A DNA stretch of 63,996 bases, filler included, from an uncultured bacterium (GTDB lineage: Bacteria > Hinthialibacterota > Hinthialibacteria > Hinthialibacterales > Hinthialibacteraceae), in the NCBI GenBank assembly GCA_964449065.1. It is 9 parts of 9 records of this genome, joined end to end, with 100 filler letters (N's around TTAATTAATTAA, not from the genome) between each part and the next. Parts side by side here need not be neighbours in the genome. Positions count along the whole stretch, not along the records: positions 30,326 to 37,651 come from CAYVAZ010000261.1; 8 more parts are not named here. One strand, written 5' to 3'. The notes under the pieces are model-generated. The model was not told the origin of the DNA. It did not search any database and saw nothing but the letters and a program-made list of their open reading frames with translations. The translations under genes and the position numbers were made by a program. Positions 1 through 63,996 of the stretch are shown one piece after another; the first letter of the stretch is position 1; the number at the start of each line of letters is the position of its first letter.

Positions 1-88
1 GCTACGCTTCGCTTTGAGCCCACCCTACCGTTTCATGATCCCGTATGGTTGCGTGAAAGATCACTCACTTTTTATATGCAAATTGGTA
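1..88. repeat. REP-like hairpin (GCTACGCTTCGCTTTGAGCCCACCCTAC) plus right end of a TACC...GGTA MITE
   Basis: Highly similar to 14882-14982; the hairpin recurs near 63740 and 63920, and degenerate near 16520. Confidence 0.8.
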
Positions 89-91
89 TTG

Positions 92-157
92 GAATAGTAG
101 GCTTATAAAAAAACCCGTTTATCAAGCAATCGTCAATCATTATTTGCGTAACATCAG
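92..157. mobile_element. Right end of the CT(C/G)ATGTTACGCA-ended MITE family
   Basis: Ends TTTGCGTAACATCAG; similar to 51163-51228 and 45168-45232, and (inverted) to 63431 onward. Confidence 0.7.
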
Positions 158-170
158 TACCATACGTTTA

Positions 171-359
171 TTATTCCCTCAACAACAACCCCCGCAGGTC
201 CTCCAGCATGGGCTTATCTTTCCCGTTCAGGCCGGTCACATCCGCCTGCTCAACCGTTGGCTTGTCTGCCTTATCCGGCTGGCGCTGTGCTGTTGAACAT
301 GAAGCGAGCAAAACCGCTGCCATCAAACAGATGATCATACCAAATGGTTTTTCCATCAT
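171..359 (-). CDS. Small putative lipoprotein
   Basis: Hydrophobic stretch followed by lipobox-like LLASC; co-oriented downstream of lon. Confidence 0.5.
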   Translation of the reverse strand: MMEKPFGMIICLMAAVLLASCSTAQRQPDKADKPTVEQADVTGLNGKDKPMLEDLRGLLLRE

Positions 360-420
360 GGATTCATTCACGTGTATTCACGCGCGTTCGCGGGTACAAA
401 TCCTACCCGCTTTCGGTGGA

Positions 421-2832
421 CTAATCCCGCTCTTTTTCCAGTGCCAACTCGATGACTTCATCCATGTTCGCGACAAAGTCGATCTTCACCTGCTTCTTCA
501 CGCCTTCGGGGATATCGGGCATGTCCTTTTCGTTTTGGTTGCACATAATAACATGGTAGATTTCCGCACGATGGGCGGCCAGCACCTTTTCTTTGATTCC
601 GCCGACCGGCAATACGTTGCCGCGCAAAGTGATTTCGCCTGACATGGCGATGCCCGGTTTCACCGGCCGTCCGGTCAGGGCGGATATAATCGCGGTGGTA
701 ATGGCAATTCCCGCGGAAGGCCCGTCTTTGGGGATCGCGCCTTCCGGCACGTGCAGGTGAATGTCAAAGCGCTGATGAAAATCCCGGCTCAGGTTAAGTT
801 TACGGCTGCGTGTGCGCGCAAAGGTTAACGCCGCCTTGGCCGATTCCTGCATCACTTCACCCAAATGCCCGGTCAATACCAACTGTCCTTTCCCAGGCAT
901 GACGGACACTTCGATGGCAAGAATTTCTCCACCGGTTGATGTTACCGCCAATCCGGTTGTGCAGCCAATGCCGTTTTCACGGCCATAGGGCGCGTCGCGG
1001 AACTTGGGAATACCCAGCAATTCGTTGACCAGATTTTTATTAATTGTTACGCTCTTTTTGCCGTTGGGGTTGGTAACAATACGGCGGGCAATTTTACGGC
1101 AGACGGATGCCAATTCCCTGTCCAAGTTTCTGACCCCGGCTTCGCGGGTATATTCGCGAATAATCTGACGCAGGCCGTCGTCATTAAACTTGGGTTTCCA
1201 TTTCGAGATGCCGTGTTCTTTGATCTGTTTGGGAACCAAATATCCCTTCGCGATTTGCACTTTCTCCTCTTCGGTATAACTGGGTATCTCAATAATCTCC
1301 ATGCGGTCGCGCAAGGCAGCGGGGACGGGATGAATCACATTTGCCGTCGAGATAAACATGATGTTGGATAAATCGAATTCCACTTCCAAATAATGATCAC
1401 TAAAGGTTTTGTTTTGTTCCGGATCCAGCACTTCCAGCAACGCGGCGGATGGATCGCCGCGAAAATCCATACTCATTTTATCGATTTCATCCAATAAAAA
1501 GACGGGGTTTTTGGTTTTGGCTTTTTTGAGCTGCTGAATAATGCGCCCCGGCATCGATCCGATATAGGTCCGCCGGTGTCCGCGGATTTCCGCCTCATCA
1601 CGCACACCGCCCAATGATAAGCGCACAAATTGTCTTCCCATGGATTTTGCGATGGATTTACCCAGCGAGGTTTTCCCCACACCGGGAGGACCGACAAAAC
1701 AGAGGATCGATCCTTTCAGATCTTTCTTGAGTTTGCGTACCGCCAAATATTCTAATATACGCTCTTTGGCTTTTTCGAGCCCGTAATGATCTTCGTTTAA
1801 GATGGTTTCCGCTTTCGCGACATCCAGTTGATCTTTGCTCATTACGGCCCATGGAAGATCGCACAGCCAATCCAAATAGTTGCGGATGACAGCAGCTTCC
1901 GGTGACAATGGCGGCATACTGTCGAGGCGCTCCAGTTCTTCTCTCGCTTTTTCCTCCGCCTCCTGGCTCATTTTCGCTTTTTTTATGCGGCTTTCGTATT
2001 TGCTGAATTCTTCCGTCCCGTCAGCCTCTTTCCCTAGTTCGCGCTGGATGGCTTTAATCTGCTCATGGAGGTAATACTCTTTCTGCGACTGCTCCATGTT
2101 TTTGCGTACTTCATTTTTAATGCTCAGTTCCATCTCCAAAATTTCAATTTCGCTATTGAGAATTCCCACCAACTGCTTCAGGCGTGTGCGCGAACTCACG
2201 CTGGATAACAGCCGCTGCTTATCGGTGATTTTTACGGAGAGATGCGCGGCAATGCTGTCCGCCAAACGGCTGGGGTCTTCCAAATTCATGATGGACAGCA
2301 GTGTCTCTTGCGGGACCTTGCGGTTGAGTTTGACGTAGGTTTCAAACAACTCGCCCACATGACGAATGAGCGCTTTGGTTTCGGTATCGTGTTCAATCCG
2401 TTCCGCGAGAGGATCGGTTTCGACAACAAAAAAGGGTTCCACAGCAATGTACCGGTTAATCTTCACCCGGCTGGTACCTTCTACCAGCACTTTAATGGAT
2501 CCGTCCGGCAGTTTCAGCATCTGCAAGATGTTGATCAATGTACCGACGGAATAGAGGTCTTTCTCTTCGGGCTCTTCCACTTCCATTTTCTTTTGCGCCA
2601 CCAACACAATGCGCTTTTCACCCTGCATTCCGGCTTCGAGCGCGGCCACCGATTTGGGACGCCCCACAAACAAAGGGATGATCATACCGGGGAATATAAC
2701 GACATCGCGTAGAGGCAAAAGAGGGTATTCGCTGTCGGATGGAACCAAGTCATCCAGTTCCTCAAAGTCATCCAAAGTGGCAGGAATGATATCCTTCACC
2801 GCTGTTGTGTTTTCCGATTTTTCTTTAGGCAT
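421..2832 (-). CDS. lon: ATP-dependent Lon protease (endopeptidase La)
   Basis: LON N domain ([12 protein letters not shown]), Walker [15 protein letters not shown], catalytic PKDGPSAG. Confidence 0.98.
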
Positions 2833-3069
2833 GATATTCTATATTGAACTGGAAACAAACCAGATCAATCCTTCTCCTTCATGTGTTAAAAACTCAAATT
2901 CACCATTATTTAAATACAGCAAATCCTTATAGGTTATACCGCAATTTCTTTTTTATGCACGTGATGCCGCGTCAACTTTATACGGATTTCTTGGGATACT
3001 TCAAAGGATAATACGGAACGATTCATTCGGCATTATTCAAAAGCAAACAATAGGAAAAACGGTTGTGCT

Positions 3070-4155
3070 TCACGTTTCTTGAGACACGGTACCACCGGGT
3101 TCTTGTGTTACGTTTGAAGCGGTTGTATTTGAAGCGGTTGTATCTGTTTTTCCGCTCGTGTTTTCTGGGTTGGAAACAGATACCACATCGATCTCCGGTA
3201 CCGGGGCCTCATAAAACACACCGATTTGGCGGAAGCGTTCGTAGCGGTCTTCCCGAATTTGGATTGCGTCCATATCGTCATAGTCCATTATATGGCGTAG
3301 GATTGCTTCCCGAATGCTTTCCGCGGTTTCTTCTACGTGGCGGTGCGCTCCGCCCAGCGGCTCGGGGATGATTTCATCCACCACACCCAATTGCTTTAAA
3401 TCGGGGGCCACGATTTTCATCTGGCCCGCAATGTTGGATGCTTGGGTGCTGTCTTTCAAAATGATGCTGGCGCAGGCTTCCGGGGTGCAAACCGCATAGT
3501 AGGCGTTTTCCAAGATTAACACCCGGTTCCCAACGCCGATGGCCAATGCCCCCCCGCTGCCGCCTTCACCGGTCACCACGCAAATAACCGGCACGGTTAG
3601 TTGAGACATGATCTCTATGCTTTTGGCGATGGCTTCGTGTTGGCCGCGTTCTTCCGCGCCAATGCCCGGAAACGCGCCGGGAGAATCGATAAAGGTGATT
3701 AACGGAATGCCAAACCGGTCAGCCATCTCAGCAATCCGCTGCGCTTTACGGAACCCTTCCGGATGCGCCATGCCGAAGTTGCGGCGAATGTTCTCTTCCG
3801 TATCCCGGCCTTTTTGATGGCCGATAAAGGCGGCCGAGCGTCCACCGATGGATCCCAGTCCGCTTACGATGGCTTCATCATCGCGAAAGCCACGGTCGCC
3901 GTGCAGTTCGATAAAGTCATCGACGATGTGCTGGATGTAGTCCAAACAGTAGGGCCGGTTCGGGTGGCGCGCCAACTGTACCCGCTGCCAAGGCGTGAGT
4001 TGCGAGAAAATCTGCTCCAGGTTTTGCCGCAGTTTTTCTTTCAACGGCTCGATTTCATTGGTTAAATCAATTTCCCGTGAATCGGCGTATGCTTGCAGTT
4101 CTTCGATCTTGCTTTCGATTTCGCGTAACGGTTTTTCAAACGGAAGGTATCTCAT
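3070..4155 (-). CDS. accA: Acetyl-CoA carboxylase carboxyltransferase alpha subunit, with low-complexity C-terminal tail
   Basis: YLPFEKP start, ARHPNRP, GEGGSGGALA, PEPLGGAHR; start set at ATG 4155. Confidence 0.96.
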   Translation of the reverse strand: MRYLPFEKPLREIESKIEELQAYADSREIDLTNEIEPLKEKLRQNLEQIFSQLTPWQRVQLARHPNRPYCLDYIQHIVDDFIELHGDRGFRDDEAIVSGLGSIGGRSAAFIGHQKGRDTEENIRRNFGMAHPEGFRKAQRIAEMADRFGIPLITFIDSPGAFPGIGAEERGQHEAIAKSIEIMSQLTVPVICVVTGEGGSGGALAIGVGNRVLILENAYYAVCTPEACASIILKDSTQASNIAGQMKIVAPDLKQLGVVDEIIPEPLGGAHRHVEETAESIREAILRHIMDYDDMDAIQIREDRYERFRQIGVFYEAPVPEIDVVSVSNPENTSGKTDTTASNTTASNVTQEPGGTVSQET

Positions 4156-4275
4156 GTTGATCTCACTACATGTAACAATCGGTTCATTCTTCCTAACATA
4201 AAATAAAAGTATAGTGTACCCTTTGTTTACGGTATCACAATACAAAGCCGCCCGCAACGCAAAAGCGCTCTTATC

Positions 4276-5208
4276 ATGAAACGATTGGTACTTTTCATCA
4301 TAACCATAACCATTTTTCTGGTTTTATTGTCGATGATCGATTTGCAGGATGCTGCCGCAGCGGCCGCGAAAGCCAATCTGTGGTTGTTGGCGTTTGCCGC
4401 GTTTATTTCTCTGATCTTTCCGGTCTTGTGCGCTTGGCGGTGGTATGTGCTTTGCCGTCTGCTGAATACACCGCTGGGGTTCTGGGAAAGCGTGAAAATT
4501 ATCATGGCCGCATGGCCGTTGGGGGCGGTTACCCCAGCAAAATCGGGCGATTTGATTAAGGTGATATATTTGCAAAACCGCTTTCCTATCTCATTAACCG
4601 GCGGAATCGTGTTGGCGGAACGGGTGGTGGATGTATTTGTTTTGGGAATTTTTGCTCTAGTATTCGGCTGGTGGATGAATGTCGAGGCTGGTATTTACAC
4701 AGGGATATTGGTGATTATGGGCATCCTCTGCTTTTTTCTGACCGTTTATTCACCCTGGATCGATCTGATTCCCGCCGCTTTTCGGGATAAGGCGCGTAAC
4801 GTAGCTATGGCCAGCCGGTTGATGTCCTCGCATCCCATCGCCTTATTGTGGATATTGTTGATCACAGGAATAAACTGGTTTTTAAGCGTCTATCAAACAT
4901 GGATCTGTTACCTTGCATTAAACACGGAGGTACCGTTTCTCTTAGTTGCGGCAGCGATACCGGTTGCTATATTTGTGGGTTTGCTTCCCATAACGCCCGC
5001 TGGGATGGGGACAAGAGAAGCGGCGATTATGATGTTATTCGCGGATTATGCATCCAACGAAGTGAACCTGTCAGTCGGCATTCTCTATTCGATTTATGGA
5101 TATTGGTTTTTGTCTCTCTTGGGAATTCCCTTCATGCGTTCTGCCTTAAGCGGTTCGTTTGAACATATATCCCGCCAAAAGTTGGTGAATAAAATATACA
5201 ATAAGTGA
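4276..5208 (+). CDS. Lysylphosphatidylglycerol synthase TM / flippase-like (UPF0104) membrane protein
   Basis: Multi-TM; motifs WRW, TPAKSGD, ERVVD, PITPAGMGTRE. Confidence 0.85.
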   Translation: MKRLVLFIITITIFLVLLSMIDLQDAAAAAAKANLWLLAFAAFISLIFPVLCAWRWYVLCRLLNTPLGFWESVKIIMAAWPLGAVTPAKSGDLIKVIYLQNRFPISLTGGIVLAERVVDVFVLGIFALVFGWWMNVEAGIYTGILVIMGILCFFLTVYSPWIDLIPAAFRDKARNVAMASRLMSSHPIALLWILLITGINWFLSVYQTWICYLALNTEVPFLLVAAAIPVAIFVGLLPITPAGMGTREAAIMMLFADYASNEVNLSVGILYSIYGYWFLSLLGIPFMRSALSGSFEHISRQKLVNKIYNK

Positions 5209-5378
5209 TGTGGCGCAAACGATAATTGGCTAATGATTTAGAGCGTTTCAGGATTGAATGGCGGGCATATCATAAGAAATTGCGTAACATTCGTTACTAA
5301 ACAGTAGTTTTATACAATCGTTCCGTTGAAATTAAAAAAAACCAGCGGATTATAAGATGACGTTTTCACGGAATCTTA

Positions 5379-5528
5379 TACCGTTTGCAATTTGGATGTC
5401 CGAGAAAACAACATTAGCAGGCGGGACACCTGCTCTACAATACAGTTTAGAAATCGTTGTGGTGCAGGCATCCTTGCCTGCACACATATTGGCTTTTTTT
5501 TACTTGGTTTTTCTATTTGCAATCGGTA
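5379..5528. mobile_element. 150-bp MITE (TACC...GGTA ends) carrying two REP-like hairpins
   Basis: TIR TACCGTTTGCAA / TTGCAATCGGTA (11/12 match); flanks TTA / TTG; internal palindromes. Confidence 0.7.
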
Positions 5529-5577
5529 TTGTTTTGAGAACGTTTCGTTTACAGCCTATTTTAATTTGGAGGAGAGT

Positions 5578-7191
5578 ATGAAACAGCACGGCCGGAACCA
5601 AAGTTCGTATGGCGTAGAAAATCAAGGCATTCAAGAAGCAAAGAATGTATACTGGAACTTGCCTTCATCCAAGCTGATTGAAATTGCTATAAAAAACGGC
5701 CAGGGTAAATTAACGGTTAACGGCGCGTTGGTGGTCTCAACGGGTACATACACCGGCCGCTCTCCGAAAGATAAATACTTTGTAGAAGAACCCAGTTCGA
5801 AAGACAATATCTGGTGGGGGAAGGTAAATGTTCCGATTGGTGAGGAGGTCTTCGATGCCCTGCATAAAGAAGTAACCGGCTATTTGGCGGATAAAGATAT
5901 CTATGTTTTGGATACCTTGTGCGGTGCTGATCCCGAGCACAGATTGCCGATTCGGATTGTGAACGAAATGGCGTGGCAGAACTTGTTTTGCCGGCAAATG
6001 TTTATTCCCCCGATAGCGAAAGACCAAGCCAAGCATGTCCCGGAATTTACCGTGATCAGCGTACCCGGTTTTCACGCGGACGCCAAAAAGCATGAGATCA
6101 ACAGCAATACGTTTATTCTTGTGAACTTGGCAAAGAAAATGGTACTCATCGGCGGGACGGAATATGCGGGTGAAATCAAAAAGGCAATCTTTACCATCAT
6201 GAATTATTTGATGCCTCTCAAAGGCGTTATGTCGATGCATTGTTCCGCCAATGTGGGAAATCAAAATGATCCGGCGTTGTTCTTCGGCTTGTCCGGTACC
6301 GGAAAGACCACGCTATCCGCCGATCATGAACGCGGCCTTATCGGGGATGACGAACACGGGTGGACGGACAGAGGAATATTCAATTACGAAGGCGGATGCT
6401 ATGCCAAAGTCATCAAGCTAAATAAAAGTTTTGAACCGGAAATTTATAACGCGATCCGGTATGGGTGTATCTTGGAAAATGTCGTGATGGATGAAGACAC
6501 CCGCGTCGTGGATTATGAAGATGGGACCCTAACCCAAAACACCCGCGCGGCCTATCCGTTGCGGAATATTGATCATTCCGTAATACCGAGTTTGGCGGGA
6601 CATCCACACCATGTAATTTTTTTAACGTGCGACGCCTTTGGGGTACTGCCTCCGGTTTCCCGCTTAACACCGGAGCAGGCGAGCTATCATTTCATTTCAG
6701 GCTATACCGCCAAGGTTGCCGGCACCGAGCGGGGCATGGGAACCGAACCGCAGGCAACATTCAGCGCCTGCTTTGGAGAGCCGTTCATGCCGCTTCATCC
6801 GAACGTGTATGCCCAACTGCTAGCGGATAAGATCAAAACGCATGACGCGGCGGTTTGGCTGGTCAATACAGGATGGAGCGAGGGGCCGTATGGTATCGGC
6901 CACCGGATGCGGATCGATCATACCCGCGCCATCATCCATGCCATTTTGCAGCATGATTTGGATTCGATTGAATATGAAACCCATCCATTGTTTGAGTTTC
7001 AAATGCCCAAAACATGCCCCGGCGTGCCGAATGAAATTTTGAATCCCCGCAATACCTGGGATAACAAAGACGCTTATGATGAAAAAGCAACTCATTTGGC
7101 AAAGTTGTTCATAGAAAATTTTAGCCAATTTAAAGAAGAAACAGGCGAAGAGATTGTTCAAGCCGGGCCTAAAATTCCGGAAAAAGTCTAA
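5578..7191 (+). CDS. pckA: Phosphoenolpyruvate carboxykinase (ATP)
   Basis: TGRSPKDK, FFGLSGTGKTTLS, IGDDEHGW, EGGCYAK; GGAG RBS before ATG 5578. Confidence 0.98.
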   Translation: MKQHGRNQSSYGVENQGIQEAKNVYWNLPSSKLIEIAIKNGQGKLTVNGALVVSTGTYTGRSPKDKYFVEEPSSKDNIWWGKVNVPIGEEVFDALHKEVTGYLADKDIYVLDTLCGADPEHRLPIRIVNEMAWQNLFCRQMFIPPIAKDQAKHVPEFTVISVPGFHADAKKHEINSNTFILVNLAKKMVLIGGTEYAGEIKKAIFTIMNYLMPLKGVMSMHCSANVGNQNDPALFFGLSGTGKTTLSADHERGLIGDDEHGWTDRGIFNYEGGCYAKVIKLNKSFEPEIYNAIRYGCILENVVMDEDTRVVDYEDGTLTQNTRAAYPLRNIDHSVIPSLAGHPHHVIFLTCDAFGVLPPVSRLTPEQASYHFISGYTAKVAGTERGMGTEPQATFSACFGEPFMPLHPNVYAQLLADKIKTHDAAVWLVNTGWSEGPYGIGHRMRIDHTRAIIHAILQHDLDSIEYETHPLFEFQMPKTCPGVPNEILNPRNTWDNKDAYDEKATHLAKLFIENFSQFKEETGEEIVQAGPKIPEKV

Positions 7192-7480
7192 TGCGTTTTT
7201 ATCCCGATGGGGTAATGAACCTAAAAACAGTGATTGGTGACAAGCACCGAACCCTCAGATAAAGCGTTGAGGGATATAGCGAAAGACTAACACCATCTGG
7301 CTGGTAATGCTGATTTCCAACTTGATTATGCCATTTCTAATTTGGATTGTTCACTAAAATCAAATCGGCTAACCATGATTCCTTCATTTGAATGCCCAGG
7401 GAAATACCTCGAATCAACCCTCCCATAACCCTTCCCAGTCTTGGGAGGGGAAAACTTTCTTCAAACGGCTGACTTATTAC

Positions 7481-7535
7481 CTCATGTTACGCATTCGTTA
7501 CGACATGCTCGTTATCTGAATCGTTCGCTGAATCT
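7481..7535. mobile_element. Left end of the 275-bp MITE, truncated by contig end
   Basis: Nearly identical to 50954-51008. Confidence 0.8.
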
Positions 7536-7635
7536 NNNNNNNNNNNNNNNNNNNNNNNNNNNNNNNNNNNNNNNNNNNNTTAATTAATTAANNNNNNNNN
7601 NNNNNNNNNNNNNNNNNNNNNNNNNNNNNNNNNNN
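7536..7635. other. Artificial contig linker (also 15127-15226, 22697-22796, 30226-30325, 37652-37751, 45068-45167, 52479-52578, 59763-59862)
   Basis: 44 N + TTAATTAATTAA (stops in all frames) + 44 N, identical eight times. Confidence 0.99.
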
Positions 7636-8393
7636 TGCGCTACAACCAAGTAACCTTCCGGCGTAAGGTGGATCGGATCGGCAAAGGTTCCATTGGGGCT
7701 GGAGCGGGTTGGATCGCCTCCGGCCAGCGGATCATGATCCGGCGGGGTTCCCGGGGCAGGCAGTTCGCCCGGTTCCGCCCTGCCCAGAATGCCGAATGTG
7801 TGCTGCATCAGCCCTAGGTTTGAAAGATAGAACATTCTATCCGTCTCTTGCGCAACGGTTAACCGCAGCCGGGCAGCCGCGATTTGAATCTCGTTAAGCG
7901 TTGAGGTATTGATCAGACCAAATCCCAACAATTGCAAGTAATCATACTCCACCAGCACCAAGCGCAGGTTCGGTTTTTGGGACAAAATAAACTCGGCAAC
8001 GGCGCGGGTGTTTTCGGCAAAAGCCGGAAGTTGCGAGCGGACAAAATCGAGGCTGATGTTTTCCAGCAAAGCAAAGAGCATATCGTTGCCGCCGATGAAC
8101 AGGACGACCGTATCAATGGTGGGATAACGCTCTAATTCAGAAACAATCATATCTTGCTTTTCCTGTTGGGCAGCCCATTCTTGCGCGGTAGAACCGCCGA
8201 TGCCTGTCCGTTCGCCTTTGACTTCGAATTCCGATAATCCGGCATCTTCCAGCGCGGTTTGGATGGAACGGAAGTCCCACACCAATCCGGCCCAGCTGTC
8301 GCCAACGATTAAGATCCGTGGATCGGTAAATCCAAGAGTAGAAACACAAAACATGCAGATTCCGAAAACGGATACTCTCAAAGTTTTTATCAT
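7636..8393 (-). CDS. Secreted SGNH/GDSL hydrolase, 3' truncated
   Basis: Signal peptide; block I GDSW, block III GGND, block V DPIHL. Confidence 0.85.
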
Positions 8394-8514
8394 TGCGATC
8401 TCCACATTCAAACCATCTTGAACAATCAACGCAAAGGCGGGTGAGGCTTGCCTCTGCTGACCGGTTTATTATAGTGTCTTCAATTATCAATTTTTGCCCA
8501 GCCCCGGAGAGATC

Positions 8515-9552
8515 ATGACCGATATTCATCATCCCCATGACCTTTTTTTTAGTACGATTTTCGAACGCATGGATATTGCAGAGGATATCCTCATCAGCAA
8601 TATTCCCCAACTTGCAGAATTGATTGAACCGGGAACGATGGAACATGTCAGCGATCAATTTGTCAACGCGAAGTTAATACGCTATGTCTCTGACCTGTTG
8701 CTGAAAGCCAAATTGAAAAACGGGAAAGAGGCTTACATCTATCTGTTATTGGAGCACAAGAGTTACCATGATCCCCGCGTTGCGCTTGCGCTTTTGAGAT
8801 ACATGATTGAAATTTGGTGGAATGAACAAACCAAGCCGCTGCCGTTTGTCTTTCCGGTCGTCATCTATCACGGCAGCCGCAGTTGGAACTCCGACACGAA
8901 TTTCTCCTCTCTGATTCAAATACCTGCGGGGATGGACGAGTACACTCCGCATTTTGAATATTACCTGCTGGATTTATCGCAATACAGCGATGAGGAGATC
9001 AAAGGTTCGATTTACTCACGAACGACGTTGTTGTTATTCAAGCATATTTTTGCCAATGATTTCGGAGATCGGTTTCTTCAAATCTGTACATTACTGGCCG
9101 AATTGCACGAACAAAAATCCGCTTTGGAATACATGAAAAGTGTATTAGAATATATCGGAAACGCGACGGATAAAATTTCTTCCAAGCAAATAGCCGAAGG
9201 GGTTAAGATAGCCTTACCGCTAAAAGGAGAAAAACTGATGCCTACTGTATTTGAAAAACTTAGAGAAGAAGGCCGGCAAGAAGGCCGGCATGAGGGCTGG
9301 CAAGAAGGCCGGCAAGAGGGCCAGCAAGAAGGCATGGAACAGGGCCGGGATATCGGTCTGCTGGAAGGGCTGCGTCAGGGGATTCAGTTGGCATTGGAAC
9401 TGAAATTCGAAGCAAAGGGCGAAAATTTATACCGGAGAATCCAAGACGTAAAGTCATTGCCTGTTCTCCATGTTATTGAAGACGGGTTACGCAAGAATGC
9501 CTCTTTGGCGGATTTGGAACGGATTCTGAACGAATCTGCCACCAAGAAATAA
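8515..9552 (+). CDS. Rpn/YhgA-like PD-(D/E)XK nuclease (recombination-promoting nuclease family)
   Basis: HPHDLFF, SDLL, YLLLEHKS, PVVIYHG, C-terminal EG(R/W/Q)xEG repeats. Confidence 0.93.
   Translation: MTDIHHPHDLFFSTIFERMDIAEDILISNIPQLAELIEPGTMEHVSDQFVNAKLIRYVSDLLLKAKLKNGKEAYIYLLLEHKSYHDPRVALALLRYMIEIWWNEQTKPLPFVFPVVIYHGSRSWNSDTNFSSLIQIPAGMDEYTPHFEYYLLDLSQYSDEEIKGSIYSRTTLLLFKHIFANDFGDRFLQICTLLAELHEQKSALEYMKSVLEYIGNATDKISSKQIAEGVKIALPLKGEKLMPTVFEKLREEGRQEGRHEGWQEGRQEGQQEGMEQGRDIGLLEGLRQGIQLALELKFEAKGENLYRRIQDVKSLPVLHVIEDGLRKNASLADLERILNESATKK
9238..9552 (+). CDS. Putative intragenic small protein (RpnS-like antitoxin), in frame with Rpn
   Basis: Strong SD AAAGGAG at 9223-9229 before in-frame ATG (MPTVFEKLREEG). 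Confidence 0.65.
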   Translation: MPTVFEKLREEGRQEGRHEGWQEGRQEGQQEGMEQGRDIGLLEGLRQGIQLALELKFEAKGENLYRRIQDVKSLPVLHVIEDGLRKNASLADLERILNESATKK

Positions 9553-9654
9553 CAGACGTTTCTAAATTTAGGTATCAGTGAATGAACGAGAATATGTTTT
9601 ACTCGTCCATATACGCTCCGCTTTAGGCCCCGCGGAAGAGTTGCCTTTTGAATT

Positions 9655-11334
9655 TCAATATCCGTTGGCGGTGCCTTCGCCGCGGCCATCCGCGTATCCT
9701 GCCAGCATACCGTTTTCCATTGCCGCGATTCCGGCAGCGATACCGATGCTTCCCCGCTTGTTTACTTGATAGCCTTTTGCCGTCAATAAGCGTTTGGTGT
9801 CTTTTGAAAAGGCGAACGGTTCATGAGTAATGGCATCCGGCAGCCATTGGTGATGGAAGCGCGCGGCGTTGACCGCTTCACGGATGTTCATGCCGAACTC
9901 GATTTGATTGAGGATCATCTGCGCGACGGATGTGATGATAGTCGGGCCGCCGGGGGTGCCGACCGTAAAGGCGAACGCGCCGTCTTTTAGTACAATTGTG
10001 GGGGTCATGGATGAGAGCATACGCTTGCCGGGTTCGATCTTGTTCTTTTCGCCTTCAACCAGGCCGTACATGTTCGCGGCTCCGGGTTTGGCGGAAAAGT
10101 CATCCATCTCGTTGTTGAGCAAGAAGCCCGCGCCTTCGACAACCGCGCCCATGCCGTAGCCCCCGTTGAGGGTGTAGGTGACGGCGGCGACGTTGCGGTT
10201 TTTATCCACCACACAGTAATGGGTGGTTTGTTCGGATTCGGGGTTGCCGTGTTGGATTCCTTTGCTGCTGCCCGCTTTATCCAGCGAAATCAATTGGCGG
10301 CGTTTGTTTAAATACTCATCCGATATTAAAGTATCAATGGGTACATCCACATAATCCATATCACCGAGATGGTGATTGCGGTCGGAGAAGGCGAGGCGTT
10401 CGGCTTCAACGATGGCGCTGACATAGTCTGCCGAATTCCATCCCATTGCTTTCAGGTCATAGGGTTCTATCAACTTTAGAATTTGCGCCAGGGTGATTCC
10501 ACCGGAACTGGGCAGGTTGGGTGAGATGATTTGATATCTCTTATAATCAAACTGAACCGGGTCGCGGTATTTGGAGGTGTAACCGGCTAAATCGTCTTTG
10601 GTGATGATCCCGCCATGTTCCTGCATGTAGGCTTCCATTAACTCAGCGGTTTTGCCTGTATAAAAGCCTTCGATGCCTTGGCGTTTGACGCGGTTGAGGG
10701 TATTCGCTAAATCGTTTTGGATGAGGGTATCGCCAAAAGCCGGGGCTTTGCCGTTGGGGTAAAAGATTTTTTTGGTGGATTCGAATTTGGTTAATCTTTC
10801 GGTTTTGGATTGTAACGAACGGGAAAGTGAGTAGCTCACTTTATAGCCTTTTTTTGCCAATTTGATGGCGGGTTCCAATACGGCTTTTCTGGATAGATTT
10901 CCATGATCTTGATGAGCGGATAAGAGGCCGTGTACAGTGCCGGGTACGCCGGAGGCCAGAAGCGTTCTGGTACTCAGACCATCGATGACATTGTTATCCT
11001 TATCCAGATACATATCAGCGGTTGCCGCCGCGGGTGCCATTTCACGGAAATCCAAAAAGAAGGATGTGCCATCAGCATTGTGGGCGACCATGAAGCCGCC
11101 TCCGCCAATATTGCCGGCCGCGGGATAGGTCACCGCCAGGGCGAATCCTACCGCGACCGCCGCATCGACGGCGTTGCCGCCTTGGCGCAGGATTTTCACA
11201 CCGATTTCGGTTGCGTTCGGTTCAGGAGAGACGACCATGCCGTTTTTGGCATATTTTGGCTCATATTGAGCGTGGGAAGCGGGTATCCATGCTATGAGTA
11301 ATGTGATGATCAGGATTGGGATGAATTCTCGCAT
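9655..11334 (-). CDS. ggt: Gamma-glutamyltransferase
   Basis: GGNAVDAA, GNIGGGGF, TTH autocleavage site, LNNEMDDF, SSMTP. Confidence 0.97.
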   Translation of the reverse strand: MREFIPILIITLLIAWIPASHAQYEPKYAKNGMVVSPEPNATEIGVKILRQGGNAVDAAVAVGFALAVTYPAAGNIGGGGFMVAHNADGTSFFLDFREMAPAAATADMYLDKDNNVIDGLSTRTLLASGVPGTVHGLLSAHQDHGNLSRKAVLEPAIKLAKKGYKVSYSLSRSLQSKTERLTKFESTKKIFYPNGKAPAFGDTLIQNDLANTLNRVKRQGIEGFYTGKTAELMEAYMQEHGGIITKDDLAGYTSKYRDPVQFDYKRYQIISPNLPSSGGITLAQILKLIEPYDLKAMGWNSADYVSAIVEAERLAFSDRNHHLGDMDYVDVPIDTLISDEYLNKRRQLISLDKAGSSKGIQHGNPESEQTTHYCVVDKNRNVAAVTYTLNGGYGMGAVVEGAGFLLNNEMDDFSAKPGAANMYGLVEGEKNKIEPGKRMLSSMTPTIVLKDGAFAFTVGTPGGPTIITSVAQMILNQIEFGMNIREAVNAARFHHQWLPDAITHEPFAFSKDTKRLLTAKGYQVNKRGSIGIAAGIAAMENGMLAGYADGRGEGTANGY

Positions 11335-11440
11335 TTATAACTCCTTAAAAAAGTGGATTGATGATAAAGTTGTTGGAATCGTCATTCGTTTTTATACTTA
11401 GACCAAAAGAAAAATGAAATGTCCGCTTTCGGTACGACCG

Positions 11441-11538
11441 GTGGGCTACCGGAGATACGTATTGTGATACAACTGAGACTCGCTCCCGCTTTTACATCAT
11501 GCGTAATTAAAGTTAAATGATTGTTGAGCCCACCCTAC
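11441..11538. repeat. REP doublet (GTGGGCTAC ... GAGCCCACCCTAC); similar unit at 52579-52676
   Basis: Both loci share the ends and the internal CCCGCTTT..AGCGTAAT pattern. Confidence 0.65.
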
Positions 11539-11627
11539 AATGATAACGGATATTTTTCATTTCAATCGGTATTATATTATCCATTATGACACCGTTTTTG
11601 AATAATTCCTGTTAAACGAGGCTGCTC

Positions 11628-13910
11628 ATGTTACATGATGCCTATTTGGCTCTGGTTTGGTATGCTACATTCACGGCGTTTGGGCTGCTGGTGCTGCCGC
11701 TTTCCATGCTGGTTTTCCGGCAGATGCCCGAATGCGGGATATTGCTATCACGGCCGTTGGGCTGGTTGTTGATATCGTTCTGCGCGTGGTTTTTGGCGTA
11801 TTTGAAAATTTTGCCGTTTAACGATACCGGTTTGTGGGTGGTCATTATCCTGCTGCTGGTCTTGTCTGTTTATTTGTATAAGCAACGGCAATCGTGGACA
11901 CACCGCAGGCTGCGGCTGCATTGGCGCACAGCATTGAACGGGGAGATTATCACCCTCTTCGTTTATGTCTTGATGATCTTGGTGCGGCGCGAAGATCCGT
12001 CGATTAATTCGACCGAAAAGCCGATGGATATCATGCTGCTGAACGCGTTGACAAACGGGCAGCAGATTCCACCCTTGGATCCATGGTTTGCGGGAGAGAT
12101 CATCAACTATCATTATGGGGGGTATTTGCTGCACTCGGTTCCGGCACAATTGACGGGTATCCCGACTGAGTTTGTGTATAACTTGGCGATTGCGATATTG
12201 ACGGCATTGGCGGCAGCGTGCGCGTTTGTGATTGGGCGGGCGTTGTTTGGACGTTGTTTGCTGGGGGCGGTCACTGTGCCTTGCACGCTGTTCCTTGGGA
12301 ATATGGCATCGGTGCTGGAGATGTTCAGTCGTGGCGGGCTTTTGCAGAATTTGGGAGAATGGCGCTGGCAGTATTTGTGGAAAACATCGCGGGTGATATA
12401 CGATGAAATCGGGAACACGCCGCAAGAGACGATTAATGAATATCCGTTATTCACGATATTGTGGGGTGATTTGCATCCGCATTGCTCGAATCTGCCGTTT
12501 GTGCTGTTTGCGTTGTGTTTGCTATTCGCGTTGTATAAAGGGCTGATGCACTTGCCAAGAAAGAACGCGTTTTACCTTCATGTGCCGTTATTGGGGGTTA
12601 CGGCCATGGCACTCGCGTTTATCTTTCCGACTAACTTGTTTGATTTTCCGGTCTCATCGCTCGTTTTGGGCGGGGTGGTTTTATCGACTTTGATTTTTCT
12701 ATTATCACACCGGAAGCAAAAAAATATTTCTTGGGTTTCGATTTTGTTCCGGGCGCAGGTCATACTGCTGCCGCTGGTAGCGTACGCGTTGGCGGCTCCG
12801 TTTTGGCTGGAGTTTGAATCGCCTATTCAAGGTCCGTTGGTGGTATGGAGCGCGTATCACACGGATATGCTGGAATTTTTGCTGGTGTTTGGGCTGCATA
12901 CCGCCGCGACGCTGGGATATTTGCTGATGCGCATTACCTCGCTGTCGGATAAGATGGGGCAGGAGGGGATTTGGTTTGTACTGGTGATTATCGCGATGGT
13001 GTTTGTGCTGCTGTGGGGGTGGCAGGGGCATTTGGTGTTTGCGCTGGCTCCTATTATTGTGCTGATGCTGACCGCGTTTTTGATTTATCAAAGCGTGCAG
13101 GACCCGCAACGATCCAACAATGTGTTATCCGAGAACTTTGCGTTGATTCTGTGCATCATCGGGTGGTCGCTGATTGCGGGGTGTGAGTTTATCCATCTTT
13201 CGGAAACCTATGGATCAAAGCGCATCAACACGCTGTTTAAGTTTCACCTACCCGCTTGGCTGTTTTTTGGAGTGGGGCTGCCGGTGCTGTTGTATCATGC
13301 CTCGCGGGCGGTGAAGAACCTGCAACTCTCTTTCGCCGTGAATGGGACCGTTTCATTGATTCTTTTATTTTCACTGCTCACACCTGTGTATGTGTTCGGT
13401 TCGATTCTGATGATACCGGATGAAAACCGCCCGGTGACGCTGAACGGGATAGCGTATATGGAGCGGGAACGCCCGGGGCAGTACGCGATTGTGCAGTGGC
13501 TGCGTGAGAACGCGGAGTATAACGACCGCTTGCTGGAGCTGCCTGGTTTCGCGTACTCACAGGATAGTTTCGCATCGGCGTATACGGGGCTGCAATCGTA
13601 TATTGGATGGCATAATCATGAGAATTTATGGCGGGGCGGCGCTCCGGAAGTGGGGCAGCGTGCATCCGAAGCGTGGACATTTTTTACCCATCAAGACCCT
13701 AACACTATTATGAGTTTTCTCGAACAGAAGGCCGTTGATTATGTCATCTTGAAGAAGCCGGAATGCGCGAGTTGCCCGGACCGTATGCAGGAATATGAAC
13801 GGATGAAAAACGCCAAGTTCCGCACGGTGTTAGAGCCGGTGATTGTGGAGACGGGGCGGTATCCGAATGAGGTGTATGAGTTGTATAGGGTACCGCAGGA
13901 AAATAACTAA
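11628..13910 (+). CDS. DUF2298 / Chlor_Arch_YYY-type polytopic membrane protein (GT-C glycosyltransferase-like)
   Basis: TEKPMD, PPLDPWFAG..INYHYGG, ETINEYP, GDLHPH, RINTLFKF, GWHNHENLWRG. Confidence 0.85.
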   Translation: MLHDAYLALVWYATFTAFGLLVLPLSMLVFRQMPECGILLSRPLGWLLISFCAWFLAYLKILPFNDTGLWVVIILLLVLSVYLYKQRQSWTHRRLRLHWRTALNGEIITLFVYVLMILVRREDPSINSTEKPMDIMLLNALTNGQQIPPLDPWFAGEIINYHYGGYLLHSVPAQLTGIPTEFVYNLAIAILTALAAACAFVIGRALFGRCLLGAVTVPCTLFLGNMASVLEMFSRGGLLQNLGEWRWQYLWKTSRVIYDEIGNTPQETINEYPLFTILWGDLHPHCSNLPFVLFALCLLFALYKGLMHLPRKNAFYLHVPLLGVTAMALAFIFPTNLFDFPVSSLVLGGVVLSTLIFLLSHRKQKNISWVSILFRAQVILLPLVAYALAAPFWLEFESPIQGPLVVWSAYHTDMLEFLLVFGLHTAATLGYLLMRITSLSDKMGQEGIWFVLVIIAMVFVLLWGWQGHLVFALAPIIVLMLTAFLIYQSVQDPQRSNNVLSENFALILCIIGWSLIAGCEFIHLSETYGSKRINTLFKFHLPAWLFFGVGLPVLLYHASRAVKNLQLSFAVNGTVSLILLFSLLTPVYVFGSILMIPDENRPVTLNGIAYMERERPGQYAIVQWLRENAEYNDRLLELPGFAYSQDSFASAYTGLQSYIGWHNHENLWRGGAPEVGQRASEAWTFFTHQDPNTIMSFLEQKAVDYVILKKPECASCPDRMQEYERMKNAKFRTVLEPVIVETGRYPNEVYELYRVPQENN

Positions 13911-13922
13911 CAGGAAAAATAT

Positions 13923-14705
13923 ATGACGAAGAAAAAACCGAAGATTTTAGTGACCAATGATGACGGGATTTTGTCTCCTGGGATCAAGATATTGGTGGAG
14001 CATTTGAATGAGATCGGCGAGGTGTGGACGATCGCGCCGGACCGCAACCGCAGCGCGGTATCGCATTCGTTTACGATTCATCATCCCATTCGCTGTGATC
14101 AGTTGGATGAGCGCACCTTCGCGATGGACGGCACCCCGGCGGATTGCGTGATGTTCGGCACGCGCGGATTTTTAAAGCATAAGCCCGATCTGGTGGTATC
14201 CGGCATTAACAAAGGGCCGAATTTGGGAATCGACACGGTGTATTCGGGCACGGTGGCCGGGGCGCATGAGGGGCATTTGGCGGGGTATCCATCCTTCGCG
14301 ATCTCGATGGATTATCCGCGTGAAGTGAAAGGGGAATATCATTTTGAAAGTGCGGCAATGTTTGCGAGTATATTGGCGCAGCAGTTGCTTTCACGGCATA
14401 TGCCGGATGGGTCGTTTTTGAATGTGAACCTGCCGAACCTGCCCTATGATCAACTCAAGGGGGTCGCGATCACGCGGTTGGGGCAGCGGATATATCACGA
14501 CGAGATCATCAAGCGGGATGATCCGCATGGTGGGACGTATTATTGGATCGGCGGCGACCCGCCGACGTGGGTGAAATCAGAGGGGACGGATTTTCACGCG
14601 CTGGAAGAGGATAAAATTTCGGTGACACCATTGGGGCAGGATTTCACGCAGCATCACGCCATCCCGGAGCTGGATAAGTGGGGGATTGGTTTGAGTGATG
14701 AGTGA
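13923..14705 (+). CDS. surE: 5'/3'-nucleotidase SurE
   Basis: ILVTNDDG, GTPADCV, SGINKGPNLG, YSGTVAGA. Confidence 0.97.
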   Translation: MTKKKPKILVTNDDGILSPGIKILVEHLNEIGEVWTIAPDRNRSAVSHSFTIHHPIRCDQLDERTFAMDGTPADCVMFGTRGFLKHKPDLVVSGINKGPNLGIDTVYSGTVAGAHEGHLAGYPSFAISMDYPREVKGEYHFESAAMFASILAQQLLSRHMPDGSFLNVNLPNLPYDQLKGVAITRLGQRIYHDEIIKRDDPHGGTYYWIGGDPPTWVKSEGTDFHALEEDKISVTPLGQDFTQHHAIPELDKWGIGLSDE

Positions 14706-14823
14706 GGAGTGTGGAGTGATGGATACGTATTTTGAAAACGGCATATTTCGCTTGTCATTGTCGCTCTTCCTGGTTCAGTAATCATTAACTATCAAGATCT
14801 TTTTTATTCAGCGATCATATAAT

Positions 14824-14982
14824 TACCAAGTTGTTACGAGAGTGTTGGTTGAAATCGAATGATCAGAGAGAGTCATGGTGGGCTACGCTTCGCTTTGAAC
14901 CACCCTACAGTTGCACCCTACAGTTTCATTATCCCGTATGGTTGTGTTGAAAGATCACTCACTTTTTAGATGCAGCTTGGTA
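14824..14982. mobile_element. MITE (TACCAAGTTG ... CAGCTTGGTA) with internal REP
   Basis: 9/10 TIR; right half repeated at 1-88. Confidence 0.65.
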
Positions 14983-15074
14983 TATATGGATATTGCTTTC
15001 ATCAAGCAAAACGATGATTGCATTGAGTCCGAACCGTTTTGATGGGCGATTTTCCAGACCCACATTTTATCTTA

Positions 15075-15126
15075 TACCATTTCCAATTTGGATTGTTCAC
15101 GAAAATCAAAACGGCTTAACAGATTG
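15075..15126. mobile_element. Left end of a TACC-type MITE, truncated by contig end (copies at 45018-45067 and about 7329-7376)
   Basis: TACCATTTCCAATTTGGATTGTTCACGAAAATCAAAACGGCTTAACAGAT identical at two contig ends. Confidence 0.75.
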
Positions 15127-15226
15127 NNNNNNNNNNNNNNNNNNNNNNNNNNNNNNNNNNNNNNNNNNNNTTAATTAATTAANNNNNNNNNNNNNNNNNN
15201 NNNNNNNNNNNNNNNNNNNNNNNNNN

Positions 15227-15502
15227 GGTATGGTTGCCGATTTCAAAGCCCATCCCATGCAGCTCGGCGACTTCATCCCACTTCATGAAGTTTTCGGTAT
15301 CCTCCATCCATTTGTGCGTGATGAAGAACGTGGCTCCGAAGCCCAATTCTTTCAACATAGGCGCCACGTAGGTGCGGTGTGATTTAACCGCGTCATCGAA
15401 GGTGAGAACGACGGTTTTATCGGGGACCGGTTCCGCAGCATGAACGGTATTAACAATCAATCCAACCAAGAACCATAATGATAAACGCATCCAATTTCGC
15501 AT
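15227..15502 (-). CDS. Polysaccharide deacetylase family protein, 3' truncated
   Basis: Signal peptide, LTFDD, ATFFI, GFEIGNHT. Confidence 0.85.
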
Positions 15503-15583
15503 AACAATTCCCCCGTTCAAAAGTTCATTTGATTATAGAGAAATCGCTTTGGATTTACACCTGAAAAATACTACAAAAACTTC

Positions 15584-15611
15584 TTGACAGGTTATGACTT
15601 TATGTCATAAT
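15584..15611 (+). promoter_or_regulatory. Sigma70-type promoter overlapped by palindromic operator
   Basis: TTGACA-N16-CATAAT; perfect inverted repeat TTATGAC-N5-GTCATAA at 15592-15610. Confidence 0.6.
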
Positions 15612-15943
15612 ACTAAAAATTGTTGTAAACGGAACTAACACACATACAAAGGGAGAAAAATATTTAGAAATCCTCTGAATTTCTAAATATTATCAGTATG
15701 AGCCTAAAAGAAAGGAGAAAAAATTATGAAGATAATTCTCATTTCTACCATTAATTTGCAGAACATAAAATGAAAACAACCTAATCAGGTCCATGACTCG
15801 GACCTGATTTTACAAATTCTTTTTTTCAGAGGGATAAAGAATAATATACAAGATACCGAATTACACTTATAAAAGTATCGAAAGGTGAAATCATTTTTGT
15901 TCTACAGTCATGAGACCTCAAACCATAAATAAAAGAGGTACTC

Positions 15944-16177
15944 ATGAAAAAAGAATTCAACGTTAAATTTGAAAAACTGAATAAGCAAGAAAAAGAAGTT
16001 GCAGAAAAATTGATTCGCCTTGAGGTTACTTATTCAGAGCAAAAGGAACCTAAGAAAGAAGTTCGGAATCTATTTGAGAAAGCATGGTCGTTGTTGTTTG
16101 ATGGATCATTCAAAGCGGCAGTTGAATTACTTACTACCATCATCAAGGCGATTAAATCCGGAAGTGATCCGCCGTGA
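15944..16177 (+). CDS. Small hypothetical protein
   Basis: GAGGT RBS, 77 aa, lies before the XRE gene. Confidence 0.55.
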   Translation: MKKEFNVKFEKLNKQEKEVAEKLIRLEVTYSEQKEPKKEVRNLFEKAWSLLFDGSFKAAVELLTTIIKAIKSGSDPP

Positions 16178-16198
16178 TCACACGGAATTGAGTTTATT

Positions 16199-16510
16199 AT
16201 GAATATATTCGATATTGATCTAAGCCTTCGTCTCGGCATTATTATCCGCAGGCTCAGACAATCTTTAGGCATCAGCCAAAAGCATCTTGCAAATGCGGCA
16301 GGTATTGATCAATCCATGATCTCGTTGATCGAAAAAGGCAAACGCAATACCCGTATTAACCTGAACAGCCTGCAAGCAATCGCCAGAGAATTAAAGCAGG
16401 ATAGCGTTTCTACTCTCATTGCTTTTGCGGAAGATATCGGTGATTTGGAAACCGAGTTGGCTTCGACAGAGAAGTTGATTACCAAGATGAAAGCCAAGCA
16501 AAAGAATTAG
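16199..16510 (+). CDS. XRE-family HTH transcriptional regulator
   Basis: IRRLRQSLGISQKHLANAAGIDQSMISLIEKG. Confidence 0.9.
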   Translation: MNIFDIDLSLRLGIIIRRLRQSLGISQKHLANAAGIDQSMISLIEKGKRNTRINLNSLQAIARELKQDSVSTLIAFAEDIGDLETELASTEKLITKMKAKQKN

Positions 16511-16589
16511 ATGATCATGGTGGGTTGCGCTTCGCTTTGAGCACACTCTTTTATGGATGAGATTACCATTAAGCGAGGTGAAAAAAAAC

Positions 16590-16904
16590 ATGTCTATCCC
16601 CAATACCGGCCGTATGAAACGCAAACCGACCCATCCAGGGGAAATGCTGCGTGTAGACTTTTTGCCGGACTATCAGTTAACGGGTTCTGCTTTGGCAGCG
16701 GCCTTGGGTGTATCACGCCAATCCATTAATGAACTGCTGCGTGAACGCCGGGCGGTCAGTCCAGAGATGGCGCTGCGGCTCGCGCGTTTGTTTGGAAATT
16801 CACCGGAGTTTTGGCTGAATGCTCAGCGCGCGGTTGATCTTTGGGAGGCGAATAAAGCAATTCAATCTGAAATCGCCCGCATCCACCCACTCAATGCCGC
16901 ATAA
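16590..16904 (+). CDS. higA: HigA/VapI-family antitoxin (orphan)
   Basis: PTHPGEML, ALRLARLFGNSPEFWLNAQ; GAGGTG RBS. Confidence 0.92.
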   Translation: MSIPNTGRMKRKPTHPGEMLRVDFLPDYQLTGSALAAALGVSRQSINELLRERRAVSPEMALRLARLFGNSPEFWLNAQRAVDLWEANKAIQSEIARIHPLNAA

Positions 16905-16915
16905 GAGAACGTGCA

Positions 16916-17263
16916 ATGAACAATATGGGCTTTGCTCCATTGGATACCAACCGCGTTACCTGCGTGTTTCTGCTGTCTGATATCGGTGAAAAGATCGATG
17001 TCCACACCCGATCGATTGGTTGGACTTTTGATCATCAAATGGAGCAGAACCCTAGAAAATGGTTCAATGTAGTGATAGTTGTGGACAATCAGCCATTCAA
17101 ACGCAAGCAGGTTGTGGCGGTGTGCAGTGAGTTATATCTCGAACCGGGCGATATGGTTTTGGTTTGGGACCGCGAACACGGCAGCCGGTTTGTGGAGTGG
17201 CAACAAAACGACACCTATGATTCGTATGAATCAGTTCATGGGGTGCAGGTGGATAAGATATGA
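16916..17263 (+). CDS. Hypothetical protein
   Basis: 115-aa ORF 11 bp after higA; no recognised motif. Confidence 0.4.
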   Translation: MNNMGFAPLDTNRVTCVFLLSDIGEKIDVHTRSIGWTFDHQMEQNPRKWFNVVIVVDNQPFKRKQVVAVCSELYLEPGDMVLVWDREHGSRFVEWQQNDTYDSYESVHGVQVDKI

Positions 17264-17329
17264 GAGTCCTGAAATGGTTTGTAATGCCATTAAACCAATA
17301 TTACTACGGCTACTAAAAGAAGGTAATTG

Positions 17330-17881
17330 ATGGCTTTAATCCAGTGTCCAGAATGTAAAAAAGAAATATCTGATAAGACTGCATCCTGCCCGCATTGTGG
17401 ATGCCCGAAACCAGAGCCAAAAAAGGTGCCAATAAAAAGCGGCAACAATACCGAATTTACTTTTGGTTTTGTGATGCTTGTCTTGATTGTCGTATGTCCT
17501 TTAATTATATGGAATTATATATCAGAAAAAGATGATCCTTTAATGGATAAAGTGAAACATGCAAGAAGCCTATTCCAAACTCACATGCGAAAGATCGATG
17601 ATGGAGAATCTTATACACCTGATAAAGCTATAAAAATTGTTGAAGATTTAAAGCCGGGAAATTTTATGGATGATGCGTTGGAAGCGATTGGTCTTGGATA
17701 TCTGGAAAGAGTAATGCCGTATCAACGGAAATATGCAGCACCCGTCAAAGAATTGACAGTTGATAATCTTCCCAAATCATCATACAAGGATACTTGCAGA
17801 AACTTTTTTGCAAGCGGTTCTAATTACATGAATGCTATTCTTGCTGCTTATCGTAATGATATACAATGGTTTACAGATTAA
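17330..17881 (+). CDS. Zinc-ribbon domain membrane protein
   Basis: MALIQCPECKKEISDKTASCPHCG followed by one TM helix. Confidence 0.85.
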   Translation: MALIQCPECKKEISDKTASCPHCGCPKPEPKKVPIKSGNNTEFTFGFVMLVLIVVCPLIIWNYISEKDDPLMDKVKHARSLFQTHMRKIDDGESYTPDKAIKIVEDLKPGNFMDDALEAIGLGYLERVMPYQRKYAAPVKELTVDNLPKSSYKDTCRNFFASGSNYMNAILAAYRNDIQWFTD

Positions 17882-17941
17882 GCGCTTTGCATCACCCCAA
17901 CTCAAACCAAAACTTTGATATCAAATTCCAAACGGTTAGAT

Positions 17942-18220
17942 TTAAATCAAATCAAACTCAATGGTATCAGTGTGTATGCCTAAGCGGTTGCAGATACTGC
18001 GGCGGACAAACTTTGATACGGGTTGACCCTGCTTATATTTGATATGCACGGATTTGCGTTTCAGGGCGTCAATGTGTTCCAATTCAATGATATGGTGGAT
18101 CTTCTTTGTTTCGGTGTTCAGCATGGAAAATTCGCGGACTTTCTTGCCGCCATACTCTACCAACGCCTCGATAAATTCTTCATAGGTTGGGTCTCTTTTG
18201 TTCTGTACTTCATCACTCAC
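17942..18220 (-). CDS. Hypothetical protein, possible divergent HicA-like toxin
   Basis: Overlaps the stop of the HicB-like gene; C-terminal VRRSICNRLGI helix. Confidence 0.5.
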   Translation of the reverse strand: MSDEVQNKRDPTYEEFIEALVEYGGKKVREFSMLNTETKKIHHIIELEHIDALKRKSVHIKYKQGQPVSKFVRRSICNRLGIHTDTIEFDLI

Positions 18221-18572
18221 AAGGCGCCTCTGACAATGCCCATGATGTTTTCTTGGGAAGATATTGATTGATCCGGCTGTTGAGTTCAGTGGGGACTTTT
18301 ATATCAATTGGGTTTTGCAACGGATTTGCCCGCTGGTACATTTCCCAAAAAACCCGTGGTGTCTCCGGTAGAGTGGATAGGGGTTCTTCGCCGTTTTGAA
18401 TGTCATTTTCTATTTGTAGCGCAAGTTCCAACGCAAAGTTTTCTCTGAGATCTTCCAACCCTTCAGCCTGGACTGCAAGATCATACTCAAGGCATTGAGC
18501 AATATAGAGGTTTTGATCCTTGAAAATCAATACCTTTATTTCAAGATTTTCGGTTCCAATCCTCATAGCCAT
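18213..18572 (-). CDS. HicB-like (partial RNase H fold) antitoxin
   Basis: YIAQCLEYDLAVQAEGLEDLRENF...P; AAGGAG RBS before ATG 18572. Confidence 0.7.
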   Translation of the reverse strand: MAMRIGTENLEIKVLIFKDQNLYIAQCLEYDLAVQAEGLEDLRENFALELALQIENDIQNGEEPLSTLPETPRVFWEMYQRANPLQNPIDIKVPTELNSRINQYLPKKTSWALSEAPCE

Positions 18573-18664
18573 GGTCTCTCCTTCAATGCATATCAATATA
18601 TATACCATAATATACCACATATTGACACATCTATCAACGATTTTTACCATTATCTTTTGTTTTT

Positions 18665-18958
18665 TGCGGATTCCGGTGATGTCGGCCACCTGTTCCAGTG
18701 GAAAGCGGTCGGGGATTCCGGTGAAGCCAGCCACCCTGAACCTGAGGATTGACGTAAAAGTATTCTCTCCTTTCTTTTGAAGTAAGCCAAGCCCGGTGCA
18801 ACGGAGGGAGGGCGTAGCCCGACTGGAGTTACACCGGGCTTCTTCATCTGGTTTCTCACCCCCCCACTGCCCGGCTGCTTGGCTGCATGTCTCTATTCTC
18901 CGGTTTTCTTCTTGAGTTTCCGCATCGACTCTCCTTTCAACTCCATTTTGTAGGCAGA
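18665..18958 (-). mobile_element. IS21-family remnant: istB 3' end plus right end
   Basis: Minus-strand 18893-18958 encodes SAYKMELKGESMRKLKKKTGE*, an IstB-like C-terminus; end TGCGGATTCCGGTGATGTCGGCCACC with reiterated GATTCCGGTGA..GCCACC. Confidence 0.85.
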
Positions 18959-19005
18959 AAGGCAATGAGTGCTTCTAAAATCGTTGCTAAACGTATGTTT
19001 TTTTA

Positions 19006-19034
19006 GGAGGGCGAGGCTCCCGCCGAGCCGGAAG
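19006..19034. repeat. REP family GGAGGGCGAGGCTCCCGCCGAGCCGG (also 21350-21378, 40473-40502 inverted, 63811-63897 tandem)
   Basis: Near-identical copies. Confidence 0.85.
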
Positions 19035-19223
19035 TTCATGTCAATCCGAACGTATTTCTGTCAATCACCATAAACAAAGATATACAGCGGATAAGCCGTT
19101 GAACCAAGTGTTAAGCAGGTGTAAGGCATATCAATATGATACGCCTTTTTTTAAAAGTCTGTTCGCAGTGAATAGAGATAATTTGTTACTTCAACCCATA
19201 AACTTGATAGGATGAGCCATAAT

Positions 19224-19439
19224 TCATTTGGCTTTCTCAGCCCGGACACGCGCGATCAGTTCTTCTTTCGATACAGGCGGTGCAATCCCGCTTTGGAAGG
19301 CCTTTTCTTCATCGCGTTCAATGAGGGCGAGACGTTCCTGCCCGCTCAGACTCTTCCACAACGCCAAATCATCCGCGGTGAGGAACACGGTGAAAGAAAG
19401 TTTGATCTTGGTTAGGTCTATGGTCATTGTTTCATTCAT
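19224..19439 (-). CDS. Small protein, possibly an orphan antitoxin
   Basis: 71-aa ORF ending ATGA-coupled to a 13-codon stub. Confidence 0.4.
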   Translation of the reverse strand: MNETMTIDLTKIKLSFTVFLTADDLALWKSLSGQERLALIERDEEKAFQSGIAPPVSKEELIARVRAEKAK

Positions 19440-19701
19440 AATATGGAAGTATGACAAAAAATCACGGAATGTAGGGTGAGCAAAGATGTATCTTGCCTAT
19501 CGTTCGTGCGCAATCGGTGGGCACAAAAGGCCGTGCCCATCCTACCGGTTCAAGAAACTTGATTGCGATACACTCTATTTGGTTCACAAACGAAGTATTC
19601 TGTTTTTCTAGTTTGGAGTTAAGGAATATGGAGTTAGAGAAATTTTTGACATCAATGCCTATATCGATCATCATAAAAGAATGGTAATGAAAGGCAGAAA
19701 A

Positions 19702-19964
19702 ATGCATCAGACAATTGTTGAAGAACAATCAAAAATAACTCTTCCAGCGGAAATCGTCGCGAAGTTAAATCTCATTGCCGGTGATGTACTCAATATTGAA
19801 TTGATAATGGTAAAGTCGTTTTACTTCCAGATCATGATGAAGACCACTTTGATTCGTCAGACATACAACAATCCATTGGTCGAGGTATTAGAGATATAGA
19901 AGAAGGCAAAACACATGGTCCATTTACGAATGCAGATGATCTGATTCAATCACTCAAATCGTAA
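19702..19964 (+). pseudogene. AbrB/MazE/SpoVT-family antitoxin, frameshifted near 19800
   Basis: KITLPAEIVAKLNLIAGDVL, then a shifted frame gives GKVVLLP...RGIRDIEEGKTHGPFTNADDLIQSLKS*. Confidence 0.8.
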
Positions 19965-19969
19965 TCTAA

Positions 19970-20312
19970 AGGAAACTGGAATATTCCGATGAATTTAAAA
20001 AGAAATACAAAATGCTTCCAAAGAACGTTCAAAAACTTGTTGATAAACAACTCGAATTTTTCGCGCTAACCCCATTTCACCCTTCATTGAACTCCAAGAA
20101 AGGAGAAGGCTCAAAAGACCTTTGGCAAGCCAGGATCAATCGGTCATACCGCTTTGCATTTCTCCTACATAATAACACGTATTATATGGTAATACCCCTT
20201 CAAATAAATAATGACTGATAAGCGCGGCGTAAGCCCAGCGAAAGGAAGATGTTAAGTATTCAACATGCAGCCAATCTCAAATAGCATAGGTATAACCATC
20301 TTCCACAAGTAG
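19970..20312 (+). pseudogene. RelE/ParE-like toxin with apparent start loss (AGG) and MITE insertion
   Basis: KLEYSDEFKKKY...PFHPSLNSKK...WQARINRSYRFAF; removing 20193-20295 gives the ending MVTIFHK*. Confidence 0.75.
20193..20292 (+). mobile_element. 100-bp MITE with TAA target-site duplication
   Basis: TAA|TACC...GGTA|TAA; nearly identical to 48628-48727. Confidence 0.9.
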
Positions 20313-20383
20313 TTCAATCACTTGCCTCATGCCCTGTATTTTCATACCCTGTAGGTATACACCCTAACCGATGGAGATCATTT

Positions 20384-21409
20384 ATGCAAATCAGCAATAT
20401 GCGCTACCGGCCGATGGGCAACTGCGGCATGAAACTCAGCGAACTCAGCCTCGGCAGTTGGCTCACGTATGGCGACGATGTCACCGACTCGGCATTGATC
20501 AAACAACTCGTGCACCAAGCCTTTGACGCGGGCATTAACTTTTTCGATATCGCCGATGTCTACGCGCGCGGCGGGGCTGAACAGGCGCTGAATCCGATCA
20601 TCAAAGAATTTCCGCGCCATCATTTGGTATTGTCCAGCAAAGTGTTTTGGCCGATGAGCGATCATGTCAACGACCGCGGCCTCTCACGCAAACACATCAT
20701 GGAATCCATCGACAACAGCCTCAAACGCCTGGGCACGGATTATCTCGATATCTATTTCTGCCACCGCTATGATACCGATACCCCGCTGGAAGAAACCATT
20801 CGCGCGATGGATGATTTGGTGCATCAGGGCAAGGTGCTGTATTGGGGAACCAGCGTGTGGTCGGGAGACCAACTGCGCGATACCCACCGTCTGTGCCGCG
20901 AACGGGGATACTATGCGCCGCAGGTCGAGCAGCCGCAGTACAGCCTCTTGTGCCGCAAAGATGTCGAAATTGATGTGCAGCCCGCCGCCACCGAAGCGGG
21001 TATGGGCTTGGTGTTATGGAGTCCGCTGGCATTTGGACTGCTTACTGGAAAGTATGATGACAAAATCCCCGGTGACGCGCGGCTGGCGAAACAGGAATGG
21101 CTGAAAGACATGCACCTGAACGATACCAACATTGGGCGCGTCAAACAGATGAAAGCCATCGCGGATGAATTGGGCTGTACGCGGGCGCAACTGTCATTGG
21201 CATGGCTGCTGAAGCAGCCGGGAGTCTCCAGCGTCATCACCGGGGCAACCAAGCCGGAACAATTGCAAGACAATCTTGGGGCATTGAATGTAACGGTCAC
21301 CGATGAGGTGAATCAGAAACTAAAAGACTTATTTGCGTATCAAACAAATGGGAGGGCGGGGCTCCCGCCGAGCCGGAAACACTCTAACAAGTATGGAGAG
21401 AGAAGATGA
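20384..21409 (+). CDS. Aldo/keto reductase (Kv-beta/Tas-like)
   Basis: SLGSWLTYG, GINFFDIADVY, GLSRKHIMES, HRYD, WSPLAFGLLTGKY. Confidence 0.93.
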   Translation: MQISNMRYRPMGNCGMKLSELSLGSWLTYGDDVTDSALIKQLVHQAFDAGINFFDIADVYARGGAEQALNPIIKEFPRHHLVLSSKVFWPMSDHVNDRGLSRKHIMESIDNSLKRLGTDYLDIYFCHRYDTDTPLEETIRAMDDLVHQGKVLYWGTSVWSGDQLRDTHRLCRERGYYAPQVEQPQYSLLCRKDVEIDVQPAATEAGMGLVLWSPLAFGLLTGKYDDKIPGDARLAKQEWLKDMHLNDTNIGRVKQMKAIADELGCTRAQLSLAWLLKQPGVSSVITGATKPEQLQDNLGALNVTVTDEVNQKLKDLFAYQTNGRAGLPPSRKHSNKYGERR

Positions 21410-22347
21410 ATCGATCTGTATCATATCTCATTGCAGCAATGTTCATGTTTGGCATCCTTCAAGCGCAAGCGGATGACAAAGTTATGATACCAGCAATTGA
21501 CGGGGATTGGTGGCAGGTATCTGGTGATCCGGATTTGGGGAAATACACCACCGAAGAACAGCAGCCGGTTGACTTTGGAGTATGGCAAGCGGAAGACGGG
21601 ACCTGGCAGTTGTGGTCCTGCATTCGTCATACCGCGGTGGGCGGCAACACCCGCCTGTTTTACCGCTGGCAGGGGGATCATCTAACCGATTCGGATTGGG
21701 ATCCGATGGGGATTGCGCTGATTGCCGACCCCAACTTTGGGGAATCGCCGGGCGGGTTGCAGGCGCCGCATGTAATGCAGATTCTCGGCGTGTATCACAT
21801 GTTTTACGGCGATTGGCAGAACATCTGTCTGGCGCGCAGTTGGGACGGCAAAACCTTCGCGCGGCGTTTGAACGGCCGAAAACAATCCCGCCTGTTTTCG
21901 CACGGCCCCGACCTGCACACCCGCGACGCGATGGTCATCCCCATCCACGGCAAATTTTATTGCTATTACACCGCCATTGAAAACGAGCAGGGCAAAATCT
22001 TTTGCCGCATATCCGATGACCTGCGTGATTGGAGCGAACCCATCACCGTGGCATTCGGCGGGCAGGCGGGCAAAGGCAAGTGGGATGTGGAATGCCCGCA
22101 TGTTGTGTATTATGATGAGCATTACTACCTCTTCAGCACGCAGCAATATGGCAAAAACATGACCACATCCATCTACCGCTCGAAAGACCCGCTCAACTTC
22201 GGCATCGATGACGACCGTTATCATGTCCACACCATGCCGCTGGCAGCCCCGGAAGTGATACTCCATCACGGTGAATTCTACCTCGCCACACTGATGCGCA
22301 GCTTGAAGGGGATTAAGATCGCTAAGATGAAATGGGTGGAGAAATGA
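21406..22347 (+). CDS. Secreted five-bladed beta-propeller glycoside hydrolase (GH43/32-like)
   Basis: Signal peptide; QAPHV, RDAMV, ECPHV, AAPEV blade motifs. Confidence 0.7.
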   Translation: MNRSVSYLIAAMFMFGILQAQADDKVMIPAIDGDWWQVSGDPDLGKYTTEEQQPVDFGVWQAEDGTWQLWSCIRHTAVGGNTRLFYRWQGDHLTDSDWDPMGIALIADPNFGESPGGLQAPHVMQILGVYHMFYGDWQNICLARSWDGKTFARRLNGRKQSRLFSHGPDLHTRDAMVIPIHGKFYCYYTAIENEQGKIFCRISDDLRDWSEPITVAFGGQAGKGKWDVECPHVVYYDEHYYLFSTQQYGKNMTTSIYRSKDPLNFGIDDDRYHVHTMPLAAPEVILHHGEFYLATLMRSLKGIKIAKMKWVEK

Positions 22348-22550
22348 AAGAGAAAGAACAGACGAAATATAAAATCCAAAGTCTCTACTAAAGTGTCAAC
22401 GAATTATTGACGGGTATCGATCCCCAATATTCTCCCCCCAAGATTGTGGGGAGTTTGAGGGGGGTGATGATCGAGCGGTCAATCCCACCCTAATCCTCCC
22501 CAGTCTTGAGGGGGGAATTCGCATCACACAAAATTAAATTGAAACCGTAT

Positions 22551-22636
22551 CACTTGGCCTCTGCTGAATTCTGCCCACCCGTCCTGTCACCTCTCAATGA
22601 CGGCGGTACAAGGCAAAAGTTCCCTGCCGGGCGCAC
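22551..22636 (-). mobile_element. Internally deleted class C group II intron fragment (5' end joined to a domain II/III-like segment)
   Basis: Minus strand starts GTGCGCCCGGCAGGG and contains GGGCAGAATTCAGCAGAGGCCAAGT. Confidence 0.6.
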
Positions 22637-22643
22637 AGACCAA

Positions 22644-22696
22644 ATCGAGTAGGGTAAGATAGGATGGATCATCCTATCTTATCCCTCTCACAGAAC
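22644..22696 (-). mobile_element. Group II intron 3' end (end of D5 plus D6), truncated by contig edge
   Basis: GTTCTGT-GAGAGGGATAAGATAGGAT-loop-ATCCTATCTTACCCT-A-CTCGAT: D6 stem with bulged A and AT terminus. Confidence 0.8.
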
Positions 22697-22796
22697 NNNN
22701 NNNNNNNNNNNNNNNNNNNNNNNNNNNNNNNNNNNNNNNNTTAATTAATTAANNNNNNNNNNNNNNNNNNNNNNNNNNNNNNNNNNNNNNNNNNNN

Positions 22797-23160
22797 ACCG
22801 TCGAATCTCTCTTCGTCCGTGATTGGCCTCTTCTGTCTCATAATAATCCGACTCGAGGCCACTGAAATCCGTCTCAAACGCCTGCTGAAACATCTCGATG
22901 ATCCCGGTAGATTCAATCGGCAGCAGCCGCAACCGCCGGCCGTGGAACTCACCACCAAACTAAGCCGACGTGAATTGGACGTATTTATCACGCTGGGCCG
23001 CGAACGCTCGCGCAAGGAGATTGCCGAAAAACTCAACGTCAGCCTGCCCACCGTCAACAGCTACATCGAGCGGATGAAGAAAAAACTCGAGCTCGAATCC
23101 ACCACCCAACTGGTTTATCATGCCATCAAATATACGATAGACCAACACGGCAACCCATAA
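22797..23160 (+). CDS. LuxR/NarL-type HTH regulator, 5' probably truncated
   Basis: LSRRELDVF...KEIAEKLNVSLPTVNSYIERMKKKL. Confidence 0.85.
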
Positions 23161-23187
23161 ATCATGTAGTAGATATACCACACGAGA

Positions 23188-23274
23188 TGCCGTATATCCA
23201 CGGCACACATGCCATATTTCTACGGCATCCCCTGCCGTATATTTCACGGCATAAAAAACGTAGATTCGACGGCA
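23188..23274. promoter_or_regulatory. Four tandem palindromic boxes TGCCGT-N6/7-ACGGCA
   Basis: 23188-23205, 23210-23227, 23233-23251, 23257-23274; period about 22-24 bp. Confidence 0.7.
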
Positions 23275-23452
23275 TACAACCCCACCCTGTTTTGCTATAG
23301 TTCCTTCTCAGTTGGATACCGTTGCGGGTTTGATCCCGGTATACTTCAAGCAATATTTATGTTCCATAGGATCAAATCGAAAGAACGAACATCTTCAGTC
23401 AAGTGTTATGACTAAAATAACTTTGTTTTATAGGTGAATACGTACAGAAGAA

Positions 23453-26400
23453 ATGAAAATCAAATCTTACATCCACATACTATGCATTTGCACTTTGTTT
23501 GCCGGCGGTTCATTAATGTCGTTTGGTATTGATGCCGATTCGCTGGTCGAATTTATAGAAGAATTTCAGGATGGCAATGGTCCAGATCTCAATGGCGACG
23601 GGATTTCCAATCATCTGGATTTAATACGATTTATTCAACTTTGGAAATCGACTGAAGAAAACCTTGTTCCAAATCCTCCTGTGATTACTGTCTTTCCAGA
23701 AATGACACGCGAACTGACCATTCCCTTTATAGGAACAGCACAACCGAATCAAGTGATCGAAATTTCGGGTGGTGCGGAATCGGTTCGAACAATCGTAGAT
23801 TCATCGGGCCAATTTCAATCCAGTGTAAACTTGTTGCCCAATCGAGTGAATCGGCTATTTGTAACCTCAATCAATGCTGTGGGTACCCGAAGTTCTCCCG
23901 TATCAATCCATATAATTCACGATTCACAACCCCCATTTTTGTATACTGATGAACCGTTTGATCAACAAGAATTAATTCAAGATAAAGTCACGGTTACTGG
24001 GCGTGTCAGTGATATGATCAGTGGTTTTATGGGATTAAATGTGACCGTTAACGGTTTGCAAGCAGACGTTGAAGAGGGCATCGGGACCAATGGAACGTTT
24101 GCTCTTGCGGATGTTCCTTTAGCAATGGGTGAAAACCCTATCCGTGTAGTAGCCACCGATGAATTAGGCAATGTATCCACTCAAGACATATCCGTATTTC
24201 GAAGAGAACCCGTTGGCCCTCATATTCAGATCGTATCTGGAAACAATCAATCCGGCTCAATAATGTCTTTTTTGCCGGAACCGATAGTGGTTCGTGTTGT
24301 AAACGGAGATGGGACACCATTCGCCGATAAAGTGGTAAATCTGGAAGTGAGCCGAAGCAATGGCAGGGTATCTTCTGATGGTCCCACAGCGGTATCTCAA
24401 AACGGCATGATGCTGCAGTTGCGCACTAACAATGAGGGGTTGGCCCAAGCGTATTGGCGGTTGGGCATGGATGCCGGCTGTGGAAACAACCGGATTTCTA
24501 TTACAAGTAATGGAATTGATGGTACGGCATTTTTTTGTGCTTCAGCCATGCCTGGACAAGCCAAACAGATCAACATCGGTACCGGAAACAATCAAAGAGT
24601 GGAAACCAACGCAATCGCCCCGGAACCATTAGAAGTGTGGGTTAGTGATGGATGTAATGGAATCGAATCGGTACCTGTTACATTCTCCGTTTTACGGGGA
24701 ACCGGTCAGGTAAATGGTGAAGATCAAGTCACAATTAACACTTCATCGACTGGTCATGCTCAGGTCGTGTTTCAGACAGGTCCAACTTCAGGGAACAATT
24801 TAGTAGTAGCGAATTTTGAAGGGAACCAAGGATCTCCAGCTCAGTTTGTCATTTTGGGATTGGATCGCTCGGATAACCCCACTTCTTTATCGGATGTCGT
24901 GCTCGACAATTCCGGATCCCCTATTGCAGGGGCTTTATGCAAGTTGGAAATGTTTGGGGAAACCGTGGCAGAAACAGTTTCCAATTTACAAGGACAATTC
25001 TTGTTTACCGATATTCCAGACGGTCCTGCCCATTTACTGGTAGACGGCTTGCAAGCAACAGCCGTTGGTGGACAAACCATTCCACAAGGAAGTTACCCCT
25101 CATTGGGATATGATCTAATCATCGTGCCTAATGCAGAAAATCGTTTGCCGCAATCGGTTCTCTTGCCTCCGCTAAATGCAGAAAATGCGGTTGTGTTTGA
25201 TAACACTGAAGACGTTGAATTAACGGTTGATGGAATTGAGGGATTGATGATGAAGGTGAGTGCCGGTTCTATGACCCTGCCTGACGGTTCTGTGCCTTCT
25301 GAAGACAATCCCGTCATTATTGCGTTAAATCAGGTACATTTTGATGATATTCCCATGCCGATGCCGGACGGAGCAGCCCCTCCGTTTGCTTGGACTTTAC
25401 AACCGAGCGGCGCTACATTTGACCCGCCCATTCAAATTGAGTACCCGAATATGAGCGGCCTTCCGCCCGGTTCGTTATCCTATTTTCTCAGTTTCAATCA
25501 CGATACAGAAAACTTTGAGATTGTTGCGACAGGCTCCGTGAATGACGAAGGTTCTACAATCACTACCGATCCAGGCGCAGGACTGAACGTAGCCGGTTGG
25601 GGCTGCAACTGCCCTCCCTATGCCGTAACCGGAATGTGTGAAGGAAATGCGGTTCCTCCCATCCCGGAAAAGAAACCCAGTAACCTGCCGGAAGGAACGC
25701 CGGAGGAACAAGAACCTGTATACAATTGTCCGCCATCGCCCAGTGATGTGGGTTGTCCGGAAAATGATCCCTGTAAGCCGCCTGATTCTGTACAAGACCC
25801 TGTTTATTTGCATTCCGGTGAATATTACCTTGAAGTTGAAGATTTGCGCATCAAGGGGCGGGGAATGGATTTTGTCTGGTCACGGAAATACCGATCTCAA
25901 CTCGGCCCCAACACCGCGATGGGAAGCGGCTGGGATTTTTCTTACAACCTGTTTTTGCTGCCGGAAGAAGGCAACATCGTCGTTTGTGACGGTAACTCCA
26001 GACGGGATCTGTACAGACCGCAGGAAGATGGCACTTGGTGCCGGGAAGAATTTTTCCGCTCGATCGTCGAAAACCCCGATGGTTCGTTAACCATGCTGCA
26101 TGAAGATCAAAAGCAGTGGAACTTTCATGCATTTGACGGTTCGGCGATGGCCGGAAAAATCGAAAGCATTGTTGACCGCAACGGCAATACCATTTCGTTC
26201 GCGTACGAAGATCAGGGCCGACTGATGACCGTCACGGATACATTAGACCGTGAGATTGAAATCGCCTACAACCCAGACGGCTTTATCGAAGCGGTTGTAG
26301 ATTATACAGGACGCGCGGTTGTTTATGACTACTATCAAGACGGAGACAGCAACGGCGGTTTTGGTGATCTGAAATCGGTTAGGTCTCCTACCGTAACCGG

Positions 26401-29400
26401 TACCCCCAATGGTAATGACTTTTCTGAAGGAAAGACGATCACTTATACCTATACAACTGGATTCGATGACGAACAACTCAATCACAATCTATTAACCGTG
26501 ACTGACGGCCGCCGCAACGACTCTAACGATCCTACCTTTGGCGAGGGACCGTACATCCAAAACATTTATTCGGACGAAACCGATCCCAATGCAATCCTCT
26601 ATGACCGTGTCGTGCGCCAGGTTTGGGGCGGCGGTATCGTAGATATCGCCTATGCGGAAGTGGAACCAACCGAAGAAAATGGATTCGCTGATATCAAAGC
26701 CATCGTAAACGACCGGGTCGGAAATGTGGAAGAATATTTTTACGACCGGCGTAACCGAAATGTGATCACGCGTGAATTTACGGGACGCGCTCTTCCGGAT
26801 CAACCCACAACGGAAACCGAAAACCGGCCTTCAAGTCCTCTCCGCACCGATGATCCGGCGTTTTTTGAAACCAGTTATATCTGGAACGAAGAATCACTTC
26901 TTCGAGCCACAATCCATCCCCGCGGCAACACGACCGTGAATACCTACGAATCCGATATTAATCCGGACGCGCCGCAGCGAATGCGCGGCAATTTGGTTGA
27001 GCGGCTTCGGTTTGCTCAAACTACATCCGATCCGAACGGGTTTTCAAGCGATCAACAAGTGATAAAAGAAGAATTTGAATATGATACCGACTTTTTTACC
27101 GGCGCCTGCTGCGGATTCAACTTCGTTACGCGCCATGTGGACGGGCGCGGCAACGAAACGCTGCATGATTACGATGAACGCGGCAACCGTATCCGATCAC
27201 AACATCGCATAACCTCGATCGTTGAAGAGTTTGAGTACAACCAATTCGGTCAACTCACGGCCCACATTCTGCCGGATAACGGAAGCAGCCACCGCCGCCG
27301 GGATGAATATACCTACTACGAATCCGGTCCACAGCGCGGGTATCTCAATGAAGAAATCATGGATGCCGGTGGATTCTCCCTTACCACAGTCTATGAATAT
27401 GACTTAGTCGGCAACGTGATTCGCCAAATTGACCCGCGGGGGAACGATACCCAATACATCGTCAATGAACTCGATCAAGTTGTGCGCGAAATCTCCCGCG
27501 AAGTGGAGGCAGGAAGCGGCATCCGCTATGAAAAAGACTTCTTTTATGATGCCAACAACAATCTATCTCGTCTTGATATTCAAAACGTGAATGAAGATGG
27601 AGAAATACAGGACAACACGCATTTCACAAATACCTATGAATATGACATCTTAAATTATGTAACCCGTTCGACGGAAGAAGTTTCTTCGGATCATTTGATC
27701 GTCACCGAATATGAATATGACTTGAATCGTAACCAAACCCTGGTTCGCTATGGCGAAGCCACGAATGAAAATCAGCCGGAAAATGTTGTGGTAAAACGCT
27801 ATGATGAAAGAGATCTCCTGTTTCAGGAAATCCGGGCGCCGGGGCATGAAGATCAATCTACCACACAATACGACTACGACAACAACCGCAACCCGATAAC
27901 TGTGAGTGTCGGGTTGGAAAATACCCCGCGGATTCACCGCTATGTTTACGACGGCTTTGAACGGCTCGTCCAAACGGTTGATCCAATGGGAAATGTATCG
28001 ACAACGGTTTATGACGCGAATCACAATAAACTGCGCACCCGCGTGGAAGGGGAACTGAATGACAGACCGGGAAGTGACGAAAATTTACGATTGCGGGAAA
28101 ACCGCTATGTATATGATCCGATGGACCGCTTGATCCGGGCCGATCAAGCGTTCTTTGATTCGGTGACTCTGTTGCAATTGGAAGACGGTCAATCCACCAC
28201 GGAAACCATTTGGAGCGACAACTCGCAAGTGCTGCGGGTCACCAACGACAACAACCACAACACGCTGCTGGCATATGACACCGCGAACCGCAACAGCATC
28301 GTGAACGACGCCAAGCAAAACCAAATCGTGTATGAATACGACAAAAACTCCAACGTGATAGCGATGCTGGAAATCGAAAAATCCGATCTGGGAAATCCCG
28401 ATGAAGAATTTTTAACGCAGTATGGCTACGACGGCCTCGACCGCTTGATCGAAACGATAGACAGTTCCGGCAATGTGATGGAGTACCGCTACGATTCACG
28501 CGACAACCAAACCGTGATGATCGACGCTTTGCGTCCCGATCCCAGCACGGATTCCGGCAACATTACCCGTTATGAGTATGACGGCATCAACCGATTAATC
28601 TCGACCTCCAAACTATTGACGGATGATGGAACCGGTACAGGCAATGAAACCGGCCGTATCGTTACCACCCAAACATGGGATGATACATCAAGATTGATCG
28701 CGCAAACGGATGATAACGGCAACATCACACAATATGCTTACGATCCATTGAACCGGCAAACCGCCACAATCTATGCCGACGGTACAGCGATGACGTATGA
28801 GTATGATGTGCATGATAACCGGATTCAAATGACAGACGCCAACGGCAGTGTTTCGATCAGCACGTATGATTTACTGAACCGCGTGATTGAAACCAACATC
28901 ACACCTGCCGCCAATGTATCGGACGACACCACCTTTGAGCGCTACCAATACGATGGGCTTTCACGTTTGGTAATGGCGGAAGACGATGATTCTGTTGTGC
29001 AGCGGCGTTACGATTCGCTTGACAATGTGGTGTTGGAAACACTGAATGATGAATCAACCATTTCGGTGTATGACGGGGTTGGCAACCTTCTGACCTGCGT
29101 GTATCCCAGCGGACGTGCCATCCAATGCACTTATGATGAGTTGGAGCGCAAGCAAACCGTAACCGATGCCGACGGTCTGATTGCCACGTACCACTATACC
29201 GGCCCCAACCGGGTAGAGCGTTGCGAGCTGGGTAACGGAACGGTAACCGATATCGCGTATGACGGTATTCAGGGTATCGCGAATCCCGAAGGTGATTTTG
29301 GCGTCAAACAAAAAATCCGAACTACTCACACCCGCGAGTCCGACGGTTTTATGATTGATGATCGCATCTACACCTGGGATCCCATGCAGAACAAAACTTC

Positions 29401-30225
29401 CCGCGTGGATGTAGTAGAAAATGGGCGAGGCTTGGCGCATCAATACACGTATGACTCCATCTACCGCATGAACCGTTCGGTGCAAAGCGATGACACGCGG
29501 GTATTGGATACCATCGAGTATGACTTGGATGGCGCCGGCAACCGCAACGAAATCGCGGGTGGGGATAACCCCGGTACCTATACCTTGGATGAAACGCTCC
29601 CCGAACCGGCGGACTTCCAGGTCAACCAATACACCACTGCCCCCAGGGAACAGCGCACACACGATGCCAATGGCAACCTTACGTCCATCAATGTCGAGTC
29701 GTCTGGAAACATGATTTTTGTATATGACTACCGCAACCAAATGGTTGCCTATGCGGATGAACAAGGCGGAGTGACCGCGGAATATGGCTATGACGCACTG
29801 GGACGCCGCATATCCCGCACGGTTGATGGTGAGACCACTCTCTACTTTTACACCAATGACCGCGTCTGCGAAGAACAGGACGGCGGCAACGCGGTAGAGG
29901 CCACGTATGTTTACGGGCGCTACATCGATGAAGTCATCACCATGCAGCGCAATGAAATGGATTACTTCTACCACACGGATGATCTTTACAACGTGATGAA
30001 GGTTACAGATTTAGAAGGCAATATTGCCGAAGGCTATGAATACGGCGATTACGGCCAACTGCAAATCTTGGATGCTAACGGGAATCCTTTAACAGAATCC
30101 GCAATCGGCAACCCCTACAACTTCACCGGACGGCGCTACGACCCCGAAACCGGATTCTACTACTACCGCACCCGCTACCTCGACCCCATCGCCGGCCGCT
30201 TCACCACCCGCGACACCATCGGCAT
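23453..30225 (+). CDS. Large secreted RHS/YD-repeat protein (signal peptide, dockerin/EF-hand-like motif, Ig-like domains, DUF6531-like, RHS core); C-terminus lost at contig end
   Basis: DPVYLHSGEY, many YD repeats, NPYNFTGRRYDPETGFYYYRTRYLDP..GRFTTRDTIG. Confidence 0.93.
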
Positions 30226-30325
30226 NNNNNNNNNNNNNNNNNNNNNNNNNNNNNNNNNNNNNNNNNNNNTTAATTAATTAANNNNNNNNNNNNNNNNNNN
30301 NNNNNNNNNNNNNNNNNNNNNNNNN

Positions 30326-30432
30326 GCCGGGGCGCCGCCTGCTTCTTCCAGACACGCTTCCAGATACAACCGGATATCTTCATCCGTTTTCAAGTGTTCC
30401 GCGGAATCCCACCTTGTGGTTTGAGCCGTCAT
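30326..30432 (-). CDS. Addiction-module antidote (HI1420-like), truncated by contig edge
   Basis: MTAQTTRWDSAEHLKTDEDIRLYLEACLEEA; near-copy of 35464-35555. Confidence 0.8.
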
Positions 30433-30626
30433 TGCCGACCTCCGACTTCGTTGATGGAAAGATTTCTACAGATTTTCTTGGCGAGTTGATTGGGGATTTC
30501 GGTGTGGCGGGGTATGGATTCAACCGCTCCGGTGTTGGGGTTGATCCAAAGGGAATGAGATGCCCCTTCACGCTTTAGGTGGCAGCCGTGTTTGCGGAGA
30601 TGTTTCAGCAGGGTATTTCGCTTCAT
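30429..30626 (-). CDS. hicA: HicA-family toxin
   Basis: LLKHLRKHGCHLKREGASHSLW...IPRHTEI. Confidence 0.92.
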   Translation of the reverse strand: MKRNTLLKHLRKHGCHLKREGASHSLWINPNTGAVESIPRHTEIPNQLAKKICRNLSINEVGGRQ

Positions 30627-30838
30627 TCGACGACGATGGTTTCGCGTTCGACATCTTCCGGAACGCCGCGCAGGCCATCCTCACGGCGGTCTTCAAGGAT
30701 CAGAGCGATGGCTTCTTGCAGGCTTTGGAGCGCTTCCGCTTTGGTGCGCCCCTGGCCGTTGGCTCCGGGTATTTCAGGAGAATAGGCGATGAACCAACCT
30801 TCGTCTTGCTCGACCACTGCGGTGAATTCGTTGTGCAT
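30623..30838 (-). CDS. hicB: HicB-family antitoxin
   Basis: WFIAYSPEIPGANGQGRTKAEALQSLQEAI. Confidence 0.92.
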   Translation of the reverse strand: MHNEFTAVVEQDEGWFIAYSPEIPGANGQGRTKAEALQSLQEAIALILEDRREDGLRGVPEDVERETIVVE

Positions 30839-31042
30839 TTATGCTCTCCTTAAATCTAGAACCGGTTCATTGTGCTCGATGAGGCTTTCGATGTAGCCTT
30901 CGATGGCTTCTTTGATCATGGCGCGGGCTTCTTCGACGGTTTCGCCGTACGAAATGCAGCCGGGCAGGCTGGGCACCAGCACGGTGAAGCCGCCTTCCGG
31001 CTCGGGACGGAGGATGATGTTGTATTGGCGTGAGTGAGTCAT
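30839..31042 (-). CDS. hicB: Second HicB-family antitoxin, C-terminus apparently clipped, no cognate HicA
   Basis: PEPEGGFTVLVPSLPGCISYGETVEEARAMIKEAI. Confidence 0.85.
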   Translation of the reverse strand: MTHSRQYNIILRPEPEGGFTVLVPSLPGCISYGETVEEARAMIKEAIEGYIESLIEHNEPVLDLRRA

Positions 31043-31357
31043 GGGTTTGCTTTCTGCATGTTTCATTCTGGAAAGTATATCATAGTTTGGCGGGTTGGAC
31101 AAAAGGGTCTACCGCAAGGGCAGACGGGCGGGCTTGCCCTTGGTGCCCGGCCGTCCTGGTTTTTTTGTCCAAACATTGGGGAGAAGGTTAGTGGTCCTAT
31201 CAATTGTACATTCTCCTAGGTGAATAGTTCAAATCATTCTTGTTAATTACTTGTTAATAGTATTTTGTACACTTTACAAATATTCCCTTACAATTTAATT
31301 TTCAACCAAAAAACAAGTGGCTTGATTTTAAGAAAAATAAAAGGAGAGACGAAGACA

Positions 31358-32995
31358 ATGAAAAACTCGATGAAAAAGTTGTTTTTTTTGATGACAATTG
31401 TTTTGCTGTCAATAGGGTCTTTGAGCGCCCAAGAAAAATGGGAAATGGAATGGGCGGATCGTTCAGATGTCAATCCTTTGAATTTAAATGAAGTTGGAGA
31501 ACGATCCTATATGCCTTATGTTCTCTACAACGAAGAGTGGCCTGAAGAATCTCGATTTCGGATGTGGTTCGATTATGCCAGCATCAATGGAATTGGGTAT
31601 GCGGAATCTGCCGATGGGATCACTTGGATCAATCAAGTTGCCGTTAATGGCTTGAATGAAAGAGGACCGCAATCGGCGGGGCGGGCTGTAGTATTGTATG
31701 AATCCTCATGGGAAAATCCATTTCGTCTATATTATTATGGAAATCCTGAAGGGGTCTTTGAAGTACGAGTAGCGGAAAGTATCGATGGAATCAATTTTGT
31801 AAATGATCAAACAGCGATTTCCAGTGAAGGATCAGAACTTGGATCGTTTCCGGATGGTCATGCCGTGCTACATTTGCCCGGCCAAGATGAACCCTTCCGT
31901 ATGTATTACCGTGCCGGTGATGGGATCATGGTCGCCACTTCCATCGATGGATACGATTTCATCGATTTTTCTATCGCTCCTCTTCCTTCTGCGATGCAAC
32001 CCACCTGTGTCATTTCGATCGGTCAAAACGACTATCGGATGTGGGCGTTTGAAAATAATACAGAAATTGAATATTTGGTGTCTTCTGATGGATTCAATTG
32101 GGAACCATGGGGACAAGTCGAGAATGTAGGAAAACTTGGAGAAGCGGGCTCGTGGAATGAAAATCGTAACTATTACGGATCAGTGGTTTATCTTGGTAAT
32201 GGGAATTTCATGATGTGGCGTGGTGGTAGGAATGACAACACTGGCTTGTATCGCACAGGCGTGGCCGAAGGTTTTGATGCTCATCTGACACAAATCGATA
32301 TTGGCAATTGGGATTTCACCAGTGAATTGGCAGACTATCAAACTGAGGGATGGGAAGGATTCGGATCCAACGAAAATGGTGTTTTGACGCAGAATTCGGA
32401 TGGAACAGTAACGATTGCGGATGACCGGGAAGACGCCAATTTTTACATGGTTCACGATACTTCATGGGTGGTTCCCTATACCGTTGAAGCTCGATTTCGG
32501 ATTGATCAAGAAGGTGGAAACGATGGCAATGGACCACATTGCACCATTGCATCTTTAATCAACGATGAATTCCATCCGAGGTCGGAAACTTGGCAGCCGA
32601 GTTTTGCTCAAGACCGTTTCGGAGGATGGAATTTGAATGGTGATGACCCAATCGCGGAAGCCGATTTGACTGAATTTAATACCTTCACAGTGGTTTGTCG
32701 GTTCAATGAAGCAGCGCGATACGAACTTTTGCTTGATCCCTCCAATGGTAATGCCAATACTTTGCAATCTGAATATGACGTTTATATCAATCGTGATTTC
32801 AGTGAACCCGCTATCACATTTCATGGGACTGGTTGGGCTGGGTGGTCCGAAGTGGACATTGATGGACGATTAGACATTGGCTGGCCCAATCCCAGTACGG
32901 GGATTATGACAGTAGACTGGGTTCGCTGGGGAAGCGGTGTAATACTTGACAACAATGATCTAGGCGCTTCAGTTGTGAATTGGTCTGTTTACTAG
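31358..32995 (+). CDS. Secreted beta-propeller (GH43/32-like) plus beta-sandwich protein ending ASVVNWSVY
   Basis: AAGGAG RBS, signal peptide, repeated (Y/V)AESxDGxx(W/F) blades. Confidence 0.75.
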   Translation: MKNSMKKLFFLMTIVLLSIGSLSAQEKWEMEWADRSDVNPLNLNEVGERSYMPYVLYNEEWPEESRFRMWFDYASINGIGYAESADGITWINQVAVNGLNERGPQSAGRAVVLYESSWENPFRLYYYGNPEGVFEVRVAESIDGINFVNDQTAISSEGSELGSFPDGHAVLHLPGQDEPFRMYYRAGDGIMVATSIDGYDFIDFSIAPLPSAMQPTCVISIGQNDYRMWAFENNTEIEYLVSSDGFNWEPWGQVENVGKLGEAGSWNENRNYYGSVVYLGNGNFMMWRGGRNDNTGLYRTGVAEGFDAHLTQIDIGNWDFTSELADYQTEGWEGFGSNENGVLTQNSDGTVTIADDREDANFYMVHDTSWVVPYTVEARFRIDQEGGNDGNGPHCTIASLINDEFHPRSETWQPSFAQDRFGGWNLNGDDPIAEADLTEFNTFTVVCRFNEAARYELLLDPSNGNANTLQSEYDVYINRDFSEPAITFHGTGWAGWSEVDIDGRLDIGWPNPSTGIMTVDWVRWGSGVILDNNDLGASVVNWSVY

Positions 32996-33158
32996 CCCTC
33001 TAGCGTGACTTGACTACGCCCTGGGTGAATTTTCCACTCTAAATCATGCTATGCGAGTAAGTTAGGATGGATTAGAGGTGTATACACTGAGGCCTTGGAA
33101 TTTTGGGCAGGCTGGCAAAGGCAAGTTTCATCTGCCTTTGCACGACTCATTCGTTGCG

Positions 33159-33411
33159 TCATGAATCCTGCACGGCTCTTTCAAGCACGTGCCGGATATA
33201 GCGCTGGTATGGTACGCCCTGCTTTGCTGCGCGGTTTTTTACGGTATGCACGGTTCGGATAAGCGCAACGTCATCGATTTGTTCTTGGCAGCGAATTCAA
33301 AAGACATCGGTTGGAAATCCGAAAAATCATATTCGGATAAATCCGCTTTGCTGACAAAACGTTCCGCTTCTTCGTCGCTTTCAAAGCGTTAAGTTTTTTG
33401 GCTTTGCTCAT
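33159..33411 (-). pseudogene. CopG/BrnA-type RHH antitoxin with two frameshifts
   Basis: Pieces MSKAKKL / RFESDEEAERFVSKADLSEYDF...MTLRLSEP / VKNRAAKQGVPYQRYIRHVLERAV. Confidence 0.8.
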
Positions 33412-33445
33412 AGCAACGTGTTGTCCAGTTTACATTAAATTAATT

Positions 33446-33814
33446 CTACCCCTTCACGGAATCTTTGTCTTGTTGTTGATTGCTTTGCTGCTGGATGTAC
33501 TCCCGCAGAACGCTGTTGATTTCTTCCTGGGCGTTGTTGGTGAATGATTGGAACCATTGTAGAATTTCGGCATCTACGTTTACGGAGGCACCCGGTTTGC
33601 GGTGTTGCACCATCATACTGTCAAAATCTTCCTCAGTCCATTCGGGGTTATCGGGGTCGGATCGCGCAATCGCGGTGATTTCTTCATCCGTCATGTTGTT
33701 GACACGCTCCCAGTTGGTTTTCCCTTCTAAAAGCGTATAGGTACCATCAGGATTCTTTTTCAGAACTTTTCCATCCGATGTCAGAACCGCTTGTGTGATT
33801 TCTGGTTCGCTCAT
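33446..33814 (-). CDS. brnA: BrnA-family antitoxin
   Basis: TNWERVNNMTDEEI..DPDNP, VDAEILQWF..INSVLREY. Confidence 0.85.
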   Translation of the reverse strand: MSEPEITQAVLTSDGKVLKKNPDGTYTLLEGKTNWERVNNMTDEEITAIARSDPDNPEWTEEDFDSMMVQHRKPGASVNVDAEILQWFQSFTNNAQEEINSVLREYIQQQSNQQQDKDSVKG

Positions 33815-34073
33815 AATGTCTTATCTCCCGTTTATTCGCGCGTCGTGCTGAAATAATACGGATTTTTTCTGACCGTGTTGTAAAGCAAACTTGATAAAGT
33901 TTACCACCTATATACCCGTAGATAACTTGGCGGCGTTCACCGTATTCTTTTCGCAAATCGTCTTCTATCAGGGCATCCTGTTTTTGGAACAGCGGAATCA
34001 TATCGATAAAGTCAATTTCACGTTCTATTAAGATTCGCTGCCGTTTGGCTTCGTCCCACTCGAATTCCATCAT
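33747..34073 (-). CDS. brnT: BrnT-family toxin
   Basis: MEFEWDEAKR, YGERR, IRIISARRANKRE. Confidence 0.92.
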   Translation of the reverse strand: MMEFEWDEAKRQRILIEREIDFIDMIPLFQKQDALIEDDLRKEYGERRQVIYGYIGGKLYQVCFTTRSEKIRIISARRANKREIRHYERTRNHTSGSDIGWKSSEKES

Positions 34074-34298
34074 ACCACAATCAACCAAATTTTGTATGAA
34101 ATACCGTACAATTAGCGGGCAGAAAAGGCAAGAGCATGATTGACCGTTGGTATAGAAACCACAAGGACGAATAGAACCATATTCCTTACCGCCTATCCTC
34201 ATTATTGAACATAAGTTATTTGACGGGTGGCAAATACAAGTATCATCCACCTTTGCTGGCTATTTCTCCATGCTGCTAATCACATTTACTTTATGGGC

Positions 34299-34400
34299 TT
34301 CTACGCTTTCACGGAATCGTTGTCTTGTTGTTGATTGCTTTGCTGCTGGATGTACTCCCGCAGAACGCTGTTGATTTCTTCCTGGGCGTTGTTGGTGAAT
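34299..34400 (-). repeat. 102-bp duplicate of the brnA 3' end (33444-33545)
   Basis: Direct alignment, 3 mismatches. Confidence 0.92.
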
Positions 34401-34482
34401 AAAGCCGTAAGCTGGGCGTGTAAGAGTTGTACTTGAAAGAAATGTTTTTATCCGTGGCGGCGGGGCTGGGCTTCTGTGTGTA

Positions 34483-34893
34483 TCAGAGTGAGATGAAATC
34501 AGCCGGAGTGATGATGTTTATGCTTTGGTAAGGATTAAGCGTAAGCAGGTTTTTATCTCCAGTGATGATGTAGGAAGCGTTGCCGCTCAATGCCAGTTCA
34601 AGGAATTTATTATCGTCTGGGTCTTTACATGCATGAACAGTTTTGTTGACCGGTACGGTTTCAACGACACATCCGAATCGCAGATAGTATTCGTTTCGTT
34701 CTTCCTTTGTGATGTAGCGGTCAAACTTGGGACGGGACAGTACATCCGCCAATTCGCTAATTGTGGCTTTAGATGCCAGCAATTTCCCTTAGTGCAGACC
34801 TTTTTTTAGCGCTGTGCCTGGAACGCTATGGGGAAACAGCAAATGGCTGATCAGAATATTGGTGTCAAATACCAGCCGGGTTCCGGGATTCAT
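34483..34893 (-). pseudogene. PIN-family toxin with in-frame TAA at 34789-34791
   Basis: LVFDTNILIS...GLH*GKLLAS...CKDPDDNKFLELA..IITGDKNLL. Confidence 0.88.
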
Positions 34894-35135
34894 TTTTCAA
34901 GCAGTTCGTCCAGTTTTTCTTCGGTAAGCCCCTTGGCTTGGGCGTTGTGACTGACGCGCTCACAGAACGTCTCAAACGCGGCGATATTTTCGCCGCGCAA
35001 CCGCTCATACTCTAGCGGGGACAGCATGACGGCGAGATCACGGTCTGCGTCCCGGATCATGACCGGTTCGTTTTGTGCTGTATCCAGCAGAGCGGGCAAT
35101 TTTTCTTTGGCATCGGCAGCGGAAACATATTGCAT
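34890..35135 (-). CDS. Phd/YefM antitoxin
   Basis: VSAADAKEKLPALLDTAQNEPVMI. Confidence 0.9.
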   Translation of the reverse strand: MQYVSAADAKEKLPALLDTAQNEPVMIRDADRDLAVMLSPLEYERLRGENIAAFETFCERVSHNAQAKGLTEEKLDELLEK

Positions 35136-35282
35136 GGCGTTGTTCTCCTCGACTCCATTGTAGACAGAATTGACATGAAGGCAATACAGTACCGCGTAAA
35201 CCCAGCCTGCGCCGGGCTGGCTGGGAAAAGAGGAACGTGTTCTTATTCGATAATGAAGTTTATTATGCGACCGGTTGAACCG

Positions 35283-35555
35283 TCAATCGAAACCCCAATG
35301 CCTTTGCAATTTTTCTACCGTTGCAAAGCTTGAATTTCCTTCTTTTAAAAGCGCTTTGTAGATACCCTCAAGGGTCAAACCGGCATCTCTTGCTGACTGA
35401 CTCATATTTTTTGCCCGGGCAACGATACCCAGGGCGTGGATCATGAAAGCCGGATTGTCTTCGGCTTCTTCCAGACACGCTTCCAAATACAACCGGATAT
35501 CTTCATCCGTTTTCAAGTGTTCCGCGGAATCCCAGCGTGTGGTTTGAATTGTCAT
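35283..35555 (-). pseudogene. Addiction-module antidote (HI1420-like), late frameshift, no killer gene
   Basis: WDSAEHLKT..ALGIVARAKNMSQ; adding 1 nt near 35330 restores KIAKALGFRLTV. Confidence 0.75.
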
Positions 35556-35703
35556 CAAACTCTCCTAAGCGGTCTTCCATTCCTGAACGCAAATGGTGTA
35601 ATTCAATAGGGGATTGCGTATGCGTACCTGTTTTTTCTGTTATACTATTTTCGTAATGTTTATAAAACACAGAATAAGCGGATGATTCATTGAGGGTCAC
35701 AGT

Positions 35704-35967
35704 ATGAAAACAAGTATTCTCCGTAAAAAGGTTGTAGAAGAAATCAACCAAATCCCGAATGAAAAATTAGCGGAAATATTGGATTTAATCCATCATTTCA
35801 GGCTGGGCTTGCAGAGTACCGATAAGAACAAAACAACCCTGATGGACTTTTCCGGCTGTTGGAATGATATGCCGGAAGAGGTCTACCAAGATTTTATGCA
35901 TGACATAACGGAACGCCGGCATACAGCCTTTTCTGGGAGAGAAAACCGTGAAGCCGGCATTGGTTGA
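35704..35967 (+). CDS. Antitoxin partner of VapC (DUF2281-like)
   Basis: EINQIPNEKLAEILDLIHHF..FSGCWND; overlaps PIN gene. Confidence 0.75.
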   Translation: MKTSILRKKVVEEINQIPNEKLAEILDLIHHFRLGLQSTDKNKTTLMDFSGCWNDMPEEVYQDFMHDITERRHTAFSGRENREAGIG

Positions 35968-36358
35968 TACGGATATCCTGTCTATGTATTTCCGGGGGCA
36001 CAAAACGGTAACAGAACAGTTTGACAATTACAGACTGCGTTTCGGAAAAATCAATATATCCATCATTACATACTATGAAATCTTGAGTGGTTTAAAACAC
36101 CGCGATGCCAAAAAGCAGCTTCAGTTTTTTCTATCATTTGCAAATCAAAACACCGTTCTGCATCTCACAGAGCATTCGGCGGCAACGTCCAGCGAAATCT
36201 ATGCGGAGCTTCGTAAACAAGGCCATCCGATTGACGATATTGATTTACTCATCGCCGGAATCGCGCTTTCTTACGATTTATCACTTGCCACAAACAATGA
36301 AAACCACTTCAAAAAAATCCAACAATTGAACATTGAAAATTGGAGCAAAGAGAAATGA
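35948..36358 (+). CDS. vapC: VapC PIN-domain toxin (intact)
   Basis: LVDTDILS, DIDLLIAGIAL, TNNENHF. Confidence 0.92.
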   Translation: MKPALVDTDILSMYFRGHKTVTEQFDNYRLRFGKINISIITYYEILSGLKHRDAKKQLQFFLSFANQNTVLHLTEHSAATSSEIYAELRKQGHPIDDIDLLIAGIALSYDLSLATNNENHFKKIQQLNIENWSKEK

Positions 36359-36391
36359 ATTGGGGGTGAAAGGACAGGAAAAGGCATAATA

Positions 36392-36605
36392 TGCGTCATG
36401 AATCCTGCACGGCTTTTTCAAGCACGTGCCGGATATAGCGCTGGTATGGTACGCCCTGCTTTGCTGCTGGATGTACTCCCGCAGAACGCTGTTGATTTCT
36501 TCCTGGGCATTATTGGTGAATGAATATCCCTTCGTCTTCTTGGCGGCATTTATCTTTCCATTCTCTTACTTCCAATAATGAGCGGTCTTCTTTGAAGTCT
36601 TTCAT
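36392..36605 (-). pseudogene. Three-part chimera: N-terminus of a small ORF + brnA 3' copy + copG 3' copy
   Basis: 36457-36523 matches 33481-33547; 36392-36467 matches 33155-33230; joined at shared TGCTTTGCTGC. Confidence 0.85.
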
Positions 36606-36708
36606 TTGACACCTCCATTGGAGTGAATTACTTTATCCGTTTTACTATAGGAGATGCAGTTCATCCAATTGATGCGATGCAGGGCTTTTTTAATTTTTTA
36701 TGGAATCT

Positions 36709-36921
36709 CTAACCGGATGTGGGGACGGTTTCGATATCTACCTTCTGAAAATCCAAATTGGGAACACGCTTGGAAAGATGAAGCATTTCAATGCCAACCG
36801 CTTGCCCCGCTTGGTTGTAATCAATCAATATACCGGGAGAGACCTCTTCGGATTCAAATGCCGATTCATCGCTCAAACTGACATAAAGCGCATCCGCTTC
36901 TTTATCGATTTTCAGTTTCAT
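36709..36921 (-). CDS. DUF2283 protein (putative antitoxin)
   Basis: DKEADALYVSL..SEEVSPGILIDY..VGIEML. Confidence 0.9.
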   Translation of the reverse strand: MKLKIDKEADALYVSLSDESAFESEEVSPGILIDYNQAGQAVGIEMLHLSKRVPNLDFQKVDIETVPTSG

Positions 36922-37165
36922 CTCTCGTCCTCATTCTATCGAAATAAGCCGTGATGATTCGTTGGGGTGAGACCTTTGTGTTAACAATTACGCGAAGTAT
37001 CCTTCCGTCAAATTCCGGGATACGCGATAAACGGTGTTCTAAATCATCATCTATTTTATCCTGCTCAAGCCATTCTGGAATCGAAAATACTTGATCCACC
37101 CAAACAAACTCTATCTTCCGCTTTTCAATCGCATTGCGTGCATGTTGGGTTAAAGTATAGTCCAT
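36902..37165 (-). CDS. DUF4258 protein (RelE-like putative toxin)
   Basis: LTQHARNAIEKRKI..GRILRVIVN..IITAYFDR. Confidence 0.88.
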   Translation of the reverse strand: MDYTLTQHARNAIEKRKIEFVWVDQVFSIPEWLEQDKIDDDLEHRLSRIPEFDGRILRVIVNTKVSPQRIITAYFDRMRTRDETENR

Positions 37166-37262
37166 AATTCATCTTACAATGAGCAGATTATCAAGGCAAT
37201 AGTTTATTTTGAAACAGCAGGTATAGGCAATAATTCCTTTCCATTTTAATATGGTTTTGATA

Positions 37263-37385
37263 TACGCCAAAATGGCGCAGTTAATCCTTCACTAAAATGT
37301 GGTGAATACCCGCCTCTGAATTGATTATAACCATCTGTAAATATTAAATATATGACGATGAATTGTTTATTGGCACGGATACTGC
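37263..37385 (+). promoter_or_regulatory. Putative sigma54 promoter with upstream activator site
   Basis: TGGCACGGATACTGC at 37371-37385 (GG-N10-GC); palindrome TACGCCA-AAA-TGGCGCA at 37263-37279. Confidence 0.65.
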
Positions 37386-37454
37386 TTTGCGAATATGTAA
37401 AAGATAATGTGTCGAAATAAACCGAGTATAAAATTTCTGTAAACGAGGTACGTT

Positions 37455-37651
37455 ATGGATATAAATAAACTAACACTCAAATCGCAAGAAGTTCTCTCAG
37501 AAGCGCAGAACCACGCCGTACGGCGCAATCATATGGATGTTGATCTTGAACACCTTTTGCTGGCGATGCTCGAGCAGCAAGAAGGACTGATTTCACGCCT
37601 GCTGGCGAAGATGGATGTCGATACCATCATGCTGCAATCGCGCGTGGAAGA
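37455..37651 (+). CDS. clpB: ClpB chaperone N-terminus, truncated
   Basis: MDINKLTLKSQEVLSEAQ..EHLLLAMLEQQEG (Clp N domain, ClpB-like). Confidence 0.8.
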
Positions 37652-37829
37652 NNNNNNNNNNNNNNNNNNNNNNNNNNNNNNNNNNNNNNNNNNNNTTAAT
37701 TAATTAANNNNNNNNNNNNNNNNNNNNNNNNNNNNNNNNNNNNNNNNNNNNGATCGTTTCCCCTAATTGTTAACCGCGAATACACGCGAATGAACGCGAA
37801 TAAAAAAATATAGACTGAAATTTCTTCCA

Positions 37830-38093
37830 TTACTTCGCGATATTCGGAAACCGTTCGGGATATTCGATGGATTCCCGTTCCAGATCGACATCCAAATCAG
37901 GCCAATAAAAATGTCCCGGTGTTGGTTCATTTACCTTAAGTATTTCTTTGACTTTCGCGTCTTGAAACCAGGGAAAATCTTCGTAAGACATAAACAGTTC
38001 CCGGTCTCCTGTTAACAGCCAGATGCCGTGTTTGGATATATTCGTGATTTCAACTTGCGAAGTGTTTGTGCCAAGCGTTTTTGATTTTGTCAT
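37830..38093 (-). CDS. DUF2442 protein (putative antitoxin); usual DUF4160 partner absent
   Basis: EITNISKHGIWLL..FPWF..YWPDLDVDL..PERFP. Confidence 0.88.
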   Translation of the reverse strand: MTKSKTLGTNTSQVEITNISKHGIWLLTGDRELFMSYEDFPWFQDAKVKEILKVNEPTPGHFYWPDLDVDLERESIEYPERFPNIAK

Positions 38094-38168
38094 AATGATT
38101 TTGAATAGATATTTTCCTTTCGCTGGGCTTACGCCGCGCTTATCAGTCATCATATATTTGAAGTGGTA
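38069..38168 (-). mobile_element. Third, diverged copy of the 100-bp MITE
   Basis: TAA|TACCACTTCAAAT..GACTGATAAGCGCGGCGTAAGCCCAGCGAAAGGAA; right end degenerate or merged with the DUF2442 start. Confidence 0.7.
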
Positions 38169-38196
38169 TTATTTATCCTTGCATAAGAACACCGAA

Positions 38197-38433
38197 CTAT
38201 AGCCGGTCATATTCTTCCGGTTCCACATCAGGAACCTCAGCCATAATCTGTTCAAAGGCTTCCCGGCTTCCTCTTTCAGCGCGTTTTTTTAGATAATCAA
38301 CCGTTAATAGCGCAGACATTTTTTCTGACACGGCCAACGTGATGAATTGATTAATGGAAACACCTTCTTTTTCGGAAAGTTCTTTCAATGTATTGTGCAA
38401 AGATTCCGGCAATTGAACGTTCACTGTACTCAT
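38197..38433 (-). CDS. RHH/HicB-like antitoxin
   Basis: VQLPESLH..EGVSINQFITLAVSEKMSAL. Confidence 0.88.
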   Translation of the reverse strand: MSTVNVQLPESLHNTLKELSEKEGVSINQFITLAVSEKMSALLTVDYLKKRAERGSREAFEQIMAEVPDVEPEEYDRL

Positions 38434-38858
38434 GGCAGTTCCTCTATTATTTTCAAAAATTCTTTGGCCGTAACCAATTCGATTCCAAACCGCTCTACTC
38501 CCTGAAAATCTTGCTTGTTGTATGTGACAATATATTGGCATTGAGAACCGACGGCCACTTCTAAAATCATATCATCCGCGGGATCGTTTAGAATAGGACG
38601 CCATAAAAAATATACTTCATGCCAAAACCCTGCCTTACAAATATAATCCAAAAATTGATTGATCTTGGTTTCAGAAAAGATTAACGTTTCTTGATTGCGC
38701 TTCAAAACGTCTTCATATTCAAAAACAAGCGGCACTGTGAGATGAATGTCAAATTTGCCCGAACCCAACAAAGATAGCAAGCGGTATGACGCGCCCCGTT
38801 TTGAACGAAGTGAGGCATAAATTACATTGGTATCGAGAACAATTTGAAATCGGTTCAT
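38430..38858 (-). CDS. PIN-family putative toxin (intact)
   Basis: IVLDTNVI, FLWRPILNDPADDMILEVA, IVTYNKQDF. Confidence 0.9.
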   Translation of the reverse strand: MNRFQIVLDTNVIYASLRSKRGASYRLLSLLGSGKFDIHLTVPLVFEYEDVLKRNQETLIFSETKINQFLDYICKAGFWHEVYFLWRPILNDPADDMILEVAVGSQCQYIVTYNKQDFQGVERFGIELVTAKEFLKIIEELP

Positions 38859-38898
38859 TTCATAATGTAAAAATCTGCCTGCTTTAATTTTTTTTGCG

Positions 38899-39903
38899 TT
38901 ACTTCATTGCGTGATCTTCCGGTTTTAATCCTGTTTTATGGCCGCCAAAACCAATCGGTGCCGGGTCATATTCGCCGACGATGGATACCTTCAGGTCATC
39001 TGTGATATGGGCGGACATGCCCAGGCTCCAATAGACTGAATTCACCATCATGCGGCGGAAGTCTTCGTCTTTAAAATCACCGCCGTGGCCCATTGTGGTG
39101 GTGAACACGTTTGAGACAGCGCCGTTCTTTCCGGTAAAGGTTTTGGTCCACGCCACCGGCAGCGCGGGTTTTTCGTAGTTCACTTCATCATTAGGGTTCA
39201 TTCCCTTCAACACCTGACCCAGCAATAACGGCTTTGCGTCTCCATGCAGGGTGGTGAGGCCATACACATCGGACGGCCCCCAGACTTCATCCACACCGCG
39301 CAGAATGGGATGGTTCTCTCTCCACTTCACCGGAACGCCGCGGGTGCTTTCGACCTGATGTTTGCCATAATGGTTGACCCAGGTTTCGCCCAATACTTGG
39401 CGTCCGAACCCGCCTTCCCACGGGCTGCCTCTCCAGGTGTAGTGGGCGTAGGGGCTGTCCGGGTTGTTTTTGTAGTGAAAGGCGTGGGTTGCAGTGCGCA
39501 GCCCGATGATAGGCTTGCCCGAATGGACATACTCATCGATGTACTTCATTTGCGCGTCCGGCAGTTCACGAAAGCGCAGGAAGATGATCATTAAATCGGC
39601 GGTATCGAGCGCTTCCAAGCCGGGGATGTTATTTACCTGTTCGGGATCAATTGTGCCGTCTTCTTTGTTGATTGCAAACAATACGGTGCAGTTAAAGCCG
39701 TGATGCTTGGCGAGGATTTTGCCCAACTGGGGCATGGATTCTTCCGAGCGGTATTCTTCATCTCCGGAGAGCAGGACGATTTCCTTGCCGCTGCCGGGGC
39801 CGTCTCCGCCTTTATAATCAACCCATTGTTCCGCTGCCTGTGTTGTGGACACCATGAATACAAAACTGCTGACAAATGCAAAAATGAAAAACCATCCGCG
39901 CAT
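38899..39903 (-). CDS. Secreted ThuA-like (class I glutamine amidotransferase-like) protein
   Basis: Signal peptide; SGDEEYRSEE, GLRTATHAF, HPILRGV, FTTTMGH. Confidence 0.8.
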   Translation of the reverse strand: MRGWFFIFAFVSSFVFMVSTTQAAEQWVDYKGGDGPGSGKEIVLLSGDEEYRSEESMPQLGKILAKHHGFNCTVLFAINKEDGTIDPEQVNNIPGLEALDTADLMIIFLRFRELPDAQMKYIDEYVHSGKPIIGLRTATHAFHYKNNPDSPYAHYTWRGSPWEGGFGRQVLGETWVNHYGKHQVESTRGVPVKWRENHPILRGVDEVWGPSDVYGLTTLHGDAKPLLLGQVLKGMNPNDEVNYEKPALPVAWTKTFTGKNGAVSNVFTTTMGHGGDFKDEDFRRMMVNSVYWSLGMSAHITDDLKVSIVGEYDPAPIGFGGHKTGLKPEDHAMK

Positions 39904-40076
39904 CGGGTTCTCCTTTTAGAAAGAAATATTTATCCATAACTATAGCATGAGCCGGTAGTGAGATGAAAGCGAAACGGACAATTTGGGGCATGTTTCTCTT
40001 TCAGATTTGAAAAGAGAAAGCGGAGAATAAAATGGTATTGGCTTAAGAGATACTATTAATTGTTTGACTCTTATAG

Positions 40077-40620
40077 GGTAACAGGTCAGCGGTAAGAAGC
40101 CTAAATCCCGGGGTTAAAACCCTGGGCTATTATAACTGTCCCTTTAGGGTCAGGTTCAAATAGCCCAGCCTTTCAAGGCTGGGTGGGGAAAGCATATCTT
40201 AACTTTATGGCATTGCCCCTAACCTCACCCAAGCTAGGGAGGGGAAATCTCTCTTCAAACGGCTTACCTCTTCCCTTATAAAAACATGTCAGCAATTCTA
40301 TTTTTACATTTCTATTTTTCGTGCCGGAAGTTCACTCCTCTGCGTTTGTCTGAGGTTTACCCACAACTATTAACAGGGTGTTGCCTTGGGTTATGTTAGG
40401 GTGCCCATTTGGGGCTTTTTGATTATTTAAAGCGATGTTGCCAAAAATGCGTTCGGATTGGAATGAAGCGTACTTCCGGCTCGGCGGGAGCCTCGCCCTC
40501 CCAAAAAAAAAGGCCTTCTAAAACATATTGTTTGGACAACTTCTTTCTCGTAATATTTAAATTGCGTTGTACGGATTAACGCACCGGCTGGAAGCCAGTG
40601 CTACCCACAACGAACATATC
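40077..40620. repeat. Cluster of REP-like palindromes
   Basis: e.g. CCCAGCCTTTCAAGGCTGGG; GGTAACAGGTCAGCGGT (inverted copy near 55246-55263); REP at 40473. Confidence 0.6.
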
Positions 40621-40655
40621 GTTAGTAAATGCTTTACTGAATTTTTGGGTAAACC

Positions 40656-41193
40656 TTAGGCGTTTGTAGAGTCATTCTCATGCATTTGGAGCCGTTGTAA
40701 GTATGCAAACGCATTCCCATCAGTAGGCTTCAGTACATCCATACCTTCCGAGGAAGCGGCTTCACATTGCCTGATATCGTCAGACACAAAATACAGGTCT
40801 TTACCGTAAATGTGGTAGATGCTCACCGCGGCTGCAAGGTGAATGGCATCACCCGCGCGGAGAGGATATTTCTTCATGGGTATTAGGGATTGGATGTAAA
40901 GACTGCTGCCCGTTGTGATTAAGTTCATTGCTATCGTGTTTTCCCAGAGAAACGATTCTATGAAGGACGATGCTTCCTTTTCACTCAGTTTGCCTTCTCT
41001 CATTTTCCTGTATATTGACGACCAACACCTCTGATATGGAAAGTTCTGAAGTAAAAAGTCTCCCACCCCTTTTTACTTCGAATTCATACATTGCGTTAAG
41101 AAAACCGGTACCGTTTTCGTCAACATACCTTTTTGCTATTGCAGAAGAGTCTAGGTAGAAAACTGGACTGGGCAGAATATCACCATCCTTCAT
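40656..41193 (-). pseudogene. VapC PIN toxin, frameshift near 41025
   Basis: FYLDSSAIAKRYVDENG..SELSISEV in one frame; SSIYRKMREG..LRAGDAIHLAAA..FVSDD in another. Confidence 0.85.
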
Positions 41194-41389
41194 TACGCAT
41201 CTTGATTATTTCTTCAGAAAGGCTCTCTCCGGGCATTTTTTTTCTTGACAATTCCTGCGTTTCATACGGAGTCATTTTCGTGTAGGGTCCGAGCTCAGAC
41301 ATGATAGATTCTATCTGTTCTGGCGTGAGTCTTGCAATCTTTACCCCGGTTTTTTCATAATCGGTTATGGTTTTCTCGTGTGTAATCAT
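41180..41389 (-). CDS. Putative VapB-type antitoxin
   Basis: C-terminal SLSEEIIKMRNE; overlaps the vapC start. Confidence 0.6.
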   Translation of the reverse strand: MITHEKTITDYEKTGVKIARLTPEQIESIMSELGPYTKMTPYETQELSRKKMPGESLSEEIIKMRNEGW

Positions 41390-41767
41390 GAACCAATTTT
41401 CGCTTTCCAATTCTTTTATTTGGTTTCGAAATATTATAACACAACCGTCGCGTGATTCAACTTTTCGTCATTCTTTTCGCCATTCTATTTTTGATAATTA
41501 TTCATGAGATATCACAAAGAATTCACTGGCTCTGTGCTGTAGTTTTGGGTCAATTTTTGGGGGTAGGGTTCGCCCGCCTGTTATGATGTTGGTATTTGTT
41601 ATCATTTCAAAATCGAAGCGATAATAAATCATGATTTATTACCTCCTTACGGCATCATGCCATACTGGCATATAGCATGAGCCGGTCATATCATGAAAGC
41701 GGGACGAACAGTTCTTATTTCAAGATGAAACTATCCATGATAAAGTAAAGTATCTTATGAGGGAGAA

Positions 41768-43624
41768 ATGAAAATGAGCTGGATACCCAAACTCAACCGC
41801 AGAGACTTTATCATCACCCCATGCGCGCTCATCAGCACAGGAATCGTATGCAATACCATCTCCGCATCCGCTGGGACGGGACTGAGCGAAGCGCAGCACA
41901 AATCGCTTATGCTGGCGTTGGAGCAGACTGACAGCAAATACGACGAAGACGAACAGATGGTGCGCGGCGGGGCTTCAAGTGTTGGTTATCACACGACGCT
42001 GAAAGCGGGGACACCGGTGCATCATACCCGTGGTTCTTTGCAATATGCCGCCGCGCTGATGGAGTCCGGCGTGGATTGGCGCATCGGGCGCGCGAAGAAA
42101 ATCATCCGCAAAGTGGTCTCGCTGCAAGATCAAAATCCCGAAAACAAAACCTACGGTATCTGGTCGTGGTATCTGGAAGAACCGCTGGAAGAGATGTCTC
42201 CGCCGGATTGGAACTGGGCGGATTTTTGCAGCGTGCAGCTGCTGAAAGTATGGATTGATCACCAAGATTTACTGGAAGATGACCTCAAAACGTTGATACA
42301 GGATTCCATCATCCATGCGGCCCATTCCATCAAGCGCCGCAATGTCGGCCCCGGCTACACCAACATCGCTATGATGGGGACGTATGTCACGGTGACTGTT
42401 GGCGAGCGCATGGATGAGTCGGAAATCCACCAATACGGCAAGGACCGTCTGCGCCGGGTGCATAAGTTTACCATGGATAACGGCTCGTTTCGGGAATACA
42501 ACAGCTCGACCTATACCGTGGTCGCGATTGCCGAAATTTCGCGGATGTTGATGCACTTTCAGAATGAAGAAGACCGCAAACTCGCAGCCGATATGCACGA
42601 CCTGGCGTGGAAGCATCTTGCTACGCACTTCCACGCGCCCACACGGCAGTTGGCGGGGCCGCAAAGCCGGTGTTATTCCACCGATTTAAGCAAGCGGGAA
42701 TCCACCCTGGCGTTTTTGGAGATTGCGACCGGGGCGACCGGAATGTTGTTGCAGGAAGATCCGCTGCCGATGGGGCTGGAACACAGCACGCTAAAAATCC
42801 ATTGCCCGGAAGAGTTTCGGGAGATGTTCTTTAAACTCGATGAACCGCGCGAAGTGGTGGAGGTGTTTTCGAAAGAATCGAACCCTGATAGAAAAGATGT
42901 TATCGGCACAACCTACCTGCATCCGCTTTATACATTGGGTTCGGTAAACCGGGGAGACTTTTGGATACAGCGCCGCCCCATTCTCGCCTATTGGGGAACC
43001 AAAGAGAAGCCAACGTATTTACAAGTACGCTTTTTAAAAGACAATTATGACTTTTCATCCGCTATCCCCATTTCTGTGCAGAAAGGCAATCGTCTACTTA
43101 CTGTTGTTGCCTTTGCAACCGATTATGGCGATACCCACATCAGTTTGGATAAGGTGAAAGACGCAACCATCAAAGCGAAAGATTTACGATTGCGGTTTGA
43201 GTTTGGTGGAAATCTTGATGACTTACAACTATCCAATTCAAATCAAGGTAAAACCATTTTTGTGATGAAGCATGATAAAGTTCGTATGGGTTTGGATATG
43301 TTCGCTTCCGCGTTTGATGGACACGAAATTCAATTTGAAATTAATGAAGAAAATCAGAAGAAATCCGTTGACTTAATTTGTTATCATAGTGAGGAAGAAA
43401 GTGTGATTCGGTTGGATGAATTGCAGGAATCGTTTATTGCTTTTGTGATGGATATCCATGAAAATGCAGGTATGTCCTTCGCCCACGATGCGAAACGGGA
43501 TGGCGATGTGTTTTCAGCCGGATGGAAACAGCATAACGGTCCCGAAGGTGAATTGCCCAAACTACAAGTGCCAATAAGGCCGGCCAAGCTCGGCGCCATC
43601 CATCATGGCTATAAGGTGTTCTAA
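41768..43624 (+). CDS. Putative Tat-exported protein, possibly alpha/alpha-barrel lyase/heparinase-like
   Basis: NRRDFI twin-arginine motif; DWNWADF, YTNI, FREYNSSTY, AGPQSRCY. Confidence 0.6.
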   Translation: MKMSWIPKLNRRDFIITPCALISTGIVCNTISASAGTGLSEAQHKSLMLALEQTDSKYDEDEQMVRGGASSVGYHTTLKAGTPVHHTRGSLQYAAALMESGVDWRIGRAKKIIRKVVSLQDQNPENKTYGIWSWYLEEPLEEMSPPDWNWADFCSVQLLKVWIDHQDLLEDDLKTLIQDSIIHAAHSIKRRNVGPGYTNIAMMGTYVTVTVGERMDESEIHQYGKDRLRRVHKFTMDNGSFREYNSSTYTVVAIAEISRMLMHFQNEEDRKLAADMHDLAWKHLATHFHAPTRQLAGPQSRCYSTDLSKRESTLAFLEIATGATGMLLQEDPLPMGLEHSTLKIHCPEEFREMFFKLDEPREVVEVFSKESNPDRKDVIGTTYLHPLYTLGSVNRGDFWIQRRPILAYWGTKEKPTYLQVRFLKDNYDFSSAIPISVQKGNRLLTVVAFATDYGDTHISLDKVKDATIKAKDLRLRFEFGGNLDDLQLSNSNQGKTIFVMKHDKVRMGLDMFASAFDGHEIQFEINEENQKKSVDLICYHSEEESVIRLDELQESFIAFVMDIHENAGMSFAHDAKRDGDVFSAGWKQHNGPEGELPKLQVPIRPAKLGAIHHGYKVF

Positions 43625-43629
43625 AGCGG

Positions 43630-44817
43630 ATGCTCACATCGTATAAGCGTGTGTGGATGATTGATGATTTGAGTTCGAAAGGGGCGCGTATCCTGATGCG
43701 CGGTTTGGCGGAAGGACTGCGCGAAAACGGCTTTGATGTACATGTTTTTGCCGCCGATCACCAGGACCCCACCGTGCTTGGCCGTATGAAAGAGGATTTG
43801 CTGGCGTGCGACCCCGATCTCATCGTTCTTGCCAATCATCCCATTCAGCACTTGCTTGATCAAATCAAGTTGGATTCATTCGAGTGCCCCACCATCGTGT
43901 GGCTGTTTGATGACCCTTACATCATGGGAGAAGAACTGTTCCAACAGCATGAAACCGTCTTTGCTGCCGATCCGTCCTTCATCGAAGGCGCCAAAGCGCG
44001 CGGCGCGAAGCGGGTATTTTTTGTGCCTGTGGCTGCCCCGGAGTCATTGGAGGCCGTAGCAGAAGAGAAATACCGCTTTCCCGTTGTGTATGCGGGTTCG
44101 ATTTTCATCAACGAAGCGTTCCGCCATACCATTTCGCCGCAGTTGCGGCCTATTGTGCGAGAATTGATTCCGCGAAAATTAAAGCGCCCCACCGTGTCAT
44201 TTGATGAATTGCTCAACCGAATGGATACCGCAAAACTACTCAATCTGCAGCCGAACTTAACTCTCTCGATCACCCTGCCCCCCGGATTGACATATTTTTT
44301 GTACACCGAATGCAACCGGCATTGGCGGCTGCAATTCTTGCAGGCGTTAGAACCGCTTGGGCTTCATCTCTTCGGCAACAAAGCCTGGTTGAAATGCATC
44401 CCCAACAGTTTGAAGAAGCGTTTTCATCCGCCTATCGACGCGTTTACCGAGTATCCGTCATTGGTGAAGTCGGCCGCGGTTAACATCAACATCAACAGTT
44501 TGCAAGGAATTTCCGCACCGACCCTGCGCGATTTTCAAATCCCGTATTACGGCGGCTTTCAGTTATCCGCTGTATTTCAGGATAGAGTATCCGATTGGAG
44601 CGCACACGATGCAGAGAACCGCTTTCAGTTGGATCGATTCCCCTGGCCGGAAGCGGCCCAGACGCCGGAAGAACTGCATGATCTTGCCCAGCGTTATTTG
44701 GATGATGGGAAATCCCGGCAAGAATGGACAGCCCACGCGAATGAGGTCATTGAAACCCACCACACCTTCGCGCACCGCATTCAGCAGCTTATACCGTTAC
44801 AATTTAATTTTGTTTAA
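43630..44817 (+). CDS. CgeB-like (Glyco_trans_1_2) glycosyltransferase
   Basis: WLFDDP, NININS..PTLRDF..GGF, HTFAHRIQ. Confidence 0.8.
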   Translation: MLTSYKRVWMIDDLSSKGARILMRGLAEGLRENGFDVHVFAADHQDPTVLGRMKEDLLACDPDLIVLANHPIQHLLDQIKLDSFECPTIVWLFDDPYIMGEELFQQHETVFAADPSFIEGAKARGAKRVFFVPVAAPESLEAVAEEKYRFPVVYAGSIFINEAFRHTISPQLRPIVRELIPRKLKRPTVSFDELLNRMDTAKLLNLQPNLTLSITLPPGLTYFLYTECNRHWRLQFLQALEPLGLHLFGNKAWLKCIPNSLKKRFHPPIDAFTEYPSLVKSAAVNININSLQGISAPTLRDFQIPYYGGFQLSAVFQDRVSDWSAHDAENRFQLDRFPWPEAAQTPEELHDLAQRYLDDGKSRQEWTAHANEVIETHHTFAHRIQQLIPLQFNFV

Positions 44818-44944
44818 TTCTCCTACTAGAAACAAAGTTCGTCAAAGTTGAAATCACCAACCAATTCCCCCCCACCCAGCCTCCCCCATTCCATTGGGGA
44901 AGGAGCATTGTTTCATCATCATTTATTTGAATTCGTATTAGCAA

Positions 44945-45017
44945 CTGACGTTACGCAAAATTCTATACGGTAGGTATTGTTGCGAGCTTTAAATCCGTTT
45001 CGATAGTCACTAAATAA
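44945..45017. repeat. MITE end variant (GACGTTACGCAAAATTCTATACGG...), second copy from 59424
   Basis: About 70-bp near-identical pair. Confidence 0.75.
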
Positions 45018-45354
45018 TACCATTTCCAATTTGGATTGTTCACGAAAATCAAAACGGCTTAACAGATNNNNNNNNNNNNNNNNNNNNNNNNNNNNNNNNN
45101 NNNNNNNNNNNTTAATTAATTAANNNNNNNNNNNNNNNNNNNNNNNNNNNNNNNNNNNNNNNNNNNNAATAGTTGGCTCACAACAAAAACCATTTTTCAA
45201 GCAATAGACAATCATTGATTGCTTAACATCAGATTGTAAATTGTTAAGTCCATTTTTTTTTAGTTACTTTGAAAAAAAAATCTGACACTTTTTTCAAAAT
45301 GTTTATACTTCCAGTTAAGAATTATTTACTTACTTTGGTATGGTTGGGTGAGAT

Positions 45355-46914
45355 ATGAACTATTTTAAACCTTACAGTGGTCCGTGGACCAAAGAAGAAG
45401 CCGCACACCTCTTGCGCCGTGCCGGATTTGGCGGCCGCCCCGAAGAAATTCAATCGCTGGCGGATATGAGCATCGATGAAGCGGTTTCCAGCGTTTTGGA
45501 TTACCCCTCAGTCGATCAGCCTTATGAAGAACGTATCAATACTATACGCCGCCGCGGAAATTATTTGGGGGTTCTTTTTACCAATGATTTGAAGGACTTG
45601 CAATCGTGGTGGATTTACCGGATGCAATATGCCACCTTTCCGATGCAAGAGCAGTTAACCCTTTTTTGGCATGACCATTTCGTATCAGATTGGCCGACCG
45701 TACGCGGGGAGATACCGCAACAGGTGAACAATGGAAATGACGGCTCATTGGTCAACCAGCAGTGCAATCGGGGTACGTTGGGTGAAGATAAACAACGGCG
45801 GGAGAAAATCACGGTTCGTATTTTGCAGGAACAGAACCATTTGTTTCGTGAAGAAGGATTTAAAGCGTTTGGTGATTTGCTGCTAAAAGTAACCCGCAAC
45901 CCGGCCATGCTGATTTATTTGGATAACCACCTCAATACCAAAACCCGTCCCCAAGAAAATTATGCACGTGAATTGATGGAATTATTTTCGATGGGAGTGG
46001 GGAATTATTCCGAAGAGGATGTGCGGGAAGTGGCGCGCGCGTTAACCGGAGAAGGGCTTAATCGACGCTGCGATCAAGATTTTCCATTTTCGCACCGGTT
46101 TATACGCGGTTTGCATGATCAAGGAGAGAAGACCGTATTCGGTTCTACATTCAATGACTGGCGGATTAGCGGTGAAGACACCGAAACCGTGATCAATTTG
46201 GTTTTGGAGCGCGTCAGCAAAAGCGGGATTACTCCCGCGCACGACCGTCTTCCGGCTACCGCGGTTTATATGACTTGGAAGTTATTGAATTGGTTTGTGG
46301 GTGAAGAAATCCCGATTGATCATCCGGCGGTGGAGGAGTTGGCGGAACCGTTTTATGAACATCAGCCCAACGGCTACCGGTATGATGTTCGGGAACTGCT
46401 GCGCACGGTATTGACTTCCGACTTTTTCTACTCGGATGAATTTCGTTGGAAGATGTATAAGCATCCGGCCGATTATATCGTGATGGCGTTGCGTAATTTG
46501 GATGTGGAAGAGATTAGTTATCACGACGGCGCGGCCATGATGATGCGTGAGATGGGGATGAGTTTGTTTGAGCCGCCCAATGTCGCGGGATGGAATCACG
46601 GAAAATCATGGATTAACTCGGGCAATATTTTGGGACGGTTTAATTACGCGGATCATTTTTCCACACGACGGATTATAAGCAACCGTTATTGTGATGATTT
46701 GATTGCAAACGGGTTTATCGAAAATGAAGAAGATTTTGATGGTATGATTGAATATCACCGTGAGCGGTTATTGCAAACATCGCTTTTGGATCAAGAGTAT
46801 TCGATTCTACGGAACTTTTTACGCCGGATTGTCAGCGGCCGGGATATTTATTACCGCAGAATTCGCGGTTTGGTGTATTTGATGCTGACAATGCCGAAAT
46901 ATCAACTTAAGTAG
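45355..46914 (+). CDS. DUF1800 family protein
   Basis: AAHLLRRAGFG, LTLFWHDHF, PAMLIYLDN, ENYARELMELF, PPNVAGW. Confidence 0.93.
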   Translation: MNYFKPYSGPWTKEEAAHLLRRAGFGGRPEEIQSLADMSIDEAVSSVLDYPSVDQPYEERINTIRRRGNYLGVLFTNDLKDLQSWWIYRMQYATFPMQEQLTLFWHDHFVSDWPTVRGEIPQQVNNGNDGSLVNQQCNRGTLGEDKQRREKITVRILQEQNHLFREEGFKAFGDLLLKVTRNPAMLIYLDNHLNTKTRPQENYARELMELFSMGVGNYSEEDVREVARALTGEGLNRRCDQDFPFSHRFIRGLHDQGEKTVFGSTFNDWRISGEDTETVINLVLERVSKSGITPAHDRLPATAVYMTWKLLNWFVGEEIPIDHPAVEELAEPFYEHQPNGYRYDVRELLRTVLTSDFFYSDEFRWKMYKHPADYIVMALRNLDVEEISYHDGAAMMMREMGMSLFEPPNVAGWNHGKSWINSGNILGRFNYADHFSTRRIISNRYCDDLIANGFIENEEDFDGMIEYHRERLLQTSLLDQEYSILRNFLRRIVSGRDIYYRRIRGLVYLMLTMPKYQLK

Positions 46915-46923
46915 AGGAAACCG

Positions 46924-48264
46924 ATGAACATGAACCGCCGATCTTTTTTTCAAACCGGTTTATCCGGTTTGGCCTATTACTCCACCGTTTCCACGACGCC
47001 GTTATGGATCAGTAAAAGTGCCGGCGCCTTGAGTTCGCTGGACGGTGATGACGACCGTATTTTGGTAATCTTGCAGCACGGTGGCGGGCTTGATGGATTG
47101 AATACAGTGATTCCACGCACCGACCCTGTGTATTATGACGACCGTACCCGGCCGAGTATTCATGTAAGAAAAGGGACGGAAATCAACCTGGATGGCGAGA
47201 ACGGGCTGCATCCCAATTTGTTTAACCTGGCGGATTGGTATCAAAAGGGAAAGATGGCGGTGGTGCAGAATGTGGGCTACCAAAACCCGAACCAGTCTCA
47301 TTTTACTTCGACGGATATTTATGAACATGCCATGAATCCGTTTGAGGGTGTGGATAAACGCGGTTGGGTGGCGCGGTATTACGATAACGCGTGTGATGGT
47401 GTGGATCCCGGCGTATTTGATATTGTCGCGGCTGGCAAGAAGAAGATTCCGGATGCCATAAACGGTTCGGCGGTATTAAACCCGCCCGCGATTGGGGATC
47501 CGAGAGATTATTCCTTTAACTTTGATGAAGATGCCAACGTGCGTTTGCGGGCGATGACCGCGCTCAACCAGATGGAGCGGGTCAGCCCGGAAATTGACTT
47601 TTTGCAGCGCAGTTATAACACAACGGAAGTGTCTGTGCAGGATATCCGCAAGGCGGACAATTTGCCCACGCTGGTCCCGCAGAACCAATATCCCAATAAC
47701 GATTTTGGACGTGGTTTGAAGCTGGTATCTAAGATTATCCGCTCCGGCTTTAAGACCAAAGTGTTTTATGTGAGCCAGACCGGGTATGACACACACGCCA
47801 ATCAAGTGAATTCAAATTCGGGAAACCAATTTGGCAGGCACCCGCAATTGTTGGGGCAGTTTGACAGCGCGGTGAACGCGTTTTTGCGCGAGATGGAATT
47901 CACGGGCAATCTTGAACGGGTTTTAGTATTGACCTTTTCGGAATTCGGCCGCCGAGTGCGGGAGAATGGCAGCAATGGGACCGACCACGGCGCGGCGAAC
48001 TGTTTGTTCGCGTTTGGCGGACAGGTGCAGGGAGGCATTTACGGCGGGCAGCCGGATTTGGAAGACCTGCATAAAGGCAATTTGAAGTATAAGATCGATT
48101 TCCGCTCGGTGTACGCGCAGGTGATCGAGAACTGGCTGGGCAGTGAAGCGGCCCCGATATTGGGTGAAGAGGATTACAACACGATTTTGAAGAAAGAGAT
48201 GGCGGAGATTCCCTTCTTGCCGCAGGTTGAGAGCACCGCGGTGCCGCAGTGGAGTTTGTATTGA
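46924..48264 (+). CDS. DUF1501 family protein, Tat signal, ending TAVPQWSLY
   Basis: NRRSFF, GGLDGLNTV, NQSHF, YDTHANQ, SEFGRR..GTDHG, DFRSVY. Confidence 0.93.
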   Translation: MNMNRRSFFQTGLSGLAYYSTVSTTPLWISKSAGALSSLDGDDDRILVILQHGGGLDGLNTVIPRTDPVYYDDRTRPSIHVRKGTEINLDGENGLHPNLFNLADWYQKGKMAVVQNVGYQNPNQSHFTSTDIYEHAMNPFEGVDKRGWVARYYDNACDGVDPGVFDIVAAGKKKIPDAINGSAVLNPPAIGDPRDYSFNFDEDANVRLRAMTALNQMERVSPEIDFLQRSYNTTEVSVQDIRKADNLPTLVPQNQYPNNDFGRGLKLVSKIIRSGFKTKVFYVSQTGYDTHANQVNSNSGNQFGRHPQLLGQFDSAVNAFLREMEFTGNLERVLVLTFSEFGRRVRENGSNGTDHGAANCLFAFGGQVQGGIYGGQPDLEDLHKGNLKYKIDFRSVYAQVIENWLGSEAAPILGEEDYNTILKKEMAEIPFLPQVESTAVPQWSLY

Positions 48265-48281
48265 TGAGGTGAGAATTCCGG

Positions 48282-48744
48282 TCAGCGAATTTTAGAATGA
48301 GATAAATAAAATACTTTATTCATCATTTCACTCAATGAATTCTCATAAGCAACATGTTCTAATTCTCTGATGCAATTTCCAATTAGGATGCTATCCTGAT
48401 GGATGTAAATGATGCCTGTGAATTCGATTTTATCTTTTATCCTCTTGGCAGCTTCAATCAAGAAATCTTCATCCATTGTAAACATAATTCTGTTCAATTC
48501 GAATGCGCGGTCCAATAATTTCGCGTCATCAAAATGACGGGCATTATCTTCCGCAGCAGTTAGTACATCTATTCCTTTTAAACGCAATCCATTCGTTATG
48601 GCAGAATGGACGTGATGATCCATATAATACCACTTCAAATAAATAATGACTGATAAGCGCGGCGTAAGCCCAGCGAAAGGAAGATGTTAAGTATTCAATA
48701 TGCAGCCAATATCAAATTGCATAGGTATAATATTCTAATGCCAT
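48282..48744 (-). pseudogene. DUF5615 PIN-like toxin interrupted by MITE
   Basis: Removing 48628-48730 restores MALEYYMDHHV..., ATGA-type coupled to the upstream DUF433 stop. Confidence 0.85.
48628..48727 (+). mobile_element. 100-bp MITE with TAA target-site duplication
   Basis: TAA 48625-48627 | TACC...GGTA | TAA 48728-48730. Confidence 0.92.
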
Positions 48745-49054
48745 CAAACGATTCCTTTTGTTTTAAGGCGTGCTTGAAGTTCGGGCGATTCCAGTTGTTC
48801 TCTTAATTCTTCCGCTATCTGGCGGCTTTTTTCAATAGCGGTTTCCATTTGTTCTTTGTGGTCCCAATAGTAGGCCAGAGCGGAGTGGATTTGCCCCATG
48901 GTTAGATGGGGATACTCTTCATGCAATTCATTCGCGTTCATCCTTGATAGATGTGGCTCATAACGAGATGGATTATTTTGAACTGTGTCCCGTTAATGAT
49001 GGGCACGTTCTTTTCATTCAGTACGATGTGTTCGTAACCGGTTTCGGTTATCAT
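48744..49054 (-). pseudogene. DUF433 antitoxin, 1-nt deletion near 48941
   Basis: MITETGYEHIV..PIINGT..YQG, then shifted (W)NANELHEEYPHLTMGQIHSALAYYWDH. Confidence 0.85.
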
Positions 49055-49272
49055 GGTGTATCCTTGTCAGAGTTCAAAAGTAGTTATGTAATTTTACCTT
49101 GTTGATATGGTAACCGCAAATGAAATTTAGGATTCATTTGAAATGGGAATCACATGCATATGGAATAAATCTATTTGTTGATCGAAATAAAATAGGAAGA
49201 AATGAATGTTGTGGTTTGAAACAAGATAGAATATAATATAAAGTAAACATCCATGTTAAACGTGCTGCAAAG

Positions 49273-49572
49273 ATGGAAAAAAAAAGTAAAACGCAAAATA
49301 CAAATTATCCCCATATCGTGAAAACCGCTGGTGTATGCGGAAACCAAGCAGTGATTGAAGGTACGCGGATTGCTGTATGGCACATCGTCGGTTTTTATTA
49401 TGCATTAGGTATGTCAGTAGAGGGTATCGTGACGGAATGGGACTCATTAACTCCCGCGCAAGTATTTAGCGCCCTCGCTTATTACCATGATCATCAACAA
49501 GAAATCGATCAAATACGCAACCAAAATAGTTACGAATTCTGGTTAGAAACTCATGCCCAAACGGTTGCATAA
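49273..49572 (+). CDS. DUF433 antitoxin
   Basis: GVCGNQAVIEGTRIAV..LTPAQVFSALAYYHDH. Confidence 0.9.
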   Translation: MEKKSKTQNTNYPHIVKTAGVCGNQAVIEGTRIAVWHIVGFYYALGMSVEGIVTEWDSLTPAQVFSALAYYHDHQQEIDQIRNQNSYEFWLETHAQTVA

Positions 49573-49921
49573 ACCAATAAAACTATATCTAAATGAGCAT
49601 CTTTCTCCCCGCTTAGCGAATCAAATCCGGCAGTATGGTTTTGATGCAGTCTCATCGCAAGAAGCCGAAATGTTATCCGAAACCGATGAAGCCCAATTGG
49701 ATTGGGCAGCCAAAGAACAACGTGCTATATTAACCTTCAATGTAGTTGATTTCATGGTTCTGCATCAAAAATAATTGTCCGAAAATCGTGATCACTTTGG
49801 AATAATTTTTTCAGCAGAAGAAACATTACCGGTTCTATTGCGTAGATTGTTACGACTACTTTATACTCTAACATCTGAAGACATCAAAAACCAAGTTTAT
49901 TGGTTGAATGCATTTCGATAA
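49553..49921 (+). pseudogene. DUF5615 PIN-like toxin with in-frame TAA at 49772-49774
   Basis: KLYLNEHL..LTFNVVDF..HQK*LSENRDHFGII..LLRRLLRLL..KNQVYWL. Confidence 0.85.
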
Positions 49922-49934
49922 ATTTCTCTACCGA

Positions 49935-50909
49935 TTATTGAGTCAATCGTTCCACCAGGAATTTATTAAAGGCCTGCATGTCTTTCCATTTGGCGGCGAC
50001 GGACATTTTGGTGCCGTGTTCTTCATCGATTTTGGTGTAGCCGTCGTCGGTAACGGCTATCGGTAGTTCTTCCATGTGCAACAATTCTTCCGACATGGCC
50101 AAGTACACTGCTACGGTATCAAATAGGGTTGAACTTTGCTTGTCACACAGTTCTTTGTTGAAGAAGCCTTGGTTGGGGCACCAATATTCATAGTTTTTGA
50201 TGATGGCTTGGGCGATGGGATCATCCGAAGTTTTGACTTTTTGATAGAGATCTCCTTTTAATACCACCAAGCCGCATGTGTCTAATGGGGTGATGGTGAT
50301 ATCCCACGGGGCGGAAAGAACGGTTTGGCAGGCTTCCGCGTCCGCGCGGACGTTGTATTCGGCGGAGACTTTTTCGCTGCCGCCGTAGCCCAAACGCACG
50401 CTGCCGTGCATACCGATGAAGTCGGCTTTTTCGGCGATTTTGGGTTCACGCTTCAACGCTTCCGCGATGTTGGGCAGCGGGCCGACTGCAATCAACTTGA
50501 TTTTTTCATCGGAGTTCATGATGGTATCGATAATCGCTTGGACACCGTCTTCTTTGATCTCGCCGGGGAAATCGGAGAGGTTGTAATCTTTCACCCATTC
50601 GGCTTGGGGGCCGTCGCCCTCACGACCGACATCCAATCCCAATCCGACCGGGATATCCGTGCGGCCAGCCACTTCCAAAAACTTGGCGAATAGTTTGGCG
50701 CGGTACTCGGTGCGGCCTTGGTCGCCGACTACCAGTTTCACATCGAATTCAGGTGATGAGAGCAGAAGTCCCAATGCCCAGGTATCGTCGATATCGTCGC
50801 CGATGTCGGAATCATAGATGACGGGAATTTTTTGCGCGTAAACATCCGTGATCATAGTTGAGAATGCGAGTACAAGACCTAAGCCGAAAATCCAAAGTTG
50901 TTTAAACAT
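49935..50909 (-). CDS. Secreted inosine/uridine-preferring nucleoside hydrolase family protein
   Basis: Signal peptide; DSDIGDDIDD, GPLPNIA, AEYNV. Confidence 0.88.
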   Translation of the reverse strand: MFKQLWIFGLGLVLAFSTMITDVYAQKIPVIYDSDIGDDIDDTWALGLLLSSPEFDVKLVVGDQGRTEYRAKLFAKFLEVAGRTDIPVGLGLDVGREGDGPQAEWVKDYNLSDFPGEIKEDGVQAIIDTIMNSDEKIKLIAVGPLPNIAEALKREPKIAEKADFIGMHGSVRLGYGGSEKVSAEYNVRADAEACQTVLSAPWDITITPLDTCGLVVLKGDLYQKVKTSDDPIAQAIIKNYEYWCPNQGFFNKELCDKQSSTLFDTVAVYLAMSEELLHMEELPIAVTDDGYTKIDEEHGTKMSVAAKWKDMQAFNKFLVERLTQ

Positions 50910-50953
50910 TTTACCTCTCCCAAGCAGAATTATTCCAGAAATTAATTTACGTA

Positions 50954-51228
50954 CTCATGTTACGCATTCATTACGACATGCTCGTTATCTGAATCGTTCG
51001 CTGAATCTATCGCCCTCGCCCACCGGGAGAGGGTAGGGGTGAGGGGTCGGGAGGAATAAACCTCTAATTACGCTACTGCGTCATGGGGAGCAATCGCTCT
51101 CATCGCCCTCATCTCTTATCTTCTCCCAAAGGGAGAAGACGATAGACACTGCGTTTGACTTAGAATAGTTTGCTCACAACAAAAACCATTTTTCAAACAA
51201 TAGTCAATCATTATTTGCGTAACATCAA
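50954..51228. mobile_element. Complete 275-bp MITE with 7-bp TSD TTACGTA
   Basis: TIR CTCATGTTACGCA / TGCGTAACATCAA; TTACGTA at 50947-50953 and 51229-51235. Confidence 0.88.
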
Positions 51229-51265
51229 TTACGTATTCTAATCATTTTGTTTCTATAAATATAGT

Positions 51266-52153
51266 TCACGGTCTTGGTGTTGGTGTGGGTTGAATGAACC
51301 AGAATTCTTTGAGGATGAGTAAATCCAAACCGTCAATGAAGCCGTCGCTGTTGATATCGGCGGGTTTGATGAATCCCGGCGGCACTTCCGGGAAGGGTGT
51401 GGCTGTGGCGGTGGCGCTGGGGGTGGGCGTGTTTGTTGGCGGGCCTTCCGGTGTAGGGGAGGGGGGCGGCGTGGGTGTGAAGGTGGGTGTGTTTGAAGGG
51501 GTTGGTGTGGGTGTGCCTTCAATTGCATGAACGATGTTGAGCATATCAACGATAAGCCAGGGGGCGTCGGTTTCGCGGGAGTTGTTTTGTTCGGTTGTGG
51601 AATGGGAGAAAATGAAGGTGTTGTCCTGGAGAAAATATTCAAATTGCGATTCGGTTTGGATGGTGGGGATGGGAGTGGCGCTGCGCGCGGGAATGCCGAG
51701 ATTGACACGCTGACCGGTTTCGAGGTGATACATACGCAGCACGCCGGTTGAGAGGGTGCCGTCGGAATTGATGTCATTGCCACCTTGGGTTTCGTTGACC
51801 AAATAGATGAAGTATTTTTCGTCTTTGGAGATTAGCAGCGATTGCGGGACAGCCGATTCGCGGGTATCGCGCAGGACACGGTTGATGCCGTCCCAAACGA
51901 ACAACCTCCGGTTTGTTTCGAAGGAAGTTAAATCGGAAAAGACGGCGTAGTGACGGGTGAAGACTTCGAGGCGCATGTTTTCTACCTGCGCTATTTCAAC
52001 ATCAAAGCGGCGTAAGGGGGTAGGAACGCGGATGGTGTCGGCGTCATTGATATCGAGTACCGTAGGGCGGGGCCGGATGTTTTGGGCATTGGAAGAAACA
52101 ACAAAGTTTAATGATGAAATGATGACAAGAATAGGAACAAGGTTTTTGATCAT
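51266..52153 (-). CDS. Secreted protein with Pro/Thr linker and C-terminal dockerin/EF-hand-like motif
   Basis: Signal peptide from ATG 52153, TPTPTP repeats, ADINSDGFIDGLDLLILKEFW. Confidence 0.8.
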   Translation of the reverse strand: MIKNLVPILVIISSLNFVVSSNAQNIRPRPTVLDINDADTIRVPTPLRRFDVEIAQVENMRLEVFTRHYAVFSDLTSFETNRRLFVWDGINRVLRDTRESAVPQSLLISKDEKYFIYLVNETQGGNDINSDGTLSTGVLRMYHLETGQRVNLGIPARSATPIPTIQTESQFEYFLQDNTFIFSHSTTEQNNSRETDAPWLIVDMLNIVHAIEGTPTPTPSNTPTFTPTPPPSPTPEGPPTNTPTPSATATATPFPEVPPGFIKPADINSDGFIDGLDLLILKEFWFIQPTPTPRP

Positions 52154-52294
52154 GAAAAAAACTCCTGAGCGTGAGTGGTGGGTCAGAACGGCATGACCTA
52201 CTTTACGGGCTGAACAGTATATAGCAGCAGGCTGGAAGCCGACGTTCCCCACACAGTTGAAACGGATACTTTTAATTGCACATTGTATTACTAT

Positions 52295-52478
52295 CTCATG
52301 TTACGCATACGTAATGATATGTCCGTTATTCTAATTTACCGCTGTATCTATCGCCCTCGCCCACCGGGAGAGGGTAGGGGTGAGGGCTTAGGGAGACAAT
52401 CTTCTTTTTGTACGCTACTGAGCAGTAGGGAGCAATCGCTCTCTTCGCCCTCATCTCTTATCTTCTCCCAAAGGGAGA
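52295..52478. mobile_element. Diverged copy of the 275-bp MITE, truncated by contig end
   Basis: CTCATGTTACGCA start; internal CGCCCTCGCCCACCGGGAGAGGGTAGGGGTGAGGG shared with 51012-51046. Confidence 0.85.
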
Positions 52479-52811
52479 NNNNNNNNNNNNNNNNNNNNNN
52501 NNNNNNNNNNNNNNNNNNNNNNTTAATTAATTAANNNNNNNNNNNNNNNNNNNNNNNNNNNNNNNNNNNNNNNNNNNNGGTGGGCTACCGGACAGATGCC
52601 GTTCGATTGGATTCAGGCACACACCCGCTTTGATATAAGCGTAATCATCGTTTTGAGAGTGTTGAGCCCACCCTACGAAATACCGGCTGGGAGTTGATGC
52701 TGCACGGTTTCTATCATAGACGGCCGCAATACCCTTGTTTATTACATAAATCGCCCGTAAATTTATAAATTCAAAGGCATTGATATTGGAATTCAGTATA
52801 AATAGAAACCG

Positions 52812-54305
52812 ATGAAAAACTCAAATCCAACCTATATTTTGTCACTCGATATCGGAACATCATCCGTTCGCGGGATTGTCTTTGATGACACAGGAACCGC
52901 GGTGGACGGTTTGATGAAGCAACTCCAATATTCCATGCAAAAAACGGATGACGGCGGCGAATTCACCAACGCGGATGATTTATGCGATTTGGTTTATCAG
53001 ATCATTGACGCGATTGCTGAGCAAACCAAAGAGAAATCCATGAAAATCAGCGCGGTTTCATGCTGCACCTTTTGGCACAATGTTGTGGGGGTAAACGCTC
53101 AAGGCAAAGCCTGCACACCATTGCTGAATTGGAGCGACACAAGGCCGGAATCCGTACTCCCCCAACTGAAAGAAATCCTGGAGCCAAAAGCCTTTACCGC
53201 CCGTACCGGCTGCCCGATGCACGCCAGTTTTTTGCCCGCAAAGTTAACGTGGGCGGCCAAAGCTATGAGCGATGAATTTGTGCAAGCCGATCATTGGATG
53301 TCATTCGGTGAGTATTTATTCTTTCAAATCACCGGAGAACGGAAGTGCTCGTACTCAATGGCATCCGGCAGCGGGCTACTCTATTCCAAAGAATGTGTGT
53401 GGGATCAAGAAACACTCACGGTGCTGCCGATAGATGAACGCCATTTATCCCCCCTGTGCGACAAACATGATCCCTACGAATCAATGAAACCGGAACTGGC
53501 CAAGCGCTGGGAATTTTTGCGGAATGCCAAATGGTTTCCGGCGTTGGGGGACGGCGCTTGCAACAACATCGGCAGCGGGTGCGCCGGCCCCGATAAATTA
53601 ACCCTGATGGTCGGGACCTCCGGAGCGATGCGGATTGTATGGAAAGGCGAATACCGCCAGCCGCCGGAAGGCCTATGGTGCTACCGCATCGACCGCAACC
53701 GGCCTATTCAGGGCGGGGCATTAAGCAATGGGGGCAATCTGTTCGCTTGGATGAAGAACACGCTCAATTTGCCGGATGAAAAGGAATTGGAACACATTAT
53801 TACATCGGCAAAGCCGGATTCACATGGATTAACCATCCTGCCGTTCTTATCCGGCCAGCGCGCCCCGCGCTGGAACCCCAACAGCCGGGCGATGATCTAC
53901 GGCTTGCGGGCATCCACCAAGCCGGAACAGATTCTGCATGCGGGGCTGGAATCCATAGCGATGCGGTTCCGCTTGATTTATGATTTGTTGAAACCGCTGG
54001 TGGCGGATGATCATATCTTGGTGGCCAGCGGCGGCGGGTTGCTGAAATCGCCCGCGTGGATTCAAATCATGGCGGATGTGCTGGGGCGTCCCGTGCGGGT
54101 TTCGCAAGTGCAGGAATCGTCCTGCCGCGGCGCCGCGTTATGCGCCCTGGAATCGTTAGGGGTATTAGACGGCATCGAACACGCCGACCCCTGTTTGGGC
54201 GAAACCGTGAATCCCCGTGAGGAAAATATAGAGACCTATAGCAAAGCGGTAGAGCGGCATGTGAATGTAGAGTTGGCCGTAAGAGAATCCAGTGTGTTTT
54301 TGTAA
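52812..54305 (+). CDS. gntK: FGGY-family gluconokinase
   Basis: LDIGTSS, SMASGSGL, GDGACNNIGSG, GTSGAMR, LWCY; gnd downstream. Confidence 0.85.
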   Translation: MKNSNPTYILSLDIGTSSVRGIVFDDTGTAVDGLMKQLQYSMQKTDDGGEFTNADDLCDLVYQIIDAIAEQTKEKSMKISAVSCCTFWHNVVGVNAQGKACTPLLNWSDTRPESVLPQLKEILEPKAFTARTGCPMHASFLPAKLTWAAKAMSDEFVQADHWMSFGEYLFFQITGERKCSYSMASGSGLLYSKECVWDQETLTVLPIDERHLSPLCDKHDPYESMKPELAKRWEFLRNAKWFPALGDGACNNIGSGCAGPDKLTLMVGTSGAMRIVWKGEYRQPPEGLWCYRIDRNRPIQGGALSNGGNLFAWMKNTLNLPDEKELEHIITSAKPDSHGLTILPFLSGQRAPRWNPNSRAMIYGLRASTKPEQILHAGLESIAMRFRLIYDLLKPLVADDHILVASGGGLLKSPAWIQIMADVLGRPVRVSQVQESSCRGAALCALESLGVLDGIEHADPCLGETVNPREENIETYSKAVERHVNVELAVRESSVFL

Positions 54306-54308
54306 AAA
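54282..54308 (+). repeat. 27-bp perfect direct repeat (second copy 55046-55072)
   Basis: AGAGAATCCAGTGTGTTTTTGTAAAAA, includes the gntK stop. Confidence 0.92.
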
Positions 54309-54464
54309 TTTAATGATTATCGGTTATAACACGGATTCAAATAAATACTGTGTGTTTCCTCCACAAAAGGGGGACATCGGCTTCCAGCCGGTACCGCACA
54401 CCGCATATTATTTCAATGAAGCGGTATACTTTTCAAAATAACAACTAACTGCAAGGTAAAGAAA

Positions 54465-54773
54465 ATGACTGTCCAAATCAAAGAACAAGAAAAAGTGTTA
54501 TTAAACATCGTACGGAATTTGCCGCCAAACCACGCGAATCAGTTGATCAATTTTGCCCGTTTTTTAGAAGCGCAAACACTGGAAGAAGAATGGTTAAAAG
54601 AAGCAAATCAATATTCGTTTGAAGAAGATGATCAAAAATGGGATCAGTTGTTTCAGCATGAAAAATCGGAAATGCTTCTTGATAAAATGACGGAAGAAGC
54701 CTTAGAGCAATATAAACAAGGAAAAGCTAAACGTATGTCCATCAGCGATGAAGGACGATTAACGACCGAATGA
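54465..54773 (+). CDS. Putative antitoxin (DUF2281-like)
   Basis: LPPNHANQLINFARFL..WDQLF..LLDKMTEEAL; ATGA overlap with toxin. Confidence 0.75.
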   Translation: MTVQIKEQEKVLLNIVRNLPPNHANQLINFARFLEAQTLEEEWLKEANQYSFEEDDQKWDQLFQHEKSEMLLDKMTEEALEQYKQGKAKRMSISDEGRLTTE

Positions 54774-55039
54774 TATCATTAACTACAGATAATTTTTGGG
54801 ATTGTTATTATCATTTGCCAAAAGATATACAGAGAAAAGCAGATAATGCTTATGCTCTTTGGATGATAAAACCTCATGCTAAAAGCTTGAATTTTAAGAA
54901 AGTAATCGATCGAAAAGCAGTCTATTCTGTGCGTATCGATAGAGGATATCGTGCTCTCGGTCAAATGATAGATGATGTGGTTTTATGGTTTTGGATCGGC
55001 TCACATGATGAGTATGTACGTCTGTTAAAAGAGAATTAA
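54770..55039 (+). CDS. RelE/ParE-like toxin
   Basis: FWDCYYHLPKDIQ..SLNFKKV..YSVRIDRGYRALG..WFWIGSHDEY. Confidence 0.88.
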   Translation: MISLTTDNFWDCYYHLPKDIQRKADNAYALWMIKPHAKSLNFKKVIDRKAVYSVRIDRGYRALGQMIDDVVLWFWIGSHDEYVRLLKEN

Positions 55040-55299
55040 TTGGTGAGAGAATCCAGTGTGTTTTTGTAAAAACTAACTACAATAAAAGTAAGAGATCAGT
55101 CGTTTGAAAAGAAATTTCCCCTCCCAAGCCTAGGAGGGGTTAGGGGAGGGTTGATTAGGCGATGTGAGAAAGTGCCTTACCTCCCTCCAAACCTCCCCCA
55201 TTGCATTGGGGAAAAAAAGGAACGTCATATTGATTTTTTACTTTACACCGCTGACCTGTTACCAATAAAATTACAATCCTTACAGATTAGGAGACTGTA

Positions 55300-55515
55300 A
55301 TGCAAATCGTACGAAATGCCACTTACAAAGATGGAATTCTTAAACTGGATGAAAGTTTAGGTCAAGAAAATAATGGCAAAACTTATAAGGTTCTATTGTT
55401 TGATGATGAAATTCAACCAAAAACAAAAGAAGCTTTTATGCAGGCTATGAAGAAATATCATTTCAAGTTGGAAGAAGGATACAAATTCGACCGGGAAGAG
55501 CTGCATGAGCGATAG
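55300..55515 (+). CDS. Putative antitoxin of PIN toxin
   Basis: ATYKDGILKL, C-terminal YKFDREELHER. Confidence 0.75.
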   Translation: MQIVRNATYKDGILKLDESLGQENNGKTYKVLLFDDEIQPKTKEAFMQAMKKYHFKLEEGYKFDREELHER

Positions 55516-55919
55516 TATAATTTTTGATACAAACTTGTGGATTTATTTCATTTCCAAAGAACCATTCATAAAAAGTGAAATCATTCAAGAACTCATTGAC
55601 AATAAATATGGTTCAATTGTTGTTAGCACACAAATTCTAGGTGAATTGTATAATGCGTTAACGAAAAAGAACTATCTTTCTCAAGACAAATCAGAGCATG
55701 TAATAAAAGACTTAGTTTCTTCATTTCCTATTATAGGAATCGATAGTGTAACTGTTTTAAAAGCAATAGATCAATAAGAAAAATCAATATTCCTATTGGG
55801 ACAGTTGCATTGTCGCTACCGCTTTATTGAATCAATGTTCGCTTTTGTACTCAGAAGATATGCATCATGGTCATACAATTGAAAATCAATTGGAAATCAG
55901 GAATCCTTTTACAGATTAA
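55505..55919 (+). pseudogene. PIN toxin, frameshift near 55772
   Basis: IFDTNLWIY..STQILGE, then shifted QYSYWDSCIVATAL..LYSEDMHHG..IRNPF. Confidence 0.88.
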
Positions 55920-55940
55920 CTTTATTTATTGGAGAACAGA

Positions 55941-57350
55941 ATGGCACAGCAATTCGGCTTAATCGGTTTGGGAGTGATGGGGGCGAACGTAGCCTTAAAT
56001 ATCGAACGCAACGGCTTTTCCATGGCGGTGTATAACCGGAACCCGGAAAAGCGAAAAGAATTTGCGGATGCGCATACCGATAAAAATTTCATAGTGGCGG
56101 ATACTCTGCAAGAGTTCGTCGAAAATTTAGAACGCCCCCGCAAAATCATTCTGTTGGTGAGCGCCGGGTTTGCCGTGGACGCGGTGATCGGCGATCTTCG
56201 TCCTCTATTGGATGAAGGAGACATCCTGATCGATGCCGGCAACTCGAACTTTACGGATTCGGAGCGCCGCGTGGACGAACTGGCCGGGACTGGGCTGCGG
56301 TTTCTCGGCATGGGGGTCAGCGGCGGCGAAGAAGGCGCGTTGTGGGGTCCCAGCATGATGCCGGGCGGAGATGAAACCGCCTACAAAGAAATCGAGCCGA
56401 TATTGACAAAAATCAGCGCCCAATCGGATTCAGGCCCCTGTACCGCCTATATCGGCAAACGCAGCGCCGGGCACTTCGTGAAGATGTGCCACAACGGAAT
56501 CGAATACGGCGATATGCAGCTGATCGCCGAAACCTACGATATCCTGCGAAATGTGTTTCACTTGAATCCCAACGATATCGCGGAAATCTTTAACGAATGG
56601 AATCAGACCGAACTGCAATCCTATCTCATTGAAATCACCGCAAAGGTGATGAACTTTACCGATGACCAAGGCGGCGATGGCTTCTTGATTGACAAAATAT
56701 TGGATGTCGCGGGACAAAAGGGAACGGGGAAATGGGTATCGCAAACCGCGCTGGAACTCGGCGTGCCGATCCCCACCATCACCTCATCCGTGGATGCCCG
56801 GTTCTTATCGGCATTGAAGACGGAGCGGGTAGAAGCATCAAAAGTATATCCGCTAAAGCTTGCACAAGTCGAAATGAATGCAGAAGATGCCGTGGTCTTA
56901 TTAAAAGACGCTTTGTACGCGTCCAAAATCTGCTCGTACGCGCAAGGATACGCGTTGATGCAGGCCGCTTCGGATCAATATGGGTTTGAACTCAACATGC
57001 AGGAAATCGCCCGCATTTGGAAAGGCGGCTGCATCATTCGCGCGGTCTTCTTGGACCGGATTCGTCAGGCCTATGCTGAAAATCCAAAATTAACCAACTT
57101 GCTTATGGCGCCTACCTTCCAAAAAGAAATTAGCGAACGGGTTGATGCTTGGCGCAATGTGGTGATCACCGCCACCAGTTTGGGAATCGCGGTTCCGGCC
57201 ATGAGCGCCTCGCTGGCGTATTTCGATTCGTACCGGCGCGAACGGAACCCGGCGAACATCATTCAGGCCCAGCGCGATTTCTTCGGGGCGCATACCTATC
57301 AGCGAACCGATCAAGAAGGCGTGTTCCACACCCAATGGATAACCGAATAA
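55941..57350 (+). CDS. gnd: NADP-dependent 6-phosphogluconate dehydrogenase
   Basis: GLGVMG, GVSGGEEGA, GHFVKMCHNGIEYGDMQ, QAQRDFFGAHTY; GGAG RBS. Confidence 0.97.
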   Translation: MAQQFGLIGLGVMGANVALNIERNGFSMAVYNRNPEKRKEFADAHTDKNFIVADTLQEFVENLERPRKIILLVSAGFAVDAVIGDLRPLLDEGDILIDAGNSNFTDSERRVDELAGTGLRFLGMGVSGGEEGALWGPSMMPGGDETAYKEIEPILTKISAQSDSGPCTAYIGKRSAGHFVKMCHNGIEYGDMQLIAETYDILRNVFHLNPNDIAEIFNEWNQTELQSYLIEITAKVMNFTDDQGGDGFLIDKILDVAGQKGTGKWVSQTALELGVPIPTITSSVDARFLSALKTERVEASKVYPLKLAQVEMNAEDAVVLLKDALYASKICSYAQGYALMQAASDQYGFELNMQEIARIWKGGCIIRAVFLDRIRQAYAENPKLTNLLMAPTFQKEISERVDAWRNVVITATSLGIAVPAMSASLAYFDSYRRERNPANIIQAQRDFFGAHTYQRTDQEGVFHTQWITE

Positions 57351-57354
57351 TTCG

Positions 57355-59340
57355 ATGGTATTACATTCCGCACCGAATGATGAAGCCGCAGCGTTGTTGA
57401 AAGAAGCACAGAATTTTGCCAGAAATAAGCAATGGGAATCCGCCATCGATTTCGCGAAACAGGCCAGCAAGGCTGAACCGGATTGGATCGATCCATACGG
57501 CAATCTAGCCTGGTTTTCTGTGTGCCGCTGCCGCTATGACGAGGCGCTGGAACTCTATCAAAAGATACTGGACCTCGATCCTTCCAGTACCGAAGCGGCC
57601 GGCATCGCGGGAAAACTCTGTGAAGAACTGCTGGATTACAAACGTGCTCTGGGCTTTTACAAACAAGCCAAGCATGAGCGCGCCCATGTCATCCTCAACC
57701 GCATCAACAAACGCATAAACTATTCGTTTCTGCATTATCTCTATCAACCCATTTACTATTTTTGTGTTGCGTTGCGTACTTGCAGGCAGCATTCTCTTTC
57801 GCTCAAAATCCTTCGCTTTGTGAGTCTCTTTTTACCAAAAGCAAAACGTCCCTTCTACTTGCTGGCGAGATTGACGCTGGAACAAAAAAAGCAAGATGAA
57901 GAACAGGCGAAAAAAAAAGCGGCCGCGTTGCTGATTCGCGGTATTCAGTACAAATCGAATTTTGAATACTTCGCTTTACTGACTTCGTTGATGTATCAGT
58001 TGGAAGACTATGAAGCGGCGGTTGAGTACGGCAGCGATACCCAATCGTTTCGCGAAAATGATATCCAAACGCTGCAATCCATGGCAATGTCATTCGTCGA
58101 ATTAGAGAAATACGAAGAAGCATTGGAAATCTATGACCGGCTGAGTCAGTTGCAGCCGCGAAATGCCATCCATGTATTGCACAAAGCGTTGATCCATCAA
58201 CACGCGCGGCGGTTTAAGATCGCGGATGAACTGTATTTGCGGGCAATTGCTCTCCACCCCAAATCCATCCTGAATGACTACCTCTATCAAACATTGCTGT
58301 ACGAAAAAACGGTCGAGGAATATCATTCCAGCCGGGCAATCCTGATTGAATCCTCTCATTATGATTATGCCAAACCGGTGTACCGTCCGCCATGGAGGGT
58401 AATCGATCTGCTGTTATCCTTTAGGCGCAGAGTGAACTTCTTTTTCATGGGAACCCTGCCGCAGTTGTTCCTCAAGGAAAAATACAAACGGGTCGCATGT
58501 GCCGTATGCGGCAGCCGCCGAAAACGCTATGTCGCAACCTGCTCCGGCAATGGCTGGCGGATCGTACGATGCGCGCGGTGTGAACTGGTGTATACGTTCC
58601 CGCAGCCAACGGCCGATGTATTGTACGGCAAGTATCAGGGTGAGTATTGGGAAACGGAACGAAATACCGGGGCGGAAGAGTTTCACAAAATTGCAGCACA
58701 AGAACAGGTCATTTCTCCGTTGGATGAAAAAATGTTCCGGTGGTTGGATGATCTTGGTTTTCCAAAGTGGGAAGAAGCGGTCGGTGCGGAAAAACTGCTG
58801 CTGGATGTGGGCTGCGGGCTCGGCATCTTTATGCGGGAAATGCAAAACCGCGGCTGGCAGGTGCAGGGAAGCGAAGTCGCGGATTATGCGGTGGAGTTTT
58901 GCCGCAAATTAGGATACACCATCCATAAAGGTACGTTGGACGCCATTCCGGATCAAAAGTTTGATATGATCTCGCTTCATCATGTGATCGAGCATGTAAA
59001 CGAGCCGCACATCTTAGTCCAACAAATCTATGAACGCTTGAATACAAACGGTCTGGTATTGGTGCGGACACCCTGCTGCGATACCATCCCGGCGTATATT
59101 GCTGGAAAGGCTTGGTTTTACGATCCCGATCATATTTATTTCTTTAACCAAAAAACAGTATGCCGTTTGTTGGAGAACGCGGGATTCAACATCCTCTCCA
59201 CTATGTCGTATGTCGGCATTGAACACGAAACCTGGAACGAGGCATGGTATGGCTTGCAACTCAACAGCATAGCGCGCGAAAAGGTGGAAAAATACAACTA
59301 CGGCGATGTGATATGCGTGCTGGCGGAAAAGAAAGATTAA
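57355..59340 (+). CDS. TPR + Zn-finger + class I SAM-dependent methyltransferase
   Basis: TPR helices, CAVCG/CARC, LLDVGCGLG, HVIEH. Confidence 0.85.
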   Translation: MVLHSAPNDEAAALLKEAQNFARNKQWESAIDFAKQASKAEPDWIDPYGNLAWFSVCRCRYDEALELYQKILDLDPSSTEAAGIAGKLCEELLDYKRALGFYKQAKHERAHVILNRINKRINYSFLHYLYQPIYYFCVALRTCRQHSLSLKILRFVSLFLPKAKRPFYLLARLTLEQKKQDEEQAKKKAAALLIRGIQYKSNFEYFALLTSLMYQLEDYEAAVEYGSDTQSFRENDIQTLQSMAMSFVELEKYEEALEIYDRLSQLQPRNAIHVLHKALIHQHARRFKIADELYLRAIALHPKSILNDYLYQTLLYEKTVEEYHSSRAILIESSHYDYAKPVYRPPWRVIDLLLSFRRRVNFFFMGTLPQLFLKEKYKRVACAVCGSRRKRYVATCSGNGWRIVRCARCELVYTFPQPTADVLYGKYQGEYWETERNTGAEEFHKIAAQEQVISPLDEKMFRWLDDLGFPKWEEAVGAEKLLLDVGCGLGIFMREMQNRGWQVQGSEVADYAVEFCRKLGYTIHKGTLDAIPDQKFDMISLHHVIEHVNEPHILVQQIYERLNTNGLVLVRTPCCDTIPAYIAGKAWFYDPDHIYFFNQKTVCRLLENAGFNILSTMSYVGIEHETWNEAWYGLQLNSIAREKVEKYNYGDVICVLAEKKD

Positions 59341-59862
59341 AAGGATTTAGTTGCTTTGCATAATTTTCCCGGTAACTTCTTCCGCTTTGAGTTCTTACCG
59401 GCAGTGGGAGTTCTTCATTCTAACGGACGTTACGCAAAATTCTATACGGTAGGTATTGTTGCGAGCTTTACATCCGTTTTGATAGTCTGTAAATAAGAAG
59501 AAATGCAACAAAATATGGAGGCAGTTATGCCCGCATAAAAACGTTGAGAATTTTGAAATGCATTACAATAACCCCCTTACGTAAGGGGGTGGAGCCGTAG
59601 GCTCCGGGGGATTTTGTGTTGTTGAAAGCGTGCTTCGATCCCCCCTTAATAAGCTACTCTCCGTAGCAAATCATCTTGAGTCAAAGATGTCCCTGAATGA
59701 TTTAAACCGCGAATAACGACTTTGCCGATTTCAGTCCATTGGATTTCAACCCCTATATCGTCNNNNNNNNNNNNNNNNNNNNNNNNNNNNNNNNNNNNNN
59801 NNNNNNTTAATTAATTAANNNNNNNNNNNNNNNNNNNNNNNNNNNNNNNNNNNNNNNNNNNN

Positions 59863-61810
59863 ACGCGGCGGCTTCTTCGGTTTGGAGGATGCCGAGGCGG
59901 ATTTCCGCGGAGCGCAGGATTTCTGTTAGCGTTTCTTTGTAGGACATGCCGATGAGGCCGGTCATTTTGGTCAAGTGGCCGTCCCAGCACCAGCCGGGGT
60001 TGGGGTTTACTTCCAACAGTTTGGGATTGCCTTCGCCATCAAGCCGCCAGTCGTAGCGGCTGTAATCCCAGCAGTGCAGACGTTCGAACAGGCGTATGCA
60101 GCTGGTCATGATGATTTTTTCGGTCTCTTCGGGCAATTCAGCGGGGATGGATTTCAGCACACTGTAGGGGCCATCGAGTTCCCATTTGGCTTCGTAACCG
60201 CAGATGCGGGGCAGTTCCGGCGGGAGTTGGGAGTAGTCTTCTTCGATGATGGGCAGTTCACGCCAAGTGCCGGGGGGGTTGCCGAGTATCCCCACGCTGA
60301 GATCTTTTCCGGTTAAGAATTCTTCGACCAAGACGGGTTTATCATAGCCGATTTTGGAGCGGATTTCGGTGATGGCGCTGCTGAGTTCTTCTACGTTGTT
60401 ACACAAACTGCGGACGGTAATGCCGAAGCTGGAATCACCGAAGTTGGGTTTTACCAATACCGGAAAGCGGAGGGGGATTTCCATAATCATGTCTTCCGGT
60501 TTAATGAGCCAAGCCGAGGGGACAGGGATTTCCATTTCCTGCGCCAAGCCGCGGGTGAGGGATTTGTCATAACAGATGGCCAAGCACTGCGGCCCGCCGC
60601 CGGTGTAGGGGATGCCGAGTACATCCAGCAGTGCCGGGACGTGCAGTTCGTGCACGGCGGAGTTATTAAAGCCTTCATCACACAGGTTGAGGACATAATC
60701 GATCCCGCCGCGTTTGTTGGTCAGATCGCGAACGAGGGTATCGTGGTTATCGAGATAGGAAAACTCGTAGCCATCGATTTCGTTCAAGGCATTTTTGAGG
60801 CGTTGGATGGTATCGATGTCATCGGCATCGAACACGCTGCTGGGTTTGATGATATCGGATTTGCGCGGGTCCCCTAAAATCACCGTCACCTTTTTGGCGC
60901 CTTTGCGTTTGGGGATTTTGGTCCACTCTTTTTTGACGGCGGCCAGCATGATGATGCGTTTTTCCATCATGCCCAAATCCTGGTGTTTGTTGGTATCCGG
61001 AGCGAGTTCGCCAACCGGACCGATAGCACTGAAGCCGGCTTCTTTGAGCAGTTCACCCAAGCTTTCGGGAGTGTAGAGCCGTTCGGCGTAGAATTGGTCG
61101 GAGAGGATCCCCTCGTTGATATCGGTGATGACTTCGCGGGAAATCAAACGCTGTTTGTCCAGCGACAAAGACCGTTCGCGGCAGACAAAGAGGTCTTTAT
61201 CGATCCATTCCCAGGTGCGGGGTTGGAATTTTTGGCGGAGGTAATCGCCGTCGGCAACATCTATAATGACTTTGCCATTGGGTTTGAGGACGCGGAAGAT
61301 TTCTTTAAAGATTTTCAAGTCATCCTGCGCGGTTTCGAAATAGCCCAGGCTGTTGCCCAGCAGTGTAACGAAATCAAACGTATCGTTGGCGTAGGGCAGT
61401 TTGCGGGCATCGCCTTCACGGTATTTGACTTTGAGGCCCTGTTTTTTCACGGTGGAACGGGCGCGCTGCACGAGATAGCGTGAGCGGTCAAAGCCTTCGA
61501 CGTGAGCAAAGCCGCGGCGTGCCAGTTCGGTGGAGTGGCGGCCGTGTCCGCAACAGAGATCGAGGATGCTGTGGTTCTGCTTCCATCCGGTAATTTGGGT
61601 GAAGTAGTCGATCTCTTGCCGGGTGATGGAATCGTCGCCGACGACATCGCCGTCGGTTTTCATGTAGAGCGAGTTAAAGATGTACTTCCACCAATCTTCT
61701 TTAACGTGTTCTTCGAGATTGGTGACATAGCCAAGACTTTTGGGCTGTTGCGCAAGAGGTTTTTCATCCTTTTGGGCAACCGCACTTTCTGTTGTTTTTG
61801 TGGAAATCAT
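59863..61810 (-). CDS. Class I SAM methyltransferase fused to a D-Ala-D-Ala-ligase-like ATP-grasp domain; stop beyond contig edge
   Basis: LDLCCGHGRH, GDARKLP; NLCDEG, YTGGGP..DK, VKPNFGDSS, VEEFL, LLEVNPNPG. Confidence 0.9.
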
Positions 61811-61968
61811 TTTGTATCACCAAAAAAAAATTGGTGTGATGAGGTCGGGTGTTTGGGCGGGCTCCGTCAGACAATCCCCTGGATCATCAAACCAGAAGTA
61901 AATTGTACATGGGTTTCAAAAAAGTAAATACTTACTTTTCATTTTACATGAACTATTTTGTGGACATA

Positions 61969-63066
61969 TTACCAAAGAAGCATTTGCAAATCTTCTTTCG
62001 GTTTTAAGAGTTTCTCCAAACCGGAATCGTCATCAAACCCCGCCACCCGGATGCCTAACAAGCGGACGCGTTTGTTGCCGAGATTGACGGTGCTGAGCAT
62101 GAGTTTGGATTCATGCGCGATGGTTTGGGCGTCATCCGTGGGGATTTCGACCGAGACGGAGCGGGTTTCAAGGGAGAGATCATGGTAGCGGATTTTGATG
62201 CCGACGCGGCGGGCAACCAGATCCAACGATTTTAGACGGAAGGCGACTTCATCGGCTAAATCTTCAAACACGGCTTTCATGGCTTCGATGTTATCCATGT
62301 CTTGCGCGAAGGTGCGTTCTTTGGAGAGGGATTTGCGTTTGCGTTCGGAGATGACGGGGGTTTCATCGACACCGCGGGCGAGTTCGAAGAGGCGTTTGCC
62401 GTGTTTGTTGCCCAACTCGTGCTGCAACTCTTCCAGTGTTTTTTGGCGGAGTTGCGCGATGGTTTCGATCCCCAACGCGTTGAGGCGCTGTTCGGTTTTG
62501 GGGCCGACGCCGGGGATGACGCGGATTTTCAGGGGGGGCAGGATTTCTTCGACTTGACCGGGGGGGATAACGAAGAAGCCATCGGGTTTGTCGTAATCGG
62601 AGGCGAGTTTTGCTAAGAACTTGTTGCCGCCGATACCGACGGACGCGGTCAGTTGGGTGTGCATGCGGATTTGCGCTTTGAGGCGCTCGCCTACCCTGTG
62701 GGCGTGCTCGTAATCGATGGCCTGGCCGGTGAGATCGAGGTAGGCCTCGTCTAAGGAGATCGGTTCGACCTTGCCGGTGAGGTCCAGAAAGATTTCGCGG
62801 ATGATGAGAGACGCTTCGCGGTAGGCTTGAAAGCGGGGCTGAATGCGAATGGCCTGCGGGCAAAGCGTGAGCGCGCGCGACATGGGCATGGCGGAACGGA
62901 TGCCGAACGCGCGGGCTTCGTAGGAAGCGGCCGCGACAACGCCCCGGTCAGAGGGGCTGCCGCCGACCACCACAGGATGACCCTGAAGTTCGGGATGGTC
63001 GCGCTGTTCGACCGACGCGAAGAAGGCGTCCATATCAACATGCATGATGATGCGGCGTTTGGCCAT
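61969..63066 (-). CDS. dinB: DNA polymerase IV
   Basis: HVDMDAFFASVE, ASYEAR, SLDEAYLD, KPDG. Confidence 0.97.
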   Translation of the reverse strand: MAKRRIIMHVDMDAFFASVEQRDHPELQGHPVVVGGSPSDRGVVAAASYEARAFGIRSAMPMSRALTLCPQAIRIQPRFQAYREASLIIREIFLDLTGKVEPISLDEAYLDLTGQAIDYEHAHRVGERLKAQIRMHTQLTASVGIGGNKFLAKLASDYDKPDGFFVIPPGQVEEILPPLKIRVIPGVGPKTEQRLNALGIETIAQLRQKTLEELQHELGNKHGKRLFELARGVDETPVISERKRKSLSKERTFAQDMDNIEAMKAVFEDLADEVAFRLKSLDLVARRVGIKIRYHDLSLETRSVSVEIPTDDAQTIAHESKLMLSTVNLGNKRVRLLGIRVAGFDDDSGLEKLLKPKEDLQMLLW

Positions 63067-63192
63067 ACGGTTCCTCTTGGATTACTTCTATGACACTTGA
63101 TACGGTATCATAGGTATTGGGAGACTTCGCACCCCCTCTGTCCTCCTAGCGTCGGACATCTCCCCCAAATATTTTTGGGGGAGACAATACAT

Positions 63193-63298
63193 TAGAGCAT
63201 TTCAGTTTTGTGTATACGTTGTGTAAGGGCACATTGCAATGTGCCCCTACGGCAAGTGCAATTCCAATTTTCTGTCTATCCAACCTTAAATTGCTCTA
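63193..63298. mobile_element. Small MITE-like element TAGAGCATTT...AAATTGCTCTA with internal REP
   Basis: Terminal inverted repeat; internal GGGCACATTGCAATGTGCCC palindrome. Confidence 0.6.
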
Positions 63299-63717
63299 TC
63301 AGGCTGGAAGCCCGCGCTACAAATCAAAAAGCGTAAATAACTCATATTACAGTTGGTGCAATCATACAACACTATCGTATCACTGTAACCAGTTATTGGA
63401 TGAAATTTTTTAAGAAATCCTTTATAATAACTGATGTTACGTAAATAATGATTGACAACTGCTGGGAAAATGGTTTTTGTTATAGGGCAACTATTCTAAG
63501 CCAAACGCAAGGTCTATCGTCATCTCTCTATGGGCTGCTCTCCGTACAAAAAAAATTAAATCTGTAATATTTCATGTTTTTTAACCGCGAGGACACGCCA
63601 ATTCACGCGAATAACAACAAGGTAATTTTCAGTTCATCGGGTTTTATACCGATGTTATTTTGGATTATCAGGGAAGAAAAACGTACTTCCAGCTTGGCGT
63701 GAGCCTTGCGTTCCCAG

Positions 63718-63996
63718 GTCTCGCTTGCGCGAGTGATGGGCTACGCTTCGCTTTGAGCCCATCCTACAAATAATTTAAATTGCTTTCAAATTTTCCAATA
63801 CTGTTCTTCTGGCTCGGCGGGAGCCTCGCCCTCCAAAACCCGGCCCGGCGGGAGCCTCGCCCTCCAAAACCCGGCCCGGCGGGAGCCTCGCTCTTCCATG
63901 TCTCGCTTGCGCGAGTGGTGGGCTACGCTTCGCTTTGAGCCTATCCTACAGTTTCACTCTACAGTTTCACTCTACAGTTTCATCCTACAGTTTCAT
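63718..63996. repeat. BIME-like REP cluster with tandem amplifications
   Basis: 51-bp duplicate 63718-63768 / 63900-63950; 31-bp unit about x2.8 at 63811-63897; 13-bp unit x4 at 63946-63996. Confidence 0.85.

Follow-up and report, generated by a model that had tools for sequence, protein, structure and literature searches.

A nine-residue C-terminal tag on exported proteins of two bacterial phyla, with PorU-like C25 peptidases as its candidate reader

Why should two unrelated exported proteins, encoded on different contigs, end in nearly the same nine residues? The question is raised by a window of 63,996 nucleotides, that is, by the whole stretch of DNA analysed here, which joins nine parts of a single genome (G000, a 5.2-Mb bin of 515 contigs, 86.7% complete, in which no 16S gene is present). 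One protein with a predicted Sec signal peptide, on contig C261, and another with a twin-arginine signal, on contig C263, there stop directly after similar tails (Table 1). This likeness had been described in a first-pass annotation, which read the tail as a lineage-specific sorting tag on exported proteins, and that reading is supported by the present analysis. This C-terminal tag is real and abundant, occurs in two phyla and has apparently not been described before; very probably it is a targeting signal of some kind.

The Sec-type cargo protein is likely a BNR/sialidase-type propeller combined with a lectin-like domain. It has no Pfam or NCBIfam match, however, and the earlier label of beta-propeller stands solely upon Atlas neighbours at 0.90, which are BNR/sialidase propellers. 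The Tat-type cargo is a DUF1501 protein in which the tag tryptophan is invariant across 25 aligned orthologues, these having been selected mostly for possession of the tail. As the AlphaFold model of this protein is poor over half of its length, disorder of the tail is only weakly indicated. The DUF1800 protein encoded directly upstream is possibly a Tat ‘hitchhiker’ partner of the tagged DUF1501 protein. No other ORF scored in the window reaches 9 bits, the next best scores being 6.5 and 5.0.

Table 1. Tagged proteins, tag copies and neighbouring gene in the window (positions along the window), and candidate enzymes elsewhere in the same genome (G000)
Feature	Position	Strand	Remarks
Exported cargo of 545 aa (Sec signal peptide predicted)	31358..32995	+	ends in tag
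Tag copy 1, ASVVNWSVY + stop codon	32966..32995	+	21.9 bits; G000:C261:2641-2670
DUF1800 gene (PF08811), directly upstream of tagged DUF1501	45355..46914	+	no signal peptide by heuristic; untagged
DUF1501 cargo, 446 aa, twin-arginine (Tat) signal	46924..48264	+	PF07394, E 2.4e-26; ends in tag
Tag copy 2, TAVPQWSLY + stop codon	48235..48264	+	22.1 bits; G000:C263:3068-3097
Type A C25 enzyme, 1,809 aa	G000 C28:13611-19040		normal-GC contig
Type B C25 enzyme (on C421), at least 1,265 aa	G000		normal-GC contig

Genome-wide, the tail was sought starting from a seed pattern (W-x-hydrophobic-aromatic-stop), which matched 55 of 21,362 ORFs, the 46 long ones then serving as seeds for an iterated nine-column matrix, trained on G000 itself and allowing zero to three trailing residues. 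At a threshold of 9 bits, 84 of 4,019 stop-terminated ORFs of at least 100 aa match, versus 0.6 expected at pseudo-termini, with two or three of the 84 judged by eye to be chance matches. It is dozens of proteins, that is, which bear the tag, rather than the few that the first-pass annotation had envisaged as an outcome against it. A scan of the genome using the single DUF1501 protein as query, by comparison, returned no match. Out of sample, i.e., in a Sumerlaeota genome (G106) of which 62% was covered, the same matrix matches 15 of 1,582 ORFs versus 0.8 expected, and by eye 13 of these 15 have clear signal peptides, one is unclear and one is false.

The motif may be written as [ST]-x-V-x-x-W-x-[LVI]-[YFH], followed by zero or one residue and then the stop. 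Among the 84 tails, column 1 consists mainly of S31/T28/V12/A10, column 2 of mostly small residues (S23/D12/A10/G7/N7/P6) and column 3 of V64/I14. Column 4 is variable, column 5 has E21/N17/D15, column 6 has W72/F10, column 7 has S27/E25/M12, column 8 has L45/V14/I14 and column 9 has Y50/F12/H8; the strongest columns thus are the hydrophobic ones, V, W, L and Y. The motif as originally proposed has in consequence to be loosened: its tail does recur across the genome, but the residue next to the S/T varies, F may stand in for W, and an extra polar residue follows the ninth column in 19 of 84 tails, the tag being flush with the stop in 63.

As to the proteins that bear it, signal peptides are predicted for 74 of the 84, versus 1,367 of 3,795 (p=1.6e-22, by a crude rule that over-calls), which is the enrichment that had been proposed as a check on the sorting reading. 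The 83 tagged proteins scoring at least 11 bits fall into 56 BLAST clusters, Gly/Pro/acidic linkers precede the tag, and close paralogues within G000 differ in that one possesses the tail and the other does not. The stop codon follows within zero to one residue in 82 of 84, and an internal helix of any kind is seen in just 1 of 84; the description of a tail lacking both transmembrane helix and basic end therefore holds. A lipobox occurs in 1 of 74 tagged cargo proteins versus 68 of 956 (p=0.054, a borderline scarcity). The Pfam domains found on tagged cargo, i.e., CBM9, CBM96, LamG, FG-GAP, fasciclin, kelch, S8, heparinase, M23 and endonuclease I, are typical of surface proteins, and 20 of the 40 G000 cargo proteins scanned have no Pfam domain. 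On the tagged proteins scanned, no Pfam or NCBIfam model covers the tail, an existing sorting-domain model having been among the earlier worries.

Two side observations concern the termini of other proteins. Seven large extracellular-type G000 proteins (on C384, C43, C55, C162, C207, C90 and C206), none of them tagged, share other C-terminal motifs, five having an NPxSGAV[FYN]-like motif 15–20 residues before the end and the other two F[DK]T[VD]G[SA]VEF; possibly these represent a second sorting signal or instead a terminal propeller strand. In addition, G000 C162:7828-9841 and L158:4471-6455 are tandem paralogues, one tagged and the other stopping just before the tag, an arrangement conserved in G020. 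The pair may form a heterodimer of which one subunit bears the tag.

How widely is the tag distributed? Within its own phylum, i.e., 35 genomes for which the label Hinthialibacterota (OLB16) was inferred because two G000 proteins have their named homologues in Ca. Hinthialibacter, stop-anchored codon patterns match 926 times versus 59 in a reversed control. The pattern exceeds control in all 35, the weakest having 4 versus 2. A related pattern in 75 Sumerlaeota genomes matches 727 times versus 127 in control, with control exceeded by at least three in 50 of the 75, and one group within this phylum displays a variant with a polar residue before the Y and a final R. A further 62 genomes (17 of the Hydrogenedentota group and 45 from approximately a dozen other phyla) supply 35 matches versus 57 in control, whereas six genomes of the two tagged phyla gave 12–40 each. 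The supposition of lineage specificity is thus retained as to restricted distribution but not as to a single phylum, two being spanned, and the tag may also occur in phyla beyond those searched.

The tag occupies a place that other modules can occupy. Among 119 DUF1501 homologues, the tag (at least 8 bits) is the terminus of 27 and a dockerin that of 30, others possessing hydrophobic tails, Gly-Cys tails or nothing. Of 80 DUF1501 genome loci, 19, which are from Bacteroidota-related taxa, have instead, a few residues past the same last strand, a type IX secretion system (T9SS)-type C-terminal domain (CTD). At the DUF1501 C-terminus, that is, the tag interchanges with other surface-targeting modules. 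These T9SS-type CTDs often start with TSVxD, and in the linkers of the 19 CTD-bearing orthologues the first five columns of the tag score at least 5 bits in 10 versus 7% of background windows, nine of those ten being near-identical relatives. Consideration was given to the tag being a truncated first strand of such a CTD, but the full nine-column matrix reaches at most 6.3 bits in the CTD-bearing orthologues, the resemblance being limited to the first five columns.

The nearest known relation is with this same T9SS CTD (PF18962) along with PorU (NF033707, PDB 6ZA2) of Bacteroidota. Like the tag, the CTD is C-terminal on diverse Sec and Tat cargo, is without a membrane anchor, follows a T/S-small-V/I start within the linker and is found at the same place in DUF1501 orthologues, and the tagged phyla possess PorU-fold C25 enzymes with a His-Cys dyad. 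The T9SS CTD, however, is a folded domain of 40–82 residues with motifs B, D and E according to the available text of one source (PMC11969387), whereas the tag has nine residues and none of these motifs, so that the earlier description of it as much shorter was apt. No match to PF18962 or to an NCBIfam CTD was found on 42 tagged G000 proteins, and CTD cargo is nearly absent from the tagged phyla (0–2 matches per genome over 44 genomes, versus 29–82 in three controls). SprA (TIGR04189) scores above cut-off in none of 45 genomes from the tagged phyla versus 14 of 14 controls, and no PorV-like barrel that tracks the tag was found in these phyla. Because of these results with CTD, SprA and PorV the tag is not viewed as belonging to a T9SS, even though it may be CTD/PorU-like in its working. 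What T9SS CTD matches were obtained in G000 are on contigs of 33–39% GC, versus 47% overall, and were set aside as contamination; G000 contigs below 40% GC (C224, C342, C415 and others) total approximately 75 kb, and three low-GC contigs carrying T9SS-CTD proteins or a gingipain-like C25 look like Bacteroidota contamination.

Other systems are less close. LPXTG, PEP-CTERM, GlyGly-CTERM and MYXO-CTERM share with the tag a short C-terminal signature on many unrelated exported proteins along with one putative enzyme. The tag, unlike these tripartite signals, has no transmembrane helix or basic tail and no NCBIfam match, and the enzyme proposed to act on it, a C25 peptidase, is soluble. Dockerin type I (PF00404), the partner of cohesin, takes the place of the tag in Hydrogenedentota-type DUF1501 orthologues, but is a folded, duplicated calcium-binding domain of approximately 60 residues, which the tag is not; PF00404 has no match on the tagged proteins scanned, and the G000 dockerin proteins examined are untagged. 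The beta-signal recognized by BAM belongs to barrels ending in an aromatic residue, whereas 19 of 84 tags end in an extra polar residue and no barrel families are found among the tagged proteins scanned (42 from G000 and 13 from G106). In literature on Sumerlaeota/BRC1 sorting signals and on PorU outside of Bacteroidota the tag is not described, supplements and subscription journals falling beyond that scope such that prior mention is possible. The main text of the Hinthialibacterota description contains neither ‘C-terminal’ nor ‘secretion’ (PMC9324843), and the available text of a myxosortase preprint contains no PorU, C25, dockerin, Sumerlae or type IX (10.1101/2023.06.07.544157).

What might read such a tag? 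The first-pass annotation had implied unknown machinery, and for this a candidate now can be named, PorU-like C25 peptidases, based on co-occurrence and resemblance. C25 peptidases are present in 35 of 35 own-phylum genomes, 73 of 75 from Sumerlaeota and 29 of 51 from the tag-less Hydrogenedentota, such enzymes being widespread and common also where the tag is absent. The best PDB match of the type A enzyme is PorU, both by sequence (E 8.7e-20) and by predicted fold (E 1.6e-32 over 991 columns), though the two G000 enzymes match the PorU model NF033707 at 236 and 184 bits, below its cut-off of 420. Alignments show both catalytic residues, His and Cys, in 35 of 36 rows (one being a fragment) and in 12 of 12. 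An Arg after the catalytic Cys is conserved in PorU, according to the available text of PMC4560394; type A and Sumerlaeota type B lack it, and in type B of the own phylum it is shifted by one position in 5 of 5 rows. The enzymes of the tagged phyla also differ from PorU in being 1,250–1,850 aa in length, in having CARDB domains and in having no CTD of their own. A third G000 C25 gene (C342) lies on a low-GC contig and was rejected as contamination.

Phylogenetically, a quick C25 tree places 54 of 66 rows within a clade consisting of the two tagged phyla only (SH-aLRT 95), this tree having just 5 Hydrogenedentota rows and no Bacteroidota PorU. A type B profile built from both tagged phyla matches at E <1e-60 in 7 of 7 own-phylum genomes and in 16 of 22 Sumerlaeota genomes, the latter picked to include tag-poor ones. 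Over 30 Hydrogenedentota genomes its best E is 2e-32, and in five T9SS-bearing genomes plus one acidobacterium values range from 1e-46 to 1e-67. Six Sumerlaeota genomes have no strong match, and in five of these the tag count is near control. Four tag-rich genomes (93–99% complete) hold type A only, and type A for this reason is the lead candidate in the tag’s own phylum. There are counter-examples, with G061 having two well-formed tags and no C25 match, and G055, G110 and G112 having the enzyme along with tag counts that, by these patterns, are near control. Possession by two phyla of both tag and enzyme may reflect a single inherited event.

Neither gene order nor the enzymes themselves supply a further connection. 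Among the matches listed in 20 neighbourhoods there are no cargo operons that include the enzyme gene, and 0 of 185 peptidase homologues end in the tag. Internal copies of the tag in the peptidases were considered as well, but the two high scores are both unconserved in alignments. Prediction of a complex between type A residues 249–1075 and the C-terminal 32 residues of the tagged DUF1501 protein scored 0.00 twice, a result that was counted neither way. The link between enzyme and tag is one of co-occurrence and resemblance only, and the enzyme a plausible but unproven reader. As observations on these neighbourhoods, glycosyltransferase or O-antigen-ligase genes adjoin the enzyme gene in four, possibly by chance. 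In G000, G011, G014, G028 and G106 (L152, L154, L160, L162 and L167) the gene immediately downstream of type A encodes a TPR protein, and in G028 genes for an O-antigen ligase and a GT4 enzyme come next on that strand.

The best explanation, to which we would give about an even chance, is that the tail is a minimal ‘sortase’ signal, cut after its first residue (S/T) by a PorU-like C25 peptidase with the protein then joined to an amine of a surface glycan. Cargo presumably would cross the inner membrane by Sec or Tat and would reach the surface via a type II secretion system (T2SS). The W, L and Y might then fit into a pocket on the enzyme or on an adaptor, thereby replacing both the folded CTD of the T9SS and the PorV shuttle. 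Cleavage would follow the S/T, and the acyl-enzyme would be resolved onto LPS or another glycolipid. By way of precedent, the available text of PMC11969387 has the Prevotella T9SS CTD cut at PT/GI, with a small residue usual at +1 and Ile at +2, and that of PMC4560394 has PorU as a C25 enzyme with a Cys/His dyad which links cargo to glycan, after Thr in several cargo. Tag columns 1–3 resemble this T/S-small-I/V cleavage motif, though in sequence only, and Pro at position 2 in 6 of 84 tags is an awkward residue to find right after the proposed cut site. A more specific version, in which the T2SS delivers folded, tagged cargo and a PorU-like transpeptidase reads the nine-residue peptide and ligates the protein to LPS, all with no T9SS involved, is put forward tentatively, as somewhat less probable than not.

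Might the tag instead be kept? That is, it could remain uncleaved and dock into a surface receptor, whether S-layer, scaffold or barrel, as dockerin does into cohesin. This is unlikely but deserving of serious attention given that dockerin sits at the place of the tag in those 30 of 119 DUF1501 homologues, that hydrophobic V, W, L and Y are what a docking peptide might be expected to present, and that G000 encodes both dockerin and cohesin proteins (e.g., on C207), one cohesin protein being common to G106. The difficulty is in finding a receptor. The sole barrel candidate, a PorV/FadL-like protein of G000 (C165; 55.6 bits versus the PorV cut-off of 90), was rejected on its distribution, as a search that might overlook more divergent barrels detected the family in 7 of 12 own-phylum genomes and in 0 of 32 from Sumerlaeota. 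The 111 G000-G106 reciprocal best hits with predicted signal peptides, of which 31 are annotated (62% of G106 being covered), contain no other obvious shared receptor, the annotated set consisting of type A, general envelope proteins, T2SS parts, M16, M4, L,D-transpeptidases and the cohesin protein. Nor does docking explain the conserved S/T-small-V start.

An alternative that we regard as slightly less likely still has the tag as an export address for the T2SS or for a periplasmic chaperone, with cargo then released or held by other means. Secretins (seven matches), GspG, GspK and GspD are indeed present in G000 and common to G106, the TPR gene following type A in several genomes could be a part of such a route, and presence of the tag on both Sec and Tat proteins fits with export of folded proteins. 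The known signals of the T2SS, however, are conformational rather than short linear tails, which this tag is, and many large extracellular-type G000 proteins are untagged. PDZ pockets, moreover, bind a terminal carboxylate, and to this the 19 of 84 tags that run on by one residue are ill-suited. It seems very improbable indeed that the tail has no sorting role at all and serves instead to cap the structure or to signal degradation or stability, or is what remains of a CTD since lost: though no partner has been demonstrated and disorder of the tail is weakly supported by the poor DUF1501 model, a tail appended to 56 unrelated clusters after Gly/Pro/acidic linkers, present in one close paralogue and absent from another, and retained across two phyla is not what such roles would lead one to expect.

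Whatever reads it, the tag provides an immediate route to listing the likely surface proteome of two little-studied phyla. If a PorU-like enzyme does so, then a role is explained for conserved C25 peptidases in bacteria without a T9SS, and the enzyme would be a sortase working without folded CTD, PorV or SprA. Were T9SS-free display to be true, then the tag would be the shortest known Gram-negative sortase signal, PorU-type enzymes would make up a family whose members act as stand-alone sortases on different short tags, and a new protein-ligation tool is possible. The enzyme–tag question is answerable with one recombinant enzyme plus short peptides, i.e., with no culturing.

Certain additional features may be recorded. 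The pilin-like repertoire of G000 is unusually large, 113 ORFs having a prepilin-like G/A-F-T-L-I-E motif at their start, and an 881-aa dockerin protein (C165:7191-11029; L092) adjoins the PorV/FadL-like barrel. Within the window, 51266-52252 is an untagged ORF of 328 aa that contains a Pro/Thr linker and matches dockerin weakly, falling just short of the Pfam cut-off, 23453-30225 encodes a large RHS-repeat protein with Ig-like domains that is truncated by a contig end, and 59807-61810, the first bases of which overlap a contig junction, is an ORF with methyltransferase and D-Ala-D-Ala-ligase-like ATP-grasp domains.
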